Part shown: positions 1-64,000 of the stretch, piece by piece
Layout: every line of letters begins with the position of its first letter
Position numbering within the stretch: the stretch's first letter is position 1
Assembly: GCF_003334385.1 (NCBI RefSeq)
Contig: NZ_QOWN01000008.1
Strand: one strand, 5' to 3'
DNA length: 64,000 nucleotides
Source of the DNA: Escherichia coli
Lineage (GTDB): Bacteria; Pseudomonadota; Gammaproteobacteria; Enterobacterales; Enterobacteriaceae
Position numbers and translations under genes: made by a program
The notes under the pieces: generated by a model
Seen by the model: only the letters and a program-made list of their open reading frames with translations
Told to the model about the DNA's origin: nothing
Database searches by the model: none

Positions 1-216
1 GGACTGGCGCTGGCTTGTCTTGGTCTTGCCATGGTGCTCTGGCTGCTGGTCTTGCAGAACGTACCGGTAGGCATTGCTTACCCGATGTTAAGTCTGAATT
101 TTGTCTGGGTGACGCTGGCTGCAGTAAAACTGTGGCACGAACCGGTATCGCCGCGTCACTGGTGTGGGGTGGCGTTCATTATTGGCGGCATTGTGATCCT
201 CGGGAGTACGGTGTAA
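1..216 (+). CDS. arnE: ArnE (4-amino-4-deoxy-L-arabinose-phosphoundecaprenol flippase subunit), C-terminal part; 5' end lies outside the window
   Basis: Frame-1 translation ends ...[60 protein letters not shown], recognised as the ArnE C-terminus; TAA stop at 214-216 overlaps the arnF ATG (TAATG). Confidence 0.85.
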
Positions 217-602
217 TGGGCCTGATGTGGGGATTATTCAGCGTCATTATTGCCTCAGTTGCGCAATTAAGCCTGGGTTTTGCGGCGAGTCATCTGCCGC
301 CGATGACGCACTTATGGGATTTTATCGCGGCTCTGTTAGCTTTTGGCCTGGATGCCCGGATACTGTTACTCGGGCTGCTGGGTTATCTGCTTTCCGTTTT
401 TTGTTGGTATAAAACGCTTCATAAACTTGCGCTAAGCAAAGCCTATGCCTTGCTCAGTATGAGTTATGTGCTGGTATGGATTGCTTCAATGGTACTTCCC
501 GGCTGGGAAGGGACTTTTTCGCTGAAAGCACTACTGGGAGTAGCCTGTATTATGAGCGGGTTGATGCTGATTTTCCTGCCCACGACAAAACAACGTTACT
601 GA
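216..602 (+). CDS. arnF: ArnF, flippase subunit (128 aa)
   Basis: [15 protein letters not shown]... matches ArnF; ATG at 216 overlaps the arnE stop; hydrophobic membrane protein. Confidence 0.88.
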
Positions 603-862
603 GTTTTCCCTGCCACTTTACACTGCCGTTCCCACTCATCGGGGCTATAACTGCTTGCCGAGAGGACTTTCACCGTATGCAGCTTTTCACGATTAATACA
701 ATAAAGCGCATTCTGCAAAGGCGAGAGTAAATCCCCCACTTTCACGGCGAAGTCACTCTTCACTTCGGCGATCATTTTTATCGCGCCGCCAGCATCGCAG
801 AGCATAAGTACATGTCTGTTATCTTGTTTATTGCAGCACGATTTTTTGACCAGCCATTCCAT
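596..862 (-). CDS. pmrD: PmrD, signal-transduction connector protein (88 aa)
   Basis: [26 protein letters not shown]... recognised as PmrD; start taken at the internal Met of the 98-aa track ORF; convergent with arnF and overlapping it by 7 nt. Confidence 0.85.
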
Positions 863-971
863 TGCATTATCCTGTTTGCTAAGAGTTTTCACATCAATTT
901 ACAGATTAACAGATAAACTCTTTATCAACGGCAATGGAATGGCAGAAATGAGAAGTGAAACGGAGGGTTAA

Positions 972-2327
972 TTATTGCTGACGTTGCACCCACTCTTTTA
1001 GCGCCTGACGTGAAATTTTAATACCGCCGTTTTTCAGCTCCGGCGGCAGAGTTAGCCAGCGCACCGGTTGTTGAAAACGGGCCAGCTTATCTTTCACCCA
1101 TTCACTAAGATCAACGCTCTCGTGGTCATACTCCATCACCGCCACCGGTCGATGACCAAACTCCTTGTCGGCAACGGGGACGATAAACACCTGCAAAACC
1201 GCAGGATGTGCAGCAATTACGCGCTCGACTTCTTCCGGCTGAATACCCTCTCCGCCACTGAAGAATAGATTGTCTAAACGTCCGACAATGGTCAGCTTGC
1301 CATTATGCATCTCACCGCGATCGCGCGTAGCGTACCAGCCTTCGTCATTAACCAGTGAAACCAGTTGCCCGTTACGCCAGTAACCTTCTGCCATACTGGC
1401 AGCCCGCAGCCACACTTCATTATTAACGATTTTCACTTCCCGACCCGGCAGCGGCGAACCAACGTCTGCCAGGCCGTCGGCTTCTTTCGCACACACCGTG
1501 GAGGCAAACTCGGTCAGACCATAGCCGCAAAAGCAACGAATCCCCTGCTCGCGCGCCTGTTCCGTCAACTCGACCGGGATAGCCGCGCCGCCAAGTAACA
1601 CCGCTTTCAGGGAAACGGAACTACGGTTAACCAGCAAACGCCAGAGTTGTGTTGGCACCAGTGAAGCGTGAGTACAGCCTGCCAGCATTTGCTCCAATGG
1701 CTGTTTATCACGTACCGTCATCCGCGCACCAGCGTATAACCAGCGCCACATAATTCCCTGACCGGAGACGTGAAACAGCGGTAAAGAGAGCAACCAATCA
1801 TCGTGATCGCCAAACGGAATCAGCGATAACACACCTTGCGCACTGGCAAGATGGGCCTGATAAGTATGGACAGCGGCTTTCGGCAAACCGGTAGAACCCG
1901 AGGTCAACGTCATTGAGCACAGACGCGTCGGCTGCCACGTAGCGGCATGTGCGCCTTCAACCAGCTGAATGTGCAGCGACGTTAATGCCGGAAACGTGTT
2001 TTCCCCATCCGGCACCAGAGCAAATTGCAGCGTCAGATTGGGCAGCAATTCTTCAAGCAACGGTTGCGGCAGCTGAGGGTTCACGGGCAACACCCGCGCC
2101 CCGCATTGCAGTAACGCCAGCCAGGCGAGCAGCGTTTGCGGCGTATTCCACGCCCGCAACATCACGCCGCTGCCCTCAACCACCCCCTGCACCGCAAATC
2201 CGGAGGCTAATTCATCGACGCGAGCACAAAGCTCGCGCCAGTTGAGTTGCTCGTCATTAAGACGTAAGGCGATGGTTTCTCCCCGCACTTGCCGCCAGTG
2301 ACGCCACGGCCAGTCAGAGAAGATCAT
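972..2327 (-). CDS. menE: o-succinylbenzoate-CoA ligase (451 aa)
   Basis: Full-length ORF with adenylate-forming enzyme motifs ([10 protein letters not shown]); synteny with menC; 4-nt overlap with menC. Confidence 0.93.
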
Positions 2328-3286
2328 AACAACCGCTCCAGTGCATCAACTTCCACGACAGGCAGCGTGCTACCCGGCCAGCGACGTACCTGCTGCGCCT
2401 GCATCAGATCCAGCGTGTCCAGCCCTGGAATGGTGTCCGGCGTTAACCAGGCGGCAATCCGCGCCAGTTGCGTTAAGCCTAAGCTCGATTCAATGGAAGA
2501 ACTGATCACCGCCGTCAGCCCCAGCGCGTGCGCCGCCTGTACCTGCTCGCGTACTTTTTCCAGACTGCCCGTGAGCGTGGGTTTGATAACTACCGCGCGC
2601 ACGCCCTCTTCAGCCACAAAGGCAAAATCCGGCTCGCGCAGGCTTTCATCCCAGGCAATGGCAATGCCGGTTTCACGGGCAAACGCTCGCGAATCATCGC
2701 GGGTTTTGCACGGCTCTTCGAGAAACGCGATGCGGTCGCGATAATCCGGGTTAACGTATTTGGCAAACTGCTGACCTTTCAGCGGTGTCCAGGCGCGATT
2801 TGCGTCAAGACGCAAATGCAGATCCGGAATTGCCTCCAGCAACAGATTCACCACCATGCCGTCGCGCACCGCTTCGTACAATCCCACTTTGACCTTCGCC
2901 ACTTTCTCGCCTGGCATATCTGCAAGTTTGAGGATCAGATCGTCCGGATCGCCATTACACAGCGGTGCCGCACGGTAGTTGGCTGCTTGCGGCAACGTAT
3001 CTGTCAGTTCTGCCAATGCACAGCTTACGCCAAAGGCCACGGAAGGCATCTGCGGTAGCTCGCAATCGCCTGCCAGCCAGTTATTTACCCAGGCAAGCAG
3101 CACACTTTGCGCCTCTTCCCAGGTTTCCTGACTGAAGCCCGGCAGTGGGGAGATCTCCCCCCACCCTTCGCGCTCGCCTTCACGCAGGCAAACATACAGC
3201 CCGTCGCGGGTTTTTAACCGCCTGTCGCGCAGAACCACCCCCGCGTCCATGGGGATCTGCCAGCGGTATACCTGCGCGCTACGCAT
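2324..3286 (-). CDS. menC: o-succinylbenzoate synthase (320 aa)
   Basis: [52 protein letters not shown]... enolase-superfamily OSBS; overlaps menB by 1 nt (TAATG). Confidence 0.93.
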
Positions 3287-4143
3287 TACGGATTCCGTTT
3301 GAATTTGCTGAAGTCAGGCTGACGTTTCTGGTTGAAGGCGTTGCGACCTTCCTGACCTTCTTCCGTCATGTAGAACAGCATGGTGGCGTTGCCCGCCAGC
3401 TCCTGCAGCCCCGCCTGCCCGTCACAGTCGGCGTTCAGTGCAGCTTTCAGGCAGCGCAGCGCCATCGGGCTGTTTTGCAGCATTTCGCGGCACCAACGGA
3501 CGGTTTCTTTTTCCAGATCCGCCAGCGGTACCACGGTGTTCACAAGGCCCATATCCAGCGCCTGTTTTGCGTCGTACTGACGGCACAGGAACCAGATTTC
3601 ACGCGCTTTTTTCTGCCCGACGATGCGAGCCATGTAGGAAGCGCCCCAGCCGCCGTCGAAGGAACCGACTTTCGGGCCAGTCTGACCGAAGATGGCATTA
3701 TCTGCCGCGATAGTCAGGTCGCACATCATGTGCAGAACGTGACCGCCGCCGATGGAGTAGCCAGCCACCATCGCGACAACCGGTTTCGGACAGGTACGGA
3801 TCTGACGCTGGAAGTCCAGCACATTCAGGTGATGTACGCCGGAATCATCTTTATAGCCGCCGTAATCACCACGCACTTTCTGGTCACCACCGGAGCAGAA
3901 CGCTTTATCGCCTGCACCAGTCAGAATGATCACGCCGATGTTGTCGTCATAACGCGCATCTGCCAGCGCCTGGATCATCTCTTTTACCGTCAGAGGACGG
4001 AAGGCATTGCGCACCTGCGGACGATTAATGGTGATTTTTGCGATACCGTCGGTGGATTTTTCATAACGAATGTCCTCGAAACCTTCGGAGCAGTCGTGCC
4101 ATTCAACCGGTGCGTAAAGCATTGCTTCATCAGGATAAATCAT
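3286..4143 (-). CDS. menB: 1,4-dihydroxy-2-naphthoyl-CoA synthase (285 aa)
   Basis: Crotonase-fold protein [50 protein letters not shown]...; position in men cluster. Confidence 0.95.
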
Positions 4144-4157
4144 ATTGTGTCCTTTAG

Positions 4158-4916
4158 TCAGAAACGCAAGATCTGCGCCAGACTTGCGATTACGCCAGCG
4201 GGATTTTCCCGATGCGCGTTATGTCCGGCGCGAGGAATGACATGGCAGTCGGCAGCCAGTTCCGCCGCCAGGGCGCGGAATTTGCTGTCACGTTCACCAC
4301 ATAAATAATAAAACGCAAATGTGCGGGCGCTAAGGTTAGCACGTAAATCAGGCTGGACGGCGAGAGAAGTCGCCTCCAGCATGGCGGCAAGCGTTGCGCC
4401 ATTATTGTTGCTGCGCAGCGCCACCAGCTCCCGGCGTTGATCGTCATTGAGTGAGGCAAAAACAGGCTGTTGATACCAGTCGGCAAATACCGCCGTTAAC
4501 GGTTCTGTGAGAAAACGCTGCACCCATTGGCGATCGGAACGCTGACGTTCCGCACGTTGTTCAGCATTTTGCAGCCCCGGATGCCCGCCTTCGACAATAA
4601 CCCCACAAAGCCCCGCCAGCCCCTGGCAAGCCGCCATCATCGCCACCCGTCCACCAAGCGAGTACCCCACCAGCCAGAAGTCAAGGATGTTGTAACTAAC
4701 CAAGGTTTTACGCAGTAAGTCGGTGACATCATCAAATCCATCGACGCTAATCGCCGCCGAACCACCGTGACCTGGGAGATCAACATACAACCGTGAGTAG
4801 TCGGCAAACGCCTCGCCCACTTCTTGCCATTCGTGGCAATCGCCGGAAAAACCGTGCAAAAACACCAGCCAGGGTAAACCTGGTTTTCCGTGTTTTGCCT
4901 GCGCGTGCAGGATCAT
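4158..4916 (-). CDS. menH: SHCHC synthase, alpha/beta hydrolase (252 aa)
   Basis: [26 protein letters not shown]... with GYSLGG nucleophile elbow; 4-nt overlap with menD. Confidence 0.9.
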
Positions 4917-6583
4917 AAATGGCTTACCTGCGCCAGAAGTTGCTGGAGCGTTTGCGCACCATCGGTGTCGTTAACCACCATTTCAATCACCGTGGTGGTT
5001 GGCGTGCGCCAGGCGTCGGCAAATGCCGTTTCAAGTTCCTGCCAGTTTTGCGGACGATGATATTTCAGCTCGAACATCGCGGCGGCGTGCTCAAAATGGA
5101 CGTTTTGCGGCATCAGATAGAAACGCTCACGCTCGCTTTGCGGCGTTGGCAACAGCGAGAAAATTTGCCCGCCGTTGTTGTTCACCACAATTAATACCAG
5201 CGGCGCAGAAACCTGACGCAATAACGCCAGCGCGTTGAGATCGTAAAGTGCGGAGAGATCGCCCACAATCGCCAGCGTCGGTTTGCCGCTTGCCCGCTGA
5301 ACGCCGGCGGCGGTCGAAAGCAGCCCGTCGATACCGCTGGCCCCACGGTTGCTGTACACCGGGTAACCTGCCGGAAGTTGCGAAAGCGCATCAATCAGAC
5401 GTACCACCAGGCTGTTACCAACAAACAATTGCCCCTGTTCAGGCAGATAGTCGCAGATGCGATGCGCCAGTTGCGCTTCGCCAAACGCATCACGGCGGGC
5501 AATAACCGCCTGCATTGCCTGTTCCGCCAGGCGCGGGATTTCAACGCACCAGGGCTGGCGTTTTTCTGCCGGATGCAGCTCCAGCCAGTCGGCAATATTG
5601 GCAATTAAGCGACGTCCGCGATGGTGTGCCGGATCAAGTCGCCCTTCAATGTCATCAACAATCCAGTACTCTTCTGGTTCACAGCTTGCCTGCCATTGCA
5701 GGAGCCGTTTCCCCGTCAGGCTGCTTCCCAGTTGCACCACAATTTGCGCCTGCTGCAGCTCGCTGGTCGCTTTGGCATTGCCTAACCAAAGATCGGCACA
5801 CGGCAGCGGCTGCCCGGTTTGTGACAGCACATCGCCAATCAGCGGCCAGCCAAGAGTTTGCGCCCACAGGGCAACTTTTTTGCCCTCTTCCGCACTCATG
5901 CGCCCGGCAACCACCACGCCGCGCTTTTGTCGCCAGAAGAACCAGTCGCGCTGTTTTTCACTTTCCAGACGAGGCGCTTCACGCAGCCACGGTTTGTCGT
6001 CCTGCCACCAGTCACCCAGACGCTGTTGCCAGCTAAGCCCGGTATCGTCCATTTCGCCATACAGCGGTTCAGCAAACGGGCAGTTGATATGGACTCCCCC
6101 CGCATGAAGCGTACCGAGAGCGTGGTCGATGGTAGAAACCAGCCAACGTGCGGGGATATCCTGGGTCGGGCGCGGCAATGAAATACTGTGCGTGGGGTGA
6201 GAGGCGAACATTCCCGGCTGGCGAATTGCCTGATTCGCGCCGCAGTCAATTAGCTCCGGCGGGCGATCGGCGGTTAAGAGAATCAGTTTTTCTCCGGTTA
6301 ACCCGGCTTCAATCAGTGCCGGATAGAGATTTGCCACCGCCGTGCCGGAGGTCACAATCACCGCCACCGGCTGCTTGCTGACTTTCGCCAGCCCCAGCGC
6401 CAGATGCCCCAACCCACGCTCATCGAAATGGGTGTGGTGAATGAATGCGGAATTCTCCGCCGCCGCTAACGTTAACGGTGTAGAACGCGAGCCTGGGGCG
6501 ATACAGATGTGTCTGACGCCGTGACGCGTTAATGCTTCCAGAATGACCGCCGCCCAGCGTCGGTTAAATGCGCTTACTGACAT
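4913..6583 (-). CDS. menD: SEPHCHC synthase, ThDP-dependent (556 aa)
   Basis: Track ORF is 673 aa but the conserved protein begins [37 protein letters not shown]...; start placed at the ATG at 6581-6583. Confidence 0.9.
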
Positions 6584-6671
6584 GAGTTTGTCCGGTATCA
6601 ATATTGCGGCTAAGTATAAGGAGCTACAAAAATAGATTATTGATATGAATCGGTAATGATGCGACTCATTA

Positions 6672-7967
6672 CTATTCCATTTGTAATAAAGTACGCAGCC
6701 CTGCCGCTTTGTTGTCGATTTCCTGCCACTCTTGCTCGGGGTCGGAACCACGGACAATGCCCGCGCCAGCATATAATCGCACGACATTGCCGCTAATTTT
6801 TGCTGAGCGCAGGGAAACGCAGAATTCGCTTTGTTGTAATGAGAGATAGCCCGCAGAACCGGCGTACCATTCTCGGGTGAACGGTTCGTGACGGGCGATA
6901 AACTGTCGCGCCAGATCGCGCGGTAAGCCAGCAACTGCTGCCGTTGGCTGCAACTGATGTAAACAGATCACATCATCCGCTTTGTTGAGTGAAGTCCAGA
7001 TACAGCGGCGAAGATGCTGCACTTTACGCAGACGCAGTACCTGCGGCGGTAAAACATCCAGCGTCTGGGTATCGGCCTGTAATCGTTGACAGATATCTTC
7101 CACCACCAGCATGTTCTCGCGCTGGTTTTTATCATCCGCCATCAGCCACTCTCCTAACTGCTGCGCCTGCTTATCATCAGGATTATTTGCTACTGTTCCC
7201 GCCAGCGCTTCAGTACGCAGCGCTTTGTCACGCCGCCGCCATAACCGTTCCGGTGAAGAGCCAAGAAAAGCATTTTCGCCATCAAAGGCCATGTAAAAAT
7301 GGTAGCAATTCAGATTCAGTCGACGACTGGCAGCCATCATCGCCGCCGCGTTGACCGGACTTGCGAAATGCAGGTCAGTTGCCCGAGCGAGCACCACTTT
7401 GTCGAGCTCACCTTCGGCGATGGTTTTCGTTGCCAGTTCGATTAATTGCGTCCAGCCCGTTTTGTCCGGCCAGTGTTGTTCTCGCGTGGTGGTTAAATGT
7501 AACCCAGGCAAGGGCTTGATACTCACCAGTGTGGCGATAAATTCTTTTGCCTGAATCGCATCGTGCTGAAGGGAGCTTTCGCTGAATAGCGTCAGCCGCA
7601 GCGTGGCTTTACCGCCACAGCGTCGCCATTCCAGGCGGGGTAAAAGTAAATTGCCCTGCGACGGGTCAAAAGCATTCAGCCCCCAAATGCGTAAGTCGGC
7701 GTGTTCCGGGTGCTGGCGAAGAAAACGTTGTGCCTGGTCCAACGACGTAAAACGGGTAATCGCGCCCAGGACGACAGCTTCTTCATCACCATTACGTTGT
7801 TGCCAGTAGAATTGCGGGTATGTTTGCTGACTGGCCAGCCAGCTCAAGGCATCAAAAGCGTCTTTGAGAGGGAAAGGAATATCGATAACCCGAATGCCGG
7901 GTGTCGCCGGAATCTCTTGCGACAAATGGCGCAGTAGATTTTCCAGCGCCGTAGTAAGTGATTGCAC
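6672..7967 (-). CDS. menF: isochorismate synthase (431 aa)
   Basis: Chorismate-binding enzyme family sequence; heads the men cluster. Confidence 0.9.
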
Positions 7968-8045
7968 GCGGACCTCTCCCTGTTAAAAGCCTCACATTAT
8001 ACGGGGTACTACAAAAAAAATGCAGTACCCCGGTGTAGGGAGGTT

Positions 8046-8351
8046 TTAACGGCGTGCCAGCAACAGTCCTAGTACCAGCCCAACGGCCGCGCCCACACCA
8101 ATTCCTTGCCAGGGTTTTTCGTGGACGTAGTCATCAGCACGATAAACTGCCTGCTTCGCCCGATAGTAATAACTGTCTGAAGCCTGGCTAACCCGTTTTT
8201 TCACATCATCCAGCGCTTTTTCTGCACGCGCTTTCAGCTCAACATATTTCTGATCGGCGGGATCGCCAGAGGAGCGGAGCACCTCTTCCAGTGTTTCACT
8301 AAGCAGCGTCAGGTCGTCATCGATACGTGTATCACCAAACTGATTAGACAT
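8046..8351 (-). CDS. elaB: ElaB, tail-anchored inner-membrane ribosome-associated protein (101 aa)
   Basis: MSNQFGDTRIDDDLTLLSETLEEVLRSSGD... with C-terminal hydrophobic anchor GIGVGAAVGLVLGLLLARR. Confidence 0.88.
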   Translation of the reverse strand: MSNQFGDTRIDDDLTLLSETLEEVLRSSGDPADQKYVELKARAEKALDDVKKRVSQASDSYYYRAKQAVYRADDYVHEKPWQGIGVGAAVGLVLGLLLARR

Positions 8352-8405
8352 TCTCGTTCTCCATTTGCGTAAAACCTGTCACTAACTATAGACAAGGGTT
8401 GTTGA

Positions 8406-8867
8406 TTACGCCTGAATTACCTCGCGTGCCATCCCAATGTGTGGGATACCATCTTCTTCATAGACCTCCGTCACAGGGATAAAACCGAAACTCTGGTAGA
8501 AGTTTTGCAGATGCGCCTGCGCCCCGAGGTAAACAGGCTTATCAGGCCAGTGATGCGTACATGTTTCGAGTGTTTTACTCATCAGCTGCTGCCCCACTTT
8601 TTCGCCACGCAACGCTTCACTGACAATCACCCGACCTATAACGACCGGCTCAAGATCATCATCACTTTTCAGAATCCTCGCATACGCCACCAGTTCATCA
8701 TTTTTCCAACCGAGAATATGGCGATTATCCCCCGTCAAATCATCACCATCGATATCCTGATAAGGGCAATTCTGCTCGACAACAAACACCGCGCAACGCA
8801 GTTGTAATAAGGCATAAAGCTGGGAAACCGATAATTCAGAGTGATGCAGATCTTGCCATTCAATCAT
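8406..8867 (-). CDS. elaA: ElaA, GNAT-family N-acetyltransferase (153 aa)
   Basis: MIEWQDLHHSELSVSQLYALLQLRCAVFVVEQNCPYQDIDGDD... recognised as ElaA. Confidence 0.88.
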   Translation of the reverse strand: MIEWQDLHHSELSVSQLYALLQLRCAVFVVEQNCPYQDIDGDDLTGDNRHILGWKNDELVAYARILKSDDDLEPVVIGRVIVSEALRGEKVGQQLMSKTLETCTHHWPDKPVYLGAQAHLQNFYQSFGFIPVTEVYEEDGIPHIGMAREVIQA

Positions 8868-8931
8868 AATGCTCTCCTTTTAGATGTATGCCTTATACTA
8901 GCCGGAATATTTTTTGAAACGTGATGAACTC

Positions 8932-9849
8932 ATGGAATTAATTTTTTTAGGTACTTCAGCCGGTGTGCCAACCCGCACGCGCAATGTCACGGCAATATTG
9001 CTTAACCTGCAACATCCGACCCAGAGCGGACTTTGGTTGTTTGACTGCGGTGAAGGCACCCAGCATCAGCTACTGCATACCGCCTTTAACCCTGGAAAAC
9101 TGGACAAGATTTTTATCAGTCACCTTCATGGCGATCATCTTTTTGGTTTACCCGGCTTGCTGTGCAGTCGTTCTATGTCAGGCATTATCCAACCCTTAAC
9201 GATTTATGGTCCGCAAGGTATCCGTGAATTTGTGGAAACCGCGCTGCGGATTAGCGGCTCATGGACCGATTATCCGCTGGAAATTGTCGAAATTGGCGCT
9301 GGCGAAATTCTCGATGATGGCCTGCGCAAAGTAACCGCTTATCCGCTGGAACACCCACTGGAATGTTATGGCTATCGTATTGAAGAACATGATAAACCGG
9401 GTGCATTAAATGCCCAGGCATTAAAAGCTGCTGGCGTGCCGCCTGGCCCACTGTTTCAGGAATTAAAAGCGGGCAAAACAATCACGCTGGAAGATGGAAG
9501 GCAGATTAACGGCGCAGATTACTTAGCTGCTCCAGTGCCAGGTAAAGCGCTCGCTATTTTCGGCGATACCGGCCCCTGCGATGCCGCACTTGACCTGGCT
9601 AAAGGTGTCGATGTCATGGTGCACGAAGCGACGCTGGATATAACCATGGAAGCCAAAGCCAATAGTCGCGGCCATAGCTCTACACGCCAGGCTGCGACAC
9701 TAGCCCGTGAGGCTGGAGTCGGCAAGCTAATCATTACCCACGTCAGCTCGCGCTATGATGACAAAGGTTGTCAGCACCTGTTACGTGAATGCAGGTCAAT
9801 TTTCCCGGCGACTGAACTGGCGAATGATTTCACCGTGTTTAACGTTTAA
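8932..9849 (+). CDS. rbn: RNase BN / RNase Z, metallo-beta-lactamase fold (305 aa)
   Basis: [26 protein letters not shown]... with HxHxDH motif (HLHGDHLFG); start taken at the internal Met of the 311-aa ORF. Confidence 0.9.
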
Positions 9850-10036
9850 CTCTGCTTATTATTAAAAACAGGGCGAAACTTGCCCTGTTATCGCAACCCG
9901 CGCTACATATATCCACCCACACAGGCATATTGAGCGATTTTTGATATTTATTCATCTCCTTACGCACTATATTCAGAGCAATAAGTTGCCTCTTTTCATC
10001 TTGATTCAGCACAACCTTTGCAACTAAAAGGAGCCC

Positions 10037-11246
10037 ATGATGGTTACAGTTGTCAGCAATTATTGTCAATTATCTCAAACGCAACTCAGTCAGACATTTG
10101 CAGAAAAATTTACTGTGACCGAGGAATTACTGCAGTCTTTAAAAAAAACAGCGTTATCCGGAGATGAAGAAAGCATTGAGTTACTGCATAATATTGCGTT
10201 AGGTTATGATAAATTTGGGAAAGAAGCTGAAGATATTCTTTACCATATTGTTAGAACCCCAACAAATGAGACCCTATCGATTATCCGACTTATCAAAAAT
10301 GCTTGTTTAAAATTATATAATCTGGCACATATCGCAACCAACTCCCCCCTCAAATCACATGATTCAGATGATCTCCTGTTCAAAAAACTATTCTCCCCTT
10401 CGAAATTAATGACAATTATCGGTGATGAAATTCCTCTTATATCTGAAAAACAGTCGCTTTCAAAGGTGCTTTTAAATGATGAGAATAATGAACTGAGTGA
10501 TGGTACAAACTTCTGGGATAAAAATCGTCAATTAACCACAGATGAAATAGCTTGCTATCTTCAGAAGATCGCCGCTAATGCAAAAAATACTCAAGTCAAT
10601 TATCCTACTGGTCTCTACGTCCCCTACTCCACCAGAACTCACCTGGAAGACGCTCTCAATGAAAATATTAAGAGCGATCCATCATGGCCGAATGAAGTCC
10701 AGTTATTCCCCATAAATACTGGCGGACACTGGATATTAGTTTCGCTACAGAAAATAGTAAATAAAAAAATAATAAACTACAAATAAAATGCGTCATATTC
10801 AACTCATTGCGTGCACTAGGCTATGATAAAGAAAATTCACTTAAGCGTGTCATTAATAGTTTTAATTCTGAACTCATGGGAGAAATGTCGAATAATAATA
10901 TAAAAGTTCATTTAAATGAACCAGAGATAATATTTTTACATGCCGATCTTCAGCAATACTTAAGCCAAAGTTGCGGTGCATTTGTGTGCATGGCAGCCCA
11001 GGAAGTGATTGAACAAAGGGAAAGCAATTCTGACAGCGCCCCCTATACGTTATTAAAAACTATGCTGACAGATTTAAAAAATATTCAGCAGAAGAGCAGT
11101 ACGAAATTGATTTTCAACATCGACTGGCAAACAGAAATTGTTATTTAGATAAATATGGCGATGCAAATATCAATCATTATTATAGAAACTTAGAAATAAA
11201 ACACTCACAACCCAAAAATAGAGCATCCGGCAAAAGAGTGAGTTAA
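10037..11246 (+). pseudogene. elaD: elaD (CE-clan deubiquitinase-like cysteine protease) interrupted by two frameshifts
   Basis: Three colinear ORF fragments in frames 2, 1 and 3 (10037-10786, 10807-11148, 11142-11246) together span 1210 nt, about 403 codons minus 2 nt; frame changes sit at the A7 run 10763-10769 and the A5 run 11055-11059; a good RBS (AAAAGGAG) precedes the ATG at 10037. Confidence 0.75.
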
Positions 11247-11263
11247 CATCATTGTTAATTAAT

Positions 11264-11295
11264 TCGACCAGTCAGCAAATATGCTGACTGGTCGA
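11264..11295. terminator. Perfect inverted repeat between the convergent genes elaD and yfbK; possible bidirectional terminator
   Basis: tcgaccagtcagca-aatat-gctgactggtcga, 13-bp arms; flanks are A/T-rich but there is no clean U-tract. Confidence 0.4.
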
Positions 11296-11316
11296 ACATA
11301 GTTTGCTAAACAGTCA

Positions 11317-20526: not shown

Positions 20527-22368
20527 TCAACGCAGTACCATCAACAGTGCCAGCACCACGACCGCACCGATGCTCATGGATGCCACATACCAGCGCAGAT
20601 AGCCGTTCTCACTTAACAGCAGACCTTTACCTGCAAAGCGGGAAAGGACAGCCGGGATGTTCATCATTGAGTTCAGCGGATCGCGTTTCAGCAACCAGGC
20701 AATACCCAGGAACGGCTTGACGAACACTTTGTCATACAGCCAGTCAAATCCCCAGGCGTTGTACCACCAGGTGCCCAGCAGACGGCCCGGCGCACTGTTG
20801 GCGATGGAGGTCACCAGAGTACGTTTACCCAGCCACAGCCAGGCTGCCAGCAGAATGCCGACCACCGCGACCACGCCAGAGGTAATTTCCAGGGTCAACA
20901 TGCTGCCGTGCGCCAGTTCCGTCGTTTGCGGAAGCACGCCCTGCAGCGGCGGTACAATCAGTGCGCCAACGAAGGTGGAAAGGATCAGCAGCACAATCAG
21001 CGGCAGGCTGTGAGTTACCCCTTTCACGGCGTGAGCGTGAATTTGTTCTTTTCCGTGGAAGACGATGAAAATCATACGGAAGGTGTAGAGCGAGGTCATA
21101 AACGCACCGACCAGACCTGCCACCATCAGATTGATATGACCATTCGCCATCGCACCCGCGAGGATCTCATCCTTACTGAAGAAGCCCGCAGTGACCAGCG
21201 GTAGTGCCGACAGTGCTGCGCCGCCCACCAGGAAGCAGAGATAAACCAGCGGAATAGATTTACGCAGACCGCCCATCTTGAAGATGTTCTGTTCGTGATG
21301 GCAGGCCAGAATGACGGAACCGGATGCCAGGAACAGCAGCGCTTTAAAGAACGCGTGGGTCATCAAGTGGAAAATCGCCGCATCCCATGCCTGCACGCCA
21401 AGCGCGAGGAACATGTAGCCAATCTGGCTCATGGTAGAGTAAGCGAGAACACGTTTGATGTCGGTCTGTACCAGCGCGGCAAAACCGGCCAGCAGCAGCG
21501 TAACCGCCCCGACAATACCCACCAGATGCAGAACTTCCGGCGTCATCAGGAACAGGCCGTGGGTACGGGCGATCAGGTAGACACCCGCGGTTACCATGGT
21601 TGCGGCGTGGATCAGCGCGGAGACAGGCGTCGGACCCGCCATCGCGTCGGCAAGCCATGTCTGCAACGGCAACTGCGCAGATTTACCGACCGCACCGCCC
21701 AGCAGCATCAGCGTCGCCCACATCAGCATGTTATTGCCGTCAGCAAAGTGCGCTGGTGCCAGTTCCACCATTTCGCGGAAGTTCAGGGTGCCCAGTTCGT
21801 TGTAAAGAATGAACAGTGCGAAAGCGAGGAACACGTCACCCACACGGGTCACGACGAACGCTTTCATTGCCGCTGCGCCATTCTTCGGATCGGTGTAATA
21901 GAACCCGATCAGCAGATAGGAGCACAGGCCCACGCCTTCCCAGCCGAGGTACATCAGCAGCAGGTTGTCGGCAAGCACCAGAACCACCATGCTGGCGATG
22001 AACAGGTTGGTGTAAGCGAAGAAGCGAGAGTAGCCCTCTTCACCGCGCATATACCAGGAGGCGTACATGTGAATAAGGAAACCCACACCAGTGACCACCG
22101 AGAGCATGGTCAGCGACAGGCCGTCCAGCACCAGGTTAAAACCGATGTTAAAGTCGCCTACCGACATCCACGTCCACAGCGGCTGGCTGTATGTCTGCTC
22201 GCCGTTAGCGAAGAAATCAACGCCGATAAAGGCGGTTACCAGCGCCGCCAGGCCCACAGAGCCTACGCCGACGATCGCCGAGACGTTTTCAGACCAGCGC
22301 CCACGGGAGAATGCCAGCAGGACGAAGCCAATCAATGGCAAAATAATGGTTAAGGCAAGCATGTTCAT
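20527..22368 (-). CDS. nuoL: NADH:quinone oxidoreductase subunit L (613 aa)
   Basis: [28 protein letters not shown]...; 4-nt overlap with nuoK. Confidence 0.95.
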
Positions 22369-22667
22369 CCGCGCATCTCACTTACTGAATCGATGTTCAG
22401 GTTCTGGCGACGACGGTGAAGTTGCAGCAGCAGCGCAAGGCCGATACTCGCTTCTGCCGCCGCGAGGCTGATGGCGAGAATGTACATCACCTGACCGTCG
22501 GTCTGGCCCCAGTAGCTTCCGGCGACCACGAAGGCCAGCGCGGAGGCGTTAATCATGATTTCCAGACCAATCAACATAAACAGCAGATTGCGACGGATAA
22601 CCAGACCGGTTAAGCCAAGAACGAATAAGATTGCCGCGAGGATCAGTCCATGTTGTAAGGGGATCAT
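22365..22667 (-). CDS. nuoK: NADH:quinone oxidoreductase subunit K (100 aa)
   Basis: [41 protein letters not shown]... Confidence 0.95.
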
Positions 22668-23218
22668 GCGTGCTCCTCCGTTTTTCTTTTCGCGCTGTCG
22701 TCTTTACGATTGCTCAGCACTTCACCCGCACGCTCTTCACGACCGACGTGGAAGGCCACAACCAGACCTGCGAGCAGCAGCATAGAAGCCAGTTCCACCG
22801 CCAGTACGTAAGGCCCGAACAGCGTAATACCCACTGCTTTAGCACTGATTGGCGTACCGTCGATACCCTGATCGTTAACACCGAGGATGGCGTAAACAAT
22901 CACCACCAGCATGATGGCCGACAAAATTGCCGGACCAATCCACACCTGCGGTTTCAGCCACTGGCGTTCCTGTTCGATTTCTGAACCGCCCAGGTTGAGC
23001 ATCATCACCACGAACACGAACAGCACCATAATGGCACCCGCGTAGACGATAATTTCCAGCGCACCGGCGAAGTAAGCGCCCAGTGAGAAGAACACCCCGG
23101 AAATCGCCAGCAGCGAAATAATCAGGTACAGCAGTGCGTGTACCGGATTGGTATGGGTGATCACTCGCAAGGTCGCAAGTATGGCTATCAGGCCACAGAT
23201 ATAAAAAGCGAACTCCAT
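22664..23218 (-). CDS. nuoJ: NADH:quinone oxidoreductase subunit J (184 aa)
   Basis: [32 protein letters not shown]... Confidence 0.95.
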
Positions 23219-23229
23219 TGCCCCTCTCC

Positions 23230-23772
23230 TTACGGTAACAGGCTCTTGACGTCGATAGGCTTGGCTTCGTTCTCTGCTTCGCCCTTATCTTTGCCGTCGA
23301 TTGCCATACCTGCCATCCGGTAGAAGTTATATTCCGGGTATTTGCCCGGACCGGAGATCAGCAGATCCTCTTTCTCGTAAACCAGATCCTGGCGCTTGTA
23401 TTCCCCCATTTCGAAATCCGGGGTTAACTGAATCGCCGTGGTCGGACAGGCTTCTTCGCACAGACCACAGAAAATGCAGCGTGAGAAGTTGATGCGGAAA
23501 AATTCCGGGTACCAGCGACCGTCTTTGGTTTCTGCTTTTTGCAGCGAGATACAGCCGACCGGGCAGGCTACCGCGCAGAGGTTACAGGCTACGCAACGCT
23601 CTTCGCCGTCCGGGTCGCGGGTCAGAACGATACGACCACGATAACGGGGCGGCAGATAGACCGGCTCTTCCGGGTACATTCGCGTTTCGCGTTTGGCGAA
23701 CGCGTGCAGGCCGATCATCCAGATACTACGAACCTGGGTGCCGAAACCTACTAACAATTCTTTTAAGGTCAT
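23230..23772 (-). CDS. nuoI: NADH:quinone oxidoreductase subunit I, 2x[4Fe-4S] ferredoxin-like (180 aa)
   Basis: Two CxxCxxCxxxCP motifs ([21 protein letters not shown]). Confidence 0.95.
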
Positions 23773-23786
23773 GGTCTTATTGCCCC

Positions 23787-24764
23787 TTATTGCGCCTGCC
23801 AGAGAATGACAGCCGCCGTTACCAGCAAGTTGATCAGCGTCAGCGGCAGGCAGATTTTCCAGCCGAAGGACATTACCTGGTCATAACGCGGACGCGGTAA
23901 CGACGCACGAATCAAAATGAACATCATCATAAAGAACGCGGTTTTCAGCGCGAACCAGATGAATGGCGGTAACAACGGGCCTTGCCAGCCACCGAAGAAC
24001 AGCGTCACCATCAATGCAGAGATGGTCACAATCCCGATGTACTCACCCACGAAGAACAGACCGAACTTCATACCGGAATATTCAATGTGGTAACCATCCG
24101 CCAGTTCCTGCTCGGCTTCCGGCTGGTCAAACGGGTGACGGTGACATACCGCCACGCCCGCGATGGCAAAGGTAATAAAACCAAAGAATTGCGGGATAAC
24201 GTTCCACACATGCGCCTGGCTGTTGACGATGTCGGTCATGTTGAATGAACCGGCCTGCGCCACCACGCCCATCAAGGAAAGCCCGAGGAACACTTCGTAG
24301 CTCAGGGTCTGCGCAGAAGCACGCATCGCACCCAGCAACGAGTATTTGTTGTTACTTGACCAGCCCGCAAACAGCACCGCGTAAACCGCCAGACCTGCCA
24401 TCATCAGGAAGAACAAAATCCCGATGTTCAGGTCGGCAACCACCCAACCCGGACTGACTGGCACAATCGCAAAGGCCAGCAGCAGCGAGGTAAAGGCAAT
24501 CATCGGTGCCAGGGTAAAGATGACGCGATCCGAGAATTTCGGGATCCAGTCTTCTTTAAAGAACATTTTGATCATGTCCGCAACCAGCTGGAGCGAACCG
24601 CCCCAGCCAACACGGTTAGGTCCGTAACGGTTCTGGAACAGACCCAGCAGGCGACGTTCGCCAAAGCTCATGAATGCCCCGCAGGTGACAACCACCAGCA
24701 GGATCACCACCGCTTTGAGGATGGTCAGCAGGATCTCAATCAGTTCCGGTGATATCCAACTCAT
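23787..24764 (-). CDS. nuoH: NADH:quinone oxidoreductase subunit H (325 aa)
   Basis: [53 protein letters not shown]... Confidence 0.95.
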
Positions 24765-27487
24765 TGTTGTGCCTCCTTGAGATCCTCAAGATGCGCGCCA
24801 GCCAGCACCGGAGCAATGCCGGACATACCCATCGGCAAGCCCACCTGCCCTGCCGTCAGTCCTTCGGCGATTTCAACCGGCAGCGTGACCGTGTTGCCAT
24901 CGTAACTAAAGGAGACGCGTGTACCTGCGTTCACACCCAACTTCGCGGCATCCGCTGGGTTGAGTTTGATGTACGGCTGCGGCATACGGCTCTGGAAGAC
25001 CGGAGCACGCTGTGACAATTCATCGCTGCCAAACAGGTGGTAATACGGCGCGATACGCCATTTCCCGTCCTGCGGCTGGAAGCGTGCCGGTACGCTGGTG
25101 AAGTAATCCAGACCATTTTCGCTGGTTTCAAACAGACGCACGCCCGGATCGCCAAAGCGCAGTTTGCCGCCCACTTCGTCCTGGAATTTGTTCCACGCCT
25201 GCGGGGAGTTCCAGCCCGGCGCCCAGGCAAACGGCACTTGCGAACGGTGCGCAGTCGGCTGGTTGTTACCTTCCATCGAGAAGGTGAACATGGTGTCAAT
25301 ATCCTGCGGCTGACGCGGCTCATGAACGCTGATATTGGCGCGCATGGCGGTACGACCGCTGTAACGGTGCGGTTCACGGGCCAGTTTCTGCCCACGAATA
25401 CGGAATGTCGCATCCGGCGCAGCATCTTTGATACCTGCCAGTTCCGGGATTTTCGCCACAACAGCGTCAATCACATGGTCGAGCTGCGTCCAGTCCACTT
25501 CACGGCTCAGCAGGGTGCTGTGCAGCGAGTGTAACCAGCGCCAGCTTTCCAGCATGACAGTTTTGCTGTCGTAATAAGCAGGATCGTAAACCTGGAAGAA
25601 ACGTTGGGCGCGGCCTTCGTTGTTGATCACCGTACCGTCGCTTTCAGCAAAGCTGGCAGCAGAAAGTACCAGATGGGCGTTTTCCATAATCGCTGTGCGT
25701 TGATGATCAACCACCATCACCAGCGGTGCTTTAGCCAGCGCAGCATTCACGCGGATAGCAGAAGCGTGACGATGCAGATCGTTTTCCAACACCACCACCG
25801 CGTCGGCGCGTCCGGTTTCCAGTTCGGTTAACGCTTCTTCAAGCGAACCGCCACCCATAATGCCCAGCCCCATGCTGTTGACGGAACGGGCAATCATGGT
25901 GATACCGACGTCAGCGCCGCGACCTTTCAGGGCTTTCGCGACGTTAGCCGCCGCCTGAATCACCTCTAAGCTACCGGCGTTCGTCCCGGAGATAATCAAC
26001 GGTTTCTTCGCACCTGCCAGTGCCTGCACGATGACGTCGATTTTGCTTTGCAGCTCAGGTTCGATACCGTCAACCGCTGGTGCAGAGTTATCCAGCGCAT
26101 GGGCGATGGCAAAACCTAAACGCGCCTGATCTTCAACCGGTGCGCGGTAAGTCCACGCCGCGATATCATCCAGACGGGTGTCATCAACGTTGGTAACAAA
26201 CAGCGGATGCTTCGCACGTTGACCGATGTTGAGGATTGCCGCAATCTGCCAGTCAGCCACTTTCTGTGCTGCCGCCATTTCGCGCGCTTTACCTTTCACA
26301 GCCTGACGCACTGCCAGCGCGACGCGCGCGCCGGTCTGGGTAACGTCTTCGCCCAGCACCAGTACCGCATCGTAAGATTCGATTTCGCGCAGAGCCGGAG
26401 TATAAATGCCGCCTTCACGCAGCACTTTCAGCGCCAGTTGCAGACGTTCCTGCTCACCGTGAGCGATACCGGTGTAGAAGTTTTCTTCGCCCACCAGTTC
26501 ACGCAGCGCAAAGTTGCTTTCCACGCTGGCACGCGGAGAACCAATACCGATCACTTTCTTCGACTGACGCAGAATATCTGCCGCGCCCTGCATTGCCTGT
26601 TCGGCGTTGAGGGTAATGAAATCATCGCCACGACGCTGTACTGGCTGACGCGGACGATCCTTCAGGTTGACGTAACCGTAACCGAAACGACCACGGTCGC
26701 AGAGGAAGTAGTGGTTTACCGTACCGTTGTAACGGTTTTCGATACGACGCAGTTCGCCGTAACGTTCACCGGGGCTGATATTACAGCCGATGGAACATTG
26801 CTGGCAGATGCTCGGCGCAAACTGCATATCCCATTTACGGTTGTAACGCTCGGAGTGCGTTTTGTCGGTAAATACGCCGGTCGGGCAAATTTCGACCAGG
26901 TTACCGGAAAATTCGCTTTCCAGCGTGCCGTCTTCCGGGCGACCGAAGTAGACGTTGTCGTGCGCACCGTAAACGCCCAGATCTGTACCGTCAGCGTAAT
27001 CTTTGTAGTAACGCACACAGCGGTAGCAGGCGATGCAGCGGTTCATTTCGTGAGAGATGAATGGCCCCAAATCCTGATTACGGTGGGTACGTTTGGTGAA
27101 ACGGTAGCGACGGAAGCTGTGTCCGGTCATCACAGTCATATCCTGAAGATGGCAGTTACCGCCCTCTTCACATACCGGACAGTCGTGCGGGTGGTTGGTC
27201 ATCAACCACTCGACCACGCTTTCACGGAACTGTTTCGCTTCTTCGTCGTCAATGGAAATAAAGGTGCCATCGGAAGCCGGTGTCATACAGGACATCACCA
27301 GGCGACCACGCGTGTCTTCCGCGTTTTGGTATTGCTTCACCGCACACTGGCGGCAAGCACCGACACTTCCCAGCGCCGGATGCCAGCAAAAGTAAGGAAT
27401 ATCAAGGCCCAGAGACAGACAAGCTTCCAGCAGGTTGTCCGCTCCGTTGACCTCGTATTCTTTGCCGTCTACATGAATTGTAGCCAT
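24761..27487 (-). CDS. nuoG: NADH:quinone oxidoreductase subunit G (about 908 aa; track ORF has 2 extra N-terminal codons)
   Basis: [50 protein letters not shown]...; Fe-S cysteine clusters; 4-nt overlap with nuoH. Confidence 0.95.
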
Positions 27488-27539
27488 TAGCATGCTTCCA
27501 GTTTTCTCAGTCAGAGACTGAGCGTTAATCGAAATTCGG

Positions 27540-28877
27540 TTACCAGCGCTCTTTCAGCAGGTTCGGCTGAATCCCATTAATCAAATGAGTATTGCTGAAC
27601 GGCTGTTTGATTCCCGCCTCAAATTCTTCGCGGAAATATTTGATGGCGCTCTGTAACGGCTCCACTGCACCAGGTGCGTGGGCACAGAAAGTTTTACCCG
27701 GGCCTAAGAATCGACACAGTTGCTCAAGTGTTTCGATATCGCCCGGCTGACCTTCACCACGCTCCAGCGCACGCAGAATTTTCACGCTCCACGGCAGACC
27801 GTCGCGGCACGGCGTACACCAGCCGCAGGACTCACGGGCGAAAAACTCTTCCAGGTTACGCACCAGCGACACCATGTTGATCTCATGGTCAACCGCCATC
27901 GCCAGCGCCGTACCCAGACGGCTGCCCGCTTTACCGATACTTTCGAATTCCATCGGCAGATCAAGGTGCGCTTCGGTCAGGAAGTCAGTCCCCGCGCCGC
28001 CTGGCTGCCAGGCTTTAAATTTCAGACCATCACGCATACCACCGGCGTAATCTTCGAGGATCTCGCGTGCGGTGGTGCCGAACGGCAGTTCCCACAGTCC
28101 CGGATTTTTCACCCGACCGGAGAAGCCCATCAGCTTGGTGCCAGCATCTTTACTTTTCGAGATGTTCTGATACCACTCCACGCCGTTAGCGAGGATCGCC
28201 GGAACGTTACACAGGGTTTCGACGTTGTTGACACAGGTCGGTTTACCCCATGCGCCGGAGGTTGCCGGGAAGGGTGGCTTCGAGCGTGGGTTAGCACGAC
28301 GTCCTTCCAGGGAGTTGATTAACGCTGTTTCTTCCCCGCAGATGTAGCGCCCTGCCCCGGTATGGACGAACAGTTCGAAATCGAAACCTGTTCCCATAAT
28401 GTTTTTGCCAAGCAGACCCGCTTCGGTGGCTTCGGCAATGGCACGGCGCAGATTAACTGCCGCTTCGATATATTCGCCACGCAGGAAGATGTAGCCACGG
28501 TAAGCTTTCAGCGCAAACGCGGAGATGAGCATACCTTCCACCAGCAGGTGCGGCAGTTGCTCCATCAACAGGCGGTCTTTATAGGTGCCCGGCTCCATTT
28601 CATCGGCATTACACAGCAGGTAACGGATGTTCATGGATTCGTCTTTCGGCATCAGGCTCCATTTCAGGCCAGTCGAGAAGCCCGCGCCGCCGCGCCCTTT
28701 CAGACCAGCGTCTTTTACCTGATTAACGATTTCGTCCGGAGACAGCCCGGTCAGCGCCTTACGCGCGCCTTCGTAACCGTTTTTGCTGCGGTATTCGTCC
28801 AGCCACACTGGCTGTTTGTCATCGCGCAGACGCCAGGTCAGCGGATGCGTTTCGGGAGTACGGATAATGTTTTTCAT
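27540..28877 (-). CDS. nuoF: NADH:quinone oxidoreductase subunit F, NADH/FMN-binding (445 aa)
   Basis: Glycine-rich nucleotide-binding motif [10 protein letters not shown] and C-terminal Fe-S cysteines ([10 protein letters not shown]). Confidence 0.95.
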
Positions 28878-29374
28878 TTATACCGCTCCAGCAGTTCAGG
28901 GATCGCTTCCGGGGTCAGATGCGCGTGAGTGTCCTCATCGATCATCATGTTTGGCCCTTTATCACAGTTCCCCAGGCAGCAAGTTGGCAGCAGCGTAAAG
29001 CGGCCATCAAATGTCGTTTGCCCTGGTTTGATGTTCAGCTTTTTCTCGAGCGCCGCCTGAATACCCTGATAACCGTTGATATGACAGACCACGCTGTCAC
29101 AATAACGGATCACATGGCGACCAACCGGCTGGCGGAAGATCTGACTGTAGAACGTTGCCACACCTTCGACGTCGCTTGCCGGAATACCCAGCACATCGGC
29201 GATCGCGTGGATCGCACCATCCGGCACCCAGCCACGCTGCTTCTGAACGATTTTCAGCGCTTCAATGGACGCCGCACGCGGGTCTTCGTAGTGGTGCATC
29301 TCGTGCTCGATCGCTTCACGCTCTGCCGCACTCAGCTCAAAAGCCTCGGTTTGTGGTTGTTGATTCTCGTGCAT
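28874..29374 (-). CDS. nuoE: NADH:quinone oxidoreductase subunit E, [2Fe-2S] (166 aa)
   Basis: [44 protein letters not shown]... Confidence 0.95.
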
Positions 29375-29376
29375 AA

Positions 29377-31179
29377 TTAGCGGTCCACATCTGACATAAC
29401 AAAATCGATACTGCCCAGATAAACAATCAGGTCAGACACCAGGCTGCCGCGGATCGCCGCCGGAATTTGCTGCAAATGCGCAAAGCTCGGGGTACGAACA
29501 CGGGTGCGGTAACTCATGGTGCTGCCGTCGCTGGTCAGGTAGTAACTGTTGATCCCTTTGGTCGCCTCAATCATCTGGAAAGATTCATTGGCAGGCATCA
29601 CCGGACCCCACGACACTTGCAGGAAGTGGGTGATCAGGGTTTCGATATGTTGCAGCGTGCGCTCTTTCGGCGGCGGCGTGGTCAGCGGGTGATCCGCTTT
29701 GAACGGGCCTTCCGGCATGTTGTTGAGGCACTGCTCAAGAATGCGCAGACTCTGGCGCAGCTCTTCCACTTTAAGCATTACGCGGGTGTAGCAGTCAGAA
29801 ACGCCACCACCCACCGGGATTTCAAAGTCGAAGTTTTCATAGCCAGAATAAGGACGCGCCTTACGCACGTCGAAGTCGATCCCGGTAGCACGCAGGCCCG
29901 CGCCAGTGGTGCCCCACTCCAGCGCCTCTTTCGCGCCATAGGCGGCAACGCCCTGGGAACGACCTTTCAGAATGGTGTTTTGCAGCGCCGCTTTCTCGTA
30001 AGACGCCAGACGTTTCGGCATCCAGTCGAGGAACTCACGCAGCAGGCGATCCCAGCCGCGCGGCAGGTCGTGCGCTACGCCGCCAATACGGAACCACGCC
30101 GGGTGCATACGGAAACCAGTGATTGCTTCCACCAGATCGTAAATTTTCTGACGATCGGTAAAGGCGAAGAACACTGGCGTCATTGCGCCGACGTCCTGAA
30201 TAAAGGTCGAGATATACAGCAGGTGACTGTTGATGCGGAACAGTTCGGAGAGCATAACGCGAATGACGTTAACGCGATCCGGCACGGTGATCCCGGCCAG
30301 TTTCTCTACCGCCAGCACGTAAGGCATTTCGTTAACGCAGCCGCCGAGGTATTCGATACGGTCAGTATACGGAATGTAGCTGTGCCAGGACTGGCGTTCG
30401 CCCATTTTCTCCGCACCACGGTGGTGGTAACCGATGTCTGGTACGCAGTCGACAATCTCTTCGCCATCGAGTTGCAAAACGATACGGAAAGCCCCGTGCG
30501 CCGACGGGTGGTTCGGACCGAGGTTGAGGAACATGAAGTCCTCGTTTTCGGTGCCGCGCTTCATCCCCCACTCTTCCGGTTTGAAGGTCAGGGCTTCCAT
30601 CTCCAGATCCTGTTTGGCTTTGGTCAGCTCAAACGGCGAGAATTCGGTAGCGCGCGCCGGATAATCTTTACGCAGCGGGTGACCTTTCCAGGTTTGCGGC
30701 ATCATGATGCGTCGCAGGTTCGGGTGACCGTCGAAAGTAATGCCAAACAGATCCCAGGTTTCACGCTCATACCAGTTAGCGTTCGGGAACAGTTTGGTGA
30801 AGGTCGGTACGTGCAGGTCGTTTTCTGCCAGCGCCACCTTCAGCATGATGTCGCGGTTACGATCGATAGAAATCAGATGGTAGAAAACGGAAAAATCCGC
30901 GGCAGGTAACCCTTCGCGGTGTGTGCGCAGACGTTCGTCCATGCCGTGTAAGTCAAACAGCATGACGTAAGGTTTCGGCAGTTTCTTTAAGAAATCGCCA
31001 ACTTCCAGTAATTGTTCACGCTTGATCCACACAACGGGAACCCCGGTGCGAGTCGCCTGAACAGTAAAGGCATCCGGCCCAAAACGGTTGCGCAGTTCGC
31101 CAATCACCGGATCATCAAGATGATCGCGGGTCTGCCAGGCGGGTTCTTGCGCGGTTAAGTCGGTCATATTGTTCACCAT
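29377..31179 (-). CDS. nuoC: NADH:quinone oxidoreductase fused subunit C/D (596-600 aa depending on start)
   Basis: Fused 30-kDa + 49-kDa subunit sequence typical of E. coli NuoCD; ORF opens [16 protein letters not shown]... Confidence 0.93.
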
Positions 31180-31272
31180 TGCAAATGGTCCGTGGTGACT
31201 GTCGGCGCAGTAAGCTTCGCGAAATAGATTTAGGAATAAGCGAAGAAAAATCCCTTTGCCGACAGGCGCAAA

Positions 31273-31935
31273 TTAAATCTCGTCAGGTGTACGCAGGTTA
31301 GTTACGGCAATGCGTTCACCGCGCTTGCGTTCGCGCTCTGATTGCATATTGGCGCGATAAACGCCCTGATCGCCAACCACCCAGGAGAGCGGACGACGTT
31401 CTTTGCCGATAGATTCCTGCAACAGCATCAGTGCCTGCATGTACGCTTCAGGACGCGGCGGGCAGCCCGGGATATACACATCAACCGGGATGAATTTATC
31501 GACGCCCTGCACAACGGAATAAATATCGTACATACCACCAGAGTTGGCACAGGCACCCATTGAGATAACCCATTTTGGTTCCAGCATCTGGTCATACAGA
31601 CGCTGAATAACCGGTGCCATTTTGGTAAAGCAGGTTCCTGCAACCACCATCAGGTCAGCCTGACGCGGCGAAGCACGCAATACTTCTGCGCCAAAACGCG
31701 CCACGTCATGCACCGCGGTAAACGAAGTCACCATCTCAACGTAACAGCAGGAAAGACCGAAGTTATACGGCCAAATTGAGTTTTTACGACCCCAGTTAAC
31801 CATGTCATTGAGCTTGCCCATAAACACGTTTTTGTTAACTTCTTGCTCCAGAGGGTCGGTTACGATCTCCTGCTTTTGCAGGGGGTAACGGTCGTTCTCA
31901 CCGTTGGGATCTATGCGGGTGAGCGTATAATCCAT
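31273..31935 (-). CDS. nuoB: NADH:quinone oxidoreductase subunit B (220 aa)
   Basis: [68 protein letters not shown]... Confidence 0.95.
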
Positions 31936-31950
31936 CTTAATGCCTCGCGG

Positions 31951-32394
31951 TTAGCGTTGACGATTAGCGATACTGTTCGTTTCCGGGTTCATACGCTCGC
32001 GGCGTGAACGCGCGGGCGTCCAGTCCAGCGCGCCAATACGCACCAGATAAACCAGACCTGCCAGTAACACAAAAATAAAAATTGCAGCTTCCACAAAGCC
32101 TACCCAGCCGCTTTCGCGGATAGAGGTTGACCATGCGAACAGATACAGCGCTTCAACGTCGAAGATAACGAAGAACATGGCCACCAGATAAAACTTGGCG
32201 GACAGGCGTAAGCGGGCGGAGCCGACCGAGTCGATACCGGATTCAAACGGCACGTTTTTCGACCTCGCGCGTGCGCGACCGCCTAAAAACCAACCGCCTA
32301 CCAGCATCAGGCAACACAGGCCAATGGCAACGATAAGAAAGATAGCGAATGCCCAGTGATGAGCGATGACTTCAGTGGATGTTGACATACTCAT
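31951..32394 (-). CDS. nuoA: NADH:quinone oxidoreductase subunit A (147 aa)
   Basis: [39 protein letters not shown]...; first gene of the operon. Confidence 0.95.
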
Positions 32395-32940
32395 TGCTTA
32401 CTCATCAAAAGTAGCGCCAGATTCACTGCTCTTCACGGCAGATGGACGCCACATCGATTCATGGGGAGGAATAAAAAAAACCTTACAATCACTGTAGAAA
32501 TTCTTTTATACAGCTAATTGATGTGGTTTTTTACTCCTTTCTATAACCTTTTGTCAACTTTAACAAAAGTTTCTTCACATTAGTTTACATAATATCAACA
32601 CCATTAGCATTTAATGCCCTTTCACCCCAGATCCTTGACGACTCCAGGATAATTAGATGTTGTTGAATCGTGTCCGTTGTGAAGCAATGGAAAAAATACG
32701 GGTCTATTTTGACAGGAATTTGTGTCGATTCCTCCCCCCAAAAGAGAGTATTTTCTTGATCTGTGACACGCTTTTGTCATTCCATAACAAAAACGCAGCA
32801 ACAAATTTACGTATTTTTTAACATCATTGTAGCAGGTGATTTTTTTCAGGCGATTATTTGTGCGTTCGGGACGTGAATCTCTGGTGGTTGAAAAATGAAC
32901 AGTTTTGTACGTTCTGCACTATGCGATGAAGGATTTTTAC
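32395..32940 (-). promoter_or_regulatory. nuo operon promoter/leader region (long AT-rich upstream region)
   Basis: About 0.55 kb noncoding, AT-rich, immediately upstream of nuoA; individual sites not resolved by eye. Confidence 0.5.
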
Positions 32941-32941
32941 T

Positions 32942-32998
32942 AAAAAAAAGCCGCTGGGGTTTAAAACACCCCCAGCGGCTCGTTTTTTACACTATTGT
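32942..32998 (-). terminator. Rho-independent terminator downstream of lrhA (symmetric, potentially bidirectional)
   Basis: aaaaaaaa-GCCGCTGGGG-tttaaaacac-CCCCAGCGGC-tcgtttttt: 10-bp GC-rich stem flanked by an A-run and a T-run. Confidence 0.65.
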
Positions 32999-33024
32999 CT
33001 CAGGAATTATCTATCGTCCGTCGA

Positions 33025-33966
<942 letters not shown>

Positions 33967-34877
33967 TTATCACTTACTGGCGGCTCATACTGAGCTGGTT
34001 AATGCTGTGCACACACAAACAAGCAATTCCATTTGTAATGTGCCTCCCTGGCAGTTTCATCCGGAACCCGGACGAAAGTAAAAATGCATATGAGTTGCAC
34101 TAAAAAAGCGACTCACATTGTTCCGTTATAATGCCTGAAGTAGATCACAGAATATATCTTCAGGGATCGCATATCTATTAAGTTACTCACTCTTTTCTAT
34201 TTATGACATGCGCGTGTTTGTATAAATGTAAATGTGAGTCCTTGTTCCACTCTCGTGCAGCATCGCTGGTCATACGCGAACACGTACCAACAGCAATGGT
34301 GAGGCGGCATCAAGAGCAGGGATCCGTCATTTATCCGAGCATTTTACCCCAAAAACCTTTTATTTATAAGGGTCATTGCGAATTATCTGATGCAAAGTTA
34401 TGTTAGGCAAAGTAATCTTCTATTATTAATAAGCACATCAAAACCTTTTTGAATATTAAATAATAATTAATTAGCATCATCCTCATTCATTAATTCCGCT
34501 TAACAATAGTTTCACACCTTGCCCCCATTGCGACACCTCGGAAATCATCACGCAGTTAAACTCTCCGTAATGAGGAAATATCATCATCGCGTTTCATTAG
34601 TGAATTCTTAAATGAGGCATTTTCACACTATTATCTTACAGATAAAAAAACCAGACCTACAATTAAGAATCAGAACAATTCACTATATAACATTGCATGT
34701 AAAGCATATACACCTCATTATTTTGTCATTATTAAGTTATTAACAGCACAATCGAGCCTTCCCCTCTGGCAAAATCTTATTCTGCAGACCTTCAAAACAC
34801 CGTCCTGGGGGAGTACATTGTTCTAAGCTGACTTCCACGGCAGGGAGTGGCGATAACAGCAAAAAAGGTCAAGATTC

Positions 34878-36095
34878 ATGTCCCCCATTGAAAAATCCAG
34901 CAAATTAGAGAATGTCTGTTATGACATCCGTGGTCCGGTGCTGAAAGAAGCAAAACGCCTGGAAGAAGAAGGTAACAAGGTACTGAAACTGAACATCGGC
35001 AACCCAGCCCCGTTCGGTTTTGACGCGCCAGATGAAATCCTCGTTGACGTGATACGCAACCTGCCTACCGCTCAAGGGTATTGCGATTCCAAAGGTCTTT
35101 ACTCCGCGCGTAAAGCCATCATGCAGCACTACCAGGCTCGTGGCATGCGTGATGTTACCGTGGAAGATATTTACATCGGCAATGGTGTATCGGAGCTTAT
35201 CGTTCAGGCAATGCAGGCATTGCTGAACAGCGGGGACGAAATGTTGGTTCCTGCACCAGATTACCCACTCTGGACCGCGGCGGTTTCGCTTTCCAGCGGT
35301 AAAGCGGTGCATTATCTTTGCGATGAATCCTCTGACTGGTTCCCGGACCTCGATGATATTCGCGCTAAAATTACGCCTCGTACGCGTGGGATCGTTATTA
35401 TCAACCCAAATAACCCAACCGGCGCGGTATATTCCAAAGAGCTTTTAATGGAGATTGTGGAGATTGCACGTCAGCATAATCTCATTATCTTCGCCGATGA
35501 AATTTATGACAAAATTCTCTACGACGACGCTGAGCATCACTCAATTGCGCCGCTGGCACCTGACCTGCTGACCATTACCTTTAACGGACTGTCGAAAACG
35601 TACCGCGTTGCAGGCTTCCGTCAGGGGTGGATGGTGTTGAACGGGCCGAAAAAACACGCCAAAGGCTACATCGAAGGTCTGGAAATGCTGGCTTCAATGC
35701 GCCTGTGTGCTAACGTTCCTGCGCAACACGCCATTCAGACCGCGCTAGGTGGTTATCAGAGCATCAGTGAATTTATTACCCCTGGCGGTCGTCTTTATGA
35801 GCAGCGTAACCGCGCGTGGGAACTGATCAACGATATTCCGGGCGTTTCCTGCGTGAAACCTCGTGGTGCGCTGTATATGTTCCCGAAAATCGACGCCAAA
35901 CGCTTTAACATTCACGACGATCAGAAAATGGTGCTGGATTTCCTGTTGCAGGAAAAAGTTCTGTTGGTGCAAGGGACGGCATTCAACTGGCCGTGGCCGG
36001 ATCACTTCCGCATTGTCACGCTACCGCGTGTCGATGATATCGAGCTGTCTTTGAGCAAGTTCGCGCGTTTCCTTTCTGGTTATCATCAGCTGTAA
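34878..36095 (+). CDS. alaA: Glutamate-pyruvate aminotransferase AlaA, PLP-dependent (405 aa)
   Basis: MSPIEKSSKLENVCYDIRGPVLKEAKRLEEEGNKVLKLNIGNPAPFGF... aminotransferase class I with PLP-lysine context (FNGLSKTYRVAGFRQGW). Confidence 0.93.
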   Translation: MSPIEKSSKLENVCYDIRGPVLKEAKRLEEEGNKVLKLNIGNPAPFGFDAPDEILVDVIRNLPTAQGYCDSKGLYSARKAIMQHYQARGMRDVTVEDIYIGNGVSELIVQAMQALLNSGDEMLVPAPDYPLWTAAVSLSSGKAVHYLCDESSDWFPDLDDIRAKITPRTRGIVIINPNNPTGAVYSKELLMEIVEIARQHNLIIFADEIYDKILYDDAEHHSIAPLAPDLLTITFNGLSKTYRVAGFRQGWMVLNGPKKHAKGYIEGLEMLASMRLCANVPAQHAIQTALGGYQSISEFITPGGRLYEQRNRAWELINDIPGVSCVKPRGALYMFPKIDAKRFNIHDDQKMVLDFLLQEKVLLVQGTAFNWPWPDHFRIVTLPRVDDIELSLSKFARFLSGYHQL

Positions 36096-36107
36096 TCTTA
36101 ATTTCAC

Positions 36108-36129
36108 TGCCGGAGATTGCATCCGGCAG
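36108..36129 (+). terminator. Hairpin just after the alaA stop (possible terminator; weak U-tract)
   Basis: ctgccgga-gattgca-tccggcag, 8-bp stem; downstream sequence is not T-rich. Confidence 0.35.
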
Positions 36130-36178
36130 CGTTATCCCGCCACAATGACCTGATGATGTCATCATACGTAAGGTCACT

Positions 36179-36778
36179 ATGAAACAGAGCCATTTTTTTG
36201 CCCATCTCTCCCGCCTGAAACTCATTAACCGCTGGCCGCTCATGCGCAACGTGCGGACGGAAAATGTGTCCGAACACAGTTTGCAGGTAGCGATGGTCGC
36301 CCATGCGCTGGCAGCTATCAAAAATCGAAAATTTGGCGGTAATGTCAACGCCGAACGTATCGCTTTACTGGCGATGTACCACGATGCCTCAGAAGTGCTC
36401 ACCGGCGATCTCCCTACTCCGGTGAAATACTTCAATTCGCAAATCGCTCAGGAGTACAAGGCTATTGAAAAAATCGCTCAGCAAAAACTGGTCGATATGG
36501 TTCCGGAAGAGCTGCGGGATATCTTTGCGCCGTTAATTGACGAGCATGCATATAGCGATGAAGAAAAATCGCTGGTGAAACAGGCAGATGCACTGTGTGC
36601 ATATCTGAAATGTCTGGAAGAACTCGCGGCCGGAAATAATGAATTCTTGCTGGCAAAAACGCGACTGGAAGCGACGCTTGAAGCGCGTCGCAGCCAGGAG
36701 ATGGACTACTTCATGGAAATATTTGTTCCCAGCTTCCATCTTTCGCTCGATGAGATTAGCCAGGATTCACCGCTGTAA
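36179..36778 (+). CDS. yfbR: YfbR, HD-domain 5'-deoxynucleotidase (199 aa)
   Basis: [45 protein letters not shown]... (HD motif). Confidence 0.92.
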
Positions 36779-36784
36779 GCAGCC

Positions 36785-36835
36785 GGAGTCTGCGTCGCAT
36801 CAGGCAATAAGCGCCGGATGCGACATCAGGCTCTT
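36785..36835. repeat. REP-like palindromic repeat between yfbR and yfbS
   Basis: ctgcgtcgcatcaggcaataagcgccggatgcgacatcaggc contains inverted REP-type half sites (GCCGGATGCG / CGCATCAGGC). Confidence 0.5.
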
Positions 36836-36836
36836 G

Positions 36837-38669
36837 TCAAAACGGAAACAGCATCGGGATCATCACCACACAAACCGCCATCACGATAATGGTGAACGGT
36901 ACCCCCAACTTCACAAAGTCACTGAAGCTGTAATTTCCCGGACCTAAAACCAGTGTGTTAACAGGTGAAGAAACCGGTGTCATAAAGGCGGCGGATGCTG
37001 CCATCGCCACGACCATCGCGAATGGATAAGGCGACACCCCCATCGTTTTGGCAGCAGCCAGCGCAATCGGAGCCATCAACACCGCCGTCGCGGTATTAGA
37101 GATAAATAGCCCAATAACCGCCGACAAGACAAACAAACACCCCAGCATCATATGTGGCCCGTAACCACCGCCAATGTCCATCAGCCCTTTCACCGCCAGC
37201 GCGACACCTCCCGTTTTCTGTAATGCCACAGCAAACGGCATCATCCCAACGATCAAAATAATGCTCGGCCAGTGAATGGATTTATAGGCGCTTTCAGCAT
37301 CTATACAGCGGAATTTCCCCATCAGCAGGCAGGCGATGATAGCGGCAACAGGATTAGGAATTTCATCTGTCAGCATTAACGCCACCATTAGCACCAGACA
37401 GAAAATGGCATGGGGTGCCTGGCTGTGCGCGGGTGATGCTTCACTCACCTCTTCCGGTAAGTTCAGCGCTACGAAGTCGCGGCCCTGTTTGGCCAGCATA
37501 CCGATCAGTTTCCAGTTACCCACAACCAGGATGATATCGCCCAGCAGCAGAGGCTCATCCGCCAGCGAACCTTCCAGCGCCACGCCATTGCGCTTTAGCC
37601 CCACCACATTCAGTCCGTAGCGGGTACGAAAACCAATTTCGCGCACCGATTTACCAATCAGTTCTGACTCAGGAATTAATGAAATCTCTGCCATGCCCAC
37701 ATCAAGGGCCTGGTCAGAAAAATACTCGCCGCGCAGTACCATCGGCTCCAGCAATTGCTCACTACAAAATTGCCGGAGATCGACATCAGCCGCAGACATA
37801 TCAATAAGCAAAACGTCACGCGCGCGAAATTCAGAAACCCCATTAACGTTCACGATAACGCGACGAAAACGCCGCCAGCGTTCAACACCGATGACGTTAG
37901 CGCCATAACGCTCACGTAATTTGAGATCATCCAGCCGTTGACCAATCATTGGCGATCCGGGGCGAATAGCCAGACGTCGCGCACGCCCGGTCAGTCGATA
38001 TTCACGGATAAGATCGCGAAAGGTTCGACGCGTCCAGCCTTCGCGCTGCGGGGTCTGGGTATCCCCTTTCAGCATGAAACGCATCACTAACATATACAAA
38101 ATACCCAGCACCAGCACGACCAGGCCAATAGGTGTTACGCTAAAGAAACTGAAGCCGTGATAGCCTTCACGCAGCAATTCACTGTTGACTACCAGGTTCG
38201 GCGGCGTCGCCACCAGCGTCATCATGCCGCTAATCAGCCCGGCAAAACTTAACGGCATCATCAGACGTGACGGCGACGTTTGCATACGCATGGCAACGCT
38301 TAACACCACGGGAATAAAGATAGCGACAACGCCGGTTGAACTCATAAACGCGCCAAGCCCCGCGACGGTCAGCATCAACAAAACCAACATTTTGATTTCA
38401 CTATTGCCCGCAACTTTGACCAGCCATGTTCCCATTACGGTGGCAACACCGGTACGGACCAAACCATCGCCAATAATAAACAAGGCGGCAATCAGGACAA
38501 CGTTAGGATCAGAAAAGCCGGAAAATACTTCTGGGACTGTCAGCGTTCCGCTTAATGCAAACGCGACAATAACAAACAAAGCGACCGCATCCATACGCAC
38601 TCTGCCCGTCGCAAACAAGACGATGGCAACGGCCAGTAATGAAAGAACCCAAATCAATTCACCGTTCAC
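36837..38669 (-). CDS. yfbS: YfbS, predicted divalent-anion:Na+ symporter-type transporter with TrkA-C domains (610 aa)
   Basis: Multi-pass membrane protein with a central soluble region; syntenic position. Confidence 0.88.
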
Positions 38670-38755
38670 AACTTATCCTTGTTAATTGAGGGGGATGACT
38701 TGATTCTGCCATAAAAAAGCCCCGACGAGACGGGGCTAAATCATGATCAGGTGTT

Positions 38756-39406
38756 TCACTGAATAATAACATCGCCATTTGGCTGTTTGGTCACAGTAAT
38801 TTGCTCCAGACTGTGGAGGACCAAATCGACCTCATTCAGGCGCGGGGTATCTGCCGGAGCGTTAACCGCAATGACATGACAACCCGCCGCCAGGCCAGAA
38901 AGCACGCCAGCGGGAGCATCTTCCACCACCACACACTCCTGCGGCGCAAGCCCCAGCAGCTGCGCGCCTAACAGATACGCATCAGGTTCTGGTTTTCCGC
39001 GCTTCACTCGCTCAGCGGTTACAAACACCTCTGGTGCGGGAAGCCCAGCTATTTTATGGCGCGCTCGCGCTACCGGCATGGAGCCAGAAGTCACAATGGC
39101 CCACGGAATACCTGCTTTATTCAAATGACTGAGTAAGGCGATTGCCCCCGGAAGCGCGGTAATACCTTCGGTTTCCGTGGCCTCGATGTGCTCCAGACGC
39201 GTAAACTCGGCGGCAATATCAGCCTCGGATTTGCCCGCCATAAAATGGCGCAGAGAGGTGATCGCCTGTTTACCGTGAATGAAAGCCAGCACCTCTTCCG
39301 GCGCTAACCCATGACGTCTGGCCCAGTTGCTCCACGCCCGTTCTACCGCAGGCAGGGAATCCACCAGCGTTCCATCAAGATCAAACAGAAAACCTTTGCA
39401 CCGCAC
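38756..39406 (-). CDS. yfbT: YfbT/HxpA, HAD-family sugar phosphatase (about 216 aa; probable GTG start, ORF extends to 39424)
   Basis: HAD motif I FLFDLDGTLVDS directly after the proposed start; start position uncertain. Confidence 0.85.
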   Translation of the reverse strand: MRCKGFLFDLDGTLVDSLPAVERAWSNWARRHGLAPEEVLAFIHGKQAITSLRHFMAGKSEADIAAEFTRLEHIEATETEGITALPGAIALLSHLNKAGIPWAIVTSGSMPVARARHKIAGLPAPEVFVTAERVKRGKPEPDAYLLGAQLLGLAPQECVVVEDAPAGVLSGLAAGCHVIAVNAPADTPRLNEVDLVLHSLEQITVTKQPNGDVIIQ

Positions 39407-39416
39407 GCGGGCCTCC

Positions 39417-39989
<573 letters not shown>

Positions 39990-39993
39990 TCAA

Positions 39994-40449
39994 TTACAAA
40001 TCATCAAGGAAAGTTTTATCCAGTTGTTTGAAGGCGCGCTTAAGCGTGTCAGCTAATGCCTGGTAATCAGGCTTGCCTTCAACGGGTGCCAACACCTGTC
40101 CAGACTCCTGCAATTTACCGCGAACTTCATAAAACCAGTTAAGGATTGCAGGGGGTAATGGCGTGACAGAACGCTTGCCCAGCCACCACAATCCCTGCAT
40201 GGGTAAACTTAAGGCGAACAGGGCAGTGGCAACTGCCGGCCCAAGCTGACCGCCCAGGGCAATCTGCCAGCAGAGAGTAAATACGGCGATCGGCGGCATA
40301 AAACGGATCGCATAACGCGTCATCTTGATAACGCGATTTTCGACAAAGACCGGGGCAAGGCGTTTTTCCAGCGGCCACGTCTTTGAGTAATGCTGTCCCC
40401 GGCGAAACAAGCTAAAAAAATTAACAGAACGATTATCCGGCGTTGACAT
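39994..40449 (-). CDS. yfbV: YfbV, UPF0208-family inner-membrane protein (151 aa)
   Basis: [42 protein letters not shown]... Confidence 0.88.
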
Positions 40450-40695
40450 GCTTCACCTCAACTTCACATATAAAGATTCAAAAATTTGTGCAAATTCACA
40501 ACTCAGCGGGACAACGTTCAAAACATTTTGTCTTCCATACCCACTATCAGGTATCCTTTAGCAGCCTGAAGGCCTAAGTAGTACATATTCATTGAGTCGT
40601 CAAATTCATATACATTATGCCATTGGCTGAAAATTACGCAAAATGGCATAGACTCAAGATATTTCTTCCATCATGCAAAAAAAATTTGCAGTGCA

Positions 40696-40709
40696 TGATG
40701 TTAATCATA
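40696..40709 (+). promoter_or_regulatory. FNR/CRP-type palindrome in the ackA promoter region
   Basis: ATGATgttaATCAT is a perfect 14-bp palindrome resembling the FNR consensus TTGAT-N4-ATCAA; it lies about 80 bp upstream of the ackA ATG, next to a TTGCAG -35-like hexamer. Confidence 0.3.
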
Positions 40710-40786
40710 AATGTCGGTGTCATCATGCGCTACGCTCTATGGCTCCCTGACGTTTTTTTAGCCACGTATCAATTATAGGTACTTCC

Positions 40787-41989
40787 ATGTCGAGTAAGTT
40801 AGTACTGGTTCTGAACTGCGGTAGTTCTTCACTGAAATTTGCCATCATCGATGCAGTAAATGGTGAAGAGTACCTTTCTGGTTTAGCCGAATGTTTCCAC
40901 CTGCCCGAAGCACGTATCAAATGGAAAATGGACGGCAATAAACAGGAAGCGGCTTTAGGTGCAGGCGCCGCTCACAGCGAAGCGCTCAACTTTATCGTTA
41001 ATACTATTCTGGCACAAAAACCAGAACTGTCTGCGCAGCTGACTGCTATCGGTCACCGTATCGTACACGGCGGCGAAAAGTATACCAGCTCCGTAGTGAT
41101 CGATGAGTCTGTTATTCAGGGTATCAAAGATGCAGCTTCTTTTGCACCGCTGCACAACCCGGCTCACCTGATCGGTATCGAAGAAGCTCTGAAATCTTTC
41201 CCACAGCTGAAAGACAAAAACGTTGCTGTATTTGACACCGCGTTCCACCAGACTATGCCGGAAGAGTCTTACCTCTACGCCCTGCCTTACAACCTGTACA
41301 AAGAGCACGGCATCCGTCGTTACGGCGCGCACGGCACCAGCCACTTCTATGTAACCCAGGAAGCGGCAAAAATGCTGAACAAACCGGTAGAAGAACTGAA
41401 CATCATCACCTGCCACCTGGGCAACGGTGGTTCCGTTTCTGCTATCCGCAACGGTAAATGCGTTGACACCTCTATGGGCCTGACCCCGCTGGAAGGTCTG
41501 GTCATGGGTACCCGTTCTGGTGATATCGATCCGGCGATCATCTTCCACCTGCACGACACCCTGGGCATGAGCGTTGACGCAATCAACAAACTGCTGACCA
41601 AAGAGTCTGGCCTGCTGGGTCTGACCGAAGTGACCAGCGACTGCCGCTATGTTGAAGACAACTACGCGACGAAAGAAGACGCGAAGCGCGCAATGGACGT
41701 TTACTGCCACCGCCTGGCGAAATACATCGGTGCCTACACTGCGCTGATGGATGGTCGTCTGGACGCTGTTGTATTCACTGGTGGTATCGGTGAAAATGCC
41801 GCAATGGTTCGTGAACTGTCTCTGGGCAAACTGGGCGTGCTGGGCTTTGAAGTTGATCATGAACGCAACCTGGCTGCACGTTTCGGCAAATCTGGTTTCA
41901 TCAACAAAGAAGGTACCCGTCCTGCGGTGGTTATCCCAACCAACGAAGAACTGGTTATCGCGCAAGACGCGAGCCGCCTGACTGCCTGA
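40787..41989 (+). CDS. ackA: Acetate kinase (400 aa)
   Basis: [67 protein letters not shown]... Confidence 0.97.
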
Positions 41990-42063
41990 TTTCACACCGC
42001 CAGCTCAGCTGGCGGTGCTGTTTTGTAACCCGCCAAATCGGCGGTAACGAAAGAGGATAAACC

Positions 42064-44208
42064 GTGTCCCGTATTATTATGCTGATCCCTACCGGAACCA
42101 GCGTCGGTCTGACCAGCGTCAGCCTTGGCGTGATCCGTGCAATGGAACGCAAAGGCGTTCGTCTGAGCGTTTTCAAACCTATCGCTCAGCCGCGTACCGG
42201 TGGCGATGCGCCCGATCAGACTACGACTATCGTGCGTGCGAACTCTTCCACCACGACGGCCGCTGAACCGCTGAAAATGAGCTACGTTGAAGGTCTGCTT
42301 TCCAGCAATCAGAAAGATGTGCTGATGGAAGAGATCGTCGCAAACTACCACGCTAACACCAAAGACGCTGAAGTCGTTCTGGTTGAAGGTCTGGTCCCGA
42401 CACGTAAGCACCAGTTTGCCCAGTCTCTGAACTACGAAATCGCTAAAACGCTGAATGCGGAAATCGTCTTCGTTATGTCTCAGGGCACTGACACCCCGGA
42501 ACAGCTGAAAGAGCGTATCGAACTGACCCGCAACAGCTTCGGCGGTGCCAAAAACACCAACATCACCGGCGTTATCGTTAACAAACTGAACGCACCGGTT
42601 GATGAACAGGGTCGTACTCGCCCGGATCTGTCCGAGATTTTCGACGACTCTTCCAAAGCTAAAGTAAACAATGTTGATCCGGCGAAGCTGCAAGAATCCA
42701 GCCCGCTGCCGGTTCTCGGCGCTGTGCCGTGGAGCTTTGACCTGATCGCGACTCGTGCGATCGATATGGCTCGCCACCTGAATGCGACCATCATCAACGA
42801 AGGCGACATCAATACTCGCCGCGTTAAATCCGTCACTTTCTGCGCACGCAGCATTCCGCACATGCTGGAGCACTTCCGTGCCGGTTCTCTGCTGGTGACT
42901 TCCGCAGACCGTCCTGACGTGCTGGTGGCCGCTTGCCTGGCAGCCATGAACGGCGTAGAAATCGGTGCCCTGCTGCTGACTGGCGGTTACGAAATGGACG
43001 CGCGCATTTCTAAACTGTGCGAACGTGCTTTCGCTACCGGCCTGCCGGTATTTATGGTGAACACCAACACCTGGCAGACCTCTCTGAGCCTGCAGAGCTT
43101 CAACCTGGAAGTTCCGGTTGACGATCACGAACGTATCGAGAAAGTTCAGGAATACGTTGCTAACTACATCAACGCTGACTGGATCGAATCTCTGACTGCC
43201 ACTTCTGAGCGCAGCCGTCGTCTGTCTCCGCCTGCGTTCCGTTATCAGCTGACTGAACTTGCGCGCAAAGCGGGCAAACGTATCGTACTGCCGGAAGGTG
43301 ACGAACCGCGTACCGTTAAAGCAGCCGCTATCTGTGCTGAACGTGGTATCGCAACTTGCGTACTGCTGGGTAATCCGGCAGAGATCAACCGTGTTGCAGC
43401 GTCTCAGGGTGTAGAACTGGGTGCAGGGATTGAAATCGTTGATCCAGAAGTGGTTCGCGAAAGCTATGTTGGTCGTCTGGTCGAACTGCGTAAGAACAAA
43501 GGCATGACCGAAACCGTTGCCCGCGAACAGCTGGAAGACAACGTGGTGCTCGGTACGCTGATGCTGGAACAGGATGAAGTTGATGGTCTGGTTTCCGGTG
43601 CTGTTCACACTACCGCAAACACCATCCGTCCGCCGCTGCAGCTGATCAAAACTGCACCGGGCAGCTCCCTGGTATCTTCCGTGTTCTTCATGCTGCTGCC
43701 GGAACAGGTTTACGTTTACGGTGACTGTGCGATCAACCCGGATCCGACCGCTGAACAGCTGGCAGAAATCGCGATTCAGTCCGCTGATTCCGCTGCGGCC
43801 TTCGGTATCGAACCGCGCGTTGCTATGCTCTCCTACTCCACCGGTACTTCTGGTGCAGGTAGCGACGTAGAAAAAGTTCGCGAAGCAACTCGTCTGGCGC
43901 AGGAAAAACGTCCTGACCTGATGATCGACGGTCCGCTGCAGTACGACGCTGCGGTAATGGCTGACGTTGCGAAATCCAAAGCGCCGAACTCTCCGGTTGC
44001 AGGTCGCGCTACCGTGTTCATCTTCCCGGATCTGAACACCGGTAACACCACCTACAAAGCGGTACAGCGTTCTGCCGACCTGATCTCCATCGGGCCGATG
44101 CTGCAGGGTATGCGCAAGCCGGTTAACGACCTGTCCCGTGGCGCACTGGTTGACGATATCGTCTACACCATCGCGCTGACTGCGATTCAGTCTGCACAGC
44201 AGCAGTAA
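42064..44208 (+). CDS. pta: Phosphate acetyltransferase (714 aa)
   Basis: [43 protein letters not shown]...; DRTGG + PTA domain architecture; directly downstream of ackA. Confidence 0.97.
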
Positions 44209-44248
44209 TCTCGTCATCATCCGCAGCTTTGCGCTGCGGATATCTGAA

Positions 44249-44278
44249 CCGGAAATAATCACTATTTCCGGTTTTTTA
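44249..44278 (+). terminator. Rho-independent terminator of ackA-pta
   Basis: ccggaaata-atcac-tatttccgg followed by TTTTTT; an additional upstream hairpin ccgcagc-tttgc-gctgcgg at 44221-44239. Confidence 0.75.
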
Positions 44279-44397
44279 TTCTCTTAATTTGCATTAATCC
44301 TTTCTGATTATCTTGCTTAACTGCGCTGCATCAATGAATTGCGCCATCCCACTTTGCATACTTACCACTTTGTTTTGTGCAAGGGAATATTTGCGCT

Positions 44398-45918
44398 ATG
44401 TCCGCAATCACTGAATCCAAACCAACAAGAAGATGGGCAATGCCCGATACGTTGGTGATTATCTTTTTTGTTGCTATTTTAACCAGCCTTGCCACCTGGG
44501 TAGTTCCGGTGGGGATGTTTGACAGTCAGGAAGTGCAGTATCAGGTTGATGGTCAAACAAAAACACGCAAAGTCGTAGATCCACACTCATTTCGCATTCT
44601 GACTAACGAAGCAGGCGAACCTGAGTATCACCGCGTACAGCTGTTCACGACGGGCGATGAACGCCCGGGCCTGATGAACTTCCCGTTTGAAGGATTAACC
44701 TCAGGATCGAAATACGGGACAGCCGTTGGCATCATCATGTTTATGCTGGTGATTGGCGGCGCGTTTGGCATTGTGATGCGTACAGGAACCATTGATAACG
44801 GTATCCTGGCGCTTATTCGCCATACCCGCGGGAATGAAATTCTCTTTATTCCTGCGCTGTTTATTCTGTTTTCACTTGGCGGCGCGGTATTTGGTATGGG
44901 AGAAGAGGCCGTCGCCTTTGCCATTATCATCGCACCGCTAATGGTCCGGCTGGGCTATGACAGTATTACCACCGTCCTGGTGACCTATATTGCCACGCAA
45001 ATCGGTTTTGCCAGTTCGTGGATGAACCCGTTTTGTGTGGTCGTTGCTCAGGGGATTGCCGGCGTTCCGGTGCTTTCTGGCTCCGGGTTGCGCATCGTGG
45101 TGTGGGTTATCGCCACTCTGATTGGCCTGATCTTTACCATGGTGTACGCCTCACGAGTGAAAAAGAATCCTCTTCTGTCACGCGTGCATGAGTCCGACCG
45201 CTTCTTTCGTGAAAAGCAGGCTGATGTTGAACAACGTCCGTTTACCTTTGGTGACTGGCTGGTATTGATTGTCCTGACCGCCGTAATGGTCTGGGTGATT
45301 TGGGGCGTGATCGTTAATGCCTGGTTTATTCCAGAAATTGCCAGCCAGTTCTTCACCATGGGTCTGGTGATTGGCATCATCGGCGTTGTTTTCCGCCTTA
45401 ACGGCATGACGGTTAATACCATGGCTTCATCCTTTACCGAAGGGGCGCGAATGATGATCGCCCCTGCCCTGCTGGTGGGTTTCGCCAAAGGGATTTTGCT
45501 GCTGGTCGGTAATGGTGAAGCGGGTGATGCCAGCGTGTTAAATACCATCCTCAACAGCATTGCCAATGCCATTAGCGGTCTGGACAACGCGGTCGCGGCC
45601 TGGTTTATGTTGCTCTTCCAGGCGGTATTTAATTTCTTCGTGACGTCCGGTTCTGGTCAGGCGGCGTTAACCATGCCGTTACTGGCACCGCTTGGCGATC
45701 TGGTCGGTGTTAACCGTCAGGTTACCGTGCTGGCGTTCCAGTTTGGTGATGGCTTCAGTCACATCATTTACCCAACCTCAGCGTCGTTAATGGCAACGCT
45801 CGGTGTGTGCAGGGTGGACTTCCGTAACTGGCTGAAGGTGGGCGCGACCCTACTTGGACTGCTGTTTATTATGTCCAGCGTCGTAGTGATCGGCGCTCAG
45901 TTGATGGGCTACCACTAA
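44398..45918 (+). CDS. yfcC: YfcC, inner-membrane transporter-like protein (506 aa)
   Basis: MSAITESKPTRRWAMPDTLVIIFFVAILTSLATWVVPVGMFDSQEVQYQVDG...; start at the internal Met of the 513-aa ORF. Confidence 0.88.
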   Translation: MSAITESKPTRRWAMPDTLVIIFFVAILTSLATWVVPVGMFDSQEVQYQVDGQTKTRKVVDPHSFRILTNEAGEPEYHRVQLFTTGDERPGLMNFPFEGLTSGSKYGTAVGIIMFMLVIGGAFGIVMRTGTIDNGILALIRHTRGNEILFIPALFILFSLGGAVFGMGEEAVAFAIIIAPLMVRLGYDSITTVLVTYIATQIGFASSWMNPFCVVVAQGIAGVPVLSGSGLRIVVWVIATLIGLIFTMVYASRVKKNPLLSRVHESDRFFREKQADVEQRPFTFGDWLVLIVLTAVMVWVIWGVIVNAWFIPEIASQFFTMGLVIGIIGVVFRLNGMTVNTMASSFTEGARMMIAPALLVGFAKGILLLVGNGEAGDASVLNTILNSIANAISGLDNAVAAWFMLLFQAVFNFFVTSGSGQAALTMPLLAPLGDLVGVNRQVTVLAFQFGDGFSHIIYPTSASLMATLGVCRVDFRNWLKVGATLLGLLFIMSSVVVIGAQLMGYH

Positions 45919-45926
45919 AAATGTTA

Positions 45927-45950
45927 AGAGCCGCAATTGCGGCTCTTTTT
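45927..45950. terminator. Bidirectional rho-independent terminator between yfcC and yfcD
   Basis: agagccgc-aatt-gcggctct followed by TTTTTT; abuts the yfcD stop codon. Confidence 0.7.
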
Positions 45951-46493
45951 TCATTCTGCCGTTTCAGTCTCTACGGCTTCATTTTTGGCATTGCGCTTCA
46001 TCCACAACGCTAGCGCTTTCAGCGAGTCTGGAGTGAACTCATCGCAGCGTGCGGTGATTTCTTCCGGCGTCAGCCAGCAAACTTCACTGACTTCATCTTC
46101 CTGTAGTGCGAAGGGACCGTGAGAGACGCAGCTGAACAATGCGCCCCAGACACGGCAATTTTTATCTTCGAAATAGAACTGCCCGTGCTCGGCAAAGGGG
46201 ACACCGGCAATGCCCAACTCTTCTTCCGCTTCGCGACGCGCGGATTCCAGCAGTTGCTCATCGGCCTGGACTACACCGCCTGCGGTCGCATCTAACATGC
46301 CGGGTAAAAAGTCTTTTGTCTCGGTACGACGCTGGACCAGAATTTTGCCCATGCCATCATGCACGACGATGTAAGTTGCACGATGACGCAGACACTGTGC
46401 CCGCATTTGTTCCCGGCTGGCTTGTGCAATGACTTCGTTCTCTTCATTGACAATATCCACCCATTCAGTACTTGCCAAACGACGCTGTTCCAT
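45951..46493 (-). CDS. yfcD: YfcD, Nudix hydrolase (180 aa)
   Basis: Nudix box [24 protein letters not shown]. Confidence 0.9.
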
Positions 46494-46550
46494 TATCAGG
46501 AAACCTTCTTTTTCTGGCGCTCTTACGGCGCATTTTGAGTTGTGGGTAAA

Positions 46551-47105
46551 TTACGGATTAATCGCGACCTGCGCAATGATACTTTGATCATTGAGTGCGA
46601 TTACACTAAGTACGTCATTATCCAGCATGCCATAACTCGCCGGATTACCGCCTTTCGGAATACTCACCGAGCCGGGGTTGAAGTGGAAAATCTCCCCCCG
46701 CTGTTCTGCCACTGGCAGATGGGTATGACCGTACACCAGCACATCGTTCTGGTTTAAAGCAGGCAGATTTTCCGGGCCAAAAAGATGACCATGCGTCAAA
46801 AACAGACGTTGTTTTTCCAGTAATACCTGTTGCCACGGCGCGGTTATCGGGAAATGCAGCAGCATTTGATCCACTTCGCTGTCGCAGTTGCCGCGCACAG
46901 CGATAACCTTATGTGCCACTTCATTAAGCCGTTCAGCGACTTTGGCTGGCGCGTAACCCTCCGGTAAAGCATTACGCGGGCCGTGATTCAACACGTCGCC
47001 AAGGATCACCAGCCACTGGGCACCGCTTTGGGCAAACAACTCCAGAACACGTTCCGTCGCCGGTAACGACCCATGAATGTCCGATGCAAACATCAGTTTC
47101 ATCAC
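46551..47105 (-). CDS. yfcE: YfcE, metallophosphoesterase (184 aa)
   Basis: MMKLMFASDIHGSLPATERVLELF...GDVLNHGPRN...GHTH: calcineurin-like phosphoesterase motifs. Confidence 0.9.
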   Translation of the reverse strand: MMKLMFASDIHGSLPATERVLELFAQSGAQWLVILGDVLNHGPRNALPEGYAPAKVAERLNEVAHKVIAVRGNCDSEVDQMLLHFPITAPWQQVLLEKQRLFLTHGHLFGPENLPALNQNDVLVYGHTHLPVAEQRGEIFHFNPGSVSIPKGGNPASYGMLDNDVLSVIALNDQSIIAQVAINP

Positions 47106-47108
47106 TCA

Positions 47109-48574
<1,466 letters not shown>

Positions 48575-48630
48575 CAGAAACAGGTTCTCGTGTATTATTT
48601 CATCCTAAGTAAAACAACGGAGAACCTGCA

Positions 48631-48993
48631 ATGGCACAACCTGCCGCTATTATTCGTATAAAGAACCTTCGTTTGCGTACGTTTATCGGAATTAAGGAAG
48701 AAGAAATTAACAACCGTCAGGATATTGTTATCAATGTGACGATCCACTACCCCGCCGATAAAGCGCGCACTAGCGAAGATATCAACGATGCGCTGAATTA
48801 TCGCACCGTAACGAAAAACATTATTCAGCATGTAGAGAATAACCGTTTCTCTTTGCTGGAAAAATTAACTCAGGATGTGCTCGATATCGCACGTGAACAT
48901 CACTGGGTGACGTATGCTGAAGTGGAGATCGATAAACTGCACGCGCTGCGCTACGCCGATTCGGTATCCATGACCTTAAGCTGGCAGCGTTAA
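48631..48993 (+). CDS. folX: Dihydroneopterin triphosphate 2'-epimerase (120 aa)
   Basis: [47 protein letters not shown]... Confidence 0.93.
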
Positions 48994-49013
48994 TCGCCAT
49001 ATCGGGAGGCTGC

Positions 49014-49907
49014 ATGAACATAGTGATCACCGGAGGGACAGGATTAATTGGTCGCCATTTGATTCCGCGTTTGCTGGAGCTGGGCCATCAAATTACGGTA
49101 GTGACGCGTAACCCGCAGAAAGCCAGTTCCGTTCTCGGCCCTCGGGTGACACTATGGCAAGGGCTTGCCGATCAAAGCAACCTCAACGGCGTTGATGCGG
49201 TAATCAACCTGGCCGGAGAACCGATTGCTGATAAACGCTGGACTCACGAGCAAAAAGAGCGTCTCTGCCAAAGCCGCTGGAATATCACGCAAAAACTGGT
49301 CGATTTGATTAATGCCAGCGACACGCCACCGTCGGTACTCATTTCCGGCTCGGCAACGGGCTATTATGGTGACTTAGGTGAAGTGGTGGTTACCGAAGAG
49401 GAACCGCCGCATAACGAATTTACCCATAAACTCTGCGCTCGCTGGGAAGAAATTGCCTGCCGGGCGCAAAGTGACAAAACGCGAGTGTGCCTGCTGCGTA
49501 CCGGTGTAGTGCTGGCACCGGATGGCGGTATTCTCGGTAAAATGCTGCCGCCGTTTCGTCTTGGCCTGGGCGGGCCGATTGGCTCTGGTCGGCAGTATCT
49601 GGCCTGGATTCATATTGATGATATGGTCAACGGTATTCTCTGGCTGCTGGATAACGAGCTGCGCGGGCCATTTAATATGGTTTCGCCCTACCCGGTACGC
49701 AATGAACAATTTGCCCATGCGCTCGGTCATGCGCTGCATCGCCCGGCCATTTTGCGCGTCCCCGCGACCGCCATTCGACTGTTAATGGGCGAATCTTCAG
49801 TACTGGTATTAGGTGGACAACGCGCGCTGCCTAAACGGCTGGAAGAAGCGGGTTTTGCGTTTCGCTGGTACGATTTAGAAGAGGCGCTGGCGGATGTCGT
49901 TCGCTGA
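49014..49907 (+). CDS. yfcH: YfcH, epimerase-family NAD-binding protein (297 aa)
   Basis: [16 protein letters not shown]... Rossmann motif. Confidence 0.9.
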
Positions 49908-49954
49908 TGTGGTTTACAGCAAACATCCGCCAGTTAACTCCCGGTGTTACAGGA

Positions 49955-50845
49955 TTAGTGGCTTTGCGCGATAAGATCGTCTGGTGAAAGTCGGGTCACC
50001 ATCATAACTAACTCTCTGTCTAAACCTCTATCCAGCATCTCCTGAGCAATACGCAGGGCTTCTTCGTGTTTGCCCTGCATTGCGCCTTCTTCACGTAATC
50101 TGTCAGCAATGGTCATCAGTTTCTCCTTTTCTTGTGGTGCGCGTTCCGCTATCTCACCAATAAATGCACGAAAACGCTGGGCATCCCCTGTTTGTAATAC
50201 GTAATTAAACAGGGCTTTTAGCTGTCTGTCATTAGTGTTCCCTGTAACTAGCAGCGAAACAATTTGGTCGACTAATCCCAACAGATCGCGCTGACGAATA
50301 TGTTTCTGAATTAACTCCAACAGCGCCATTTTGCGGTGTTGCATAATCTCGTCATCCGGCACCACGGTAATATCCACCAACGGAAAAGCCGATGAATATA
50401 TTTTGCGGGCTATAGCAGGCTCGGCAAATTCATCAAGCCAGCAGAGTGAATAAGGATAAGGACTTCTGCAACCATGATAAAACAGCATCGGGAGCACCAA
50501 TGGAAGCTCTTTATAGCCCGCATCAAGATGGTTTTGCATTGCCGCAATGGAATAACGCATCATGCGAAAAGCCATTAATTCTTCCGGCTTACTTTGGTGC
50601 TCTATCACTACATAAATATAACCCACTCCCTCCTGCGTTTTCACAGACCACAAGAGGTCGGAATAATATTGCCGCAGGTCTTCATCAATAAAACTGTTTG
50701 GTTCCAGTTTAAGCGTCGTTAAATCACACAGTTTGCGCAGCGGCGCGGGAAGATGAATATCAATAAAATCCCGCGCGGTGTCTGGATGGCGTAAAAAAGA
50801 TTTAAATACCGCATCATGCGGCGTGGAAGTTGTCGATATTGTCAT
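49955..50845 (-). CDS. rpnB: RpnB/YfcI, recombination-promoting nuclease (PD-(D/E)XK, transposase_31-like) (296 aa)
   Basis: [36 protein letters not shown]... recognised as the Rpn family. Confidence 0.85.
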
Positions 50846-51041
50846 GGCGTTCCGTCACCCCTCAAATTTAAGATGACGCGACAATAACCACGATTAACAC
50901 CCAATGCAGCAGGCAGTTTTTATCTTTGGACAGCGAATTCAGAAGTATTTTTAGCGGACTGTAACTTTTACATTTCAGCGGAAGCTGACTCGCAAATTCC
51001 CCATGAAAATACTCCGGCAGCGTTAGCCACCGGAGAGGAAA

Positions 51042-51815
51042 TTATTTCAGCGATCCCTTAAGGAACCGTTGCAGACGAGGGCTTTGCGGGTTGCCAAATA
51101 ACTGCTCCGGCGCGCCCTCTTCTTCTATTTTCCCCTGATGGAGGAAAATGACATGAGTAGAAACATGGCGAGCAAAGCCCATTTCGTGAGTCACTACCAC
51201 CATGGTTTTCCCCTCTTCTGCCAGTTGCTGCATAATACGCAACACTTCGCCTACCAGTTCAGGATCGAGCGCCGAGGTAGGTTCATCAAACAGTAAAACT
51301 TCCGGTTCCATCGCCAGCGCCCGCGCGATAGAAACACGCTGTTGCTGACCGCCGGAAAGATGCACCGGATATTTCCCCTGCGCACGTTCGTCTATCCCGA
51401 CTTTTGCCAGATACTTCACCGCCCGCTCGCGCGCTTCCTGCTTGCTCAGGCCCAACACCTGAATCGGCGCTTCCATGACGTTTTCCAGCACCGTCATATG
51501 GCTCCAGAGATTGAAGTGCTGGAATACCATCGTCAGGCGTGTGCGCAGTAAGCGCAGTTGATTTTTATCGGCGACTTTGAGTTGACCGTCTTTGTCGCGC
51601 ACCAGATTGATCGTCTGGCCATTGACCACGATCGACCCTTCACTCGGTTTTTCGAGGAAGTTAATGCAGCGCAGAAAGGTACTTTTCCCCGATCCCGACG
51701 ATCCGATGATGCTTATTACATCTCCGGCATTCGCTTGCAGTGATACCCCTTTCAGCACTTCATGTTCGCCGTAGCGTTTGTGCAAATCGATAACGTTTAA
51801 TTTATTCTCGGACAT
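51042..51815 (-). CDS. hisP: Histidine/lysine-arginine-ornithine ABC transporter ATPase (257 aa)
   Basis: Walker [13 protein letters not shown] signature LSGGQQQR, Walker [12 protein letters not shown]. Confidence 0.95.
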
Positions 51816-51822
51816 CGTATTC

Positions 51823-52539
51823 TCAGTGCGTTGAAGAAGGTTTCACATGCTGCAACCAGCGTTTTTCCGCTCTGCGAAAGAGGCTGAGCAGGACATAAGA
51901 GATGATTAAATAGAGCACCGCGGCAATGCCGAAGGCGGTAAAAGGTTGATACGTGGCGGCGTTAATATCGCGGGCTATTTTCAGCAGATCCGGCACCGTG
52001 GCAGTAAATGCCAACGCAGTAGAGTGCAGCATCAGGATCACTTCGTTGCTGTATGCCGGTAACGCAATACGCAGCGCAGAAGGCAAAATAATGCAGCGAT
52101 ACATTTTAAAAGTCGAGAAGCCATAGGCTCTGGCGGCTTCAATTTCCCCATGCGGAACCGAACGGATTGCCCCAGCAAAAATCTCGGTAGTGTAAGCGCA
52201 GGTGTTAAGCGTCAGCGCCAGCACGGTACAGTTCAGGCCACTGCGGAAGAAAGCGTTAAGGAATTCGGTTCCCTTAACAATCTCAAGCGTGTACATGCCG
52301 GAATAGAACACCAGCAACTGAACATACAGCGGCGTACCGCGAAAAATATAGGTAAATAACCAGATTGGAAACTGGATGTATTTATTACTGGAGACACGAC
52401 CAATCGCCAGAAACAGCGCCAGGACTCCGCCTATCACTACCGACAAAATAAGCAGCCACAGAGTGATCGCCACACCAGTAAAGCGATAACCGTCGGTCCA
52501 CAGCAGCGGTTTCCAGTATTCATGTAAGATTTCGATCAC
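51823..52539 (-). CDS. hisM: ABC transporter permease HisM (238 aa)
   Basis: Membrane permease; 4-nt overlap with hisQ. Confidence 0.93.
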
Positions 52540-53222
52540 AGGTCAGCCCTCTTCACACCCACGGAGTAGCGGCGCTCAAGGAACAGCAGCACACCATTGG
52601 AAACAGTGGTGAAAACCAGGTAAATCACGCCACAGACGATGGCGAAATAGAACGGTTCCCAGGTACTTTTGCCTGCCAGTTGGGTGGCTTTGACCACATC
52701 TTCCAGGCCGAGTAACGAAACCAGTGCGGTAGATTTGAGGATCACCTGCCAGTTGTTGCCAATGCCTGGCAGGGCGTAACGCATCATCGACGGAAACATG
52801 ATCCGCCGAAACACTTGCCCACGAGTAAAACCGAACGCCGTCGCCGCCTCTATATGTCCTTTCGGCACTGCCATAAAAGCACCACGGAACGTTTCGGTAA
52901 AATAAGCACCGTAGATAAAACCGAGAGTGATAATACCAGCGACCATCGGATCGATATCAATCTGCCCGACGCCCATCGCCTCCGTCACCGTGTTTAGCGC
53001 AATCTGCAAACCGTAGAAAATCAGCAGCATCAACACTAAGTCCGGCACGCCACGAATCAGCGTGGTGTACCCTTCGAAAATCAGCCCCGAAAGCCGATTT
53101 TGCGAGAGCTTACCGCCAGCGCCAATTAAACCGATGATTACAGCGAGCACTACAGAGCTGATAGCCAGCTCCAGCGTGACGAGCGCACCCTGTAAAATAA
53201 CACCTGAAAACCCATACAACAT
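52536..53222 (-). CDS. hisQ: ABC transporter permease HisQ (228 aa)
   Basis: Membrane permease directly downstream of hisJ. Confidence 0.93.
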   Translation of the reverse strand: MLYGFSGVILQGALVTLELAISSVVLAVIIGLIGAGGKLSQNRLSGLIFEGYTTLIRGVPDLVLMLLIFYGLQIALNTVTEAMGVGQIDIDPMVAGIITLGFIYGAYFTETFRGAFMAVPKGHIEAATAFGFTRGQVFRRIMFPSMMRYALPGIGNNWQVILKSTALVSLLGLEDVVKATQLAGKSTWEPFYFAIVCGVIYLVFTTVSNGVLLFLERRYSVGVKRADL

Positions 53223-53311
53223 GCTGCCTGTCCTGTCGTGTGTGGTGAATTACCGCCTCTTGTCTCCCTCCGGTTACCCGAAGGGAGCGGGCTTTCTTTC
53301 ACCGATGGCGA

Positions 53312-54094
53312 TTAGCCACCATAAACATCAAAATCGAAGTACTTTTTCGCTAATTTCTCGTAAGTACCGTCAGCGCGCATTTCGGCAAAGGCTTTGTTCA
53401 GTGCTTCGCGCAGTTCGTTATCTTCTTTACGCAGGCCCATGCCGGTCCCTACGCCAAACAGTTTTTCATCTTTAACAGACGGGCCACCGAATTTGTAATC
53501 TTTACCGACAGGTTGTTTGAGGAAACCTTCGCTGGCAGCGACCTCATCCTGGAACGCGGCATCAATACGTCCGGCAGTCAGGTCAGAATAAATGTTGTCC
53601 TGCCCCTGATACGAGACGATTTCAATGCCTTTTGGTGCCCAATGTTCATTACCGAACGTCTCCTGGGTGGTGCCCTGCAATACGCCTACCCGTTTGCCTT
53701 TCAGCGACTCGACTGTCGGCTGAATGTCAGAATTTTTCGCCACCACCAAACGAGAATCGGCAGCGTACAGTTTGTCGGTGAAGGCTATTTCTTGCTGACG
53801 TTTTTCCGTAATGGAAAGCGATGACATGATGGCGTCAATCTTCTTCGCTTTTAAGGACGGGATTAACGCATCCAGCGGATTTTCGACAAACGTACATTGC
53901 GTATTGATGCGTTTGCATAATTCCTTTGCCAGATCGATATCGAAGCCAACCAGTTCGCCTTGTGAATTTTTTGATTCAAATGGCGCATAGGTCGGGTCGG
54001 TACCGATGCGGATGTTTTGCGGAATCGCAGCAAACGCCGCAGTTGCGCTGGAGAAGGCCAGAACCAGAGAGAGCGATAGCACCAGTTTTTTCAT
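53312..54094 (-). CDS. hisJ: Histidine-binding periplasmic protein (260 aa)
   Basis: Signal peptide [22 protein letters not shown]; paralogous to the adjacent argT product. Confidence 0.93.
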
Positions 54095-54239
54095 AATGTC
54101 CTCAACTGACAGTCTTTTTATAGGGAATATTTACAGGTTTGTTACACTTATCGTGCCATAAAATTGACCATCAAGGCAAAATATCCCGCCCCGTTAGACG
54201 TATTATTTTTCATTAAAAATGCTTAAGTATGCATTTCAA

Positions 54240-54256
54240 TGCACCACGATAGTGCA
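54240..54256. promoter_or_regulatory. NtrC-like palindrome between argT and hisJ
   Basis: TGCACC-acgat-aGTGCA matches the NtrC consensus TGCACC-N5-GGTGCA at 11 of 12 positions; a second partial copy (tggcgtgcacc) lies about 10 bp downstream. Confidence 0.35.
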
Positions 54257-54314
54257 ACAAACCTGGCGTGCACCATGATGATCATTCCATCAGGTACAGC
54301 TTCCCAGCGACGTA

Positions 54315-55097
54315 TCAGTCACCGTAGACATTAAAGTCGAAATACTTTTTCGCCATCTTGTCGTAGGTGCCGTCCTGACGCAGCTCGCCAAGCGCCTTAT
54401 TGAAGGCAGCCGTCAGTTCAGCATCATCTTTACGTAGCCCTACACCGGTGCCATCACCGAAGTATTTTTTGTCTTTTACTGATGAGCCAGCAAAGGCGAA
54501 ATCTTTACCAGCAGGTTGCTTGAGGAATCCTTCGCTGGCAGCAACTTCATCTTGTAACGCAGCATCCAGACGTCCTGCAGCCAGATCGGAATAGACCAAA
54601 TCCTGGTTGGCATAGGCCACCACATCCACGCCTTTACTACGCCAGGTCTCGTTAGCGTAAGCTTCCTGGGTTGATCCCTGCAGCACACCAACATGTTTAC
54701 CTTTCAGTGAATCCAGCGTTGGCTGAATCGGTGAACCTTTGGCCGCAATCAAACGAGAATCTGCGGCGTACAGCTTGTCGGAGAAGGCAATCTCCTGCTG
54801 ACGTTTATCGGTAATGGAAAGCGACGAAATAATAGCGTCGATTTTTTTCGCTTTCAGTGAGGGGATCAGCGCGTCAAAGTCACTGGCAACCCAGGTACAT
54901 TTCACCTGCATCCGTTTGCACATCTCGTTACCGAGATCGATATCAAAGCCAACAAAATCACCTTTAGCATCTTTCGATGAGAACGGTGCGTAGGTGGTAT
55001 CGGTTCCGATACGTACCGTCTCCGGTAGCGCCGCATAGCTGGAAGCCGCTGTGGAGAGACCGACTAACAAAGACAGAGCGAGAATCGACTTCTTCAT
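54315..55097 (-). CDS. argT: Lysine/arginine/ornithine-binding periplasmic protein (260 aa)
   Basis: Signal peptide [22 protein letters not shown]; paralog of hisJ, upstream of hisJQMP. Confidence 0.93.
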
Positions 55098-55165
55098 ACA
55101 TAACCCTCAAGTGAAAATGGCTTTTTTATGTTGTGTATTGTGTTGTGTGTTTGCAGGCTCTTTCA

Positions 55166-55181
55166 TGCAGGTCTTATGCCA
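55166..55181 (-). promoter_or_regulatory. Sigma54-type -24/-12 element upstream of argT
   Basis: Minus-strand reading TGGCAT-aagac-CTGCA has GG-N10-GC spacing like the consensus TGGCAC-N5-TTGCA; about 70 nt upstream of the argT ATG. Confidence 0.4.
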
Positions 55182-55327
55182 TCTTGACGACAACAGTAAC
55201 ATTCAACGTTAAATATGTTAATAAGACGTTGCATTATTGTCCTGAAGTTGAAGATAGCAGGTATAGCGGTTGAATCGCAGCGTTTCGATTGAATGGCAGA
55301 AACAAAATGTCGAGGATTTGATCGCGG

Positions 55328-55356
55328 TTGCAAAATTGCCCTGAAACAGGGCAACA
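55328..55356 (-). terminator. Rho-independent terminator after ubiX (end of cvpA-purF-ubiX)
   Basis: Perfect palindrome TTGCCCTG-aaa-CAGGGCAA; followed on the minus strand by TTTTG. Confidence 0.6.
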
Positions 55357-55362
55357 GCGGAG

Positions 55363-55932
55363 TTATGCGCCCTGCCAGCGGGCAAAGAGATCTTCAGGAA
55401 GGGTTATCGCAAACTGGTCAAGAACACGATTAACCGTCTGATTTATCACATCATCAAGGGATTGCGGGCGATGATAAAACGCCGGAACGGGAGGCATAAT
55501 CACCGCACCGATTTCTGCCGCCTGAGTCATTAAACGCAGATGGCCTAAGTGCAATGGTGTTTCACGCACGCAGAGCACCAACGGGCGACGCTCTTTCAGC
55601 ACCACATCTGCCGCACGGGTCAGTAAGCCATCAGTATAGCTATGGACAATGCCGGAAAGGGTTTTGATTGAACAGGGTAAAATCACCATCCCCAGCGTCT
55701 GGAAAGAACCGGAAGAGATGCTGGCGGCAATATCGCGCGCATCGTGCGTGACATCGGCTAATGCCTGCACTTCGCGCAGAGAAAAATCCGTTTCGAGGGA
55801 TAAGGTCTGGCGCGCTGCCTGGCTCATCACCAGATGCGTTTCGATATCTGTGACATCGCGCAGAACCTGTAATAAGCGCACGCCATAAATCGCGCCGCTG
55901 GCACCGCTGATGCCTACAATGAGTCGTTTCAT
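55363..55932 (-). CDS. ubiX: Flavin prenyltransferase UbiX (189 aa)
   Basis: MKRLIVGISGASGAIYGVRLLQVLRD... Confidence 0.95.
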   Translation of the reverse strand: MKRLIVGISGASGAIYGVRLLQVLRDVTDIETHLVMSQAARQTLSLETDFSLREVQALADVTHDARDIAASISSGSFQTLGMVILPCSIKTLSGIVHSYTDGLLTRAADVVLKERRPLVLCVRETPLHLGHLRLMTQAAEIGAVIMPPVPAFYHRPQSLDDVINQTVNRVLDQFAITLPEDLFARWQGA

Positions 55933-56026
55933 AAATAGTTGCCCTGTCAGACTTGCAGGCAGACTTTGCAGGATTTCGGCGGGAGTTGCAAGTCAGGGTG
56001 CCAGACCGGCACCCTCAGCGAAGGCA

Positions 56027-57544
56027 TCATCCTTCGTTATGCATTTCGAGATTTTCCACTTCGTTCTGACGTTGCACTGCTTTGGCGTCATCATTACGTA
56101 ACGTATCGAGGAAATCGAGGTAGCCCTGATCAACATCTTTGGTGACGTAGACGCCGTTGAACACCGAGCATTCAAACTGCTGGATATCCGGATTTTCAGC
56201 GCGAACGGCGTCGATCAGATCGTTCAGATCCTGGAAAATCAACCCGTCAGCACCGATGATCTGGCGAATTTCATCAACTTCGCGACCGTGAGCGATCAGT
56301 TCCGTGGCGCTCGGCATATCAATACCATAAACGTTCGGGAAGCGAATTTCCGGTGCCGCAGAAGCGAGGTACACTTTCTTCGCTCCGGCTTCGCGTGCCA
56401 TCTCGATAATCTGCTCAGAAGTGGTGCCACGGACGATGGAGTCGTCGACCAGCAGGACGTTTTTATCGCGGAACTCGGCGCGGTTGGCATTCAGTTTACG
56501 GCGCACGGACTTACGACGCAGCTGCTGGCCCGGCATGATAAAGGTGCGGCCAACATAGCGGTTTTTAACGAAGCCCTGGCGGTACGGTTTGCCCAGAATA
56601 CGAGCAATTTCCAGCGCGATATCACACGAGGTTTCTGGGATCGGGATCACCACGTCGATATCCAGATCTTCCCATTCGCGGGCAATTTTCTCGCCCAGTT
56701 TCGTGCCCATATTCACACGCGCGCTGTAAACGGAAATTTTGTCGATAAACGAGTCCGGGCGGGCAAAGTATACATACTCAAACAGGCACGGATTGCTGAC
56801 CGGATTGTCAGCACATTGACGGGTAAACAACTGCCCTTCTTCAGTGATGTAAATCGCTTCGCCCGGCGCGACGTCACGCAGGAAATCAAAGCCCAGCGTA
56901 TCGAGCGCTACGCTTTCGGAAGCGACCATATATTCTGTACGGTTCTCGTCAATATCACGTTTTCCCAGTACCAGCGGACGAATCCCGTTTGGATCGCGGA
57001 AAGCAACCATACCGTGGCCGATAATCATCGCCACACAGGCATACGCGCCGCGGATTAAGCGGTTTGTGGCAGCAATGGCAGCGAAAATATTGTCGGCTTC
57101 CAGCGGGTAGTGGCGGAAGTTGTCCAGCTCGCTGGCGAAGATATTAAGCAGAATTTCCGAGTCGGAAGTGGTGTTGATGTGGCGGCGTTTTTCTTCAAAC
57201 AGTTTTTTACGCAACTCGTGAGCGTTGGTCAGATTGCCGTTGTGGGCAAGCGTAATGCCATACGGGGAGTTAACGTAAAACGGCTGCGCTTCAGAGGCGC
57301 TGGAGCTGCCAGCCGTGGGGTAACGCACATGACCAATGCCCATATTGCCCTGCAAACGCTGCATATGGCGAGCTTCAAATACATCGCTCACCAGCCCGTT
57401 CGCTTTACGCAAACGGAAGCAGTTATTGGCATCTATGGTGATGATGCCGGCGGCATCCTGACCGCGATGCTGAAGCACCGTTAAGGCATCATAAATCGAC
57501 TGGTTAACCGGCATAACACCGGCGATACCGACAATACCGCACAT
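56027..57544 (-). CDS. purF: Amidophosphoribosyltransferase (505 aa)
   Basis: N-terminal MCGIVGIAG (Ntn Cys) plus PRTase motif. Confidence 0.97.
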
Positions 57545-57580
57545 ACGTCTTTTTCCTCGTTAAGCCACATCTCAGAGCAC

Positions 57581-58069
57581 TTACGCTCTGGGCAAGAAAC
57601 TTGACGAGCTTTGCAGATAATCAAAAAACCATCTGATGATAAAACTGAATTGCGGGATCAGCTGTGATTTGCTCCAGTCTTCGCTTTTCGACACCCCGGT
57701 AAAGGAGTCGAGAAAGAAGAGAATGGCAGCAACAATCAACACACCGCGCAACGCACCGAAACAGACGCCCAGCACCCGATCGGTGCCTGACAACCCCGTT
57801 TTCTCCACCAACTGGCCTATCACGAAGTTCACGATAGCACCAACGATCAGGGTAGCGATAAACAGTACCGCGATGGCAATCCCATTTCGAACCAGTTCGT
57901 CTTCAAAGCCCGTAAACCAGACTGACAGGTAAGTGTAGTAATGACTGGCAACAAAGAAAGCACAACCCCATGTCACCAGCGATAACGCTTCACGAACAAA
58001 GCCGCGGATCAGGCTAACCAGAGAGGAAAAAGCAATCACCGCGATTATGGCGTAATCAATCCAGACCAT
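57581..58069 (-). CDS. cvpA: Colicin V production protein CvpA (162 aa)
   Basis: MVWIDYAIIAVIAFSSLVSLIRGFVREALSLVTWG...; membrane protein upstream of purF. Confidence 0.93.
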   Translation of the reverse strand: MVWIDYAIIAVIAFSSLVSLIRGFVREALSLVTWGCAFFVASHYYTYLSVWFTGFEDELVRNGIAIAVLFIATLIVGAIVNFVIGQLVEKTGLSGTDRVLGVCFGALRGVLIVAAILFFLDSFTGVSKSEDWSKSQLIPQFSFIIRWFFDYLQSSSSFLPRA

Positions 58070-58125
58070 ATGTGTCCCACGATTTTACGCCCTGTCATCC
58101 TGTTCGGGGCGCATTCTAACAGAAA

Positions 58126-58143
58126 AAGAAAACGTTTGCGTAG
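58126..58143 (-). promoter_or_regulatory. PurR operator (PUR box) in the cvpA-purF-ubiX promoter
   Basis: Minus-strand reading ACGCAAACGTTTTCTT matches the PurR box consensus; about 60 bp upstream of the cvpA ATG. Confidence 0.65.
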
Positions 58144-58199
58144 GGATTTCCTTCCCGCGCATCAATAAAAATGGCGCTGAAAAAATATTCAACGCCATC

Positions 58200-58320
58200 G
58201 ACTTTTTATGCCTTTGCGGCATCGGGCAATGCGTGTCGGATGCGGCGTAAACGCCTTATCCGACCTACGGTTCTACCCCTGCGTAGGCCTGATAAGACGC
58301 GCCAGCGTCGCATCAGGCAA
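58200..58320. repeat. BIME: two inverted REP elements between dedD and cvpA
   Basis: gtgtcggatgcggcgtaaacgccttatccgacctacgg (58233-58270) and inverted copy ctgcgtaggcctgataagacgcgccagcgtcgcatcaggca (58280-58319). Confidence 0.7.
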
Positions 58321-58327
58321 GACCGTA

Positions 58328-58990
58328 TTAATTCGGCGTATAGCCCATTACCACGCCACTTAAGCCAGAAAGTTGCTTCAACTCACCCAGCGAACCTTTC
58401 AGCTTATCTTTCGAGGCATCCGGCCCAACCAGAATACGGGTAATTTTACCCTGCACTGGCGTGGATGGCGACGTATAAACCCGATAACCGGCACCGCGCA
58501 GCTTACCGACAATCTCATTCACTTTATCGGCATTTTTCAGCGCACCCAGTTGCACAACATAGGCTTTACCCGTCGGTGCAGCTTTTTCTTCCACGACCGG
58601 CTTCGGTTCTGGCTTCGGCGCAGGTGGTGCTTCAACCTTTGGTTTAGGCGGCTCCACCGGTTTCGGCTTCGGTGGGGCGACCGGTGCAGGTTCCGGTTCA
58701 AACTCGGTGTTATTGGCTGCAATAGTGGCCGGATCGAGCGACGGTGCTGCGGCATCACCTGCCCGCACCTCTTCCGCTGCGCCTTCCGGCGGCTGCGTCG
58801 GTAACGCCTGGGTGGCGGCTGGCATCATATCAGGCTCATCACGATCGCCCGCTTTCGGCACCAGCGGGATAGCCGCGAACTCATCCTGATAATGTTTTTT
58901 CTGCCCGTCCAGCAGCCCTGGAAGTACAATCACCCCCAGCGCCACCAGCACGATCGTGCCCACTAACCGATTCTGAAACTTACTTGCCAC
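58328..58990 (-). CDS. dedD: Cell-division protein DedD, SPOR domain (220 aa; probable GTG start)
   Basis: (V/M)ASKFQNRLVGTIVLVALGVIVLPGLLDG... with Pro/Lys/Glu-rich linker and C-terminal SPOR domain; overlaps the folC 3' end by 11 nt. Confidence 0.88.
   Translation of the reverse strand: MASKFQNRLVGTIVLVALGVIVLPGLLDGQKKHYQDEFAAIPLVPKAGDRDEPDMMPAATQALPTQPPEGAAEEVRAGDAAAPSLDPATIAANNTEFEPEPAPVAPPKPKPVEPPKPKVEAPPAPKPEPKPVVEEKAAPTGKAYVVQLGALKNADKVNEIVGKLRGAGYRVYTSPSTPVQGKITRILVGPDASKDKLKGSLGELKQLSGLSGVVMGYTPN

Positions 58991-64000: not shown

Follow-up and report, generated by a model that had tools for sequence, protein, structure and literature searches.

Among respiratory enzymes, Complex I is the largest and has the highest demand for iron, and the 15-kb operon that encodes it is entered at a single point. 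As textbooks describe, the nuo spacer is where signals of oxygen, nitrate, carbon source, growth phase, envelope stress and iron meet. The classical picture of the Escherichia coli nuoA-N promoter, drawn by Bongaerts et al. in 1995 and Wackwitz et al. in 1999, is reportedly that of a ~560-bp spacer between lrhA and nuoA under the control of ArcA, NarL, FNR, IHF and Fis. The DNA considered here is the same, with nothing different in kind. To this picture, later genome-wide data have added Cra, CpxR and RyhB as regulators, another ArcA region, a dominant transcription start site (TSS) at position 32522 and a 3′ end in the leader.

Long AT-rich upstream regions with several ArcA-P regions are likewise found at the promoters of cydAB, cyoABCDE, sdhCDAB, ndh and pdhR-aceEF; cyd, cyo, nuo and pdhR have been named together as having several ArcA-P binding regions (Park 2013). 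Inputs from Cra, CpxR and PdhR are common to these respiratory promoters, and RyhB also controls sdh. Unlike the others, the nuo spacer varies in length by no more than about 25 bp among 75 species. As it begins at a terminator, it is not a divergent promoter region.

Two further comparisons concern the transcript. The 5′UTR terminators and small RNAs detected by Term-seq, with ispU as an example in Adams et al. 2021, share with the nuoA leader a hairpin and U tract before the start codon, a 3′ end that does not depend on Rho, and a high score as an intrinsic terminator. In contrast to ispU-type elements, nuoA has a short U tract that extends into the region of ribosome binding and RyhB pairing, the nuoA element is predicted from structure and 3′ ends, and no regulated read-through is known for it. 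The nuoG RNA motif (RF01748) is also a conserved enterobacterial hairpin within the nuo operon mRNA, whereas the nuoA leader hairpin differs in sequence and position and matches no Rfam family; a relation between the two was considered and discarded, as the comparison showed no similarity.

The interval under study lies in a stretch of 64,000 nucleotides of E. coli DNA, hereafter the window, and its features are collected in Table 1. It can be identified with high confidence as the E. coli K-12 lrhA–nuoA control region, composed of the lrhA terminator, regulatory DNA, a sigma-70 promoter, a hairpin-bearing leader and the RyhB site. This control region is already known and has been studied since 1995. 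The observation made in the earlier note is accurate, and its reading of a complex, multi-factor promoter is right, as borne out by the published control through ArcA, Cra, CpxR, NarL, FNR, IHF and Fis. What was found beyond the literature consulted is modest: a strict spacer length, invariant blocks without an assigned factor, and a conserved terminator-like leader hairpin with strong 3′ ends in vivo.

Table 1. Features of the lrhA–nuoA control region and neighbouring genes, in window coordinates
Feature	Position	Strand	Basis or remark
alaA	further on beyond lrhA	+	ORF listing and RefSeq annotation
lrhA	33025–33963	−	ORF listing and RefSeq annotation
lrhA intrinsic terminator (predicted), symmetric A-tract / 10-bp GC stem / T-tract hairpin	32942–32988	−	sequence, fold, conservation
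Fis-like palindrome GGTTGAAAAATGAAC	32886–32900		Fis consensus, 1 mismatch; within the 32835–32940 spacer
AT-rich, poorly conserved spacer	32835–32940	.	column identity 0.26–0.41
Upstream ArcA-P region ‘nuoA2’, three direct repeats	32781–32823	−	TGTTAAAAAATACGTAAATTTGTTGCTGCGTTTTTGTTATGGA, U00096.2 2403481–2403523 (Park 2013 supplement)
Near-invariant block ATGACAAAAGCGTGTCACAGATCAAGAAAATACTCT	32744–32779	−	95% column identity, 80 species
Conserved block GGGGGGAGGAAT ... TTCCTGTCAAAATAG	32703–32737	−	species alignment
Conserved CGGACACGATTCAAC with Cra-type half-site TGAATCG (+ strand 32664–32670)	32657–32672	−	motif in 80/80 species
Promoter-proximal ArcA-P region ‘nuoA1’	32571–32601	−	GTGTTGATATTATGTAAACTAATGTGAAGAA, U00096.2 2403271–2403301 (Park 2013 supplement)
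Sigma-70 core promoter: −35 TTGACA 32552–32557, 18-bp spacer, −10 TAAAAA 32528–32533	32519–32557	−	sequence, TSSs, conservation
5′-terminal leader hairpin CAAUUAGCUGUA...UACAGUGAUUG, then UAAGG-U8	32486–32520	−	leader fold
AUUCCUCCCC, then Cra-type half-site TGAATCG (32455–32461)	32455–32473	−	conservation
Conserved leader hairpin, then CUUUUGAU	32404–32452	−	RNAalifold, covariation, published 3′ ends 32408/32404
nuoA ribosome-binding region and start codon(s), RyhB pairing site	32383–32405	−	published mutations, duplex mapping
nuoA	31951–32394, ATG at 32394	−	ORF listing and RefSeq annotation
nuoB, nuoC		− (as nuoA)	ORF listing and RefSeq annotation

Composition and conservation of the lrhA–nuoA spacer

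Over positions 32300–33100, the window matches E. coli K-12 MG1655 with 100% identity; the same stretch was found in 5424 of 5426 complete E. coli genomes. Published positions were converted with a coordinate map (window = U00096.2 − 2,370,700 = U00096.3 − 2,372,678) that was built from published sequence strings and verified on independent strings near lrhA. The lrhA–nuoA spacer comprises 630 bp (32395–33024), with 32395–32941 as the part between nuoA and the hairpin, and the RefSeq annotation places no gene in it. Its GC content is 38.6%, as compared to 51.4% for the window; in 200-bp windows, the spacer drops to values of 0.33–0.41 against 0.50–0.58 in the flanking genes. The earlier description of about 550 bp of AT-rich noncoding DNA in front of nuoA thus holds. 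A search of the spacer against Rfam returned only chance-level matches with E of at least 0.2, and nuoG RNA (27495–27537) was the sole match in the entire window at Rfam gathering thresholds.

For comparative purposes, 80 Enterobacteriaceae species were collected in a single NuoA scan, including members of Escherichia, Citrobacter, Salmonella, Enterobacter, Klebsiella, Kluyvera, Kosakonia, Cedecea, Buttiauxella and Raoultella. All 80 have lrhA directly upstream of nuoA, and the spacer measures 619–646 bp in 75 of the 79 species where its length could be determined. Spacer identity to K-12 has a median of 63% over the 80 species and is very unevenly distributed. Conservation is low at 32835–32940 and 32635–32655. 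Near-invariant positions comprise the blocks at 32744–32779, 32703–32737 and 32657–32672, the first of the repeats in the upstream ArcA region, the stretch 32515–32588 (93–99%), and most of 32395–32481. Several of these blocks rival the nuoA coding start in column identity (0.93–0.99 vs. 0.97), and 3-base periodicity was not found in the near-invariant blocks. The stretch at 32835–32940 is a poorly conserved spacer, and the ~550 bp upstream of nuoA are not all promoter.

Some of the conserved blocks carry recognizable motifs. The block at 32744–32779 contains the palindrome TGACA-N6-TGTCA along with TTGAT, a perfect half-site of the FNR/CRP type (+ strand, 32756–32760); a full FNR, CRP or IHF consensus was not found in this block, and no regulator was assignable to it by scan. 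Within the neighbouring block, the 10-nt sequence GGGGAGGAAT at 32726–32735 recurs inverted at 32464–32473 as AUUCCUCCCC, with the centres of both copies ~262 bp apart. As the two copies show no covariation, they are read as two DNA sites of one motif, and the pair more likely represents two sites for one factor than an RNA helix. The corresponding long-range helix GGGGAGGAAU:AUUCCUCCCC was rejected for the lack of covariation and for the location of the upstream copy, which precedes every mapped start.

Core promoter, transcription starts and regulator sites

The core promoter combines a −35 hexamer that agrees with the consensus at six of six positions (TTGACA) and a −10 hexamer that agrees at four of six (TAAAAA). 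The −10 element was not called by the promoter scan of the tool since TAAAAA lacks the usual final T. In a genome-wide analysis, nuoA starts were mapped to 2403222 and 2403219 with 4218 and 1744 reads, respectively (Kim 2012), which corresponds to the major TSS at window position 32522 and a second one at 32519. Both are found downstream of TAAAAA, at a distance of 6 and 9 nt, and the hexamers show the 16–18 bp spacing of sigma-70 promoters ahead of a mapped start. The promoter block has 93–99% identity over the 80 species and is invariant over the 76 that were aligned. The conserved stretch 32515–32588 coincides with the proximal ArcA/CpxR-like repeats and with TTGACA-18-TAAAAA. This stretch is accordingly the core of the control region, and it lends independent support to the TSS at 32522. 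TSS mapping had been suggested in the earlier note as a check on its promoter reading. The published starts lie 125–128 nt upstream of nuoA with regulator sites further upstream, rather than immediately before the gene and devoid of upstream binding.

In total, three 5′ ends have been reported, i.e. 32657, 32522/32519 and ~32482–32484. The position of the distal end, 32657, was reconstructed indirectly from the +1 of a fusion oligonucleotide and from site positions (Chareyre 2019, Park 2013). The proximal end, ~32482–32484, likewise follows indirectly from a second set of positions in Park 2013 and the numbering of Chareyre 2019. The ends at 32657 and ~32484 may be processing sites or minor promoters. 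For ~32484, its location in a single-stranded A/U-rich stretch just past a hairpin suggests that it could be a processing site.

Two ArcA-P regions upstream of nuo were detected by ChIP-seq, and ArcA represses nuo 2.7-fold under anaerobic conditions (Park 2013). According to the published tables, both are bound in vivo, and they contain TGTTA-like direct repeats at 11-bp phasing, the hallmark of an ArcA-P operator. A scan for direct-repeat pairs recovers both sites, and the first repeat of ‘nuoA2’, TGTTAAAAAA, is invariant across the 80 species compared.

For Cra, binding upstream of nuoA-N by ChIP-exo and activation on acetate have been shown (Kim 2018). The spacer contains two exact copies of the Cra-type half-site TGAATCG where 0.18 are expected (P = 0.02). 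The copy at 32664–32670 (+ strand) is conserved in all 80 species; it belongs to a block that ends at 32657, the distal reported 5′ end. The copy at 32455–32461, in nuoA sense, is conserved in 66 of the 80, and Klebsiella has the permitted variant TGAAACG. Matches to the complete 14-nt Cra consensus have 2–3 mismatches and occur at chance frequency. The two conserved half-sites fit the published Cra binding, with TGAATCG as the putative contact.

The ‘nuoA1’ ArcA repeats are overlapped by GTAAA-N5-GTGAA at 32574–32588, which fits the CpxR consensus. On this ground, exactly these positions are a candidate for the CpxR site. The nuo promoter was reported to have such a site and to be directly repressed by CpxR (Raivio group, PMC8831704). 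As cited in later papers, control of nuo by NarL and FNR was reported by Bongaerts 1995 and Fis sites upstream of nuo by Wackwitz 1999 and Zhang 2004; along with NarL, FNR and Fis, IHF counts among the nuo regulators reportedly established by these three studies.

The motif scan that the earlier note had proposed for ArcA, FNR, NarL, IHF and Fis was performed in the form of consensus scans and was mostly uninformative. The ArcA repeats were recovered. For FNR, CRP and IHF, no match was present in the spacer within two, two and one mismatches, respectively, and nothing was found there for Fur at reasonable stringency. Matches to the NarL heptamer occur in the spacer at chance frequency, and matches to the Fis consensus are not enriched over shuffles. 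One exact NarL heptamer, TACTCCT at 32532–32538, overlaps the −10 region and is probably coincidental. Since the scans came out empty or at chance, most individual sites cannot be placed from sequence alone, and the bases contacted by CpxR, Cra, NarL, FNR, IHF and Fis are inferred.

The nuoA leader and its conserved hairpin

With transcription starting at 32522, ~128 nt of the supposed promoter in fact belongs to the transcript as its leader, which would measure 263 nt should the distal 5′ end be genuine. The fold of the 128 nt from 32522 shows a 5′-terminal hairpin, a single-stranded U8/CCUCCCC stretch and a second hairpin at 32411–32452. For the 5′-terminal hairpin, pairing is seen in 76% of the alignment cells and double changes in 8 of 11 pairs, in a region where the alignment is shaky; the mean z is −1.19 over 63 distinct sequences. 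A further hairpin, just 3′ of the 32657 end, is weakly supported (mean z = −0.81).

The second leader hairpin is formed by an outer stem, GUGGCGUC/GGCGCUAC, and an inner stem, CUGC/GCAG, and was recovered by RNAalifold on 76 sequences. Its partners pair in 98.4% of the cells, as compared to 16–59% when they are slid by 1–3 columns. Two adjacent pairs swap GC↔AU and CG↔UA in 14–15 sequences. Other pairs alternate between G-U, G-C and A-U, which argues for an RNA of the sense strand and not a DNA palindrome. As the double changes are confined to the two adjacent pairs and maybe reflect few evolutionary events, covariation support is moderate and not overwhelming. The free energy is −16.9 kcal/mol for the K-12 fold, and −15.8 kcal/mol on average for 50 distinct sequences (z = −1.84). 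A U-rich tract follows 3′ of the hairpin in every lineage aligned.

This element coincides with prominent 3′ ends. The Term-seq lists of Adams 2021 give U00096.3 2405086 (282,730 reads) and 2405082 (475,924 reads), i.e. window positions 32408 and 32404 or −14 and −10 relative to the start codon. In these lists the ends have a Rho score of 0.82 (‘No’) and an intrinsic terminator score of 11.56 at a threshold of 3, rank among the most abundant listed, and carry no regulatory element annotation. The main text of Adams 2021 does not mention nuo, and the leader element appears only in a supplementary table; our literature search found no paper on the nuoA leader hairpin. The region 32404–32452 thus displays the structural features of a 5′UTR intrinsic terminator, namely a stable hairpin with a U tract and a Rho-independent 3′ end in vivo.

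Whether the element acts as a working attenuator, or marks the 3′ end of a stable 5′UTR-derived small RNA of ~115–119 nt (32522 to 32408/32404), is a matter of balance, and we regard this as a real possibility that falls short of probable. Preservation of the hairpin in 76 of 76 aligned species with compensatory and G-U changes, its stability, the U-rich tract in all lineages and the abundant Rho-independent ends with their high terminator score all speak in its favour. However, the U tract has just four consecutive U, and the compensatory double changes are subject to the reservation on few events made above. The 3′ ends could as well be exonuclease stops at the hairpin following cleavage near the ribosome-binding site, and it is equally conceivable that hairpin and U tract stabilise the mRNA or let Hfq land for RyhB. 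The candidate antiterminator CCACAUC:GAUGUGG varies without compensation, and neither inspection by eye nor RNAalifold revealed a conserved alternative in the leader alignment. Attenuator, end of a stable 5′UTR RNA, exonuclease stop and Hfq platform for RyhB are all possible roles of the hairpin. RNAalifold also proposed the long-range pairings GUUGACA:UGUCAAC and GGAG:CUCC, which cannot form in the main transcript and were discarded for it, as the −35 hexamer and the promoter spacer, upstream of the TSS at 32522, would have to supply the 5′ partners; with little or no variation in any of these pairs, the alignment speaks neither for nor against them.

Downstream of the hairpin lie the ribosome-binding site and start codon of nuoA, to which RyhB base-pairs, as established by compensatory mutations (Chareyre 2019). 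With a verified RyhB sequence, the core duplex maps to 32383–32405, i.e. the published site, and these bases are invariant in the 76 aligned species, synonymous sites included. The energy of the core duplex is not clearly better than that of shuffles (P about 0.08). Folding of the full-length RyhB duplex gave a meaningless result and was discarded.

A broader proposal extends to the upstream DNA. It holds that the leader element serves as a so far uncharacterised attenuator, as the 3′ end of a conserved regulatory RNA derived from the 5′UTR, or as both, and that the fixed spacer length, the TGACA-N6-TGTCA palindrome and the GGGGAGGAAT pair reflect a phased or looped nucleoprotein complex with a regulator not yet tied to nuo. 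We put it forward as tentative and rather doubtful.

The lrhA terminator and the control region as a whole

Read on the plus strand, the hairpin between lrhA and the control region consists of A8 (32942–32949), the stem arm GCCGCTGGGG (32950–32959), a 10-nt loop, the arm CCCCAGCGGC (32970–32979), tcg and T6 (32983–32988). Eight of the ten base pairs are G-C, and the hairpin is located 35 nt past the lrhA stop. The strand in lrhA sense folds with −29.8 kcal/mol (z = −4.9) and the plus strand with −27.2 kcal/mol (z = −4.3), and none of 200 shuffles folded as well. A simple terminator scan missed the hairpin because its 10-nt loop exceeds the 8-nt maximum of the scan. A hairpin with four or more T behind it is kept in 72 of the 80 species, with the T tract beginning a median of 76 nt after the lrhA stop; 68 species have at least four A on the 5′ flank as well. 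The arms vary between genera but remain complementary (GAGCCGCTGG/CCAGCGGCTC, GGGCCGTTGG/CCAACGGCCC, GAACCACTC/GAGTGGTTC), which indicates selection of the terminator as a structure, and of its symmetry likewise. Insulation of nuo from lrhA read-through, as suggested in the earlier note, is plausible for such a conserved predicted terminator. The available Term-seq lists of Adams 2021 place the lrhA 3′ end at 32994/5, ahead of the hairpin, with nothing at the U8 tract 32942–32949. Ligation may be inefficient for a 3′ end that is buried in the duplex extended by A6:U8.

The same note had called the element a bidirectional terminator at 32942–32998. The symmetric hairpin is real, the upper boundary overshoots the T tract by ~10 nt, and the term bidirectional applies in a structural sense only. 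Functionally, a two-way terminator would also stop an antisense or divergent plus-strand transcript from the nuo control region, which we consider improbable. The A-tract/stem/T-tract symmetry and the stable plus-strand fold are compatible with it. However, an upstream A tract also strengthens forward termination, so the symmetry can be explained without a two-way function. On the plus strand, moreover, T6 sits 3 nt from the stem in K-12, while U8 in lrhA sense touches it. A bidirectional role needs transcripts from both sides; there is no convergent gene, and the available tables of Kim 2012 and Adams 2021 list no plus-strand TSS or 3′ end in the nuoA–lrhA spacer.

Finally, it is highly improbable that the spacer hides a gene, be it for a small protein (a uORF from ATG 32463 to TGA 32434, MNRCGVHLP) or for an independent small RNA: although 72 of 76 species have ATG or GTG at the position aligned with this start and an abundant short RNA species may exist, the uORF, which is probably not a gene, varies in length and frame (9, 14 or 20–23 codons or open-ended, with 1-nt indels shifting the frame), is preceded by CCUCCCC in place of a Shine-Dalgarno sequence and owes the conservation of its ATG to the overlap with TGAATCG, and the spacer offers neither an Rfam match nor an annotated gene nor 3-base periodicity in its near-invariant blocks.

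We thus return to the assignment as the known lrhA–nuoA control region. In the direction of transcription (minus strand), the predicted lrhA intrinsic terminator is followed by ~100 bp of loosely constrained AT-rich DNA and then by ~300 bp of regulatory DNA, which holds the two ArcA-P regions, the Cra-type and CpxR-type motifs and the near-invariant blocks. The sigma-70 core promoter (TTGACA, 18 bp, TAAAAA) starts transcription at 32522/32519, giving a leader of 125–128 nt with a 5′ hairpin, a C-rich single-stranded stretch, and the conserved hairpin, whose U-rich tract directly precedes the ribosome-binding site. How strongly the 15-kb operon is transcribed depends on oxygen and redox state (ArcA, FNR), nitrate (NarL) and carbon source (Cra), with further inputs from envelope stress (CpxR) and growth phase (Fis, IHF). 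Iron status, via RyhB, then sets translation and stability of the nuo message.

The cross-species map shows which bases of this control region are constrained, including blocks conserved about as strongly as the nuoA coding start. Should the leader hairpin act as an attenuator or give rise to a small RNA, it would constitute another control point for respiration and for aminoglycoside uptake, the latter because control of nuo by RyhB already affects gentamicin sensitivity.

Conserved blocks and divergence upstream of nuoA

The features located in and around the nuo control region are collected in the table below. Both copies of the 10-nt motif are near-invariant across the 80 species of the Enterobacteriaceae comparison set, at a spacing of ~262 bp, and no covariation between the two copies was seen in these species. 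The conserved 36-bp block, located ~220–260 bp upstream of the main TSS of nuo, includes a perfect palindrome, TGACA-N6-TGTCA. Moreover, a 9-mer of this block, TGACAAAAG, is found again at the -35 region (32548-32556). Neither the 10-nt motif nor the block was matched to a known regulator.

Features located in the window, with their coordinates
Feature	Position	Strand	Description
nuoG RNA motif (RF01748)	27495-27537	-	Rfam match, 50.3 bits (gathering threshold 33)
nuoA start	32380-32394		opens with ATGAGTATGTCAACA
10-nt motif GGGGAGGAAT	32464-32473 and 32726-32735		two copies, inverted relative to each other
Conserved 36-bp block	32744-32779		95% identity across 80 species
lrhA–alaA spacer	33964-34877		914 bp, AT-rich, GC 0.32-0.43

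Comparison of the stretch 32300-33100 with complete E. coli genomes returned 519 that match at only 90–95% identity and 1917 at 95–99%. This divergence exceeds what is typical of core E. coli DNA, and it is consistent with uneven constraint along the spacer. The lrhA–nuoA spacer is longer in four species of the comparison set (L014, L021, L060 and L074; 664, 747, 748 and 943 bp), presumably as a result of insertions.

Leader and 3′ end of the lrhA transcript

The lrhA–alaA spacer is a second long AT-rich spacer, beside that between lrhA and nuoA. The published TSS of lrhA corresponds to window position 34334, giving a 371-nt 5′UTR, and Term-seq 3′ ends have been reported within this leader at 34255 and 34013, the latter at -50 relative to the lrhA start. 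The lrhA leader itself may therefore be long and possibly attenuated. At the other end of the transcript, the published “primary” lrhA RNA 3′ end maps to 32994-32995 on the - strand, i.e. 31 nt past the stop codon and 5′ of the large terminator hairpin, and the Term-seq lists give none at the U8 tract of this terminator. This pattern could stem from RNA processing at 32994-32995, or from a ligation step that disfavours recessed 3′ ends.

RNA-level features of the nuo operon

The nuoG RNA match is located immediately 5′ of nuoG, within the nuo operon; nothing else in the entire 64-kb window reached the gathering threshold in the Rfam search. At the start of nuoA, TTG replaces the first ATG in four Kluyvera/Pluralibacter sequences. 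The second ATG (32388) may be the true start codon; this codon and every later synonymous site are invariant in 76 species. Such invariance suggests a constraint at the RNA level, e.g. RyhB pairing or initiation.

What the first reader, a model, noticed from the sequence alone, without database searches (positions are those of the whole stretch)
40696..40709. Perfect 14-bp palindrome ATGATgttaATCAT in the ackA promoter
It resembles an FNR (TTGAT-N4-ATCAA) or CRP-family half-site pair and sits next to a -35-like TTGCAG. ackA-pta expression increases anaerobically, so an FNR-type site is plausible, but regulator identity cannot be decided from sequence alone.
Basis: partly seen in the sequence, partly recalled or inferred. 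Interest (0 to 1): 0.3.

Follow-up and report, generated by a model that had tools for sequence, protein, structure and literature searches.

The report
Known FNR site upstream of ackA

Summary
The window is E. coli, at the yfbV / ackA-pta locus. ATGATGTTAATCAT lies at 40695-40708, one base left of the coordinates given. It is a 5-bp inverted repeat around a non-palindromic 4-bp spacer, not a perfect 14-bp palindrome. Repeats of this shape are common (88 in the window, about 62 expected), so the shape alone means little.

Three things make it real. It matches TTGAT-N4-ATCAA at 8 of 10 positions and is much the best FNR-like site in the intergenic region. [quoted passage not shown] It is also present in all 78 distinct Enterobacteriaceae upstream sequences I aligned, inside the longest conserved run of the intergenic region.

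The neighbouring "-35-like" TTGCAG is not conserved. A TAnnnT hexamer (TACGCT, 40731-40736) sits exactly 29.5 bp from the site centre in every species. A published transcription start 42 nt before the ATG fits that hexamer. This suggests class II activation (site near -41.5 to -43.5) rather than the published -74.5, but it is unsettled.

Verdict: already known, low interest.

The parts
40695..40708 (.). FNR operator ATGAT-GTTA-ATCAT (centre 40701.5 = U00096.2 2,411,406.5)
   Evidence: Sequence read. FNR matrix score is 12.06 bits, the best in the intergenic region. Published FNR ChIP summits map to 40699 and 40705. Present in 78 of 78 distinct Enterobacteriaceae sequences, 76 of them identical.
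40693..40715 (.). Conserved block GCATGATGTTAATCATAAATGTC, which holds the FNR site plus its 3' flank. The flank would be the -35 region of a class II promoter.
   Evidence: This is the longest run of at least 90% column identity in the 337-bp yfbV-ackA intergenic alignment (coordinates printed are one too low; verified).
40731..40736 (+). -10-like hexamer TACGCT. Its first base is 29.5 bp from the FNR site centre.
   Evidence: The hexamer is TAnnnT at a fixed distance in all 78 sequences: TACGCT 73, TACGAT 2, TATTCT 2, TAGGCT 1. Mendoza-Vargas 2009 predicted the same box (atgcGCTACGCTctat) for their ackA start site.
40745..40745 (+). Transcription start 42 nt upstream of the ackA ATG. The FNR site is then centred at -43.5.
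   Evidence: Mendoza-Vargas 2009, Table S1: TSS/start-gene distance -42, two 454 reads, labelled 'New', multiple promoters 'yes'. This is weak experimental support.
40776..40776 (+). Alternative transcription start implied by the published '-74.5' position of the FNR site
   Evidence: Myers 2013 Table 1 gives one FNR motif at -74.5, with start sites taken from EcoCyc or Kim 2012. Both of Kim's ackA starts lie upstream of the site, so the start used must be 2,411,481, which is window 40776. This is inferred, and I did not see the original mapping. No good -10/-35 pair precedes it.
40787..41989 (+). ackA (acetate kinase), first gene of the regulated operon
   Evidence: ORF. Annotated as ackA in E. 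coli genomes.
42064..44208 (+). pta (phosphate acetyltransferase), second gene of the operon
   Evidence: ORF. Myers 2013 treats ackA-pta as one FNR-activated operon, and both genes are about 9-10 fold higher anaerobically (aerobic/anaerobic ratios 0.11 and 0.10).

Best explanation
The repeat ATGAT-N4-ATCAT at 40695-40708 is a moderate-affinity operator for FNR, the oxygen-sensing regulator of the CRP/FNR family. Without oxygen, the [4Fe-4S] FNR dimer binds it, one subunit per 5-bp arm, and raises transcription of the ackA-pta operon. This adds to the anaerobic increase in acetate kinase and phosphotransacetylase.

Shown by published in vivo data and by the sequence work here: FNR occupies this spot, the site is under strong purifying selection, and ackA-pta responds to FNR and to anaerobiosis.

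Inferred: the geometry. I think the most likely arrangement is class II activation. The site would overlap a poor -35 region (TAAATG) of a promoter whose -10 is TACGCT (40731-40736) and whose start is about 40743-40745. That puts the site at -41.5 to -43.5, where FNR can contact sigma-70 region 4 and the alpha subunit. The published table instead places it at -74.5 from a start 11 nt before the ATG. Both promoters may exist.
For: 1) Identity of the locus: the region is 100% identical to E. coli genomes and to MG1655. The coordinate mapping was verified with the 51-mers from Kim 2012 that end at their start sites, with the published ackA CDS coordinates, and with the upp/purM FNR site.

2) In vivo binding: Grainger 2007 found an FNR ChIP-chip peak at yfbV/ackA. 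Myers 2013 found ChIP-seq and ChIP-chip peaks with all four peak callers. The summits at 2,411,404 and 2,411,410 lie within 3.5 bp of the site centre, with one FNR motif at ln(p) -8.96.

3) Motif: 8 of 10 matches to TTGAT-N4-ATCAA. It scores 12.06 bits on a matrix from 63 ChIP-bound sites, and the next best site in the intergenic region scores 6.3 bits. Bound sites with an A at position 1 exist, for example at pdhR, moaA, yoeA, gadE and yhcC.

4) Regulation: Myers places ackA-pta in category 1, direct activation, with increased sigma-70 occupancy anaerobically (peak height 1268 to 5613). The aerobic/anaerobic expression ratios are 0.11 (ackA) and 0.10 (pta).

5) Conservation: the 14-mer is present in 78 of 78 distinct Enterobacteriaceae upstream sequences. 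The only variant is T to C at position 5, which FNR tolerates. It lies in the longest conserved run of the intergenic region, while the 5' flank is free to vary.

6) Class II geometry: a TAnnnT hexamer lies exactly 29.5 bp from the site centre in all 78 sequences, with no indels between them. A start site mapped at -42 from the ATG was assigned the same -10 box. Myers reports that 19 of 23 FNR-activated promoters with a known start have the site at -41.5 +/- 4.
Against: - FNR dependence of ackA-pta expression was significant in only 1 of the 3 transcriptome data sets in Myers 2013. The effect of FNR may therefore be modest, and most of the roughly 9-fold anaerobic induction may come from elsewhere.
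- The -42 start site rests on two 454 reads from a study that was not anaerobic.
- The published position of the site is -74.5, not about -42.
- Kim 2012 found only weak starts at 40564 and 40689, both upstream of the site.
- No footprint, gel shift or site mutagenesis for this site turned up in the literature I could reach.
- The site departs from consensus at the outer base of both arms (A instead of T).
- The invariance of the 4-bp spacer and of the 3' flank is more than FNR contacts alone would require.
- The TACGCT box and the 3' flank also lie inside a conserved hairpin. Their conservation is therefore not unambiguous evidence for promoter elements.
Confidence: 0.85

Rival explanations
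1. The protein and site are the same, but the geometry differs. FNR bound at 40695-40708 activates from far upstream (-74.5, class I-like, through the alpha C-terminal domain) a promoter that starts about 11 nt before the ackA ATG, as tabulated by Myers 2013.
For: Myers 2013 Table 1 lists the site at -74.5 relative to a start site taken from EcoCyc or Kim 2012. The stretch CTGACGTTTTTTTAGCCACGTATCA just upstream of that start is almost invariant.
Against: - -74.5 is 3 bp off the helical face used by class I sites (-61.5, -71.5, -82.5; established knowledge of CRP/FNR activation).
- No acceptable -10/-35 pair precedes 40776. CTGACG and TATCAA are only 14 bp apart.
- A start at 40776 leaves an 11-nt leader that begins at the Shine-Dalgarno-like TAGG.
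- I could not see the primary mapping data.
- Myers notes that very few activated promoters have sites beyond -61.5.
Confidence: 0.3
2. The repeat is bound mainly by another CRP/FNR-family protein, such as CRP, or by another regulator such as ArcA. That protein, rather than FNR, sets ackA expression.
For: The core TGA-N6-TCA is shared by CRP and FNR sites. The base that tells the two apart is A on both arms, which is neither the T of FNR nor the G of CRP. The overlapping GTTAATCATAAATGTC resembles the ArcA repeat consensus GTTAATTAAATGTTA, which I recalled from memory.
Against: - FNR occupancy is shown directly by ChIP in two studies.
- The 22-mer matches the CRP consensus at only 11 of 22 positions and lacks the G5/C18 pair on both arms.
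- The two ArcA-like repeats are 13 bp apart, not 11.
- Neither ackA nor yfbV, nor their coordinates, appear in the main text or the 13 held supplementary files of the ArcA ChIP-seq study, Park 2013.
Confidence: 0.05
3. FNR binds here but has little regulatory effect. The block would then be conserved for another reason, such as core promoter elements, nucleoid-protein binding, or the neighbouring RNA hairpin.
For: ackA-pta is FNR-dependent in only 1 of 3 transcriptome sets. Myers 2013 documents many FNR peaks with no expression change (categories 3-5). Conservation extends beyond the bases FNR contacts, into the spacer GTTA and the flank AAATGTC. That flank forms the 5' arm of a conserved hairpin.
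Against: - The 14-mer itself lies outside the hairpin.
- Both arms, including the G/C pairs that FNR reads, are invariant in 78 sequences while the 5' flank drifts freely.
- Sigma-70 occupancy rises anaerobically at this promoter, and Myers places the operon in the direct-activation class.
Confidence: 0.1
4. It is a chance inverted repeat with no function.
For: 5-N4-5 inverted repeats and 2-mismatch FNR-like 14-mers are common in the window: 88 and 51 respectively. Two other sites in the window score as well on the FNR matrix.
Against: The site is invariant across about 78 distinct Enterobacteriaceae sequences in an otherwise variable spacer. Published FNR ChIP summits fall on it.
Confidence: 0.01

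Closest known systems
E. coli FNR binding sites (TTGAT-N4-ATCAA), specifically the yfbV/ackA FNR target reported by Grainger et al. 2007 and Myers et al. 2013
   Same: It is the same locus and the same protein. The ChIP peak summits coincide with the repeat within 3.5 bp, there is a single motif of moderate score, and the operon is classed as directly FNR-activated.
   Different: Grainger's AlignACE motif (AAAATTTGCAGTGCATGATGTTAA, 40681-40704) is centred 9 bp upstream, on TTGCA-N4-ATGAT. That placement scores -4.5 bits on the FNR matrix, and its left half is not conserved. The repeat at 40695-40708 is therefore the better assignment. The published position of -74.5 may refer to a different start site from the one FNR actually drives.
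Class II FNR-dependent promoters (site at -41.5, e.g. narG, dmsA, nirB, frdA, as listed by Myers 2013)
   Same: The site centre lies 29.5 bp upstream of a TAnnnT -10 hexamer, the -35 region is poor and overlaps the site's right flank, and a mapped start puts the site at -43.5. That is inside the -41.5 +/- 4 window used by Myers.
   Different: The start site has only two reads behind it and has not been shown to depend on fnr. The site is weaker than typical class II sites: 12 bits against a median of 15.5 for bound sites above the published threshold.
CRP binding sites (TGTGA-N6-TCACA)
   Same: Both have the shared core TGA-N6-TCA and the same dimer-on-inverted-repeat logic.
   Different: The site lacks the G/C pair at position 5/18 on both arms and matches the 22-bp consensus at 11 of 22 positions. 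I found no evidence of CRP occupancy.

Membership tests
FNR operator (CRP/FNR-family site TTGAT-N4-ATCAA) | Inverted repeat with 5-bp arms and a 4-bp spacer, keeping the TGA...TCA core and scoring well on an FNR weight matrix | tested here: met
   The site matches the consensus at 8 of 10 positions, with both mismatches at the outermost bases. It scores 12.06 bits (ln p about -10.6) on a matrix built from 63 ChIP-bound sites and is the best site in the intergenic region by 5.8 bits. Myers reports ln(p) -8.96 for the motif under this peak.
FNR operator (CRP/FNR-family site TTGAT-N4-ATCAA) | Occupied by FNR in vivo | tested here: met
   This was tested by mapping coordinates onto published data, not by experiment. 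ChIP-seq summits at 2,411,404 and 2,411,410 map to window 40699 and 40705, against a site centre of 40701.5. The peak was found by four peak callers and in the earlier ChIP-chip study.
FNR operator (CRP/FNR-family site TTGAT-N4-ATCAA) | Expression of the adjacent operon depends on fnr and on anaerobiosis | tested here: inconclusive
   From the literature only. ackA and pta are about 9-10 fold higher anaerobically, and sigma-70 occupancy is up. The fnr dependence is significant in only 1 of 3 transcriptome sets.
FNR operator (CRP/FNR-family site TTGAT-N4-ATCAA) | Site position compatible with activation (near -41.5 for class II; -61.5, -71.5 and so on for class I) | tested here: inconclusive
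   The site is at -43.5 relative to the start mapped 42 nt before the ATG (two reads), with a conserved TAnnnT hexamer 29.5 bp from the centre. It is at -74.5 relative to the start used by Myers. Which start depends on FNR is unknown.
FNR operator (CRP/FNR-family site TTGAT-N4-ATCAA) | Direct protection or gel shift by purified FNR, and loss of regulation on site mutation | not testable with these tools
   No footprint or mutagenesis of this site turned up in the papers I could reach.
CRP site (TGTGA-N6-TCACA) | G/C pair at position 5/18 and a good match to the 22-bp consensus | tested here: not met
   The 22-mer GTGCATGATGTTAATCATAAAT matches AAATGTGATCTAGATCACATTT at 11 of 22 positions, with A instead of G on both arms.
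ArcA box (direct repeats, 11 bp centre to centre) | Two TGTTA-like repeats 11 bp apart, and ArcA occupancy | tested here: not met
   GTTA at 40700 and GTCG at 40713 are 13 bp apart. Park 2013 has no ackA or yfbV entry in the main text or the held supplementary files.
Sigma-70 promoter using TTGCAG (40686-40691) as its -35 element | -35 and -10 hexamers at 16-18 bp spacing, conserved in relatives | tested here: not met
   The scan found no promoter-like pair on the + strand. TTGCAG is confined to Escherichia, and the 9 nt upstream of the site take 45 forms in 78 sequences.

The most novel reading that the evidence does not exclude
The FNR-dependent promoter may be nested inside a conserved terminator-like hairpin (40709-40755, followed by U7 at 40753-40759). 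Transcripts from the conserved upstream promoters (starts at 40564 and 40689) would be stopped just before the ackA ribosome-binding site. Transcripts started by FNR at about 40745 begin inside the 3' arm of the hairpin and would escape it. FNR would then switch ackA from an attenuated long leader to a short, unterminated one.
Probability: 0.08. Interest if true: 0.45.

Novelty: already known. Interest (0 to 1): 0.12.

Why it matters
ackA-pta is the main acetate-overflow and acetyl-phosphate pathway of E. coli. Knowing how oxygen availability sets its level matters for physiology and for metabolic engineering. The FNR input at this promoter is already in the literature, so this finding adds nothing new in kind. 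The small refinements made here are:
- the exact 14-mer that carries the site;
- its invariance across Enterobacteriaceae;
- the likely class II geometry, which differs from the published -74.5.

These could correct database annotation and guide promoter engineering.

Tried and rejected
- Promoter and terminator consensus scan of 40350-40900: no + strand promoter uses TTGCAG, and no canonical terminator was called.
- Rfam scan of 40300-40900 at E <= 1: only a chance snoRNA hit at E = 0.31.
- ArcA as a co-regulator: the repeat spacing is wrong and Park 2013 has no entry.
- CRP: poor match.
- Grainger's motif placement, TTGCA-N4-ATGAT: rejected at -4.5 bits and not conserved.
- Start-site data. 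Kim 2012 gives only weak upstream starts at 40564 and 40689. The held Cappable-seq supplement had no hit. The Conway 2014 supplement is not held. Thomason 2015 and De Mets 2019 are not held. The SdhX paper gives no ackA start site.
- A comparative FNR-regulon paper, Ravcheev 2007, does not mention ackA.
- RNAalifold on the leader keeps only an invariant 7-bp outer stem with no compensatory changes. A hand-drawn extended hairpin does better than slid controls but has modest covariation.
- I did not look beyond Enterobacteriaceae, because the single genome-collection scan returned only YfbV relatives of 87-100% identity.

Full report
**What is in the sequence**

The window is Escherichia coli. 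A 401-bp stretch around the finding is at least 99% identical to 5425 of 5426 complete E. coli genomes, and 40450-40790 is identical to MG1655. The finding lies in the 337-bp spacer between two divergent genes. These are yfbV (39994-40449, minus strand) and ackA (ATG at 40787), which is followed by pta (42064-44208).

The string ATGATGTTAATCAT is at 40695-40708, one base to the left of the stated coordinates. It is not a perfect 14-bp palindrome. The arms ATGAT and ATCAT are complementary, but the central GTTA is not self-complementary and the arms do not extend.

**Is it more than chance?**

As a shape, it is not. The window contains 88 perfect 5-N4-5 inverted repeats, where about 62 are expected. 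It also contains 51 14-mers within two mismatches of TTGATNNNNATCAA.

I built a symmetric weight matrix from the 63 ChIP-bound FNR sites listed in Table S6 of Myers et al. 2013. On that matrix the repeat scores 12.06 bits. That is rank 3 of 63,987 positions in the window, where 1.6 are expected at that score. Across the whole window it is therefore unremarkable. Within the intergenic region only about 0.008 such sites are expected, and the next best site scores 6.3 bits.

**Published binding data**

I mapped window coordinates to MG1655 (+2,372,683 for NC_000913.3, +2,370,705 for U00096.2). I checked the mapping in three ways:
- the ackA CDS coordinates given by Kim 2012;
- the 51-mers that end at Kim's two ackA start sites;
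- the upp/purM FNR site.

The repeat is centred at U00096.2 position 2,411,406.5.

Grainger et al. 2007 (PMC1802558) list yfbV/ackA among 63 FNR ChIP-chip targets. Myers et al. 2013 (PMC3688515) report an FNR peak here with all four peak-calling methods, with summits at 2,411,404 (Table S5) and 2,411,410 (Table 1). Those positions are window 40699 and 40705, on either side of the repeat centre at 40701.5. Myers also reports a single FNR motif at PatSer ln(p) -8.96.

Myers places ackA-pta in category 1, direct activation. Sigma-70 occupancy is higher anaerobically (1268 versus 5613), and the aerobic/anaerobic expression ratios are 0.11 for ackA and 0.10 for pta.

One caveat applies. The fnr dependence of expression was significant in only one of the three transcriptome data sets.

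**Which 14-mer is the site?**

Grainger's AlignACE motif, AAAATTTGCAGTGCATGATGTTAA (40681-40704), is centred 9 bp upstream, on TTGCA-N4-ATGAT. That placement scores -4.5 bits on the FNR matrix, and its left half is not conserved (see the next section).

Sites in Myers' table with a single outer mismatch score about -11 to -12 ln(p). Examples are TTGATATTAATCAT and ATGATTTCAATCAA. A site with both outer mismatches would therefore score near -9, which agrees with the -8.96 reported for this peak.

**Conservation**

A search with YfbV returned 80 loci from Enterobacteriaceae genomes at 87-100% protein identity. They include Escherichia, Citrobacter, Salmonella, Klebsiella, Raoultella, Enterobacter, Kluyvera, Kosakonia, Leclercia, Lelliottia, Trabulsiella, Siccibacter and others. 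Of these, 77 contain the ackA start.

In the alignment of 78 distinct upstream sequences, the 14-mer is identical in 76. In the other two, labelled Enterobacter pulveris and Siccibacter colletis, it reads ATGACGTTAATCAT. This T-to-C change is frequent in bound FNR sites.

The repeat lies in a 23-nt block, GCATGATGTTAATCATAAATGTC (40693-40715). This is the longest run of at least 90% column identity in the whole spacer (the printed coordinates there are one too low, and one search gives the correct ones).

The 9 nt immediately upstream take 45 different forms. TTGCAG is therefore an Escherichia-specific accident and not a conserved promoter element. The consensus scan also finds no + strand promoter that uses it.

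**How it probably works**

Myers tabulates the site at -74.5, using start sites from EcoCyc or Kim 2012. Both of Kim's ackA starts (40564 and 40689; 4 and 5 reads) lie upstream of the site. The start used must therefore be 2,411,481, which is window 40776, only 11 nt before the ATG. I could not see the primary data for that start. No acceptable -35/-10 pair precedes it, because CTGACG and TATCAA are only 14 bp apart.

The sequence points to a different arrangement. A hexamer TACGCT (40731-40736) begins exactly 29.5 bp from the site centre. That is the distance expected when an FNR site sits at -41.5 and the -10 hexamer at -12 to -7, from established knowledge of class II CRP/FNR promoters. In all 78 sequences this hexamer keeps the form TAnnnT (TACGCT 73, TACGAT 2, TATTCT 2, TAGGCT 1), with no insertion or deletion between it and the site.

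Independently, Mendoza-Vargas et al. 2009 (PMC2760140, Table S1) mapped an ackA start 42 nt upstream of the start codon by 454 sequencing. They recorded two reads, labelled it 'New', marked multiple promoters 'yes', and assigned it the -10 box atgcGCTACGCTctat. That start is window 40745, which puts the FNR site at -43.5. This falls within the -41.5 +/- 4 window that holds 19 of the 23 FNR-activated promoters with a known start in Myers' study.

My best reading is a class II FNR-activated promoter with a poor -35 region (TAAATG) overlapped by the right flank of the site. A second start nearer the ATG may also exist. This sub-claim rests on two reads plus sequence geometry, and I rate it at about even odds.

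**Rival explanations**

- **CRP.** The 22-mer matches the CRP consensus at 11 of 22 positions. It has A on both arms where CRP requires G.
- **ArcA.** The overlapping GTTAATCATAAATGTC resembles the ArcA repeat consensus, which I recalled from memory. The repeats are 13 bp apart rather than 11. Neither ackA nor yfbV appears in the text or the held supplements of the ArcA ChIP-seq study.
- **Binding without consequence.** This cannot be excluded, given the 1-of-3 transcriptome result. It sits poorly with the invariance of exactly the bases FNR reads.
- **Chance.** This is excluded by the conservation and the ChIP data.

**What remains unexplained**

Conservation covers the spacer GTTA and the flank AAATGTC, which FNR does not need. 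Both arms also carry the same departure from consensus (A for T) in every species. A selected sub-optimal affinity, an overlap with the -35 region, or an overlap with the RNA element described below could account for this. I could not tell these apart.

**Seen in passing**

The flank AAATGTCGG (40709-40717) can pair with CTGACGTTT (40747-40755), which runs into a U7 tract (40753-40759). Inner pairs are also possible. In E. coli the 91-nt stretch folds at -21.9 kcal/mol, with a z-score of -2.5.

Across 47 sequences the hand-drawn 17-pair structure has 85% of cells paired, against 30-55% when the partners are slid by 1 to 3 columns. Six pairs show changes on both sides. RNAalifold, however, retains only the invariant outer stem and finds no compensatory change. 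The structure was also derived from the E. coli sequence, which biases the slid control.

It looks like an intrinsic terminator placed between the upstream starts and the ackA ribosome-binding site. The TACGCT box sits in its loop region, and the -42 start sits in its 3' arm. This observation is the basis of the novel reading given in the report. It is speculative.

**Verdict**

The FNR interpretation is correct and already published in two genome-wide binding studies. Novelty: already known. Interest: low. The only added value is the exact placement of the site, its family-wide invariance, and the argument that the published -74.5 should probably be about -42.

Noticed in passing
window 40709-40759 (+ strand): A conserved terminator-like hairpin (AAATGTCGG ... 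CTGACGTTT plus inner pairs) runs into a U7 tract just upstream of the ackA ribosome-binding site. Across 47 sequences 85% of cells are paired, against 30-55% in slid controls, and covariation is modest. RNAalifold keeps only the invariant outer stem. The putative -10 box and the -42 start lie inside it.
   Followed up: partly
window 40528-40564 (+ strand): A conserved sigma-70-like promoter, TTGTCT-18 bp-TATCCT, ends 7 nt before the weak start site at 40564 from Kim 2012 (2,411,269; 4 reads; 223-nt leader). A second weak start at 40689 (5 reads) lies 6 nt upstream of the FNR site. Transcripts from either would read through the FNR site.
   Followed up: partly
window 40452-40467: The direct repeat TTCACctcaacTTCAC matches the 'cre tag' TTCAC-N6-TTCAC of the CreBC regulon, which I recalled from Avison et al. 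2001 and did not check. It lies 3-18 nt upstream of the yfbV start codon and overlaps its Shine-Dalgarno sequence on the other strand. The core is conserved.
   Followed up: no
window 40617-40649: A perfect 8-bp inverted repeat, ATGCCATT-N17-AATGGCAT, is partly conserved. Mendoza-Vargas 2009 predicted a Fis site inside it (ATTTTGCGTAATTTTCAGCCAATG, the reverse complement of 40621-40644).
   Followed up: no
window 44284-44297: An FNR-like TTAATTTGCATTAA (9.9 bits) lies in the pta-yfcC spacer. Myers 2013 reports an FNR peak for yfcC (2,415,052 and 2,415,092, which map to window 44347 and 44387) and FNR-activated yfcC expression. The peak summits are 50-90 bp from this motif's centre (44290.5), so the true site may be another one.
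   Followed up: no
window 41110 (minus strand), inside ackA: Kim 2012 lists a yfbV start site at 2,411,815 (33 reads), 661 nt upstream of yfbV and inside the ackA coding region. It would give a transcript antisense to the ackA 5' end and to the whole regulatory region. Miyakoshi 2019 notes the same arrangement in Salmonella.
   Followed up: no
window 40747-40789: The leader CTGACGTTTTTTTAGCCACGTATCA and the ribosome-binding region TAGGTACTTCCATG are almost invariant across Enterobacteriaceae. The region around the start codon is the published pairing site of the small RNA SdhX (Miyakoshi 2019). The reason for the invariance of the U-rich stretch is unknown. Hfq binding or the terminator tail are possibilities.
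   Followed up: no
window 1101-1114 and 10001-10014: Two intragenic 14-mers, TTCACTAAGATCAA and TTGATTCAGCACAA, score as well as the ackA site on the FNR matrix. Myers Table S6 lists the first (within menE) as a predicted site with no ChIP peak. This shows that motif score alone does not predict binding.
   Followed up: partly

What the first reader, a model, noticed from the sequence alone, without database searches (positions are those of the whole stretch)
54240..54274. NtrC-type palindrome in the argT-hisJ spacer
TGCACC-acgat-aGTGCA (11 of 12 matches to TGCACC-N5-GGTGCA) followed by a partial second copy lies about 150 bp upstream of hisJ. This could be an enhancer for nitrogen control of hisJQMP, positioned oddly within the 3' region of argT. 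A nearby ARG-box-like sequence (tatgcatttcaatgcac, around 54228-54244) was too degenerate to call.
Basis: partly seen in the sequence, partly recalled or inferred. Interest (0 to 1): 0.3.

Follow-up and report, generated by a model that had tools for sequence, protein, structure and literature searches.

The report
Known NtrC binding site upstream of hisJ
The palindrome is a real, evolutionarily conserved binding site for the nitrogen regulator NtrC in front of the E. coli histidine-transport operon, and NtrC binding there was already published, so the finding is correct but ordinary; which promoter the site acts on in E. coli is still unclear.

Summary
The window is E. coli K-12 MG1655. The sequence TGCACCACGATAGTGCA (54240-54256) matches the NtrC consensus at 11 of 12 positions. 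A conserved half-site lies 30 bp away (54270-54286). Both sit in the argT-hisJ intergenic spacer, 146-192 nt upstream of the hisJ ATG and after the argT stop, not inside argT.

A published NtrC ChIP-seq peak assigned to hisJQMP (23.7-fold) maps onto both sites. In 80 Enterobacteriaceae loci the half-sites are conserved at quantised distances from a TGGCAC motif. So the site is genuine and already known.

How it works in E. coli is less clear:
- The downstream sigma54-like motif (TGGCAC-N5-GTGTA) has GT instead of GC at -12 and scores below real promoters.
- No sigma54 ChIP-seq peak is reported there, and its Salmonella counterpart is flagged as inactive.
- The mapped hisJ start (54143) fits a sigma70 promoter (TTGCCT-N18-TGgCACGAT) that overlaps this motif.
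- A predicted ArgR operator (54235-54197) lies between the NtrC sites and that promoter.

Most relatives keep a canonical -12 GC, and some have fully canonical sigma54 promoters. The ancestral role was probably a sigma54 enhancer for hisJ.

Side finding: an Escherichia-specific 21-bp inverted repeat pairs the NtrC site region with the promoter region.

The parts
54240..54256 (.). Proximal NtrC-type palindrome. Reads TGCACCACGATAGTGCA on the + strand and TGCACTATCGTGGTGCA on the hisJ coding strand. Its centre, 54248, is -105 from the mapped hisJ TSS.
   Evidence: 11 of 12 match to the consensus. The GGTGCA half is invariant in a 20-genus alignment. It lies inside the NtrC ChIP-seq peak at 54225-54305.
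54270..54286 (.). Distal NtrC half-site. Reads ATGATCATCATGGTGCA on the coding strand: perfect GGTGCA half, degenerate other half. Its centre, 54278, is 30 bp from the proximal centre.
   Evidence: GGTGCA is conserved across genera at this slot. It also forms the 3' arm of the hairpin after argT.
54197..54235 (-). Predicted ArgR operator: two 18-bp ARG boxes separated by 3 bp (AATGCATACTTAAGCATT ttt AATGAAAAATAATACGTC).
   Evidence: Best ARG-box pair in the spacer, 24 of 32, in the top 5e-5 of all pairs in the window. It ends exactly 17 bp before the -35 hexamer, as reported for Caldara 2007 in PMC6640053. ArgR ChIP-exo binding at the hisJ promoter is published. The TGCATAnTTAAGC block is conserved.
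54174..54179 (-). -35 hexamer TTGCCT of the sigma70 hisJ promoter.
   Evidence: Correct spacing (18 bp) to the -10 and to the mapped TSS. The TTTGCC block is invariant across genera.
54150..54158 (-). Extended -10 TGgCACGAT of the sigma70 hisJ promoter. The same bases form the -24 element TGGCAC of the sigma54-like motif.
   Evidence: The TSS at 54143 lies 7 nt downstream. An ALE substitution at 54155-54156 (GC to AA on the + strand, so TGGCAC becomes TGTTAC) was selected for higher histidine uptake.
54141..54158 (-). Sigma54-like -24/-12 motif TGGCACGATAAGTGTAAC, with GT instead of GC at -12. The predicted sigma54 start is 54132.
   Evidence: 11.3 bits against at least 16.2 for real promoters. 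The homologous motif is present in 75 sequences, 58 of them with GC at -12. No sigma54 ChIP-seq peak. The Salmonella homologue is flagged as not active.
54143..54143 (-). Mapped hisJ transcription start (5' UTR of 49 nt).
   Evidence: Kim et al. 2012, supplementary file 2: NC_000913.2 2424859, 22 reads, with the upstream sequence printed. Mapped with the 1978-nt offset verified.
54266..54300 (-). RNA hairpin directly after the argT stop (UGUACC/GGUGCA plus UGAUGG/UCAUCA).
   Evidence: MFE structure. In Citrobacter the homologous stretch is a near-perfect 30-bp palindrome (L007).
54245..54265 (-). 5' arm of an Escherichia-specific long-range inverted repeat (CAGGTTTGTTGCACTATCGTG). Overlaps the left half and spacer of the NtrC palindrome.
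54134..54155 (-). 3' arm of the long-range inverted repeat (CACGATAAGTGTAACAAACCTG). Overlaps the -10 / sigma54-like motif and the TSS.
53312..54094 (-). hisJ, first gene of hisJQMP.
54315..55097 (-). argT, the upstream paralogue, with its own sigma54 promoter.
55164..55181 (-). argT sigma54 promoter TGGCATAAGACCTGCATG.
   Evidence: 16.2 bits. Sigma54 ChIP-seq site OS22 has its motif centre at 2425890, which is window 55174.

Best explanation
The palindrome and the half-site 30 bp upstream of it are a genuine tandem NtrC (NRI, GlnG) binding site. Together they form the upstream activating sequence of the hisJQMP control region.

Proposed mechanism: under nitrogen limitation, phosphorylated NtrC oligomerises on the two sites. 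By DNA looping it contacts sigma54-RNA polymerase bound at the -24/-12-type element 54158-54141, about 100 bp downstream. That element overlaps the housekeeping sigma70 hisJ promoter. This would add nitrogen-dependent initiation of hisJQMP to the ArgR-repressible sigma70 transcription that starts at 54143.

What is shown: the site itself, its conservation, in vivo NtrC occupancy, the sigma70 start, and nitrogen induction of the operon. What is inferred: that the sigma54-like element is the target. This is well supported as the ancestral and family-wide arrangement. In E. coli K-12 the -12 element has decayed (GC to GT), so activation there may be weak or lost.
For: - Sequence match: 11 of 12 to the consensus, plus a second half-site one enhancer-spacing away.
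- In vivo binding: the NtrC ChIP-seq peak for hisJQMP at 23.7-fold (8th of 21 peaks) maps to 54225-54305 and covers both sites. Brown et al. report RNAP at the promoter regions of all 21 units, and upregulation on nitrogen run-out. The coordinate mapping was verified independently.
- Conservation: 74 of the 75 sequences that carry the TGGCAY motif (74 related loci plus the window) have at least one NtrC-type site within 200 bp upstream of it. Distances cluster at about 96, 118 and 148 bp, steps of two and three helical turns. The Escherichia-specific loss of about 21 bp keeps the phase.
- Selection on the -24 element: G3 and C4 of TGGCAC are invariant in 75 of 75 sequences, although C4 to T improves the sigma70 -10 (an ALE mutation that includes this change was selected). 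Constraint from sigma54 explains this better. 58 of 75 keep GC at -12.
- Canonical relatives: several genera carry fully canonical sigma54 promoters upstream of hisJ with NtrC sites about 100-130 bp further up, for example TGGCATAAAACCTGCA in L034, and also L064, L037 and L050.
- Geometry: -116 and -146 from the predicted sigma54 start resembles glnAp2, with sites near -108 and -140 (established knowledge, not tested here).
Against: - Genome-wide sigma54 ChIP-seq in E. coli lists argT but no site upstream of hisJ.
- gSELEX with RpoN holoenzyme, with or without NtrC, lists a peak only upstream of argT in this locus, none in the argT-hisJ spacer.
- The E. coli motif scores 11.3 bits against 16.2-23.4 for real promoters. 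Six sequences elsewhere in the window score as well or better.
- The -12 dinucleotide is GT in E. coli and E. albertii and AC in a divergent Escherichia lineage.
[quoted passage not shown] I could not read that paper.
- The only mapped hisJ start (54143) is 11 nt upstream of the expected sigma54 start (54132) and fits a sigma70 extended -10 promoter. I did not check that study's growth conditions; the published ArgR work describes sigma70 transcription of hisJQMP in exponentially growing cells.
- Nitrogen induction of hisJQMP could come from read-through from the argT sigma54 promoter. Several papers treat argT-hisJQMP as one operon.
Confidence: 0.5

Rival explanations
1. NtrC binds here but acts on the sigma70 hisJ promoter rather than on a sigma54 promoter. 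The NtrC oligomer sits 4 bp from the ArgR operator and could displace or counteract ArgR, or change local DNA topology. That would relieve arginine repression of hisJQMP when nitrogen is scarce.
For: - The palindrome ends at 54240 and the best ARG-box pair starts at 54235. The second-best pair (54245-54207) overlaps the palindrome.
- ArgR repression of PhisJ is reported to work through DNA conformation rather than steric exclusion.
- The only mapped start is sigma70-type, and there is no sigma54 ChIP signal.
- NtrC half-sites are kept in Escherichia although the -12 element has decayed in two different ways.
Against: - From established knowledge, NtrC is known only as an activator of sigma54 holoenzyme or as a steric repressor when it overlaps a core promoter. 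Here it is centred at -105 and -135.
- No experiment links NtrC and ArgR at this promoter.
- Family-wide conservation of the sigma54-type motif is not explained by this reading.
Confidence: 0.17
2. The spacer sites are a remote, downstream enhancer for the argT sigma54 promoter about 0.93 kb away. Nitrogen control of hisJQMP would then come from read-through of argT transcripts.
For: - No NtrC-type site with up to 3 mismatches lies within 300 bp upstream of E. coli argT. None with up to 2 mismatches is found in Salmonella or Citrobacter. Many other genera have one about 200 bp upstream of the argT promoter.
- The NtrC ChIP signal at the argT promoter is weak (5.4-fold, added by eye), whereas the spacer peak is 23.7-fold.
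- From established knowledge, NtrC sites can work at kilobase distances and from either side.
- I found no convincing intrinsic terminator in the spacer.
Against: - An argTp-lacZ fusion moved to the lac locus still responds to raised NtrC~P by 2.4-fold, against 3.2-fold for the native gene. The fragment is described only as the 'promoter region' and its boundaries are not given.
- Genera that have their own NtrC site upstream of argT keep the spacer sites too, with fixed phasing to the hisJ promoter motif.
Confidence: 0.12
3. In E. coli the site is a vestige. NtrC still binds, but with no regulatory consequence now that the sigma54 promoter has decayed.
For: - Degenerate -12 element, low PSSM score, no sigma54 ChIP peak.
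- The distal site is only a half-site, and it is weakened in E. albertii to GGGGCA.
Against: - Both GGTGCA halves and the TGCAC half are kept in a lineage only 84% identical over this region, where neighbouring bases have changed freely.
- NtrC occupancy is as high as at astC or ddpX.
Confidence: 0.13
4. The palindrome is not a protein site. It is part of an RNA or DNA secondary structure: the argT terminator or the long-range helix.
For: - The spacer RNA folds with a z-score of -7.2.
- The distal half-site is one arm of the hairpin after argT.
- The left half of the palindrome lies in a 21-bp long-range stem.
Against: - The long-range stem is found only in Escherichia, whereas the half-sites are conserved family-wide.
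- RNAalifold finds no covariation across genera. There is no Rfam match.
- ChIP-seq shows NtrC on this DNA.
Confidence: 0.03

Closest known systems
E. coli glnA control region (NtrC sites 1 and 2 upstream of glnAp2, overlapping the sigma70 promoter glnAp1)
   Same: - Two NtrC dyads about three helical turns apart, roughly 105-145 bp upstream of the start.
- A sigma70 and a sigma54-type promoter coexist in one control region.
- The consensus is the same, TGCACC-N5-GGTGCA.
   Different: - At glnA both dyads are strong and the sigma54 promoter is canonical and bound by sigma54 in vivo.
- Here the distal site is a half-site, the -12 element is GT, no sigma54 ChIP signal is reported, and the sigma70 promoter overlaps the sigma54-like element instead of the NtrC sites.
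- The glnA geometry is from established knowledge, not tested here.
Salmonella typhimurium dhuA (hisJ promoter) and argTr region, studied by Ames and co-workers
   Same: It is the orthologous locus, with the same gene order. It has an NtrC palindrome about 118 bp upstream of TGGCACGATAG(T/C)CGCA. In the Salmonella subspecies examined here the palindrome is perfect or near-perfect: TGCACCATTTTGGTGCA in L021.
   Different: - Salmonella keeps GC at -12 and about 21 bp that Escherichia lacks.
- The Salmonella hisJ -24/-12 sequence is recorded as predicted but probably inactive.
- I could not read the primary papers. Whether the footprinted NtrC site of 1985 is this one is unverified.
glmY / glmZ promoters (fully overlapping sigma70 and sigma54 promoters)
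   Same: One stretch of DNA can be read both as a sigma54 -24/-12 element and as a sigma70 promoter, so the two holoenzymes would compete (described).
   Different: At glmY sigma54 binding is among the strongest in the genome, and the activator is GlrR, not NtrC. For hisJ only the sigma70 start is documented.
ArgR operators of artJ, artP and hisJ (paired ARG boxes)
   Same: Two 18-bp ARG boxes 3 bp apart between the NtrC site and the promoter. ArgR binding in vivo and in vitro is published.
   Different: The hisJ operator does not overlap the core promoter. The exact coordinates given here are my prediction.

Membership tests
NtrC (NRI/GlnG) binding site | 17-bp dyad matching TGCACC-N5-GGTGCA | tested here: met
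   11 of 12 at 54240-54256. It is the only hit with at most 1 mismatch in the window.
NtrC (NRI/GlnG) binding site | Occupied by NtrC in vivo or in vitro | tested here: met
   Taken from the literature, not tested by me. The NtrC ChIP-seq peak 2424941-2425021 (NC_000913.2) is window 54225-54305, at 23.7-fold. In tension with this, the in vitro gSELEX study lists no peak in the argT-hisJ spacer, although the authors say it recovered only 7 RegulonDB-listed targets.
NtrC (NRI/GlnG) binding site | Conserved at the orthologous position in related genomes | tested here: met
   The GGTGCA half is invariant in alignments of 17-20 genera. 74 of 75 sequences have a site at quantised spacing. It is also kept in a divergent Escherichia lineage.
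NtrC-dependent enhancer (UAS) of a sigma54 promoter | At least two NtrC sites on the same helix face, allowing oligomerisation | tested here: inconclusive
   The second site is centred 30 bp away, but only its GGTGCA half matches. Other genera have two or three fuller sites.
NtrC-dependent enhancer (UAS) of a sigma54 promoter | A functional -24 GG / -12 GC promoter about 100-150 bp downstream | tested here: not met
   In E. coli K-12 TGGCAC is present but -12 is GT. The motif scores 11.3 bits against at least 16.2. There is no sigma54 ChIP-seq peak. The mapped TSS at 54143 is 11 nt from the expected sigma54 start. In most other genera this feature is met by sequence: 58 of 75 have GC at -12 and some motifs are canonical.
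NtrC-dependent enhancer (UAS) of a sigma54 promoter | NtrC- and RpoN-dependent transcription of the downstream operon from that promoter | not testable with these tools
   Brown et al. list hisJQMP as a known member of the NtrC regulon on the basis of gene-expression analysis and report it upregulated on nitrogen run-out. This cannot be separated from read-through from the argT promoter.
ArgR operator | Two 18-bp ARG boxes (WNTGAATWWWWATTCANW) separated by 3 bp | tested here: met
54235-54197 scores 12+12 of 32, in the top 5e-5 of pairs in the window.
ArgR operator | ArgR binding and arginine repression of the promoter | not testable with these tools
   Published elsewhere: Caldara 2007 as summarised in PMC6640053, and ChIP-exo.
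Sigma70 promoter (extended -10 type) | -35 and -10 elements at correct spacing upstream of a mapped start | tested here: met
   TTGCCT-N18-TGgCACGAT with the TSS 7 nt downstream at 54143. Adaptive mutations fall in these elements. RpoD holoenzyme binds the spacer in vitro.

The most novel reading that the evidence does not exclude
In the Escherichia lineage the ancestral sigma54 promoter of hisJ has decayed but the NtrC sites are kept. They have also become part of a lineage-specific 21-bp long-range helix that pairs the enhancer (54265-54245) with the promoter and start region (54155-54134).

If this helix is functional, NtrC binding at this site could have a role beyond the one known for it. 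The helix could act as an RNase III or processing signal in argT-hisJ read-through RNA, or as a DNA-level feature that couples NtrC binding to the sigma70 promoter and its ArgR repression.
Probability: 0.1. Interest if true: 0.55.

Novelty: already known. Interest (0 to 1): 0.22.

Why it matters
It confirms that the first-stage reader can pick out a real regulatory site from raw sequence. Biologically it adds little, because NtrC binding upstream of hisJQMP and Ntr control of the operon are already published.

What stays open is how nitrogen control reaches hisJQMP in E. coli. NtrC occupancy is strong, but the only candidate sigma54 promoter is degenerate, is not seen bound by sigma54, and overlaps the sigma70 promoter that is actually used. 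Resolving this would show one of three things: that a decayed enhancer-promoter pair is still functional, that NtrC has been re-used (for example against ArgR), or that binding is a fossil. That is a small but clean case study in regulatory turnover between E. coli and its relatives.

Tried and rejected
- **Chance match.** Rejected. The motif alone is not significant per window, but conservation and ChIP-seq settle it.
- **Known RNA family.** No Rfam hit in 53200-55400, even at E-value up to 1.
- **Conserved RNA structure across genera.** RNAalifold gives no covariation. The long-range stem is found only in Escherichia.
- **Canonical terminator for argT in the spacer.** The scan found only a weak 5-bp candidate at 54200-54187. 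The hairpin at 54300-54266 lacks an adjacent U-run.
- **Species where argT is not next to hisJ.** Looking at these would have separated 'serves hisJ' from 'serves argT'. All 77 loci with enough flank have an argT-like gene upstream (76 full-length and one partial, L024), so the test could not be made.
- **Primary papers.** Zimmer 2000, Reitzer & Schneider 2001, Caldara 2007 and Ames & Nikaido 1985 are not held. Searches for 'dhuA' and 'argTr' gave nothing useful.
- **Klebsiella hisJ TSS in the Kim 2012 supplement.** Not present in the stored text.
- **Supplement of Brown 2014.** Figure legends only.
- **Other sigma70 assignments I tried by eye.** These were GTAACA-N17-TATAAA and TTGCCT with TATGGC. 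I dropped them once the mapped TSS and the '17 bp' statement both fitted TTGCCT-N18-CACGAT.
- **TTGAAA-16-TTTAAT (54239-54212).** Shimada 2014 list this as the promoter. It is only a best-match assignment inside a gSELEX peak and does not fit the mapped start.

Full report
**Where the window comes from.** The window is E. coli K-12 MG1655, NC_000913.3 positions 2372695-2436694; a 3-kb stretch of that record matches exactly. All genes around the finding are on the minus strand: hisP, hisM, hisQ, hisJ (53312-54094), argT (54315-55097), ubiX and purF. The finding lies in the 220-nt argT-hisJ spacer, 54095-54314.

**Checking the observation.** TGCACCACGATAGTGCA occupies 54240-54256 and matches TGCACC-N5-GGTGCA at 11 of 12 positions. 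A second TGCACC at 54270-54275 is the perfect half of a 17-mer (54270-54286) whose other half is degenerate. It lies 58 nt beyond the argT stop, so 'within the 3' region of argT' is wrong. The match is the only one in 64 kb with at most one mismatch. However, 0.25 such matches are expected by chance and 24 of 100 shuffles contain one, so the motif alone proves nothing.

**Published binding data.** Brown et al. 2014 (PMC4066584) mapped NtrC by ChIP-seq in nitrogen-starved E. coli. They list a peak 'hisJQMP' at NC_000913.2 2424941-2425021 with 23.7-fold enrichment, the eighth strongest of 21 and comparable to astC and ddpX.
- The offset between the two genome versions here is 1978 nt. Two data points confirm it. 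Kim et al. 2012 give hisJ as 2424028-2424810, against 2426006-2426788 in the current record. The sigma54 motif centre that Bonocora et al. report for argT (2425890) lands exactly on the argT -24/-12 motif in the window.
- With this offset the NtrC peak is window 54225-54305 and contains both sites.
- The peak at the argT promoter itself was weak (5.4-fold) and was added by eye.
- Brown et al. also report RNAP at the promoter regions of all 21 units, and their upregulation on nitrogen run-out.
- NtrC occupancy of this spacer and Ntr control of hisJQMP are therefore already in the literature.
- In tension with this, an in vitro gSELEX study lists a peak only upstream of argT in this locus, none in the argT-hisJ spacer.

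**Comparative evidence.** A protein-guided scan of one genome per species returned 80 Enterobacteriaceae loci with hisJ. All those with enough flank have an argT-like gene directly upstream.
- Nearly every locus has NtrC-type dyads upstream of hisJ, and a TGGCAC/T-N5-nnGC motif about 64-72 nt before the ATG.
- In alignments of 17-20 genera, the invariant or nearly invariant blocks in an otherwise variable spacer are the GGTGCA half of the proximal dyad, the distal GGTGCA, a TGCATAnTTAAGC block, a TTTGCC block, TGGCAC, and the ribosome-binding site.
- 75 sequences carry the TGGCAY motif (74 related loci plus the window itself), and 74 of them have at least one NtrC-type site within 200 bp upstream of it. 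Distances cluster at about 96, 118 and 148 bp, steps of two and three helical turns.
- E. coli and E. albertii lack about 21 bp that other genera have between the dyad and the TGCATA block. This moves the E. coli dyad from the 118-bp slot to the 98-bp slot without changing helical phase.
- Within Escherichia, a lineage only 84% identical over this region keeps TGCACT, both GGTGCA halves and TGGCAC, while neighbouring bases differ.
- The site is under purifying selection.

**What lies downstream.** On the coding strand, TGGCACGATAAGTGTA (54158-54143) resembles a sigma54 promoter but has GT in place of the -12 GC.
- I built a scoring matrix from 24 of the Salmonella sigma54 promoters listed by Samuels et al. 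2013. With it the E. coli motif scores 11.3 bits. Real promoters score 16.2-23.4, and six unrelated sequences in the window score at least 11.3.
- Bonocora et al. 2015 list sigma54 ChIP-seq sites at argT and elsewhere, but none at hisJ.
[quoted passage not shown] They cite Ames & Nikaido 1985, which I could not obtain.
- Kim et al. 2012 mapped the hisJ start at 2424859, which is window 54143. That is 11 nt upstream of the start expected for a sigma54 promoter: using Bonocora's rule of motif centre minus 19, the expected start is 54132.
- The mapped start is exactly right for a sigma70 promoter with -35 TTGCCT (54179-54174), an 18-bp spacer and an extended -10 TGgCACGAT (54158-54150).

**This fits the published ArgR work.** hisJQMP is transcribed from a sigma70 promoter and weakly repressed by ArgR, whose two ARG boxes end 17 bp upstream of the -35 element (Caldara 2007 as summarised in PMC6640053).
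- The best-scoring ARG-box pair in the spacer is 54235-54197. It scores 24 of 32, in the top 5e-5 of pairs in the window, and it ends exactly 17 bp before TTGCCT.
- ArgR binding at this promoter in vivo is also published.

**Adaptive mutations.** These were selected for higher histidine uptake in histidine auxotrophs (PMC6415869), and they fall in the same elements:
- a 2-bp change at 54155-54156 that turns TGGCAC into TGTTAC, destroying the -24 GG and improving the sigma70 -10;
- a +AATT insertion after 54165 that alters the promoter spacing;
- a recurrent substitution of the T at 54180, next to the -35, to any other base. I cannot explain this last one.

**Weighing the mechanism.** For the family as a whole, the sigma54-enhancer reading is well supported.
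- G3 and C4 of TGGCAC are invariant in 75 of 75 sequences, although position 3 is free in an extended -10 and C4 to T would strengthen the sigma70 promoter.
- 58 of 75 sequences keep GC at -12.
- Dryocola, Buttiauxella, Shimwellia and an Enterobacter species carry fully canonical sigma54 promoters (TGGCATAAAACCTGCA and similar) upstream of hisJ, with NtrC dyads about 100-130 bp further upstream.

For E. coli K-12 itself, the sigma54 element is degenerate and no sigma54 binding or sigma54-type start has been seen. I therefore put about 0.9 on 'genuine NtrC site' but only about 0.5 on 'acts as a sigma54 enhancer for hisJ in E. coli'.

**Rivals:**
- **NtrC modulates the sigma70 promoter or counteracts the adjacent ArgR operator (0.17).** This is attractive because only 4 bp separate the two sites, but there is no precedent.
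- **The sites are a remote enhancer for the argT sigma54 promoter (0.12).** E. coli, Salmonella and Citrobacter lack any recognisable NtrC site within 300 bp upstream of argT, whereas other genera have one. However, an argTp-lacZ fusion at the lac locus still responds to NtrC~P levels, and genera with their own site upstream of argT keep the spacer sites too.
- **Vestigial binding (0.13).**
- **A purely structural RNA or DNA element (0.03).** The conservation pattern contradicts this.

**Side observation.** The E. coli spacer RNA folds far better than shuffled controls (-84.7 kcal/mol, z = -7.2).
- Most of this comes from a 21-bp long-range stem between 54265-54245 and 54155-54134. The first arm overlaps the left half of the palindrome. 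The second overlaps the -10 / sigma54-like motif and the start site.
- The stem is present in E. albertii and other Escherichia. In the divergent lineage it persists with different, partly compensatory bases (CAGGTT/AACCTG becomes CAGATT/AATCTG, and the stem is extended outward).
- It is absent from Salmonella, Citrobacter, Klebsiella, Enterobacter and Kluyvera.
- The same lineage carries the decayed -12 element and the 21-bp loss.
- The 5' arm lies upstream of the sigma70 start, so the stem could form only in RNA that reads through from argT. Its function, if any, is unknown.

**Verdict.** The feature is already known, and interest is low apart from the unresolved question of what NtrC does here in E. 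coli.

Noticed in passing
window 54245-54265 and 54134-54155 (minus strand): A 21-bp long-range inverted repeat (15 + 6 bp, one G.U pair and one bulge) pairs the NtrC palindrome region with the hisJ -10/TSS region. The spacer RNA has z = -7.2. The repeat is present only in Escherichia, including E. albertii. It persists with partly compensatory changes in a divergent lineage (L082).
   Followed up: partly
window 54266-54300 (minus strand): A hairpin lies directly after the argT stop, and its 3' arm is the distal GGTGCA half-site. In Citrobacter sp. (L007) the homologous stretch is a near-perfect 30-bp palindrome, TGCACCGTTTTGGTTAACCAAAACGGTGCA. It has no adjacent U-run, so it is not a canonical terminator.
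   Followed up: partly
window 54180 (-86 from the hisJ ATG): This T lies immediately 5' of the -35 hexamer and is the first base of the invariant TTTGCC block. It was replaced by each of the three other bases in independent adaptive-evolution lineages of histidine auxotrophs (PMC6415869). A benefit from any substitution suggests loss of some element. The T is also the last base of a -10-like GATATT and closes a weak hairpin. Unexplained.
   Followed up: partly
window 54150-54158 and 54165: Two other adaptive mutations hit the promoter. GC to AA (+ strand) at 54155-54156 turns TGGCAC into TGTTAC. A +AATT insertion after 54165 changes the spacing between the -35-like and -10 elements. Both are consistent with sigma70 promoter-up changes, and the first destroys the sigma54 -24 GG.
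   Followed up: partly
window 55098-55400 and loci L028-L081 upstream of argT: The argT sigma54 promoter (55181-55164) is conserved in all loci. However, Escherichia, Salmonella and Citrobacter have no recognisable NtrC dyad within 300 bp upstream. Enterobacter, Buttiauxella, Cedecea, Klebsiella pneumoniae and others have one about 285 nt before the argT ATG.
   Followed up: partly
window 55243 (minus strand): Kim et al. 2012 list the argT TSS at NC_000913.2 2425959, 146 nt upstream of the ATG, with 303 reads. That is well upstream of the sigma54 promoter, whose predicted start is about 58 nt upstream. It implies an additional promoter for argT that is not sigma54-type.
   Followed up: no
window 54212-54239 (minus strand): TTGAAA-16-TTTAAT is a 10 of 12 match to a sigma70 promoter. 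It abuts the NtrC palindrome and overlaps the predicted ARG boxes. Shimada et al. 2014 list it as the 'constitutive' hisJQMP promoter under an RpoD gSELEX peak. No mapped start supports it.
   Followed up: partly
loci L034, L064, L037, L050 (upstream of hisJ): Dryocola, an Enterobacter sp., Buttiauxella and Shimwellia have a different, fully canonical sigma54 promoter upstream of hisJ (TGGCATAAAACCTGCA, TGGCATGAAACCTGCA, TGGCATAGAACATGCA). It closely resembles the argT promoter, which suggests promoter exchange between the paralogues.
   Followed up: no
loci L051, L052, L055, L059 (Cedecea and relatives): These loci keep an NtrC dyad close to hisJ, starting 107-109 nt before the ATG in L051, L052 and L055 and 82 nt before it in L059. 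They have no TGGCAY motif at all. The promoter used there is not evident.
   Followed up: no
loci L021, L015 (positions about 1387-1436): In Salmonella and Citrobacter a 17-19-bp local inverted repeat (for example TAAACCGGCTGACAAGG / CCTTGTCGGCCTGATTA) brackets a good -10-like TAGAAT and the TTTG of the conserved block. E. coli has only a weaker version.
   Followed up: no
window 53223-53311 (hisJ-hisQ spacer): A GC-rich hairpin-forming sequence lies between hisJ and hisQ (CTCCCTTCGGGTAACCGGAGGGAG on the coding strand). From memory, this region resembles the intercistronic REP-type element described in the Salmonella histidine transport operon. Not examined.
   Followed up: no
window 57771-57787: This is the only other match to the NtrC consensus with at most 2 mismatches (AGCACCCGATCGGTGCC). 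It lies inside cvpA and is consistent with chance (3.85 expected).
   Followed up: no

What the first reader, a model, noticed from the sequence alone, without database searches (positions are those of the whole stretch)
55166..55181. Sigma54-like -24/-12 promoter upstream of argT
Minus-strand TGGCAT-N5-CTGCA has the invariant GG and GC dinucleotides at the correct 10-bp spacing, about 70 nt upstream of the argT start codon. That would make argT a nitrogen-regulated, enhancer-dependent gene. I could not find canonical NtrC sites in the 150 bp further upstream by eye.
Basis: partly seen in the sequence, partly recalled or inferred. Interest (0 to 1): 0.3.

Follow-up and report, generated by a model that had tools for sequence, protein, structure and literature searches.

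The report
Known sigma-54 promoter of argT

Summary
The window is E. coli K-12 (100% identical to MG1655). TGGCATAAGACCTGCA lies at 55166-55181 on the minus strand, 68 nt before the argT ATG, as described.

Sequence alone is weak evidence. It is the best sigma-54 PWM hit in the window, but about 1.3 hits this good are expected by chance per 64 kb.

Context and outside data settle it:
- The TGGCA and TGC cores are invariant in 80 of 80 Enterobacteriaceae orthologous loci, while the spacer between them varies.
- The same 17-mer is a published sigma-54 ChIP-seq site (Bonocora 2015, site OS22).
- It is bound by sigma-54 holoenzyme in vitro (Shimada 2021).
- It is identical in Salmonella, where argT is an accepted sigma-54/NtrC gene.
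- NtrC ChIP-seq gives a weak peak on it in nitrogen-starved E. coli.

The ubiX-argT spacer has no match with 3 or fewer mismatches. Many other genera carry NtrC-type palindromes at two fixed positions upstream, and Escherichia has lost them. The only strong NtrC site in the window is 54240-54256, ahead of hisJ.

The element also overlaps a sigma-70 promoter and represses it (Schaefer 2015).

Verdict: already known, low interest.

The parts
55166..55182 (-). Sigma-54 -24/-12 promoter element ATGGCATAAGACCTGCA (GG 55180-55179, GC 55168-55167)
   Evidence: Sequence. Top PWM hit in the window. TGGCA and TGC invariant in 80/80 orthologous loci. Published sigma-54 ChIP-seq site OS22, and the only high-stringency site in the window's genome range.
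55153..55157 (-). Predicted sigma-54 transcription start (55155 +/- 2), giving a 58-nt 5' UTR
   Evidence: Inferred from the rule of 19 bp downstream of the motif centre, as used in PMC4591121 Table 1, which gives 'Distance 58'. Not mapped experimentally in any source I could read.
55129..55153 (-). C/A-rich stretch of the argT 5' UTR (CAAACACACAACACAATACACAACA)
   Evidence: Sequence. CA-repeat tracts of variable length occur at this place in the orthologues. argT is a listed GcvB R1-seed target, verified in Salmonella and conserved in E. coli (PMC9299463). The pairing itself was not tested here.
54315..55097 (-). argT coding sequence (lysine/arginine/ornithine-binding periplasmic protein)
   Evidence: ORF list and RefSeq annotation of identical E. 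coli genomes.
55193..55221 (-). Putative overlapping sigma-70 promoter: -35 TTAACA (55221-55216), 17-nt spacer, extended -10 TGtTACTGT (55201-55193), start near 55187
   Evidence: Schaefer 2015 Suppl. Table S3 puts the sigma-54 motif at +6..+22 of the active sigma-70 start, with argT expression in rpoN+ at 23% of the rpoN-null level. The hexamer assignment is my reading of the sequence. The -35 block is conserved across genera, but the -10 is not conserved outside Escherichia. The generic promoter scan did not call it.
55336..55354 (-). ubiX terminator-like hairpin TTGCCCTG-TTT-CAGGGCAA followed by TTTT. It occupies the 'proximal' position (164 bp upstream of the -24 T) where Klebsiella, Raoultella and Pluralibacter have an NtrC-type palindrome
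   Evidence: RNA fold: 9-bp stem, -16.1 kcal/mol, z -2.6. It has 5 mismatches to the NtrC consensus in E. coli, against 1-2 mismatches in Klebsiella pneumoniae, Raoultella and Pluralibacter at the same anchored position.
55208..55323 (-). Conserved upstream blocks of unassigned function: GATCAAATCC (55323-55314), CTGCTATCTT (55260-55251), TGCAAC...TTAACATATTTAACG (55233-55208)
   Evidence: Column conservation across 80 distinct upstream sequences is as high as at the -24/-12 core. None matches the NtrC consensus. No binding factor was tested.
54240..54256 (.). The only near-consensus NtrC palindrome in the window (TGCACTATCGTGGTGCA, 1 mismatch), in the argT-hisJ spacer about 907 bp downstream of the predicted argT start
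   Evidence: Consensus scan. It coincides with the 23.7-fold NtrC ChIP-seq peak 'hisJQMP' after coordinate conversion to window 54225-54305. NtrC-like sites are present in this spacer in nearly all orthologous loci.
54143..54159 (-). Decayed sigma-54-like element ahead of hisJ (ATGGCACGATAAGTGTA; the -12 GC is lost)
   Evidence: PWM 12.8 bits. The orthologous element is ATGGCACGATAACTGCA (18.3 bits) in Citrobacter, Franconibacter and others. hisJ is absent from the sigma-54 ChIP-seq tables and from the held supplements.

Best explanation
The element is the sigma-54 (RpoN) -24/-12 promoter of E. coli argT.

Shown, here or in published work:
- RNA polymerase carrying sigma-54 occupies it as a closed complex in vivo and in vitro.
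- In nitrogen-starved cells NtrC is detected at the promoter and argT is up-regulated.
- While idle, the bound sigma-54 holoenzyme sits at +6..+22 of an overlapping sigma-70 promoter and lowers its output. The same element therefore works as a switch: repressive in nitrogen excess and productive in nitrogen starvation.

Inferred:
- Phosphorylated NtrC uses ATP hydrolysis to open the complex, and transcription starts near 55155, giving a 58-nt leader.
- E. coli has no recognisable NtrC palindrome in the ubiX-argT spacer, so NtrC must reach the promoter in one of three ways: from solution at the high NtrC levels of severe starvation, through weak unrecognised sites, or by looping from the strong NtrC site about 907 bp downstream in the argT-hisJ spacer.
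For: Sequence and geometry. Best sigma-54 PWM hit in the window. TGGCA and TGC invariant, with a variable spacer, 50-89 nt before the ATG in 80/80 species-representative Enterobacteriaceae loci. The 101-nt promoter segment is present in 5426/5426 complete E. coli genomes at >=95% identity.

Sigma-54 ChIP-seq site OS22 has the identical 17-mer and is the only high-stringency site in the window's genome range. RpoN holoenzyme alone binds the spacer in gSELEX. The identical 18-mer in Salmonella LT2 is bound in ChIP-chip and is 3.5-fold up in wild type versus delta-rpoN with DctD250, which the paper describes as a promiscuous, constitutively active enhancer-binding protein.

An NtrC ChIP-seq signal lies at window 55145-55225, and the paper reports all 21 NtrC-bound units, argT included, as up-regulated in N-starved E. 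coli. The literature states that argT is sigma-54/NtrC dependent. For the roadblock role: argT expression in rpoN+ is 23% of the rpoN-null level, the motif lies at +6..+22 of the sigma-70 start, and sigma-54 competes with sigma-70 in vitro.
Against: The PWM score is not above chance for 128 kb of sequence, with 1.29 sites expected. As of the 2015 paper, EcoCyc listed the promoter as predicted rather than confirmed, and I found no mapped sigma-54 start site for E. coli argT.

The NtrC ChIP peak at argT is weak: 5.4-fold, below the authors' 9-fold cut-off, and added by eye. NtrC alone gave no gSELEX peak at argT above the 40% cut-off. There is no NtrC palindrome with 3 or fewer mismatches in the spacer. 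In rich medium, removing rpoN raises argT expression rather than lowering it.
Confidence: 0.92

Rival explanations
1. The site is mainly a 'repressive' sigma-54 binding site. Its physiological role in E. coli is to occlude the overlapping sigma-70 promoter, and productive sigma-54 transcription contributes little.
For: argT expression in rpoN+ is 23% of the rpoN-null level, the motif lies at +6..+22 of the sigma-70 start, and sigma-54 reduces sigma-70 initiation in vitro. Shimada 2021 proposes such 'repressive promoters' in general and finds holoenzyme-alone binding here. E. coli lacks a local NtrC palindrome.
Against: argT is among the units reported as up-regulated in N-starved cells, with NtrC at the promoter. 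The identical Salmonella promoter is activated 3.5-fold in an rpoN-dependent way. The -24/-12 core is conserved in genera where the putative sigma-70 -10 is not, so the core is not kept merely to block that promoter.
Confidence: 0.12
2. Remote-enhancer version: in E. coli the argT sigma-54 promoter is activated by NtrC bound at the strong palindrome in the argT-hisJ spacer (54240-54256), about 907 bp downstream, through DNA looping. Nitrogen induction of hisJQMP then comes largely from read-through.
For: That palindrome is the only near-consensus NtrC site in the window and has the strong NtrC ChIP peak, 23.7-fold. The hisJ sigma-54-like element has lost its -12 GC in Escherichia and gives no reported sigma-54 ChIP peak. 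argT has the intact promoter but has lost the upstream palindromes found in other genera. The weak NtrC signal at argT sits on the promoter itself, as expected for a looped contact. argT-hisJQMP is treated as one operon. From established knowledge, NtrC sites work at kilobase distances and from downstream positions when moved (Reitzer & Magasanik 1986, which is reference 40).
Against: There is no direct test. The hisJ element still scores 12.8 bits and resembles -12 'TGT' promoters such as pspA, so it may itself be the target of that enhancer. A promiscuous enhancer-binding protein activates the Salmonella promoter, and if it acts without DNA binding, no enhancer is strictly needed. The conserved upstream blocks could hold weak sites.
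Confidence: 0.2
3. Chance match with no function.
For: About 1.3 equally good PWM hits are expected per window by chance. GG-N10-GC alone is uninformative.
Against: Core invariance in 80/80 loci across more than 20 genera, while the flanking bases vary. Independent sigma-54 binding data in vivo and in vitro in two species.
Confidence: 0.01

Closest known systems
Salmonella enterica Typhimurium argT (argTr) sigma-54 promoter
   Same: Orthologous gene with the identical 18-mer TGGCATAAGACCTGCATG. It is bound by sigma-54, is rpoN-dependent, and is assigned to NtrC.
   Different: The upstream neighbourhood differs. Salmonella keeps the roughly 26-bp segment after ubiX that Escherichia lacks, but the sequence there is also degenerate, with 6 mismatches in the two Salmonella subspecies sampled.
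E. coli glnAp2 (the canonical NtrC/sigma-54 promoter)
   Same: The same -24/-12 architecture, the same activator, and the same nitrogen-starvation signal. From established knowledge, glnAp2 has two strong NtrC sites about three helical turns apart. That matches the 31-bp spacing of the two palindrome positions seen upstream of argT in other genera.
   Different: glnA gives a 71-fold NtrC ChIP peak against 5.4-fold at argT. E. coli argT has no recognisable local NtrC site.
glmY/glmZ-type overlapping sigma-70/sigma-54 promoters
   Same: Sigma-54 holoenzyme and sigma-70 holoenzyme compete for overlapping sites, so removing rpoN can raise expression (glmZ in Salmonella; argT in E. coli).
   Different: At glmY/glmZ the two promoters overlap fully. 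At argT the sigma-54 site lies just downstream of the sigma-70 start, at +6..+22. The activator is GlrR there and NtrC here.
hisJ control region in the same window
   Same: A paralogous neighbour of the same transporter system with a sigma-54-like element and NtrC sites. It is nitrogen regulated and bound by NtrC.
   Different: In E. coli the hisJ -12 element has lost GC and no sigma-54 ChIP peak is reported. hisJQMP is described as sigma-70/ArgR controlled in exponential growth.

Membership tests
Sigma-54 (RpoN) -24/-12 promoters | GG at -24 and GC at -12 with exactly 10 intervening bases, within TGGCAC-N5-TTGCW | tested here: met
   TGGCAT-AAGAC-CTGCA at 55181-55166.
Sigma-54 (RpoN) -24/-12 promoters | Overall match within the range of experimentally bound sites | tested here: met
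   Leave-one-out PWM score 14.8 bits; 13 of 41 bound intergenic sites score lower, and it is the top hit in the window. The score is not above chance on its own, with 1.29 expected per window.
Sigma-54 (RpoN) -24/-12 promoters | Correct orientation and a short distance upstream of a gene | tested here: met
   Same strand as argT, 68 nt from the motif end to the ATG, with a predicted 58-nt leader.
Sigma-54 (RpoN) -24/-12 promoters | Purifying selection on the core elements among orthologues | tested here: met
   TGGCA and TGC are invariant in 80/80 loci, while the spacer and the base 5' of TGGCA vary.
Sigma-54 (RpoN) -24/-12 promoters | Physical binding by sigma-54 holoenzyme | not testable with these tools
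   Published: ChIP-seq site OS22 with FAT 12, gSELEX peak at 61% with holoenzyme alone, and Salmonella ChIP-chip.
Sigma-54 (RpoN) -24/-12 promoters | Transcription that depends on rpoN and starts about 12 nt downstream of the GC | not testable with these tools
   Published: 3.5-fold in wild type versus delta-rpoN with DctD250 in Salmonella. EcoCyc status was 'predicted' in E. coli as of 2015. No mapped start was found in the papers held.
NtrC-activated promoters | NtrC-binding palindromes (TGCACC-N4-TGGTGCA), usually in tandem, within about 100-250 bp upstream | tested here: not met
   The best match in the 450 nt upstream in E. coli has 5 mismatches, and it is the ubiX terminator hairpin. Other genera do have such sites: at the distal position, 195 bp upstream of the -24 T, 37 of 81 sequences have 3 or fewer mismatches, against 0.18% of control positions.
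NtrC-activated promoters | NtrC occupancy and induction under nitrogen limitation | not testable with these tools
   Published: a weak NtrC ChIP-seq peak on the promoter (5.4-fold, added by eye), with argT among the units reported as up-regulated in N-starved cells. NtrC-alone gSELEX gave no peak above the cut-off.

The most novel reading that the evidence does not exclude
In Escherichia the two nitrogen-control regions of the argT-hisJQMP cluster have decayed in complementary ways. argT keeps an intact sigma-54 promoter but has lost its own upstream NtrC palindromes. hisJ keeps a near-perfect NtrC palindrome but has lost the -12 GC of its sigma-54 promoter. The surviving enhancer, about 907 bp downstream of the argT start, would then serve the surviving promoter by looping, with hisJQMP induced by read-through. 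That would be a natural case of a downstream-located bacterial enhancer.
Probability: 0.2. Interest if true: 0.4.

Novelty: already known. Interest (0 to 1): 0.1.

Why it matters
It places argT, which encodes the periplasmic binding protein for lysine, arginine and ornithine uptake, in the nitrogen-scavenging (Ntr) response. That is textbook E. coli and Salmonella physiology, so confirming it adds nothing new.

The value here is calibration. A bare GG-N10-GC or even a good PWM match is not evidence by itself; position, conservation and binding data are what count.

The comparative observation that Escherichia lost the upstream NtrC palindromes, and that hisJ shows the reverse decay, is a small testable point about how enhancer-promoter pairs are rewired.

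Tried and rejected
1. The older primary literature could not be read. Reitzer & Schneider 2001 and Zimmer 2000 were not held. A search for 'argTr' and 'dhuA' returned only unrelated papers. What those papers say therefore rests on citations in later papers.

2. The generic sigma-70 promoter and terminator scan of 54050-55450 called neither the sigma-70 promoter reported by Schaefer nor the ubiX hairpin. The sigma-70 hexamers given here are my own reading, anchored on the published +6..+22 position.

3. I tried to read the conserved upstream blocks (GATCAAATCC, CTGCTATCTT, TGCAAC...TTAACA) as NtrC sites. None comes within 3 mismatches of the NtrC consensus. Comparing them by eye with the IHF, ArgR and Lrp consensus sequences, recalled from memory, gave only partial matches, so I assign them no factor.

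4. An Rfam scan of 53900-55500 at E<=1 found nothing, so there is no described RNA family in the leader or spacers.

5. I looked for a hisJ sigma-54 peak in the held supplements of Bonocora 2015 and found none. Not every supplement may be held as text.

6. Chance match was rejected on conservation and binding data.

Full report
**Identity of the region.** Window 54000-56200 is 100% identical to E. coli K-12 MG1655 and is present in all 5426 complete E. coli genomes searched. On the minus strand the genes run purF (56027-57544), ubiX (55363-55932), argT (54315-55097), hisJ (53312-54094) and hisQMP. From the published motif centre, window coordinate = MG1655 (U00096.2) coordinate minus 2,370,716.

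**The observation.** The minus strand at 55181-55166 reads TGGCATAAGACCTGCA. GG and GC are separated by 10 bases, and the motif ends 68 nt before the argT ATG. The description is accurate.
- The exact pattern is unique in the window, with 0.05 expected.
- A degenerate version occurs twice, with 0.48 expected.
- GG-N10-GC alone occurs 660 times against 632 expected and means nothing.
- I built a PWM from the 41 other intergenic sigma-54 ChIP-seq motifs of Bonocora et al. 2015, leaving argT out. The 17-mer ATGGCATAAGACCTGCA scores 14.8 bits and is the best site in the window on either strand. It falls inside the range of bound sites, with 13 of 41 scoring lower.
- Shuffled windows nevertheless contain 1.29 sites of that quality on average.

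The sequence match alone therefore does not establish function.

**Conservation.** I fetched 80 species-representative loci encoding ArgT from Enterobacteriaceae, including Escherichia, Salmonella, Citrobacter, Enterobacter, Klebsiella, Raoultella, Kosakonia and Pluralibacter. Every one carries a sigma-54-type element 50-89 nt before the argT ATG. TGGCA and TGC are invariant, while the base 5' of TGGCA and the spacer between the two elements vary. The leader length and the sequence just upstream of the element also vary. This is the pattern expected for selection on the two recognition elements. Within E. coli, the 101-nt promoter segment is present in 5426/5426 genomes at >=95% identity.

**Published binding and expression data.**
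- Bonocora et al. 2015 (PMC4591121), Table 1, row OS22, lists a sigma-54 ChIP-seq peak at 2425886. It has this exact 17-mer, FAT 12, 58 bp from the predicted start to argT, and an EcoCyc status of 'predicted'.
- It is the only high-stringency sigma-54 site in the genome range covered by the window. The other PWM hits in the window are not listed.
- Shimada et al. 2021 (PMC8743547) found that RpoN holoenzyme alone binds the ubiX-argT spacer in vitro, at 61%, and at 55% with NtrC added.
- Samuels et al. 2013 (PMC3844500) list the identical 18-mer in Salmonella LT2 as bound in ChIP-chip. argT was 3.5-fold higher in wild type than in delta-rpoN when a promiscuous activator was expressed. They count argT among the four operons already shown experimentally to be sigma-54 dependent in Salmonella.
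- Brown et al. 2014 (PMC4066584) report an NtrC ChIP-seq signal at window 55145-55225 in N-starved E. coli, and report all 21 NtrC-bound units, argT included, as showing RNAP binding and up-regulation. The argT peak was only 5.4-fold and was added by visual inspection.

**A second role for the same element.** Schaefer et al. 2015 (PMC4551910) found argT among the genes whose expression is higher without sigma-54: the rpoN+ level is 23% of the rpoN-null level. They place the motif at +6..+22 of the active sigma-70 start, and show that sigma-54 lowers sigma-70 initiation on this template in vitro. Working back from that position, I read a sigma-70 promoter as follows:
- -35 TTAACA at 55221-55216;
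- a 17-nt spacer;
- an extended -10 TGtTACTGT at 55201-55193;
- a start near 55187.

The -35 block is conserved across genera, but the -10 is not conserved outside Escherichia. This hexamer assignment is an inference. The idle sigma-54 closed complex thus acts as a roadblock in nitrogen excess and as the promoter in starvation.

- The ubiX-argT spacer has no match with 3 or fewer mismatches to TGCACC-N4-TGGTGCA.
- The best match in the 450 nt upstream has 5 mismatches. It is the ubiX terminator hairpin TGCCCTGTTTCAGGGCA at 55353-55337, which folds with a 9-bp stem at -16.1 kcal/mol.
- NtrC alone gave no gSELEX peak here above the authors' cut-off.

Comparison with other genera explains this. 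I anchored each locus on the T of TGGCA. NtrC-type palindromes then recur at two fixed positions, centred 195 and 164 bp upstream and 31 bp apart.
- At the distal position, 37 of 81 sequences have 3 or fewer mismatches and 19 have 2 or fewer. Among 9625 control positions, 0.18% have 3 or fewer and none has 2 or fewer.
- The half-sites GCAC and GTGC are kept while the centre varies.
- Distal examples include Enterobacter cloacae TGCACCTGCAGGGTGCA and Klebsiella pneumoniae CGCACTATAGTGGTGCA. K. pneumoniae also has TGCGCTGCGGTGGTGCA at the proximal position, and Raoultella terrigena has TGCGCCCAGATGGTGCA there.
- In Escherichia, about 26 bp after the ubiX stop are missing, so the distal position falls inside ubiX. 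The proximal position holds only the terminator hairpin.
- Salmonella and most Citrobacter are degenerate there too.

These assignments are predictions from a consensus, not binding data.

**The neighbouring control region.** The only near-consensus NtrC site in the whole window is TGCACTATCGTGGTGCA at 54240-54256, between argT and hisJ. It coincides with the strong 23.7-fold NtrC ChIP-seq peak. Ninety bp downstream of it is a sigma-54-like element, ATGGCACGATAAGTGTA (54159-54143, 12.8 bits), which lacks the -12 GC. In Citrobacter, Franconibacter, Pseudocitrobacter and others the orthologous element is ATGGCACGATAACTGCA, at 18.3 bits. No sigma-54 peak at hisJ appears in the published tables or the held supplements.

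In E. coli, then, argT has the promoter without the palindromes and hisJ has the palindrome with a weakened promoter. Whether the hisJ-proximal enhancer serves the argT promoter from about 907 bp downstream is untested. I give that 0.2. The alternatives are activation from solution at high NtrC concentration, or weak sites in the conserved upstream blocks (55323-55314, 55260-55251, 55233-55208), whose function I could not assign.

**Verdict.** The feature is the known sigma-54/NtrC promoter of argT, so novelty is 'already known' and interest is low. What remains open is narrow: an experimentally mapped sigma-54 start site in E. coli, and the route by which NtrC reaches a promoter that has lost its local palindromes.

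Noticed in passing
window 54143-54159 (-) and 54240-54256: Ahead of hisJ there is a sigma-54-like element, ATGGCACGATAAGTGTA, that has lost the -12 GC. It sits 90 bp downstream of the only near-consensus NtrC palindrome in the window. Other genera have a strong element at the same place (ATGGCACGATAACTGCA). E. coli shows strong NtrC ChIP signal there but no reported sigma-54 ChIP signal.
   Followed up: partly
L026-L028, L030, L033-L035, L039, L040, L043, L044, L047, L048, L059, L060, L066, L067, L072, L073 (distal) and L028, L050, L051, L063 (proximal); sites about 240-305 nt before the argT ATG at 2501, or 1590 in L034: NtrC-type palindromes with 2 or fewer mismatches lie at two fixed positions, 195 and 164 bp upstream of the -24 T, directly after the ubiX stop. 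They occur in Enterobacter, Klebsiella, Raoultella, Trabulsiella, Pluralibacter, Pseudocitrobacter and others. Escherichia lacks about 26 bp there and has no such site.
   Followed up: yes
window 55336-55354 (-): A ubiX terminator-like hairpin, TTGCCCTG-TTT-CAGGGCAA plus a T run, is conserved nearly unchanged in 48 of 81 sequences. It occupies the position where some genera have an NtrC-like palindrome, so one palindrome may serve as both terminator and protein site in some lineages.
   Followed up: partly
window 55314-55323, 55251-55260, 55208-55233 (-): Three upstream blocks (GATCAAATCC, CTGCTATCTT, TGCAAC-N6-TTAACATATTTAACG) are conserved across genera about as strongly as the -24/-12 core. 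The last contains the inverted repeat CAACGT-N16-ACGTTG in E. coli. No factor was assigned.
   Followed up: partly
window 55129-55153 (-): The argT leader contains a C/A-rich tract whose length varies between genera through ACAAC-type repeats. argT is a published GcvB sRNA target (R1 seed).
   Followed up: partly
window 4165-4181 (-), 13611-13627 (+), 8493-8509 (+), 35553-35569 (+): Other sigma-54 PWM hits of 12.5-14.3 bits occur elsewhere in the window. None is listed as a high-stringency sigma-54 ChIP-seq site, which shows how many good-looking matches go unbound.
   Followed up: partly

What the first reader, a model, noticed from the sequence alone, without database searches (positions are those of the whole stretch)
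58126..58143. Consensus PurR box upstream of cvpA
The minus-strand sequence ACGCAAACGTTTTCTT matches the 16-bp PurR operator consensus. Its location about 60 bp upstream of cvpA fits purine-repressor control of the cvpA-purF-ubiX operon and supports the operon assignment.
Basis: partly seen in the sequence, partly recalled or inferred. Interest (0 to 1): 0.25.

Follow-up and report, generated by a model that had tools for sequence, protein, structure and literature searches.

The report
The known PurR operator of cvpA-purF

Summary
Confirmed, and already known. The window here is 100% identical to E. coli K-12 MG1655. The minus-strand 16-mer ACGCAAACGTTTTCTT lies at 58141..58126, 56 nt before the cvpA ATG.

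- **Match to consensus:** it fits the palindromic PurR consensus at 14 of 16 positions. It is the only hit with two or fewer mismatches in 64 kb (0.02 expected).
- **Matrix score:** a matrix built from 27 other ChIP-verified PurR sites scores it 22 bits, 9 bits above the next site in the window.
- **Published binding:** the PurR ChIP-chip table (Cho 2011) lists this same 16-mer at the same genome position for cvpA-purF-ubiX, bound only when adenine is added.
- **Published start site:** TSS mapping (Kim 2012) puts +1 at window 58105. The box therefore covers -36 to -21, over the weak -35 of an extended -10 promoter (TGtTAGAAT).
- **Conservation:** the box sits 53-58 nt upstream of cvpA in all 48 Enterobacterales loci examined. 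It is absent in the Shewanella, Colwellia and Idiomarina groups, whose orders are not among those reported to have PurR.

"Consensus" slightly overstates the match, since one half-site has two deviations.

One side observation is unexplained: an inverted repeat running from the -10 hexamer to about +20 keeps its symmetry while its sequence changes between lineages.

The parts
58126..58141 (-). PurR operator (PUR box, the classical 'purF operator'). It reads ACGCAAACGTTTTCTT on the cvpA strand, has its central CpG at 58134/58133, and spans -36..-21 relative to the cvpA TSS.
   Evidence: Sequence. Only hit with two or fewer mismatches in the window, 0.02 expected. Leave-one-out matrix score 22.0 bits. 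Same 16-mer and position in the PurR ChIP-chip table. Present in 48 of 48 Enterobacterales loci.
58113..58121 (-). Extended -10 element TGtTAGAAT. TG is at 58121-58120 and the hexamer TAGAAT at 58118-58113, which is -13..-8.
   Evidence: Read from the sequence. It lies 7 nt upstream of the mapped TSS. CTGTTAGAAT is nearly invariant from E. coli to Proteus. A plain -35/-10 consensus scan finds no promoter here because the -35 is poor.
58105..58105 (-). Transcription start site of cvpA-purF-ubiX (a G, giving a 36-nt leader).
   Evidence: Kim et al. 2012, supplementary file 2: TSS at NC_000913.2 2428821, minus strand, 240 reads, with the promoter string ending ...TAGAATGCGCCCCG. Converted using cvpA coordinates.
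57581..58069 (-). cvpA coding sequence (162 aa), first gene of the operon.
   Evidence: ORF. RefSeq annotation.
56027..57544 (-). purF coding sequence (505 aa, amidophosphoribosyltransferase), starting 36 nt after the cvpA stop.
   Evidence: No terminator in the gap. Adjacency conserved in 62 of 62 loci.
55363..55932 (-). ubiX coding sequence (189 aa, flavin prenyltransferase), starting 94 nt after the purF stop.
   Evidence: Follows purF in 19 of 24 Enterobacterales loci and 0 of 38 others. All three genes behave alike in in vitro run-off transcription.
58170..58199 (-). Intrinsic terminator of the upstream gene dedD. It marks the upstream boundary of the cvpA control region and ends 28 nt before the box.
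   Evidence: 12-pair stem followed by a T run. The hairpin arms are conserved across Enterobacteriaceae.

Best explanation
This is the PurR operator of the cvpA-purF-ubiX promoter in E. coli.

When hypoxanthine or guanine is plentiful, the PurR dimer with its corepressor binds the 16-bp imperfect palindrome at -36..-21. That position covers the weak -35 region and most of the spacer of an extended -10 sigma-70 promoter. RNA polymerase is therefore kept off, and transcription of cvpA, purF (the first committed enzyme of de novo purine synthesis) and ubiX falls.

**Shown (by published data matched to these bases):**
- the sequence match;
- adenine-dependent PurR occupancy in vivo at this locus;
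- the transcription start site;
- repression of purF, and co-regulation of cvpA-purF with the other pur genes.

**Inferred:** that repression works by steric exclusion of RNA polymerase, and that the TG extension compensates for the poor -35.
For: - **Identity of the locus:** 100% identical to MG1655 across the control region, with genes annotated cvpA, purF and ubiX.
- **Statistics:** unique hit with two or fewer mismatches, 0.02 expected. Leave-one-out matrix score of 22.0 bits, top of the window by 9 bits.
- **PurR binding:** Cho 2011 Table 1 gives binding region 2,428,603-2,428,965 and motif AAGAAAACGTTTGCGT at 2,428,842-2,428,857 for cvpA-purF-ubiX. The log2 enrichment is 1.77 with adenine and there is no peak without it. 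purF is listed among the genes repressed by PurR-hypoxanthine.
- **Co-regulation:** cvpA-purF belongs to the Pur-1 iModulon together with the other pur genes.
- **Start site:** TSS at window 58105 with 240 reads.
- **Typical placement:** PurR sites generally lie between the -35 and -10 elements or overlap the promoter.
- **Phylogenetic footprint:** TACGCAAACGTTTTC[T/G]TTTTCTGTTAGAATGC is nearly invariant in 37 distinct Enterobacterales upstream sequences while the flanks diverge.
- **Position across species:** the box is 53-58 nt from the ATG in 48 of 48 loci. The Morganellaceae variant ACGCAAACGTTTTCGT is closer to consensus (25.2 bits).
- **Absence elsewhere:** the box is missing upstream of cvpA in the Shewanella, Colwellia, Idiomarina and Rheinheimera groups. 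PurR orthologues are reported only in Enterobacteriales, Pasteurellales and Vibrionales.
- **Within E. coli:** the 71-bp promoter piece is single-copy in 5426 of 5426 genomes and identical in 4337. The three sampled variants differ only upstream of the box.
Against: Nothing found here contradicts it. Four limits apply.

- The ChIP-chip resolution is a few hundred bp, so on its own it shows occupancy of the region, not of these 16 bases.
- The footprinting and operator-mutation papers (Rolfes & Zalkin 1988; Makaroff & Zalkin 1985) are not in the held library and are cited only through reference lists.
- Conservation of the block cannot separate operator function from core-promoter function, because the two overlap.
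- The steric-occlusion step is inferred from position alone.
Confidence: 0.97

Rival explanations
1. The block is conserved only because it is the core promoter (-35, spacer and extended -10). Its resemblance to a PurR box would then have no regulatory consequence.
For: The box coincides with the -35 and spacer positions, and the conserved block extends well past the box through the -10. Conservation alone therefore does not prove operator function.
Against: - The -35 candidates inside the box match TTGACA at only 2-3 of 6 positions, so promoter function would not demand this particular sequence.
- The sequence scores as high as proven PurR sites on a matrix that excludes it.
- PurR occupies the region in vivo in an adenine-dependent way.
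- purF is repressed by PurR.
- The one lineage-specific change, in Morganellaceae, moves towards the PurR consensus.
Confidence: 0.01
2. The site is used mainly by another LacI/GalR-family regulator with a similar palindrome, for example RbsR, the closest paralogue of PurR, rather than by PurR.
For: Ravcheev et al. 2014 state that PurR arose from an RbsR duplication and kept the ancestral motif. The two motifs are therefore related.
Against: - The ChIP used tagged PurR, and the signal depended on adenine.
- The site scores at the level of core pur-gene operators.
- The downstream gene purF is the paradigm PurR target.
- No evidence for RbsR at this promoter was found in the papers searched.
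Confidence: 0.01
3. The match is a chance occurrence.
For: At three or fewer mismatches, 0.49 matches per window are expected.
Against: - The actual match has two mismatches, for which 0.02 are expected.
- It sits in front of a purine-synthesis operon.
- It is conserved at a fixed distance from cvpA in 48 of 48 Enterobacterales loci.
- It is occupied by PurR in vivo.
Confidence: 0.005

Closest known systems
E. coli purF operator (PUR box of cvpA-purF-ubiX), defined by Makaroff & Zalkin 1985 and Rolfes & Zalkin 1988 and used in the PurR-corepressor-DNA crystal structures of Schumacher et al.
   Same: It is the same DNA. The sequence and the genome position are those listed for cvpA-purF-ubiX in the PurR ChIP-chip table, in a window 100% identical to MG1655.
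   Different: Nothing differs. As far as I recall (my own knowledge, not checked here), the crystallised oligonucleotide was a symmetrised version of this operator. The natural site has two deviations in one half-site.
Other operators of the E. coli pur regulon (purT, purC, purMN, purL, purHD, purEK)
   Same: The same 16-bp motif with a central CG, similar matrix scores (19-25 bits), and a position overlapping the promoter.
   Different: Here the regulated pur gene is the second gene of the operon, behind cvpA. PurR occupancy was detected only with added adenine, whereas purC, purMN, purT and purEK also showed a peak without it.
Operators of other LacI/GalR-family repressors (RbsR, Cra/FruR, LacI)
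   Same: [quoted passage not shown]
   Different: [quoted passage not shown] The half-site sequence here fits the PurR matrix.

Membership tests
PurR operator (PUR box) of the enterobacterial pur regulon | A 16-bp imperfect palindrome matching ACGCAAACGTTTGCGT, or the ChIP motif ACGNAAACGTTTGCNT | tested here: met
   It matches the perfect palindrome at 14 of 16 positions and the specified ChIP-motif positions at 13 of 14. The leave-one-out matrix gives 22.0 bits, within the range of proven sites.
PurR operator (PUR box) of the enterobacterial pur regulon | A central CpG step at positions 8-9, where the hinge helices insert | tested here: met
   C at 58134 and G at 58133 on the minus strand. 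They are invariant in all 48 Enterobacterales boxes. The structural role of the CpG is from my own knowledge of Schumacher et al. 1994.
PurR operator (PUR box) of the enterobacterial pur regulon | A location in the control region of a nucleotide-metabolism transcription unit, usually overlapping the promoter | tested here: met
   The box lies at -36..-21 relative to the mapped TSS at 58105, upstream of cvpA-purF-ubiX. The general rule is stated.
PurR operator (PUR box) of the enterobacterial pur regulon | Occupied by PurR in a corepressor-dependent manner | tested here: met
   This is a literature look-up, not a new experiment. The ChIP-chip peak at 2,428,603-2,428,965 covers the site, with log2 enrichment of 1.77 with adenine and no peak without it. 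In vitro footprinting (Rolfes & Zalkin 1988) is cited but could not be read.
PurR operator (PUR box) of the enterobacterial pur regulon | Downstream genes repressed by PurR and purines | tested here: met
   Also a literature look-up. purF is listed among the IMP-synthesis genes repressed by PurR-hypoxanthine, and cvpA-purF is in the Pur-1 iModulon. The gene-level supplementary tables of Cho 2011 are not held.
PurR operator (PUR box) of the enterobacterial pur regulon | Conserved in lineages that have PurR and absent in those that lack it | tested here: met
   The box is present in 48 of 48 Enterobacterales loci and absent upstream of cvpA in the Alteromonadales-type genera. PurR orthologues are reported only in Enterobacteriales, Pasteurellales and Vibrionales. 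Two caveats: Aeromonas carries a box-like site although its order is not in that list, and no Vibrionales or Pasteurellales loci were sampled.
Extended -10 sigma-70 promoter | A TG one base upstream of a -10 hexamer close to TATAAT, with the TSS 6-8 nt downstream and a dispensable or weak -35 | tested here: met
   TGtTAGAAT lies at 58121-58113 and the TSS 7 nt further on. The -35 candidates match at 2-3 of 6 positions and the consensus scan finds no promoter. The functional contribution of the TG was not tested.

The most novel reading that the evidence does not exclude
The most novel reading not excluded concerns the inverted repeat that starts at the end of the -10 hexamer and ends near +20 (window about 58114..58086). 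It keeps its symmetry while its arm sequences change between Enterobacteriaceae, Providencia, Proteus and Arsenophonus. It could be a second, undescribed control element of the cvpA-purF promoter. That would mean either an operator for another dimeric factor, or a structure formed in RNA that reads through from dedD.
Probability: 0.12. Interest if true: 0.35.

Novelty: already known. Interest (0 to 1): 0.04.

Why it matters
It matters only as a positive control for the scan. The site links purine availability to expression of PurF, the first committed step of de novo purine synthesis. That link has been textbook knowledge since the 1980s and was confirmed genome-wide in 2011.

Tried and rejected
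- **Consensus promoter scan:** the -35/-10 scan around the site found no promoter. This is explained by the poor -35 and the extended -10, not by the absence of a promoter, since the TSS is mapped.
- **Other PurR sites:** the matrix scan found no other credible PurR site in the 64 kb. The next scores of 13 bits or less are below the mean maximum of random sequence, 15.5 bits.
- **Rfam:** the search over 57500-58400 found only sub-threshold naRNA4 matches on the REP elements and nothing at the operator or leader.
- **Papers not held:** the supplementary tables of Cho 2011 are not held. The id I recalled for the Thomason 2015 dRNA-seq paper returned no held paper. The primary 1985 and 1988 JBC papers are likewise not in the library.
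- **Stem counting:** MAFFT alignment A3 of the region from the -10 to the ATG does not put the Morganellaceae stems in register. I therefore did not run the count of structure pairs on it. I used per-sequence folding and a native-versus-cross-lineage duplex test instead.
- **Sampling limit:** Vibrionales, Pasteurellales, Yersiniaceae and Erwiniaceae other than one Pantoea are therefore missing.

Full report
**1. What is in the sequence**

Read on the minus strand, window 58141..58126 is ACGCAAACGTTTTCTT.

Downstream on the same strand lie three ORFs:
- 162 aa, 58069..57581;
- 505 aa, 57544..56027;
- 189 aa, 55932..55363.

A megablast of 57400-58500 finds the stretch in all 5426 complete E. coli genomes, with the features cvpA, dedD and purF under it. 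The MG1655 record annotates hisJ, argT, ubiX, purF, cvpA, dedD, folC and accD in this order. The 341 bases around the site are 100% identical to MG1655. So the window is E. coli chromosome, and the site is in the dedD-cvpA intergenic region, 56 nt before the cvpA ATG.

**2. Is the match more than chance?**

Against the perfect palindrome ACGCAAACGTTTGCGT the site has two mismatches, both in the promoter-proximal half.

- It is the only site in the 64 kb with two or fewer mismatches (0.02 expected).
- It is also the only one with three or fewer, but there 0.49 are expected.
- I built a weight matrix from the 27 other motif instances in the PurR ChIP-chip table of Cho et al. 2011, leaving the cvpA site out.
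- On that matrix the site scores 22.0 bits, in the middle of the range of proven pur-gene operators.
- The next site in the window scores 12.95 bits, and 2 of 200 Markov-simulated windows reach 22 bits.

"Consensus" is a slight overstatement for a 14/16 match.

**3. Published experimental evidence tied to these exact bases**

*PurR binding.* Cho et al. 2011 (PMC3159470) Table 1 lists, for the transcription unit cvpA-purF-ubiX:
- a PurR-binding region at 2,428,603-2,428,965;
- the motif AAGAAAACGTTTGCGT at 2,428,842-2,428,857;
- log2 enrichment of 1.77 with adenine and no peak without it.

In the same coordinate version cvpA is 2,428,297-2,428,785. The window ATG at 58069 therefore corresponds to 2,428,785, and the box at 58126-58141 corresponds to 2,428,842-2,428,857, the listed position. 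The paper counts this among the previously characterised PurR sites and lists purF among the genes repressed by PurR-hypoxanthine. A later paper places cvpA-purF in the Pur-1 iModulon with the other pur genes.

*Transcription start.* Kim et al. 2012 (PMC3415461, supplementary file 2) map the cvpA TSS at 2,428,821 on the minus strand. It has 240 reads, a 36-nt leader, and the promoter string GGAAGGAAATCCCTACGCAAACGTTTTCTTTTTCTGTTAGAATGCGCCCCG. That places +1 at window 58105.

**4. Anatomy of the promoter**

Relative to +1 at 58105:
- The box covers -36..-21.
- TAGAAT (58118-58113) is the -10 hexamer, at -13..-8.
- It is preceded by TG (58121-58120) with one base between them, giving an extended -10.
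- The possible -35 hexamers (ACGCAA with a 17-nt spacer, TACGCA with 18) match TTGACA at only 2-3 positions. That is why the consensus scan reports no promoter.

PurR therefore sits where sigma region 4 would contact the DNA. Reviews state that PurR sites generally overlap the promoter or lie between -35 and -10. Repression by exclusion of RNA polymerase is the natural inference, but I did not see it demonstrated for this promoter in the papers I could read.

Upstream, the dedD intrinsic terminator (58199..58170) ends 28 nt before the box and closes the control region.

**5. The operon**

- The cvpA-purF gap is 36 nt and the purF-ubiX gap is 94 nt. Neither contains a terminator-like site, and the terminator-like hits inside purF are at the level expected from shuffles.
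- There is no second PurR-like site near purF. PurR control of purF must therefore come through the cvpA promoter.
- Internal 5' ends assigned to purF (3-7 reads each) and to ubiX (8 and 10 reads) are 25-80 times weaker than the cvpA TSS.
- In in vitro run-off transcription the three genes behave alike.
- purF follows cvpA on the same strand in 62 of 62 loci with enough downstream sequence (median gap 33-41 nt). ubiX follows purF in 19 of 24 Enterobacterales and 0 of 38 others.

**6. Comparative evidence**

I anchored a search of one genome per species on the coding sequence for the CvpA N-terminus, so the search was not conditioned on the operator. Of 120 loci, 115 encode a CvpA homologue.

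- **Enterobacterales:** scanning 300 nt upstream with the leave-one-out matrix gave a high-scoring box 53-58 nt before the ATG in all 48 loci with enough upstream sequence.
  - Forty-one have the E. coli sequence, all Enterobacteriaceae apart from one Pantoea.
  - One MAG has A7 changed to T, a base also seen in proven sites.
  - Five of the six Morganellaceae and Arsenophonus loci have ACGCAAACGTTTTCGT, which is one step closer to consensus (25.2 bits). Arsenophonus nasoniae has ACGCAAACGTTTTTGT (18.6 bits).
- **Aeromonas:** the eight species carry GCGCAATCGTTTTTGT (one has CCGC...) 36 nt before the ATG.
- **Other groups:** Shewanella, Colwellia, Idiomarina, Pseudidiomarina, Rheinheimera, Psychrosphaera, Thalassotalea and Zobellella have nothing above background. 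This fits the report that PurR orthologues exist only in Enterobacteriales, Pasteurellales and Vibrionales.
- **Footprint:** an alignment of 37 distinct Enterobacterales upstream regions shows a nearly invariant block TACGCAAACGTTTTC[T/G]TTTTCTGTTAGAATGC within diverging flanks.
- **Within E. coli:** the 71-bp promoter piece is single-copy in all 5426 genomes and identical in 4337. Three sampled variants differ only at window 58160 and 58156, upstream of the box.

**7. Rivals**

- Chance is excluded by sections 2, 3 and 6.
- "Promoter only, not operator" is contradicted by adenine-dependent PurR occupancy, by PurR-dependent repression, and by the poor fit of the box to a -35.
- Use by a paralogous LacI-family factor such as RbsR has no support beyond motif relatedness.

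**8. Comparison with the known, and novelty**

This is not a new member of a family. It is the type specimen: the purF operator of Makaroff & Zalkin 1985 and Rolfes & Zalkin 1988. Those papers are cited but I could not read them. The site is also the DNA in the title of the Schumacher et al. 1997 PurR-guanine structure paper. All testable defining features are met (see the membership table).

Novelty is "already known" and interest is very low. The value of the finding is as a check that the first-stage reader recognises real regulatory sites.

**9. A side observation, not explained**

Immediately after the -10 hexamer there is an inverted repeat. In E. coli it reads T GCGCCC cgaacaggatgaca GGGCGT A, at about 58114..58086.

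- In 14 lineages the minimum-free-energy fold of the 32 nt starting inside the -10 is always a hairpin anchored at the same place.
- The arm sequences nevertheless differ:
  - Pantoea: CGCCCC / GGGGCG
  - Providencia: GCACT-C / GAGTGC
  - Proteus: ATGCT-CCG / CGG[G/A]GCAT
  - Arsenophonus: GCGTTCG / TGAATGT and ACCTTCG / TGAAGGT
- The z-scores against shuffles are individually weak, from -0.3 to -3.8.
- Pairing each 5' arm with its own 3' region gives a mean of -9.6 kcal/mol. Pairing it with the 3' region of another lineage gives -4.8 kcal/mol. The native partner is best in 6 of 9 cases, but there are only about four independent lineages.
- The 5' arm is the discriminator, upstream of the mapped TSS. 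The hairpin therefore cannot form in mRNA started at this promoter.

It could be a palindromic site for another factor, a structure in read-through RNA from dedD, or a by-product of a GC-rich discriminator. I leave it as a lead.

Noticed in passing
window 58086-58114 (minus strand), and the same position in L096, L037, L051, L056, L092, L104 and L042: An inverted repeat runs from the last base of the -10 hexamer, through the discriminator, to about +20. It keeps its symmetry while its arm sequences change between Enterobacteriaceae, Providencia, Proteus and Arsenophonus, with G.U wobbles on the cvpA sense strand. The 5' arm lies upstream of the mapped TSS, so it is not a structure of the cvpAp mRNA. 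It remains unexplained.
   Followed up: partly
window 58113-58121: The cvpA promoter is of the extended -10 type (TGtTAGAAT) with a very poor -35 inside the PurR box. The TG and the hexamer are nearly invariant across Enterobacterales. A standard -35/-10 scan misses this promoter.
   Followed up: partly
window 58209-58265 and 58286-58354: Two REP-type palindromic elements lie between dedD and its terminator side of the intergenic region (inverted repeats at 58235-58264 and 58287-58318). They give sub-threshold Rfam matches to naRNA4 (38 bits against a gathering score of 59.5). They also explain why the 1.1-kb query hit a median of 15 places per E. coli genome.
   Followed up: partly
window 58170-58199: The dedD intrinsic terminator (12-pair stem plus T run) ends only 28 nt upstream of the PurR box. 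Its arms (GGCGTTGA.../...TCAGCGCC) are conserved across Enterobacteriaceae although the sequence further upstream is not.
   Followed up: partly
L014, L022, L024, L025, L030, L039, L071 (Aeromonas), 36 nt upstream of cvpA: Aeromonas species carry a PurR-like box, GCGCAATCGTTTTTGT (16.4 bits), at a different distance from cvpA than in Enterobacterales. Aeromonadales is not among the three orders reported to have PurR orthologues (PMC4052901). I did not check whether Aeromonas has PurR or uses an RbsR-like factor here.
   Followed up: no
L096, L037, L092, L104, L056 (Morganellaceae and Arsenophonus): The operator variant ACGCAAACGTTTTCGT (T15 changed to G) is one step closer to the perfect palindrome than the E. 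coli site (25.2 against 21.8 bits). This suggests possibly tighter PurR binding in these genera.
   Followed up: no
window 58070-58327, + strand (MG1655 U00096.2 2428784-2429041): An in vitro run-off microarray study (PMC3141248) lists the probe for this intergenic region as 'transcribed in opposite direction' to cvpA, with a sigma70/sigmaS ratio of 1.71. This hints at an antisense or divergent transcript. No promoter-like site was found on the + strand by the consensus scan.
   Followed up: no
window 57712-57930 (inside cvpA) and about 55956-56040 (end of purF): Kim et al. 2012 list seven weak 5' ends inside cvpA assigned to purF (3-7 reads each) and two before ubiX (8 and 10 reads). The cvpA TSS has 240 reads. 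They may be minor internal promoters or processing sites.
   Followed up: partly
loci L002-L121 downstream of cvpA: cvpA-purF adjacency is universal in the sampled gammaproteobacteria (62 of 62). ubiX follows purF only in Enterobacterales (19 of 24, against 0 of 38 elsewhere). ubiX therefore looks like a later addition to the operon.
   Followed up: partly
window 58328-59008: The longest dedD ORF starts at a TTG at 59008 (226 aa). RefSeq annotates a 220-aa DedD starting six codons downstream (protein begins VASKFQ...) and overlapping the end of folC.
   Followed up: no

What the first reader, a model, noticed from the sequence alone, without database searches (positions are those of the whole stretch)
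58200..58320. BIME (paired inverted REPs) between cvpA and dedD
Two REP copies in opposite orientation form a classic bacterial interspersed mosaic element, separating the pdxB-usg-truA-dedA-accD-folC-dedD side from the cvpA promoter. BIMEs bind IHF/gyrase and can act as transcriptional insulators or RNA stabilisers.
Basis: partly seen in the sequence, partly recalled or inferred. Interest (0 to 1): 0.2.

Follow-up and report, generated by a model that had tools for sequence, protein, structure and literature searches.

The report
Known REP pair (BIME-2) after dedD
The finding is a real but ordinary and already catalogued E. coli repeat: two inverted REP hairpins (one BIME-2 unit) in the tail of the dedD message, whose copy number runs from 0 to 7 between strains.

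Summary
Confirmed. Window 58235-58318 holds two REPs in opposite orientation. A Y-type REP lies at 58235-58268 (+), 2 mismatches to consensus. A Z2-type REP lies at 58283-58318 (-), 0 mismatches. They sit tail to tail around a 14-nt linker. Neither consensus matched in 100 shuffles.

This is one BIME-2 unit, not the IHF-binding BIME-1: there is no long linker and no IHF consensus. A published gyrase Topo-seq table already lists it as a BIME-2 between cvpA and dedD, with gyrase cleavage sites.

It starts 9 nt after the dedD stop codon, upstream of a hairpin plus T-tract terminator (58199-58170). That terminator and the PurR-controlled cvpA promoter are conserved across Enterobacterales. So the terminator, not the BIME, most likely separates dedD from cvpA.

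The 91-bp unit is polymorphic. Among 5,426 E. coli genomes, 136 have a precise empty site, most have one copy, and about a quarter have arrays. Alleles with 0, 1, 2, 3, 4, 6 and 7 units were read directly. E. albertii has two units. About 105 other species lack E. coli-type REPs here.

Most likely it is a semi-selfish repeat with side effects: a gyrase site in DNA and 3'-UTR hairpins in RNA. Low interest; already known.

The parts
58283..58318 (-). Z2-type REP. It reads GCCTGATGCGACGCTGGCGCGTCTTATCAGGCCTAC on the transcribed (-) strand and is the first hairpin of the dedD 3' UTR, starting 9 nt after the stop codon.
   Evidence: 0 mismatches to consensus and 0 of 100 shuffles matching. Near-perfect match to the Z2 half of Rfam naRNA4 (the Y/Z2 composition of that RNA is from PMC4550694). 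RNA hairpin -21.4 kcal/mol, z = -4.6.
58269..58282 (-). Short tail-to-tail linker ('S' type), gcaggggtagaacc on the - strand. It contains an extra GTAG.
   Evidence: Read from the sequence. 14 nt, no IHF consensus. The same linker recurs in every unit of multi-copy alleles.
58235..58268 (+). Y-type REP. The consensus orientation is on the + strand; on the transcript it reads GTAGGTCGGATAAGGCGTTTACGCCGCATCCGAC.
   Evidence: 2 mismatches to the Y consensus and 0 of 100 shuffles matching. Matches the Y half of naRNA4. RNA hairpin -18.8 kcal/mol, z = -4.4.
58225..58315 (-). The 91-bp unit that is gained or lost between strains. It is bounded by the direct repeat TTGCC, so the frame can be slid by up to 5 nt.
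   Evidence: The spacer is 167 bp (0 units), 258 (1), 440 (3), 531 (4), 713 (6) or 804 (7), that is 167 + n x 91. Empty-site junction TTGCC|CGATGCC.
58208..58222 (-). Small hairpin AUGCC-GCAAA-GGCAU between the BIME and the terminator. It is part of the ancestral spacer.
   Evidence: Predicted in the fold of the 3' UTR. Related GCC...GGC sequence is present in Citrobacter, Klebsiella and Pseudescherichia.
58162..58199 (-). Intrinsic-terminator-like hairpin (12 pairs) followed by TTTTTATT. It is the probable end of the folC-dedD transcript and the probable insulator of the cvpA promoter.
   Evidence: The terminator scan finds only this site in 57900-58500. -18 kcal/mol, z = -5.9. A hairpin plus T-tract at the same position recurs in most of the 108 distinct Enterobacterales spacers folded, with lineage-specific stems.
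58113..58141 (-). cvpA-purF promoter core: PurR box ACGCAAACGTTTTC (58141-58128) and -10 TAGAAT (58118-58113).
   Evidence: Read from the sequence. The exact pattern recurs upstream of cvpA in at least 120 genomes of Enterobacterales and a few others. The assignment as a PurR operator and -10 rests on my own knowledge of the pur regulon, not on a test here.
58328..58990 (-). dedD coding sequence; the BIME lies in its 3' UTR.
   Evidence: ORF list. MG1655 annotation b2314.
57581..58069 (-). cvpA coding sequence, first gene of cvpA-purF-ubiX downstream of the spacer.
   Evidence: ORF list. MG1655 annotation b2313.

Best explanation
The element is one unit of a BIME-2, the E. coli repeat made of a Z2 REP and a Y REP in inverse orientation around a short linker. 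It sits in the 3' untranslated region of dedD, 9 nt after the stop codon and 35 nt upstream of a conserved intrinsic terminator. That terminator in turn precedes the PurR-controlled cvpA promoter.

The element is a non-autonomous, semi-selfish repeat. The 91-bp unit is duplicated and lost in tandem, giving 0 to 7 copies among E. coli. The likely routes are recombination or slippage between units, or the REP-associated transposase TnpA(REP); this step is inferred.

Where present it has two side effects. As DNA it is a preferred gyrase binding and cleavage site (published for this very element). As RNA its two stable hairpins form the end of the dedD message once the terminator tail is trimmed. 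This would protect the folC-dedD mRNA from 3'-to-5' exonucleases. Because the first hairpin starts less than 16 nt after the stop codon, it may also slow ribosome release and dampen DedD synthesis (inferred from the general REP rule, not tested for dedD).

It does not bind IHF, and it is probably not what insulates cvpA from dedD transcription; the downstream terminator most likely does that.
For: - REP identity: 2 and 0 mismatches; 0 of 100 shuffles; palindromes; each REP matches half of the naRNA4 model.
- BIME-2 definition (z2 + y, short S linker, tandem copies, variable number between strains): PMC3333891. The linker is 14 nt with no IHF consensus.
- Copy number: sequence-verified alleles with 0, 1, about 2, 3, 4, 6 and 7 units, spacer = 167 + 91n. 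The empty junction occurs in 136 of 5,426 genomes. About 1,400 genomes break at the end of the Z2 REP, which indicates arrays. In a quantile sample of 59 chromosomes, 37 had one copy, 2 a decayed copy, 2 about two, 9 three, 7 four, 1 seven and 1 none (sizes checked).
- Taxonomic range: E. albertii has 2 units. None of about 105 other Enterobacterales species has E. coli Y/Z2 REPs in this spacer.
- Already catalogued: Sutormin et al. 2019 Table DS3 lists 'BIMEs2 ... 83 bp ... cvpA-dedD' with gyrase cleavage sites RifCfx 2, Micro 1. That paper reports enrichment of gyrase sites in BIME-2, mostly in y REPs.
- RNA side: hairpins of -21.4 and -18.8 kcal/mol. The whole 3' UTR fold has z = -5.8.
- General REP behaviour: REPs protect 3' ends (PMC6061677). 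The under-16-nt rule is cited in PMC12306157.
- Terminator: the only terminator-like site, conserved across genera, and retained in the one empty-allele spacer read (L004).
Against: - No experiment or transcript map for dedD was available here. Transcription through the BIME, the position of the mRNA 3' end and any effect on DedD are all inferred.
- The gyrase signal at this element is small: 0 sites with ciprofloxacin or oxolinic acid, 2 with rifampicin plus ciprofloxacin, 1 with microcin B17.
- With an intrinsic terminator 35 nt downstream, the REP hairpins may add little to mRNA stability.
- That 2.5% of E. coli and nearly all other genera do without the element argues that any function is dispensable.
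- The mechanism of unit gain and loss is not resolved. The right-hand empty-site boundary is C|C, not the C|T that TnpA(REP) needed for cleavage in vitro.
Confidence: 0.85

Rival explanations
1. It is a BIME-1 (RIP-type) element that works by binding IHF between the two REPs, bending the DNA upstream of the cvpA promoter.
For: Two REPs lie in inverse orientation, tail to tail, as in BIME-1.
Against: BIME-1 is defined as z1 + y with a long, conserved L linker that carries the IHF site, and it occurs as single copies (PMC3333891). Here the linker is 14 nt and no WATCAANNNNTTR occurs in 58070-58330 on either strand. The second REP matches the Z2 half of naRNA4. The unit forms tandem arrays in other strains. 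A published table files it under BIME-2.
Confidence: 0.02
2. The REP pair is itself the transcription terminator or attenuator of the folC-dedD operon and thereby the insulator of the cvpA promoter.
For: The hairpins are stable. BIMEs have been reported to attenuate transcription (Espeli, Moulin and Boccard 2001, seen only as a reference in PMC6061677).
Against: Neither REP is followed by a T-tract, and the terminator scan does not call them. A canonical hairpin plus T-tract lies 35 nt further downstream. It is conserved in genera that have no REP here and is present in the empty-allele spacer that was read. A partial, Rho-linked attenuation by the BIME on top of the terminator is not excluded.
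Confidence: 0.08
3. It encodes a nucleoid-associated, HU-binding small RNA of the naRNA4 (REP325) family that helps condense the chromosome.
For: The only Rfam similarity is to naRNA4. In multi-copy alleles and in E. albertii every Y-to-Z2 junction on the dedD-sense strand scores 73-83 bits, above the gathering score of 59.5.
Against: In this window the matches reach 38 bits, below 59.5. Only one unit is present and its order on the transcript is Z2 then Y, so no complete Y-linker-Z2 unit exists. The head-to-head linker of the arrays is 7 nt, against about 13 in the naRNA4 consensus. Scoring above the gathering score mostly reflects that both are made of Y and Z2 REPs. No HU-binding data exist for this locus.
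Confidence: 0.04
4. It is a chance GC-rich inverted repeat with no relation to the REP family.
For: None beyond the general frequency of short palindromes in intergenic DNA.
Against: 0 of 100 shuffles give either consensus match. The same sequences recur many times per genome, with a median of 17 megablast places per E. coli genome for a query containing them. They form 91-bp tandem arrays at this site in other strains.
Confidence: 0.01

Closest known systems
BIME-2 of E. coli (Y + Z2 REPs with S linker; for example the arrays between sucC and sucB, between tldD and yhdP, and REP325 between yjdM and yjdN)
   Same: It has the same two REP types in inverse orientation and a short tail-to-tail linker. 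The tandem unit varies in copy number between strains. It is intergenic, at the 3' end of a gene. Gyrase cleavage is recorded in it.
   Different: Nothing essential differs. In this window it is a single unit rather than an array, and its gyrase signal is weak compared with the strong BIME-2 sites named in PMC6379681.
BIME-1 / RIP elements (Y + Z1 REPs flanking an L linker with an IHF site)
   Same: A pair of inverted REPs, tail to tail, including a Y REP.
   Different: There is no L linker and no IHF consensus, the partner REP is Z2, and the element is amplifiable in tandem.
naRNA4 / CssrE (Rfam RF02564), transcribed from the REP325 BIME-2 array
   Same: It is built from the same Y and Z2 hairpins. 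Multi-copy alleles of this locus pass the family's gathering score on the transcribed strand.
   Different: The window's single unit has the hairpins in the other order (Z2-S-Y) and scores 38 bits against a gathering score of 59.5. No evidence of HU binding exists for this locus.
REPtron / TnpA(REP) (RAYT) system that cleaves and recombines BIMEs
   Same: Each Z2 REP starts with TGCC|TGAT, the 'iREP type I' cleavage site described for TnpA(REP). GTAG/CTAC tetranucleotides flank the stems. Unit boundaries in arrays coincide with that site.
   Different: No tnpA(REP) gene was looked for in the window. The right-hand boundary of the empty-site allele is C|C, not the required C|T. Plain recombination between TTGCC(Y)GATGC repeats explains the alleles equally well.

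Membership tests
REP (E. coli repetitive extragenic palindrome) | Imperfect palindrome of about 35 nt that folds into a stem-loop with an internal mismatch | tested here: met
   14-nt arms at 86% complementarity for each REP. RNA hairpins of -21.4 and -18.8 kcal/mol, z about -4.5.
REP (E. coli repetitive extragenic palindrome) | Match to the Y or Z consensus, including the GTAG/CTAC tetranucleotide at the foot | tested here: met
   Y has 2 mismatches and Z2 has 0, both ending in CCTAC. 0 of 100 shuffles match. The consensus strings were typed from my own knowledge. The naRNA4 model independently supports them.
REP (E. coli repetitive extragenic palindrome) | Extragenic and present in many copies per genome | tested here: met
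   It lies between the dedD stop and the cvpA start. A 501-bp query containing it finds a median of 17 places per E. coli genome.
BIME-2 | Composed of a Y REP and a Z2 REP in inverse orientation | tested here: met
   The Y/Z2 identity of the naRNA4 halves is from PMC4550694. The definition is from PMC3333891.
BIME-2 | Short S linker between the REPs, without the IHF-site-bearing L linker | tested here: met
   The linker is 14 nt. No IHF consensus occurs in the spacer.
BIME-2 | Occurs as tandem copies, with the number at a locus variable between strains | tested here: met
   The window has a single unit. 0 to 7 units of 91 bp are found at this locus in other E. coli, and 2 in E. albertii.
BIME-2 | Bound and cleaved by DNA gyrase in vivo | not testable with these tools
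   Published Topo-seq Table DS3 lists this element with 2 (RifCfx) and 1 (microcin B17) cleavage sites, and 0 with Cfx or Oxo.
BIME-1 | Z1 + Y REPs separated by a long conserved L linker that frequently carries an IHF site | tested here: not met
   The linker is 14 nt, there is no WATCAANNNNTTR, and the partner REP is Z2.
naRNA4 (Rfam RF02564) | Score at or above the family's gathering threshold (59.5 bits) | tested here: not met
   The window scores 38.3, 38.1 and 35.3 bits. Multi-copy alleles L002, L003 and E. albertii L010 score 73-83 bits on the transcribed strand.
Intrinsic (Rho-independent) terminator | GC-rich hairpin immediately followed by a T-tract | tested here: not met
   The REPs are not called by the scan. 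The only site called is 58199-58170 plus TTTATT, downstream of the BIME.

The most novel reading that the evidence does not exclude
The number of BIME-2 units in the dedD 3' UTR (0 to 7, apparently structured by lineage) might act as a heritable 'dial'. It could set DedD (cell-division protein) output, read-through into cvpA-purF, or local supercoiling, differently in different E. coli lineages. In arrays of two or more units it might also yield naRNA4-like HU-binding RNAs from the dedD transcript.
Probability: 0.08. Interest if true: 0.4.

Novelty: already known. Interest (0 to 1): 0.08.

Why it matters
It matters little beyond correct annotation. The element is a textbook BIME-2 already present in published catalogues.

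Three points are useful for anyone working on this locus. First, it should be read as a gyrase-type (BIME-2) element, not an IHF-type one. Second, the conserved terminator downstream of it is the likely boundary between the folC-dedD and cvpA-purF units. Third, the site is a clean natural series of 0 to 7 identical 91-bp units in otherwise near-identical contexts. That series could serve as a ready-made test bed for the proposed effects of REPs on mRNA stability, translation termination and gyrase recruitment.

Tried and rejected
- Rfam at gathering thresholds gives nothing for the region; only sub-threshold naRNA4 hits appear.
- The RefSeq copy of MG1655 shows no REP feature in this stretch in the table returned, only CDS rows. 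The EcoCyc REP number could therefore not be given.
- My first attempt to count empty-site alleles used a 60-nt junction query. It failed because the CATC(A/G)GGCAA homology let single-copy genomes align over 80% of the query. A 44-nt query designed so that only a continuous junction can seed gave a clean count of 136.
- The Liang, Rudd and Deutscher 2015 paper (PMC4427526) is not held. The under-16-nt rule is therefore cited second-hand from PMC12306157.
- Supplements of the RepRanger paper and of the Term-seq paper held nothing on dedD or cvpA.
- A literature search for dedD/cvpA/purF/terminator gave no paper on the spacer itself.
- A search for the IHF consensus was negative.
It did not return Salmonella or E. 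fergusonii, so those are untested.
- Reading the proximal flank TTGCCCGATGCCGC as a truncated third REP was considered and dropped, because related sequence is present in genera without REPs here.

Full report
**1. What is in the sequence**

The window around the finding is the E. coli purF-cvpA-dedD-folC region, all on the minus strand. The genes are purF 56027-57544, cvpA 57581-58069, dedD 58328-58990 and folC 58980-60248. The 258-bp cvpA-dedD spacer (58070-58327) is identical to that of MG1655, and the window differs from MG1655 by three SNPs in about 11.7 kb.

Within the spacer there are two REPs.
- GTCGGATGCGGCGTAAACGCCTTATCCGACCTAC at 58235-58268 (+) matches the Y REP consensus with 2 mismatches.
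- GCCTGATGCGACGCTGGCGCGTCTTATCAGGCCTAC at 58283-58318 (-) matches the Z2-type consensus exactly.

Neither pattern occurred in any of 100 shuffles, and these are the only full REP matches in the 64-kb window. Each REP is its own imperfect palindrome, and the two are inverted copies of each other, tail to tail (CCTAC ... GTAGG) across 14 nt.

**2. Which kind of BIME**

Ton-Hoang et al. (PMC3333891) give the definitions.
- BIME-1 is z1 + y with a long conserved L linker that frequently carries an IHF site, and it occurs as single copies.
- BIME-2 is z2 + y with a short S linker. It occurs in tandem copies whose number at a locus varies between strains.

Four lines of evidence place this element in BIME-2.
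- The linker is 14 nt, and the IHF consensus is absent from the whole spacer on both strands.
- The only Rfam similarity is to naRNA4. That RNA comes from the REP325 array, whose units are Y + Z2 (PMC4550694).
- The 58283-58318 REP aligns almost perfectly to the Z2 half of that model, and the 58235-58268 REP to the Y half.
- The supplementary table DS3 of Sutormin et al. 2019 lists exactly this element as 'BIMEs2', 83 bp, '<cvpA-<dedD'.

So it is a BIME-2, and it is already catalogued.

**3. Anatomy along the transcript**

The order on the minus strand is as follows.

| Feature | Window coordinates |
|---|---|
| dedD stop codon TAA | 58330-58328 |
| 9 nt of spacer | 58327-58319 |
| Z2 hairpin (-21.4 kcal/mol) | 58318-58283 |
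| S linker | 58282-58269 |
| Y hairpin (-18.8 kcal/mol) | 58268-58235 |
| Small hairpin | 58222-58208 |
| 12-pair hairpin followed by TTTTTATT (-18 kcal/mol) | 58199-58170, T-tract to 58162 |
| PurR box ACGCAAACGTTTTC | 58141-58128 |
| -10 hexamer TAGAAT | 58118-58113 |
| cvpA ATG | 58069 |

The 12-pair hairpin is the only terminator-like site the scan finds in 57900-58500. The BIME therefore lies inside the probable 3' UTR of dedD, upstream of a canonical intrinsic terminator. That the BIME is transcribed is an inference from this layout; no transcript data were available.

**4. Comparison across E. coli**

A 501-bp query across the spacer matched all 5,426 complete genomes. Only 4,024 covered at least 80% of it in one place, and the rest broke exactly at the outer end of the Z2 REP.

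Reading the sequences showed why. The spacer length is 167 + 91n bp.

| Units (n) | Spacer (bp) | Example strain |
|---|---|---|
| 0 | 167 | CUVET16-394 |
| 1 | 258 | MG1655 and this window |
| about 2, with small deletions | 346, 329 | GMF054, E57 |
| 3 | 440 | JJ1886, 24AR0180 |
| 4 | 531 | O157:H7 ECP17-46 |
| 6 | 713 | O55:H7 DEC5D |
| 7 | 804 | 16843 |

SMS-3-5 carries one unit with a 23-bp internal deletion (235 bp).

Arrays are strictly Z2 - S(14) - Y - s(7, agccgtt) repeats. In all alleles with a unit that were read, the first Z2 starts 9 nt after the stop codon.

A junction-specific 44-mer found the precise empty site in 136 genomes, or 2.5%. I also used the 7-unit allele as a query and sampled 59 chromosomes at even steps down the ranking. 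That sample gave 37 with one unit, 2 with a decayed unit, 2 with about two, 9 with three, 7 with four, 1 with seven and 1 with none (the length-to-copy conversion was checked). This is exactly the behaviour described for BIME-2.

The unit is bounded by TTGCC direct repeats. Its left boundary coincides with the TGCC|TGAT 'iREP I' cleavage site of TnpA(REP). The right boundary of the empty allele is C|C rather than the required C|T. I therefore cannot tell transposase-mediated events from recombination or slippage.

**5. Comparison across species**

An exact-pattern scan for the cvpA promoter (PurR box plus -10) returned 120 loci. In 109 of them dedD and cvpA are adjacent.

E. coli-type Y/Z2 REPs in the spacer were found only in Escherichia: E. 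coli, and E. albertii with two units. None was found in about 105 other species.

The promoter-proximal 125 nt (terminator hairpin, PurR box, -10 and 5' UTR) is almost invariant across Enterobacteriaceae genera. A hairpin plus T-tract at the same position persists, with different stem sequences, in Yersinia, Serratia, Pantoea, Providencia, Proteus, Morganella and Rosenbergiella. Covariation is modest: 2 of the 6 consensus pairs show compensatory changes.

The segment just after the dedD stop is the variable part. Citrobacter species carry their own Y-like REP there, and Citrobacter sp. FP75 a pair. Enterobacter cloacae carries an unrelated 60-nt GC-rich palindrome. Trabulsiella carries almost nothing.

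Two inferences follow. The terminator and promoter are the ancestral, constrained features. The BIME is a lineage-specific passenger in a permissive slot. Because E. albertii and 97% of E. coli have it, the rare empty allele is more likely a secondary loss.

**6. How it most likely works**

*Shown here.* The identity, the anatomy, the polymorphism, the taxonomic restriction, and the presence of a conserved terminator downstream.

*Taken from the literature.*
- Gyrase cleavage sites were mapped in this element: 2 with rifampicin plus ciprofloxacin, 1 with microcin B17, none with ciprofloxacin or oxolinic acid alone.
- BIME-2 as a class is enriched for transcription-independent gyrase sites, mainly in y REPs.
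- REP hairpins protect upstream mRNA from 3'-5' exonucleases.
- REPs fewer than 16 nt from a stop codon down-regulate translation (cited; the primary paper is not held).

*Inferred.* The element is transcribed as part of the dedD 3' UTR. Its hairpins form a second line of exonuclease protection behind the terminator. At 9 nt from the stop codon it may lower DedD output.

Given that 136 E. coli genomes and nearly all other genera lack it, any such function is dispensable. I therefore commit to 'semi-selfish BIME-2 with gyrase-site and 3'-UTR-hairpin side effects' at about 0.85 for the identity and general mechanism. Confidence in any specific phenotypic effect on dedD is much lower.

**7. Rivals**

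- BIME-1 with IHF is excluded by a tested defining feature.
- 'The BIME is the terminator or insulator' is unlikely. It lacks a T-tract, and a conserved terminator follows it. Partial attenuation is not excluded.
- 'naRNA4-like HU-binding RNA' fails Rfam's threshold in this window, at 38 against 59.5 bits. Multi-copy alleles pass it on the transcribed strand at 73-83 bits. That mostly reflects shared building blocks.
- Chance is excluded.

**8. Verdict**

The refinements are that the relevant partner is gyrase rather than IHF, that the insulating role probably belongs to the adjacent terminator, and that the locus is a 0-to-7-copy polymorphism. The element is already known and of low interest.

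Noticed in passing
window 58070-58200: The terminator-like hairpin, PurR box, -10 and 5' UTR of cvpA are almost invariant in sequence across Enterobacteriaceae genera (Citrobacter, Enterobacter, Klebsiella, Kosakonia, Trabulsiella, Pseudescherichia). This includes the loop and T-tract of the hairpin. Such conservation is unusual for a mere terminator and suggests an added role, for example as an upstream promoter element.
   Followed up: partly
L008, L053, L120, L018 (Citrobacter) and L013 (Enterobacter cloacae), spacer just after the dedD stop: Other genera carry different palindromic repeats in the same slot. Citrobacter has a Y-like REP, and Citrobacter sp. FP75 a Z-like plus Y-like pair. 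E. cloacae has a 60-nt palindrome, CCCCTCACCCTAACCCTAACCCTCTCCCC...GGGGAGAGGGTTAGGGTTAGGGTGAGGGG. The site looks like a recurrent landing place for hairpin repeats.
   Followed up: partly
window 20453-20488 (+): A single Y-like REP, GTCGGATGCACCGCGAAGGCGGCTTATCCGACCTAC, with the CCTAC tail. It is too divergent in its loop to match the consensus search at 3 mismatches.
   Followed up: no
window 36786-36830: Two REP-head-like fragments face each other (GCGTCGCATCAGGC aataagc GCCGGATGCGACATCAGGC). This is possibly a decayed REP pair or a terminator built from REP remnants.
   Followed up: no
window 27495-27537 (-): Rfam nuoG RNA (RF01748) matches at 50.3 bits, above its gathering score of 33. It is the only family in the window that passes its threshold.
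   Followed up: no
L119 (Serratia marcescens MSU97), L062 (Pseudocitrobacter faecalis), L095 (Erwinia MAG): The dedD-cvpA spacers are unusually long, at 3,326, 620 and 549 nt, against 130-350 nt in most species. The content was not examined.
   Followed up: no
window 58070-58327 (cvpA-dedD spacer): A genomic SELEX study lists an RpoN-holoenzyme binding peak in the cvpA/dedD spacer, assigned to cvpA-purF-ubiX (PMC8743547). I did not look for a -24/-12 element systematically.
   Followed up: no
window 57629, 60222, 62639: The window is not MG1655 itself. There are three single-base differences in about 11.7 kb, one of which changes a CvpA residue. The spacer with the BIME is identical.
   Followed up: partly
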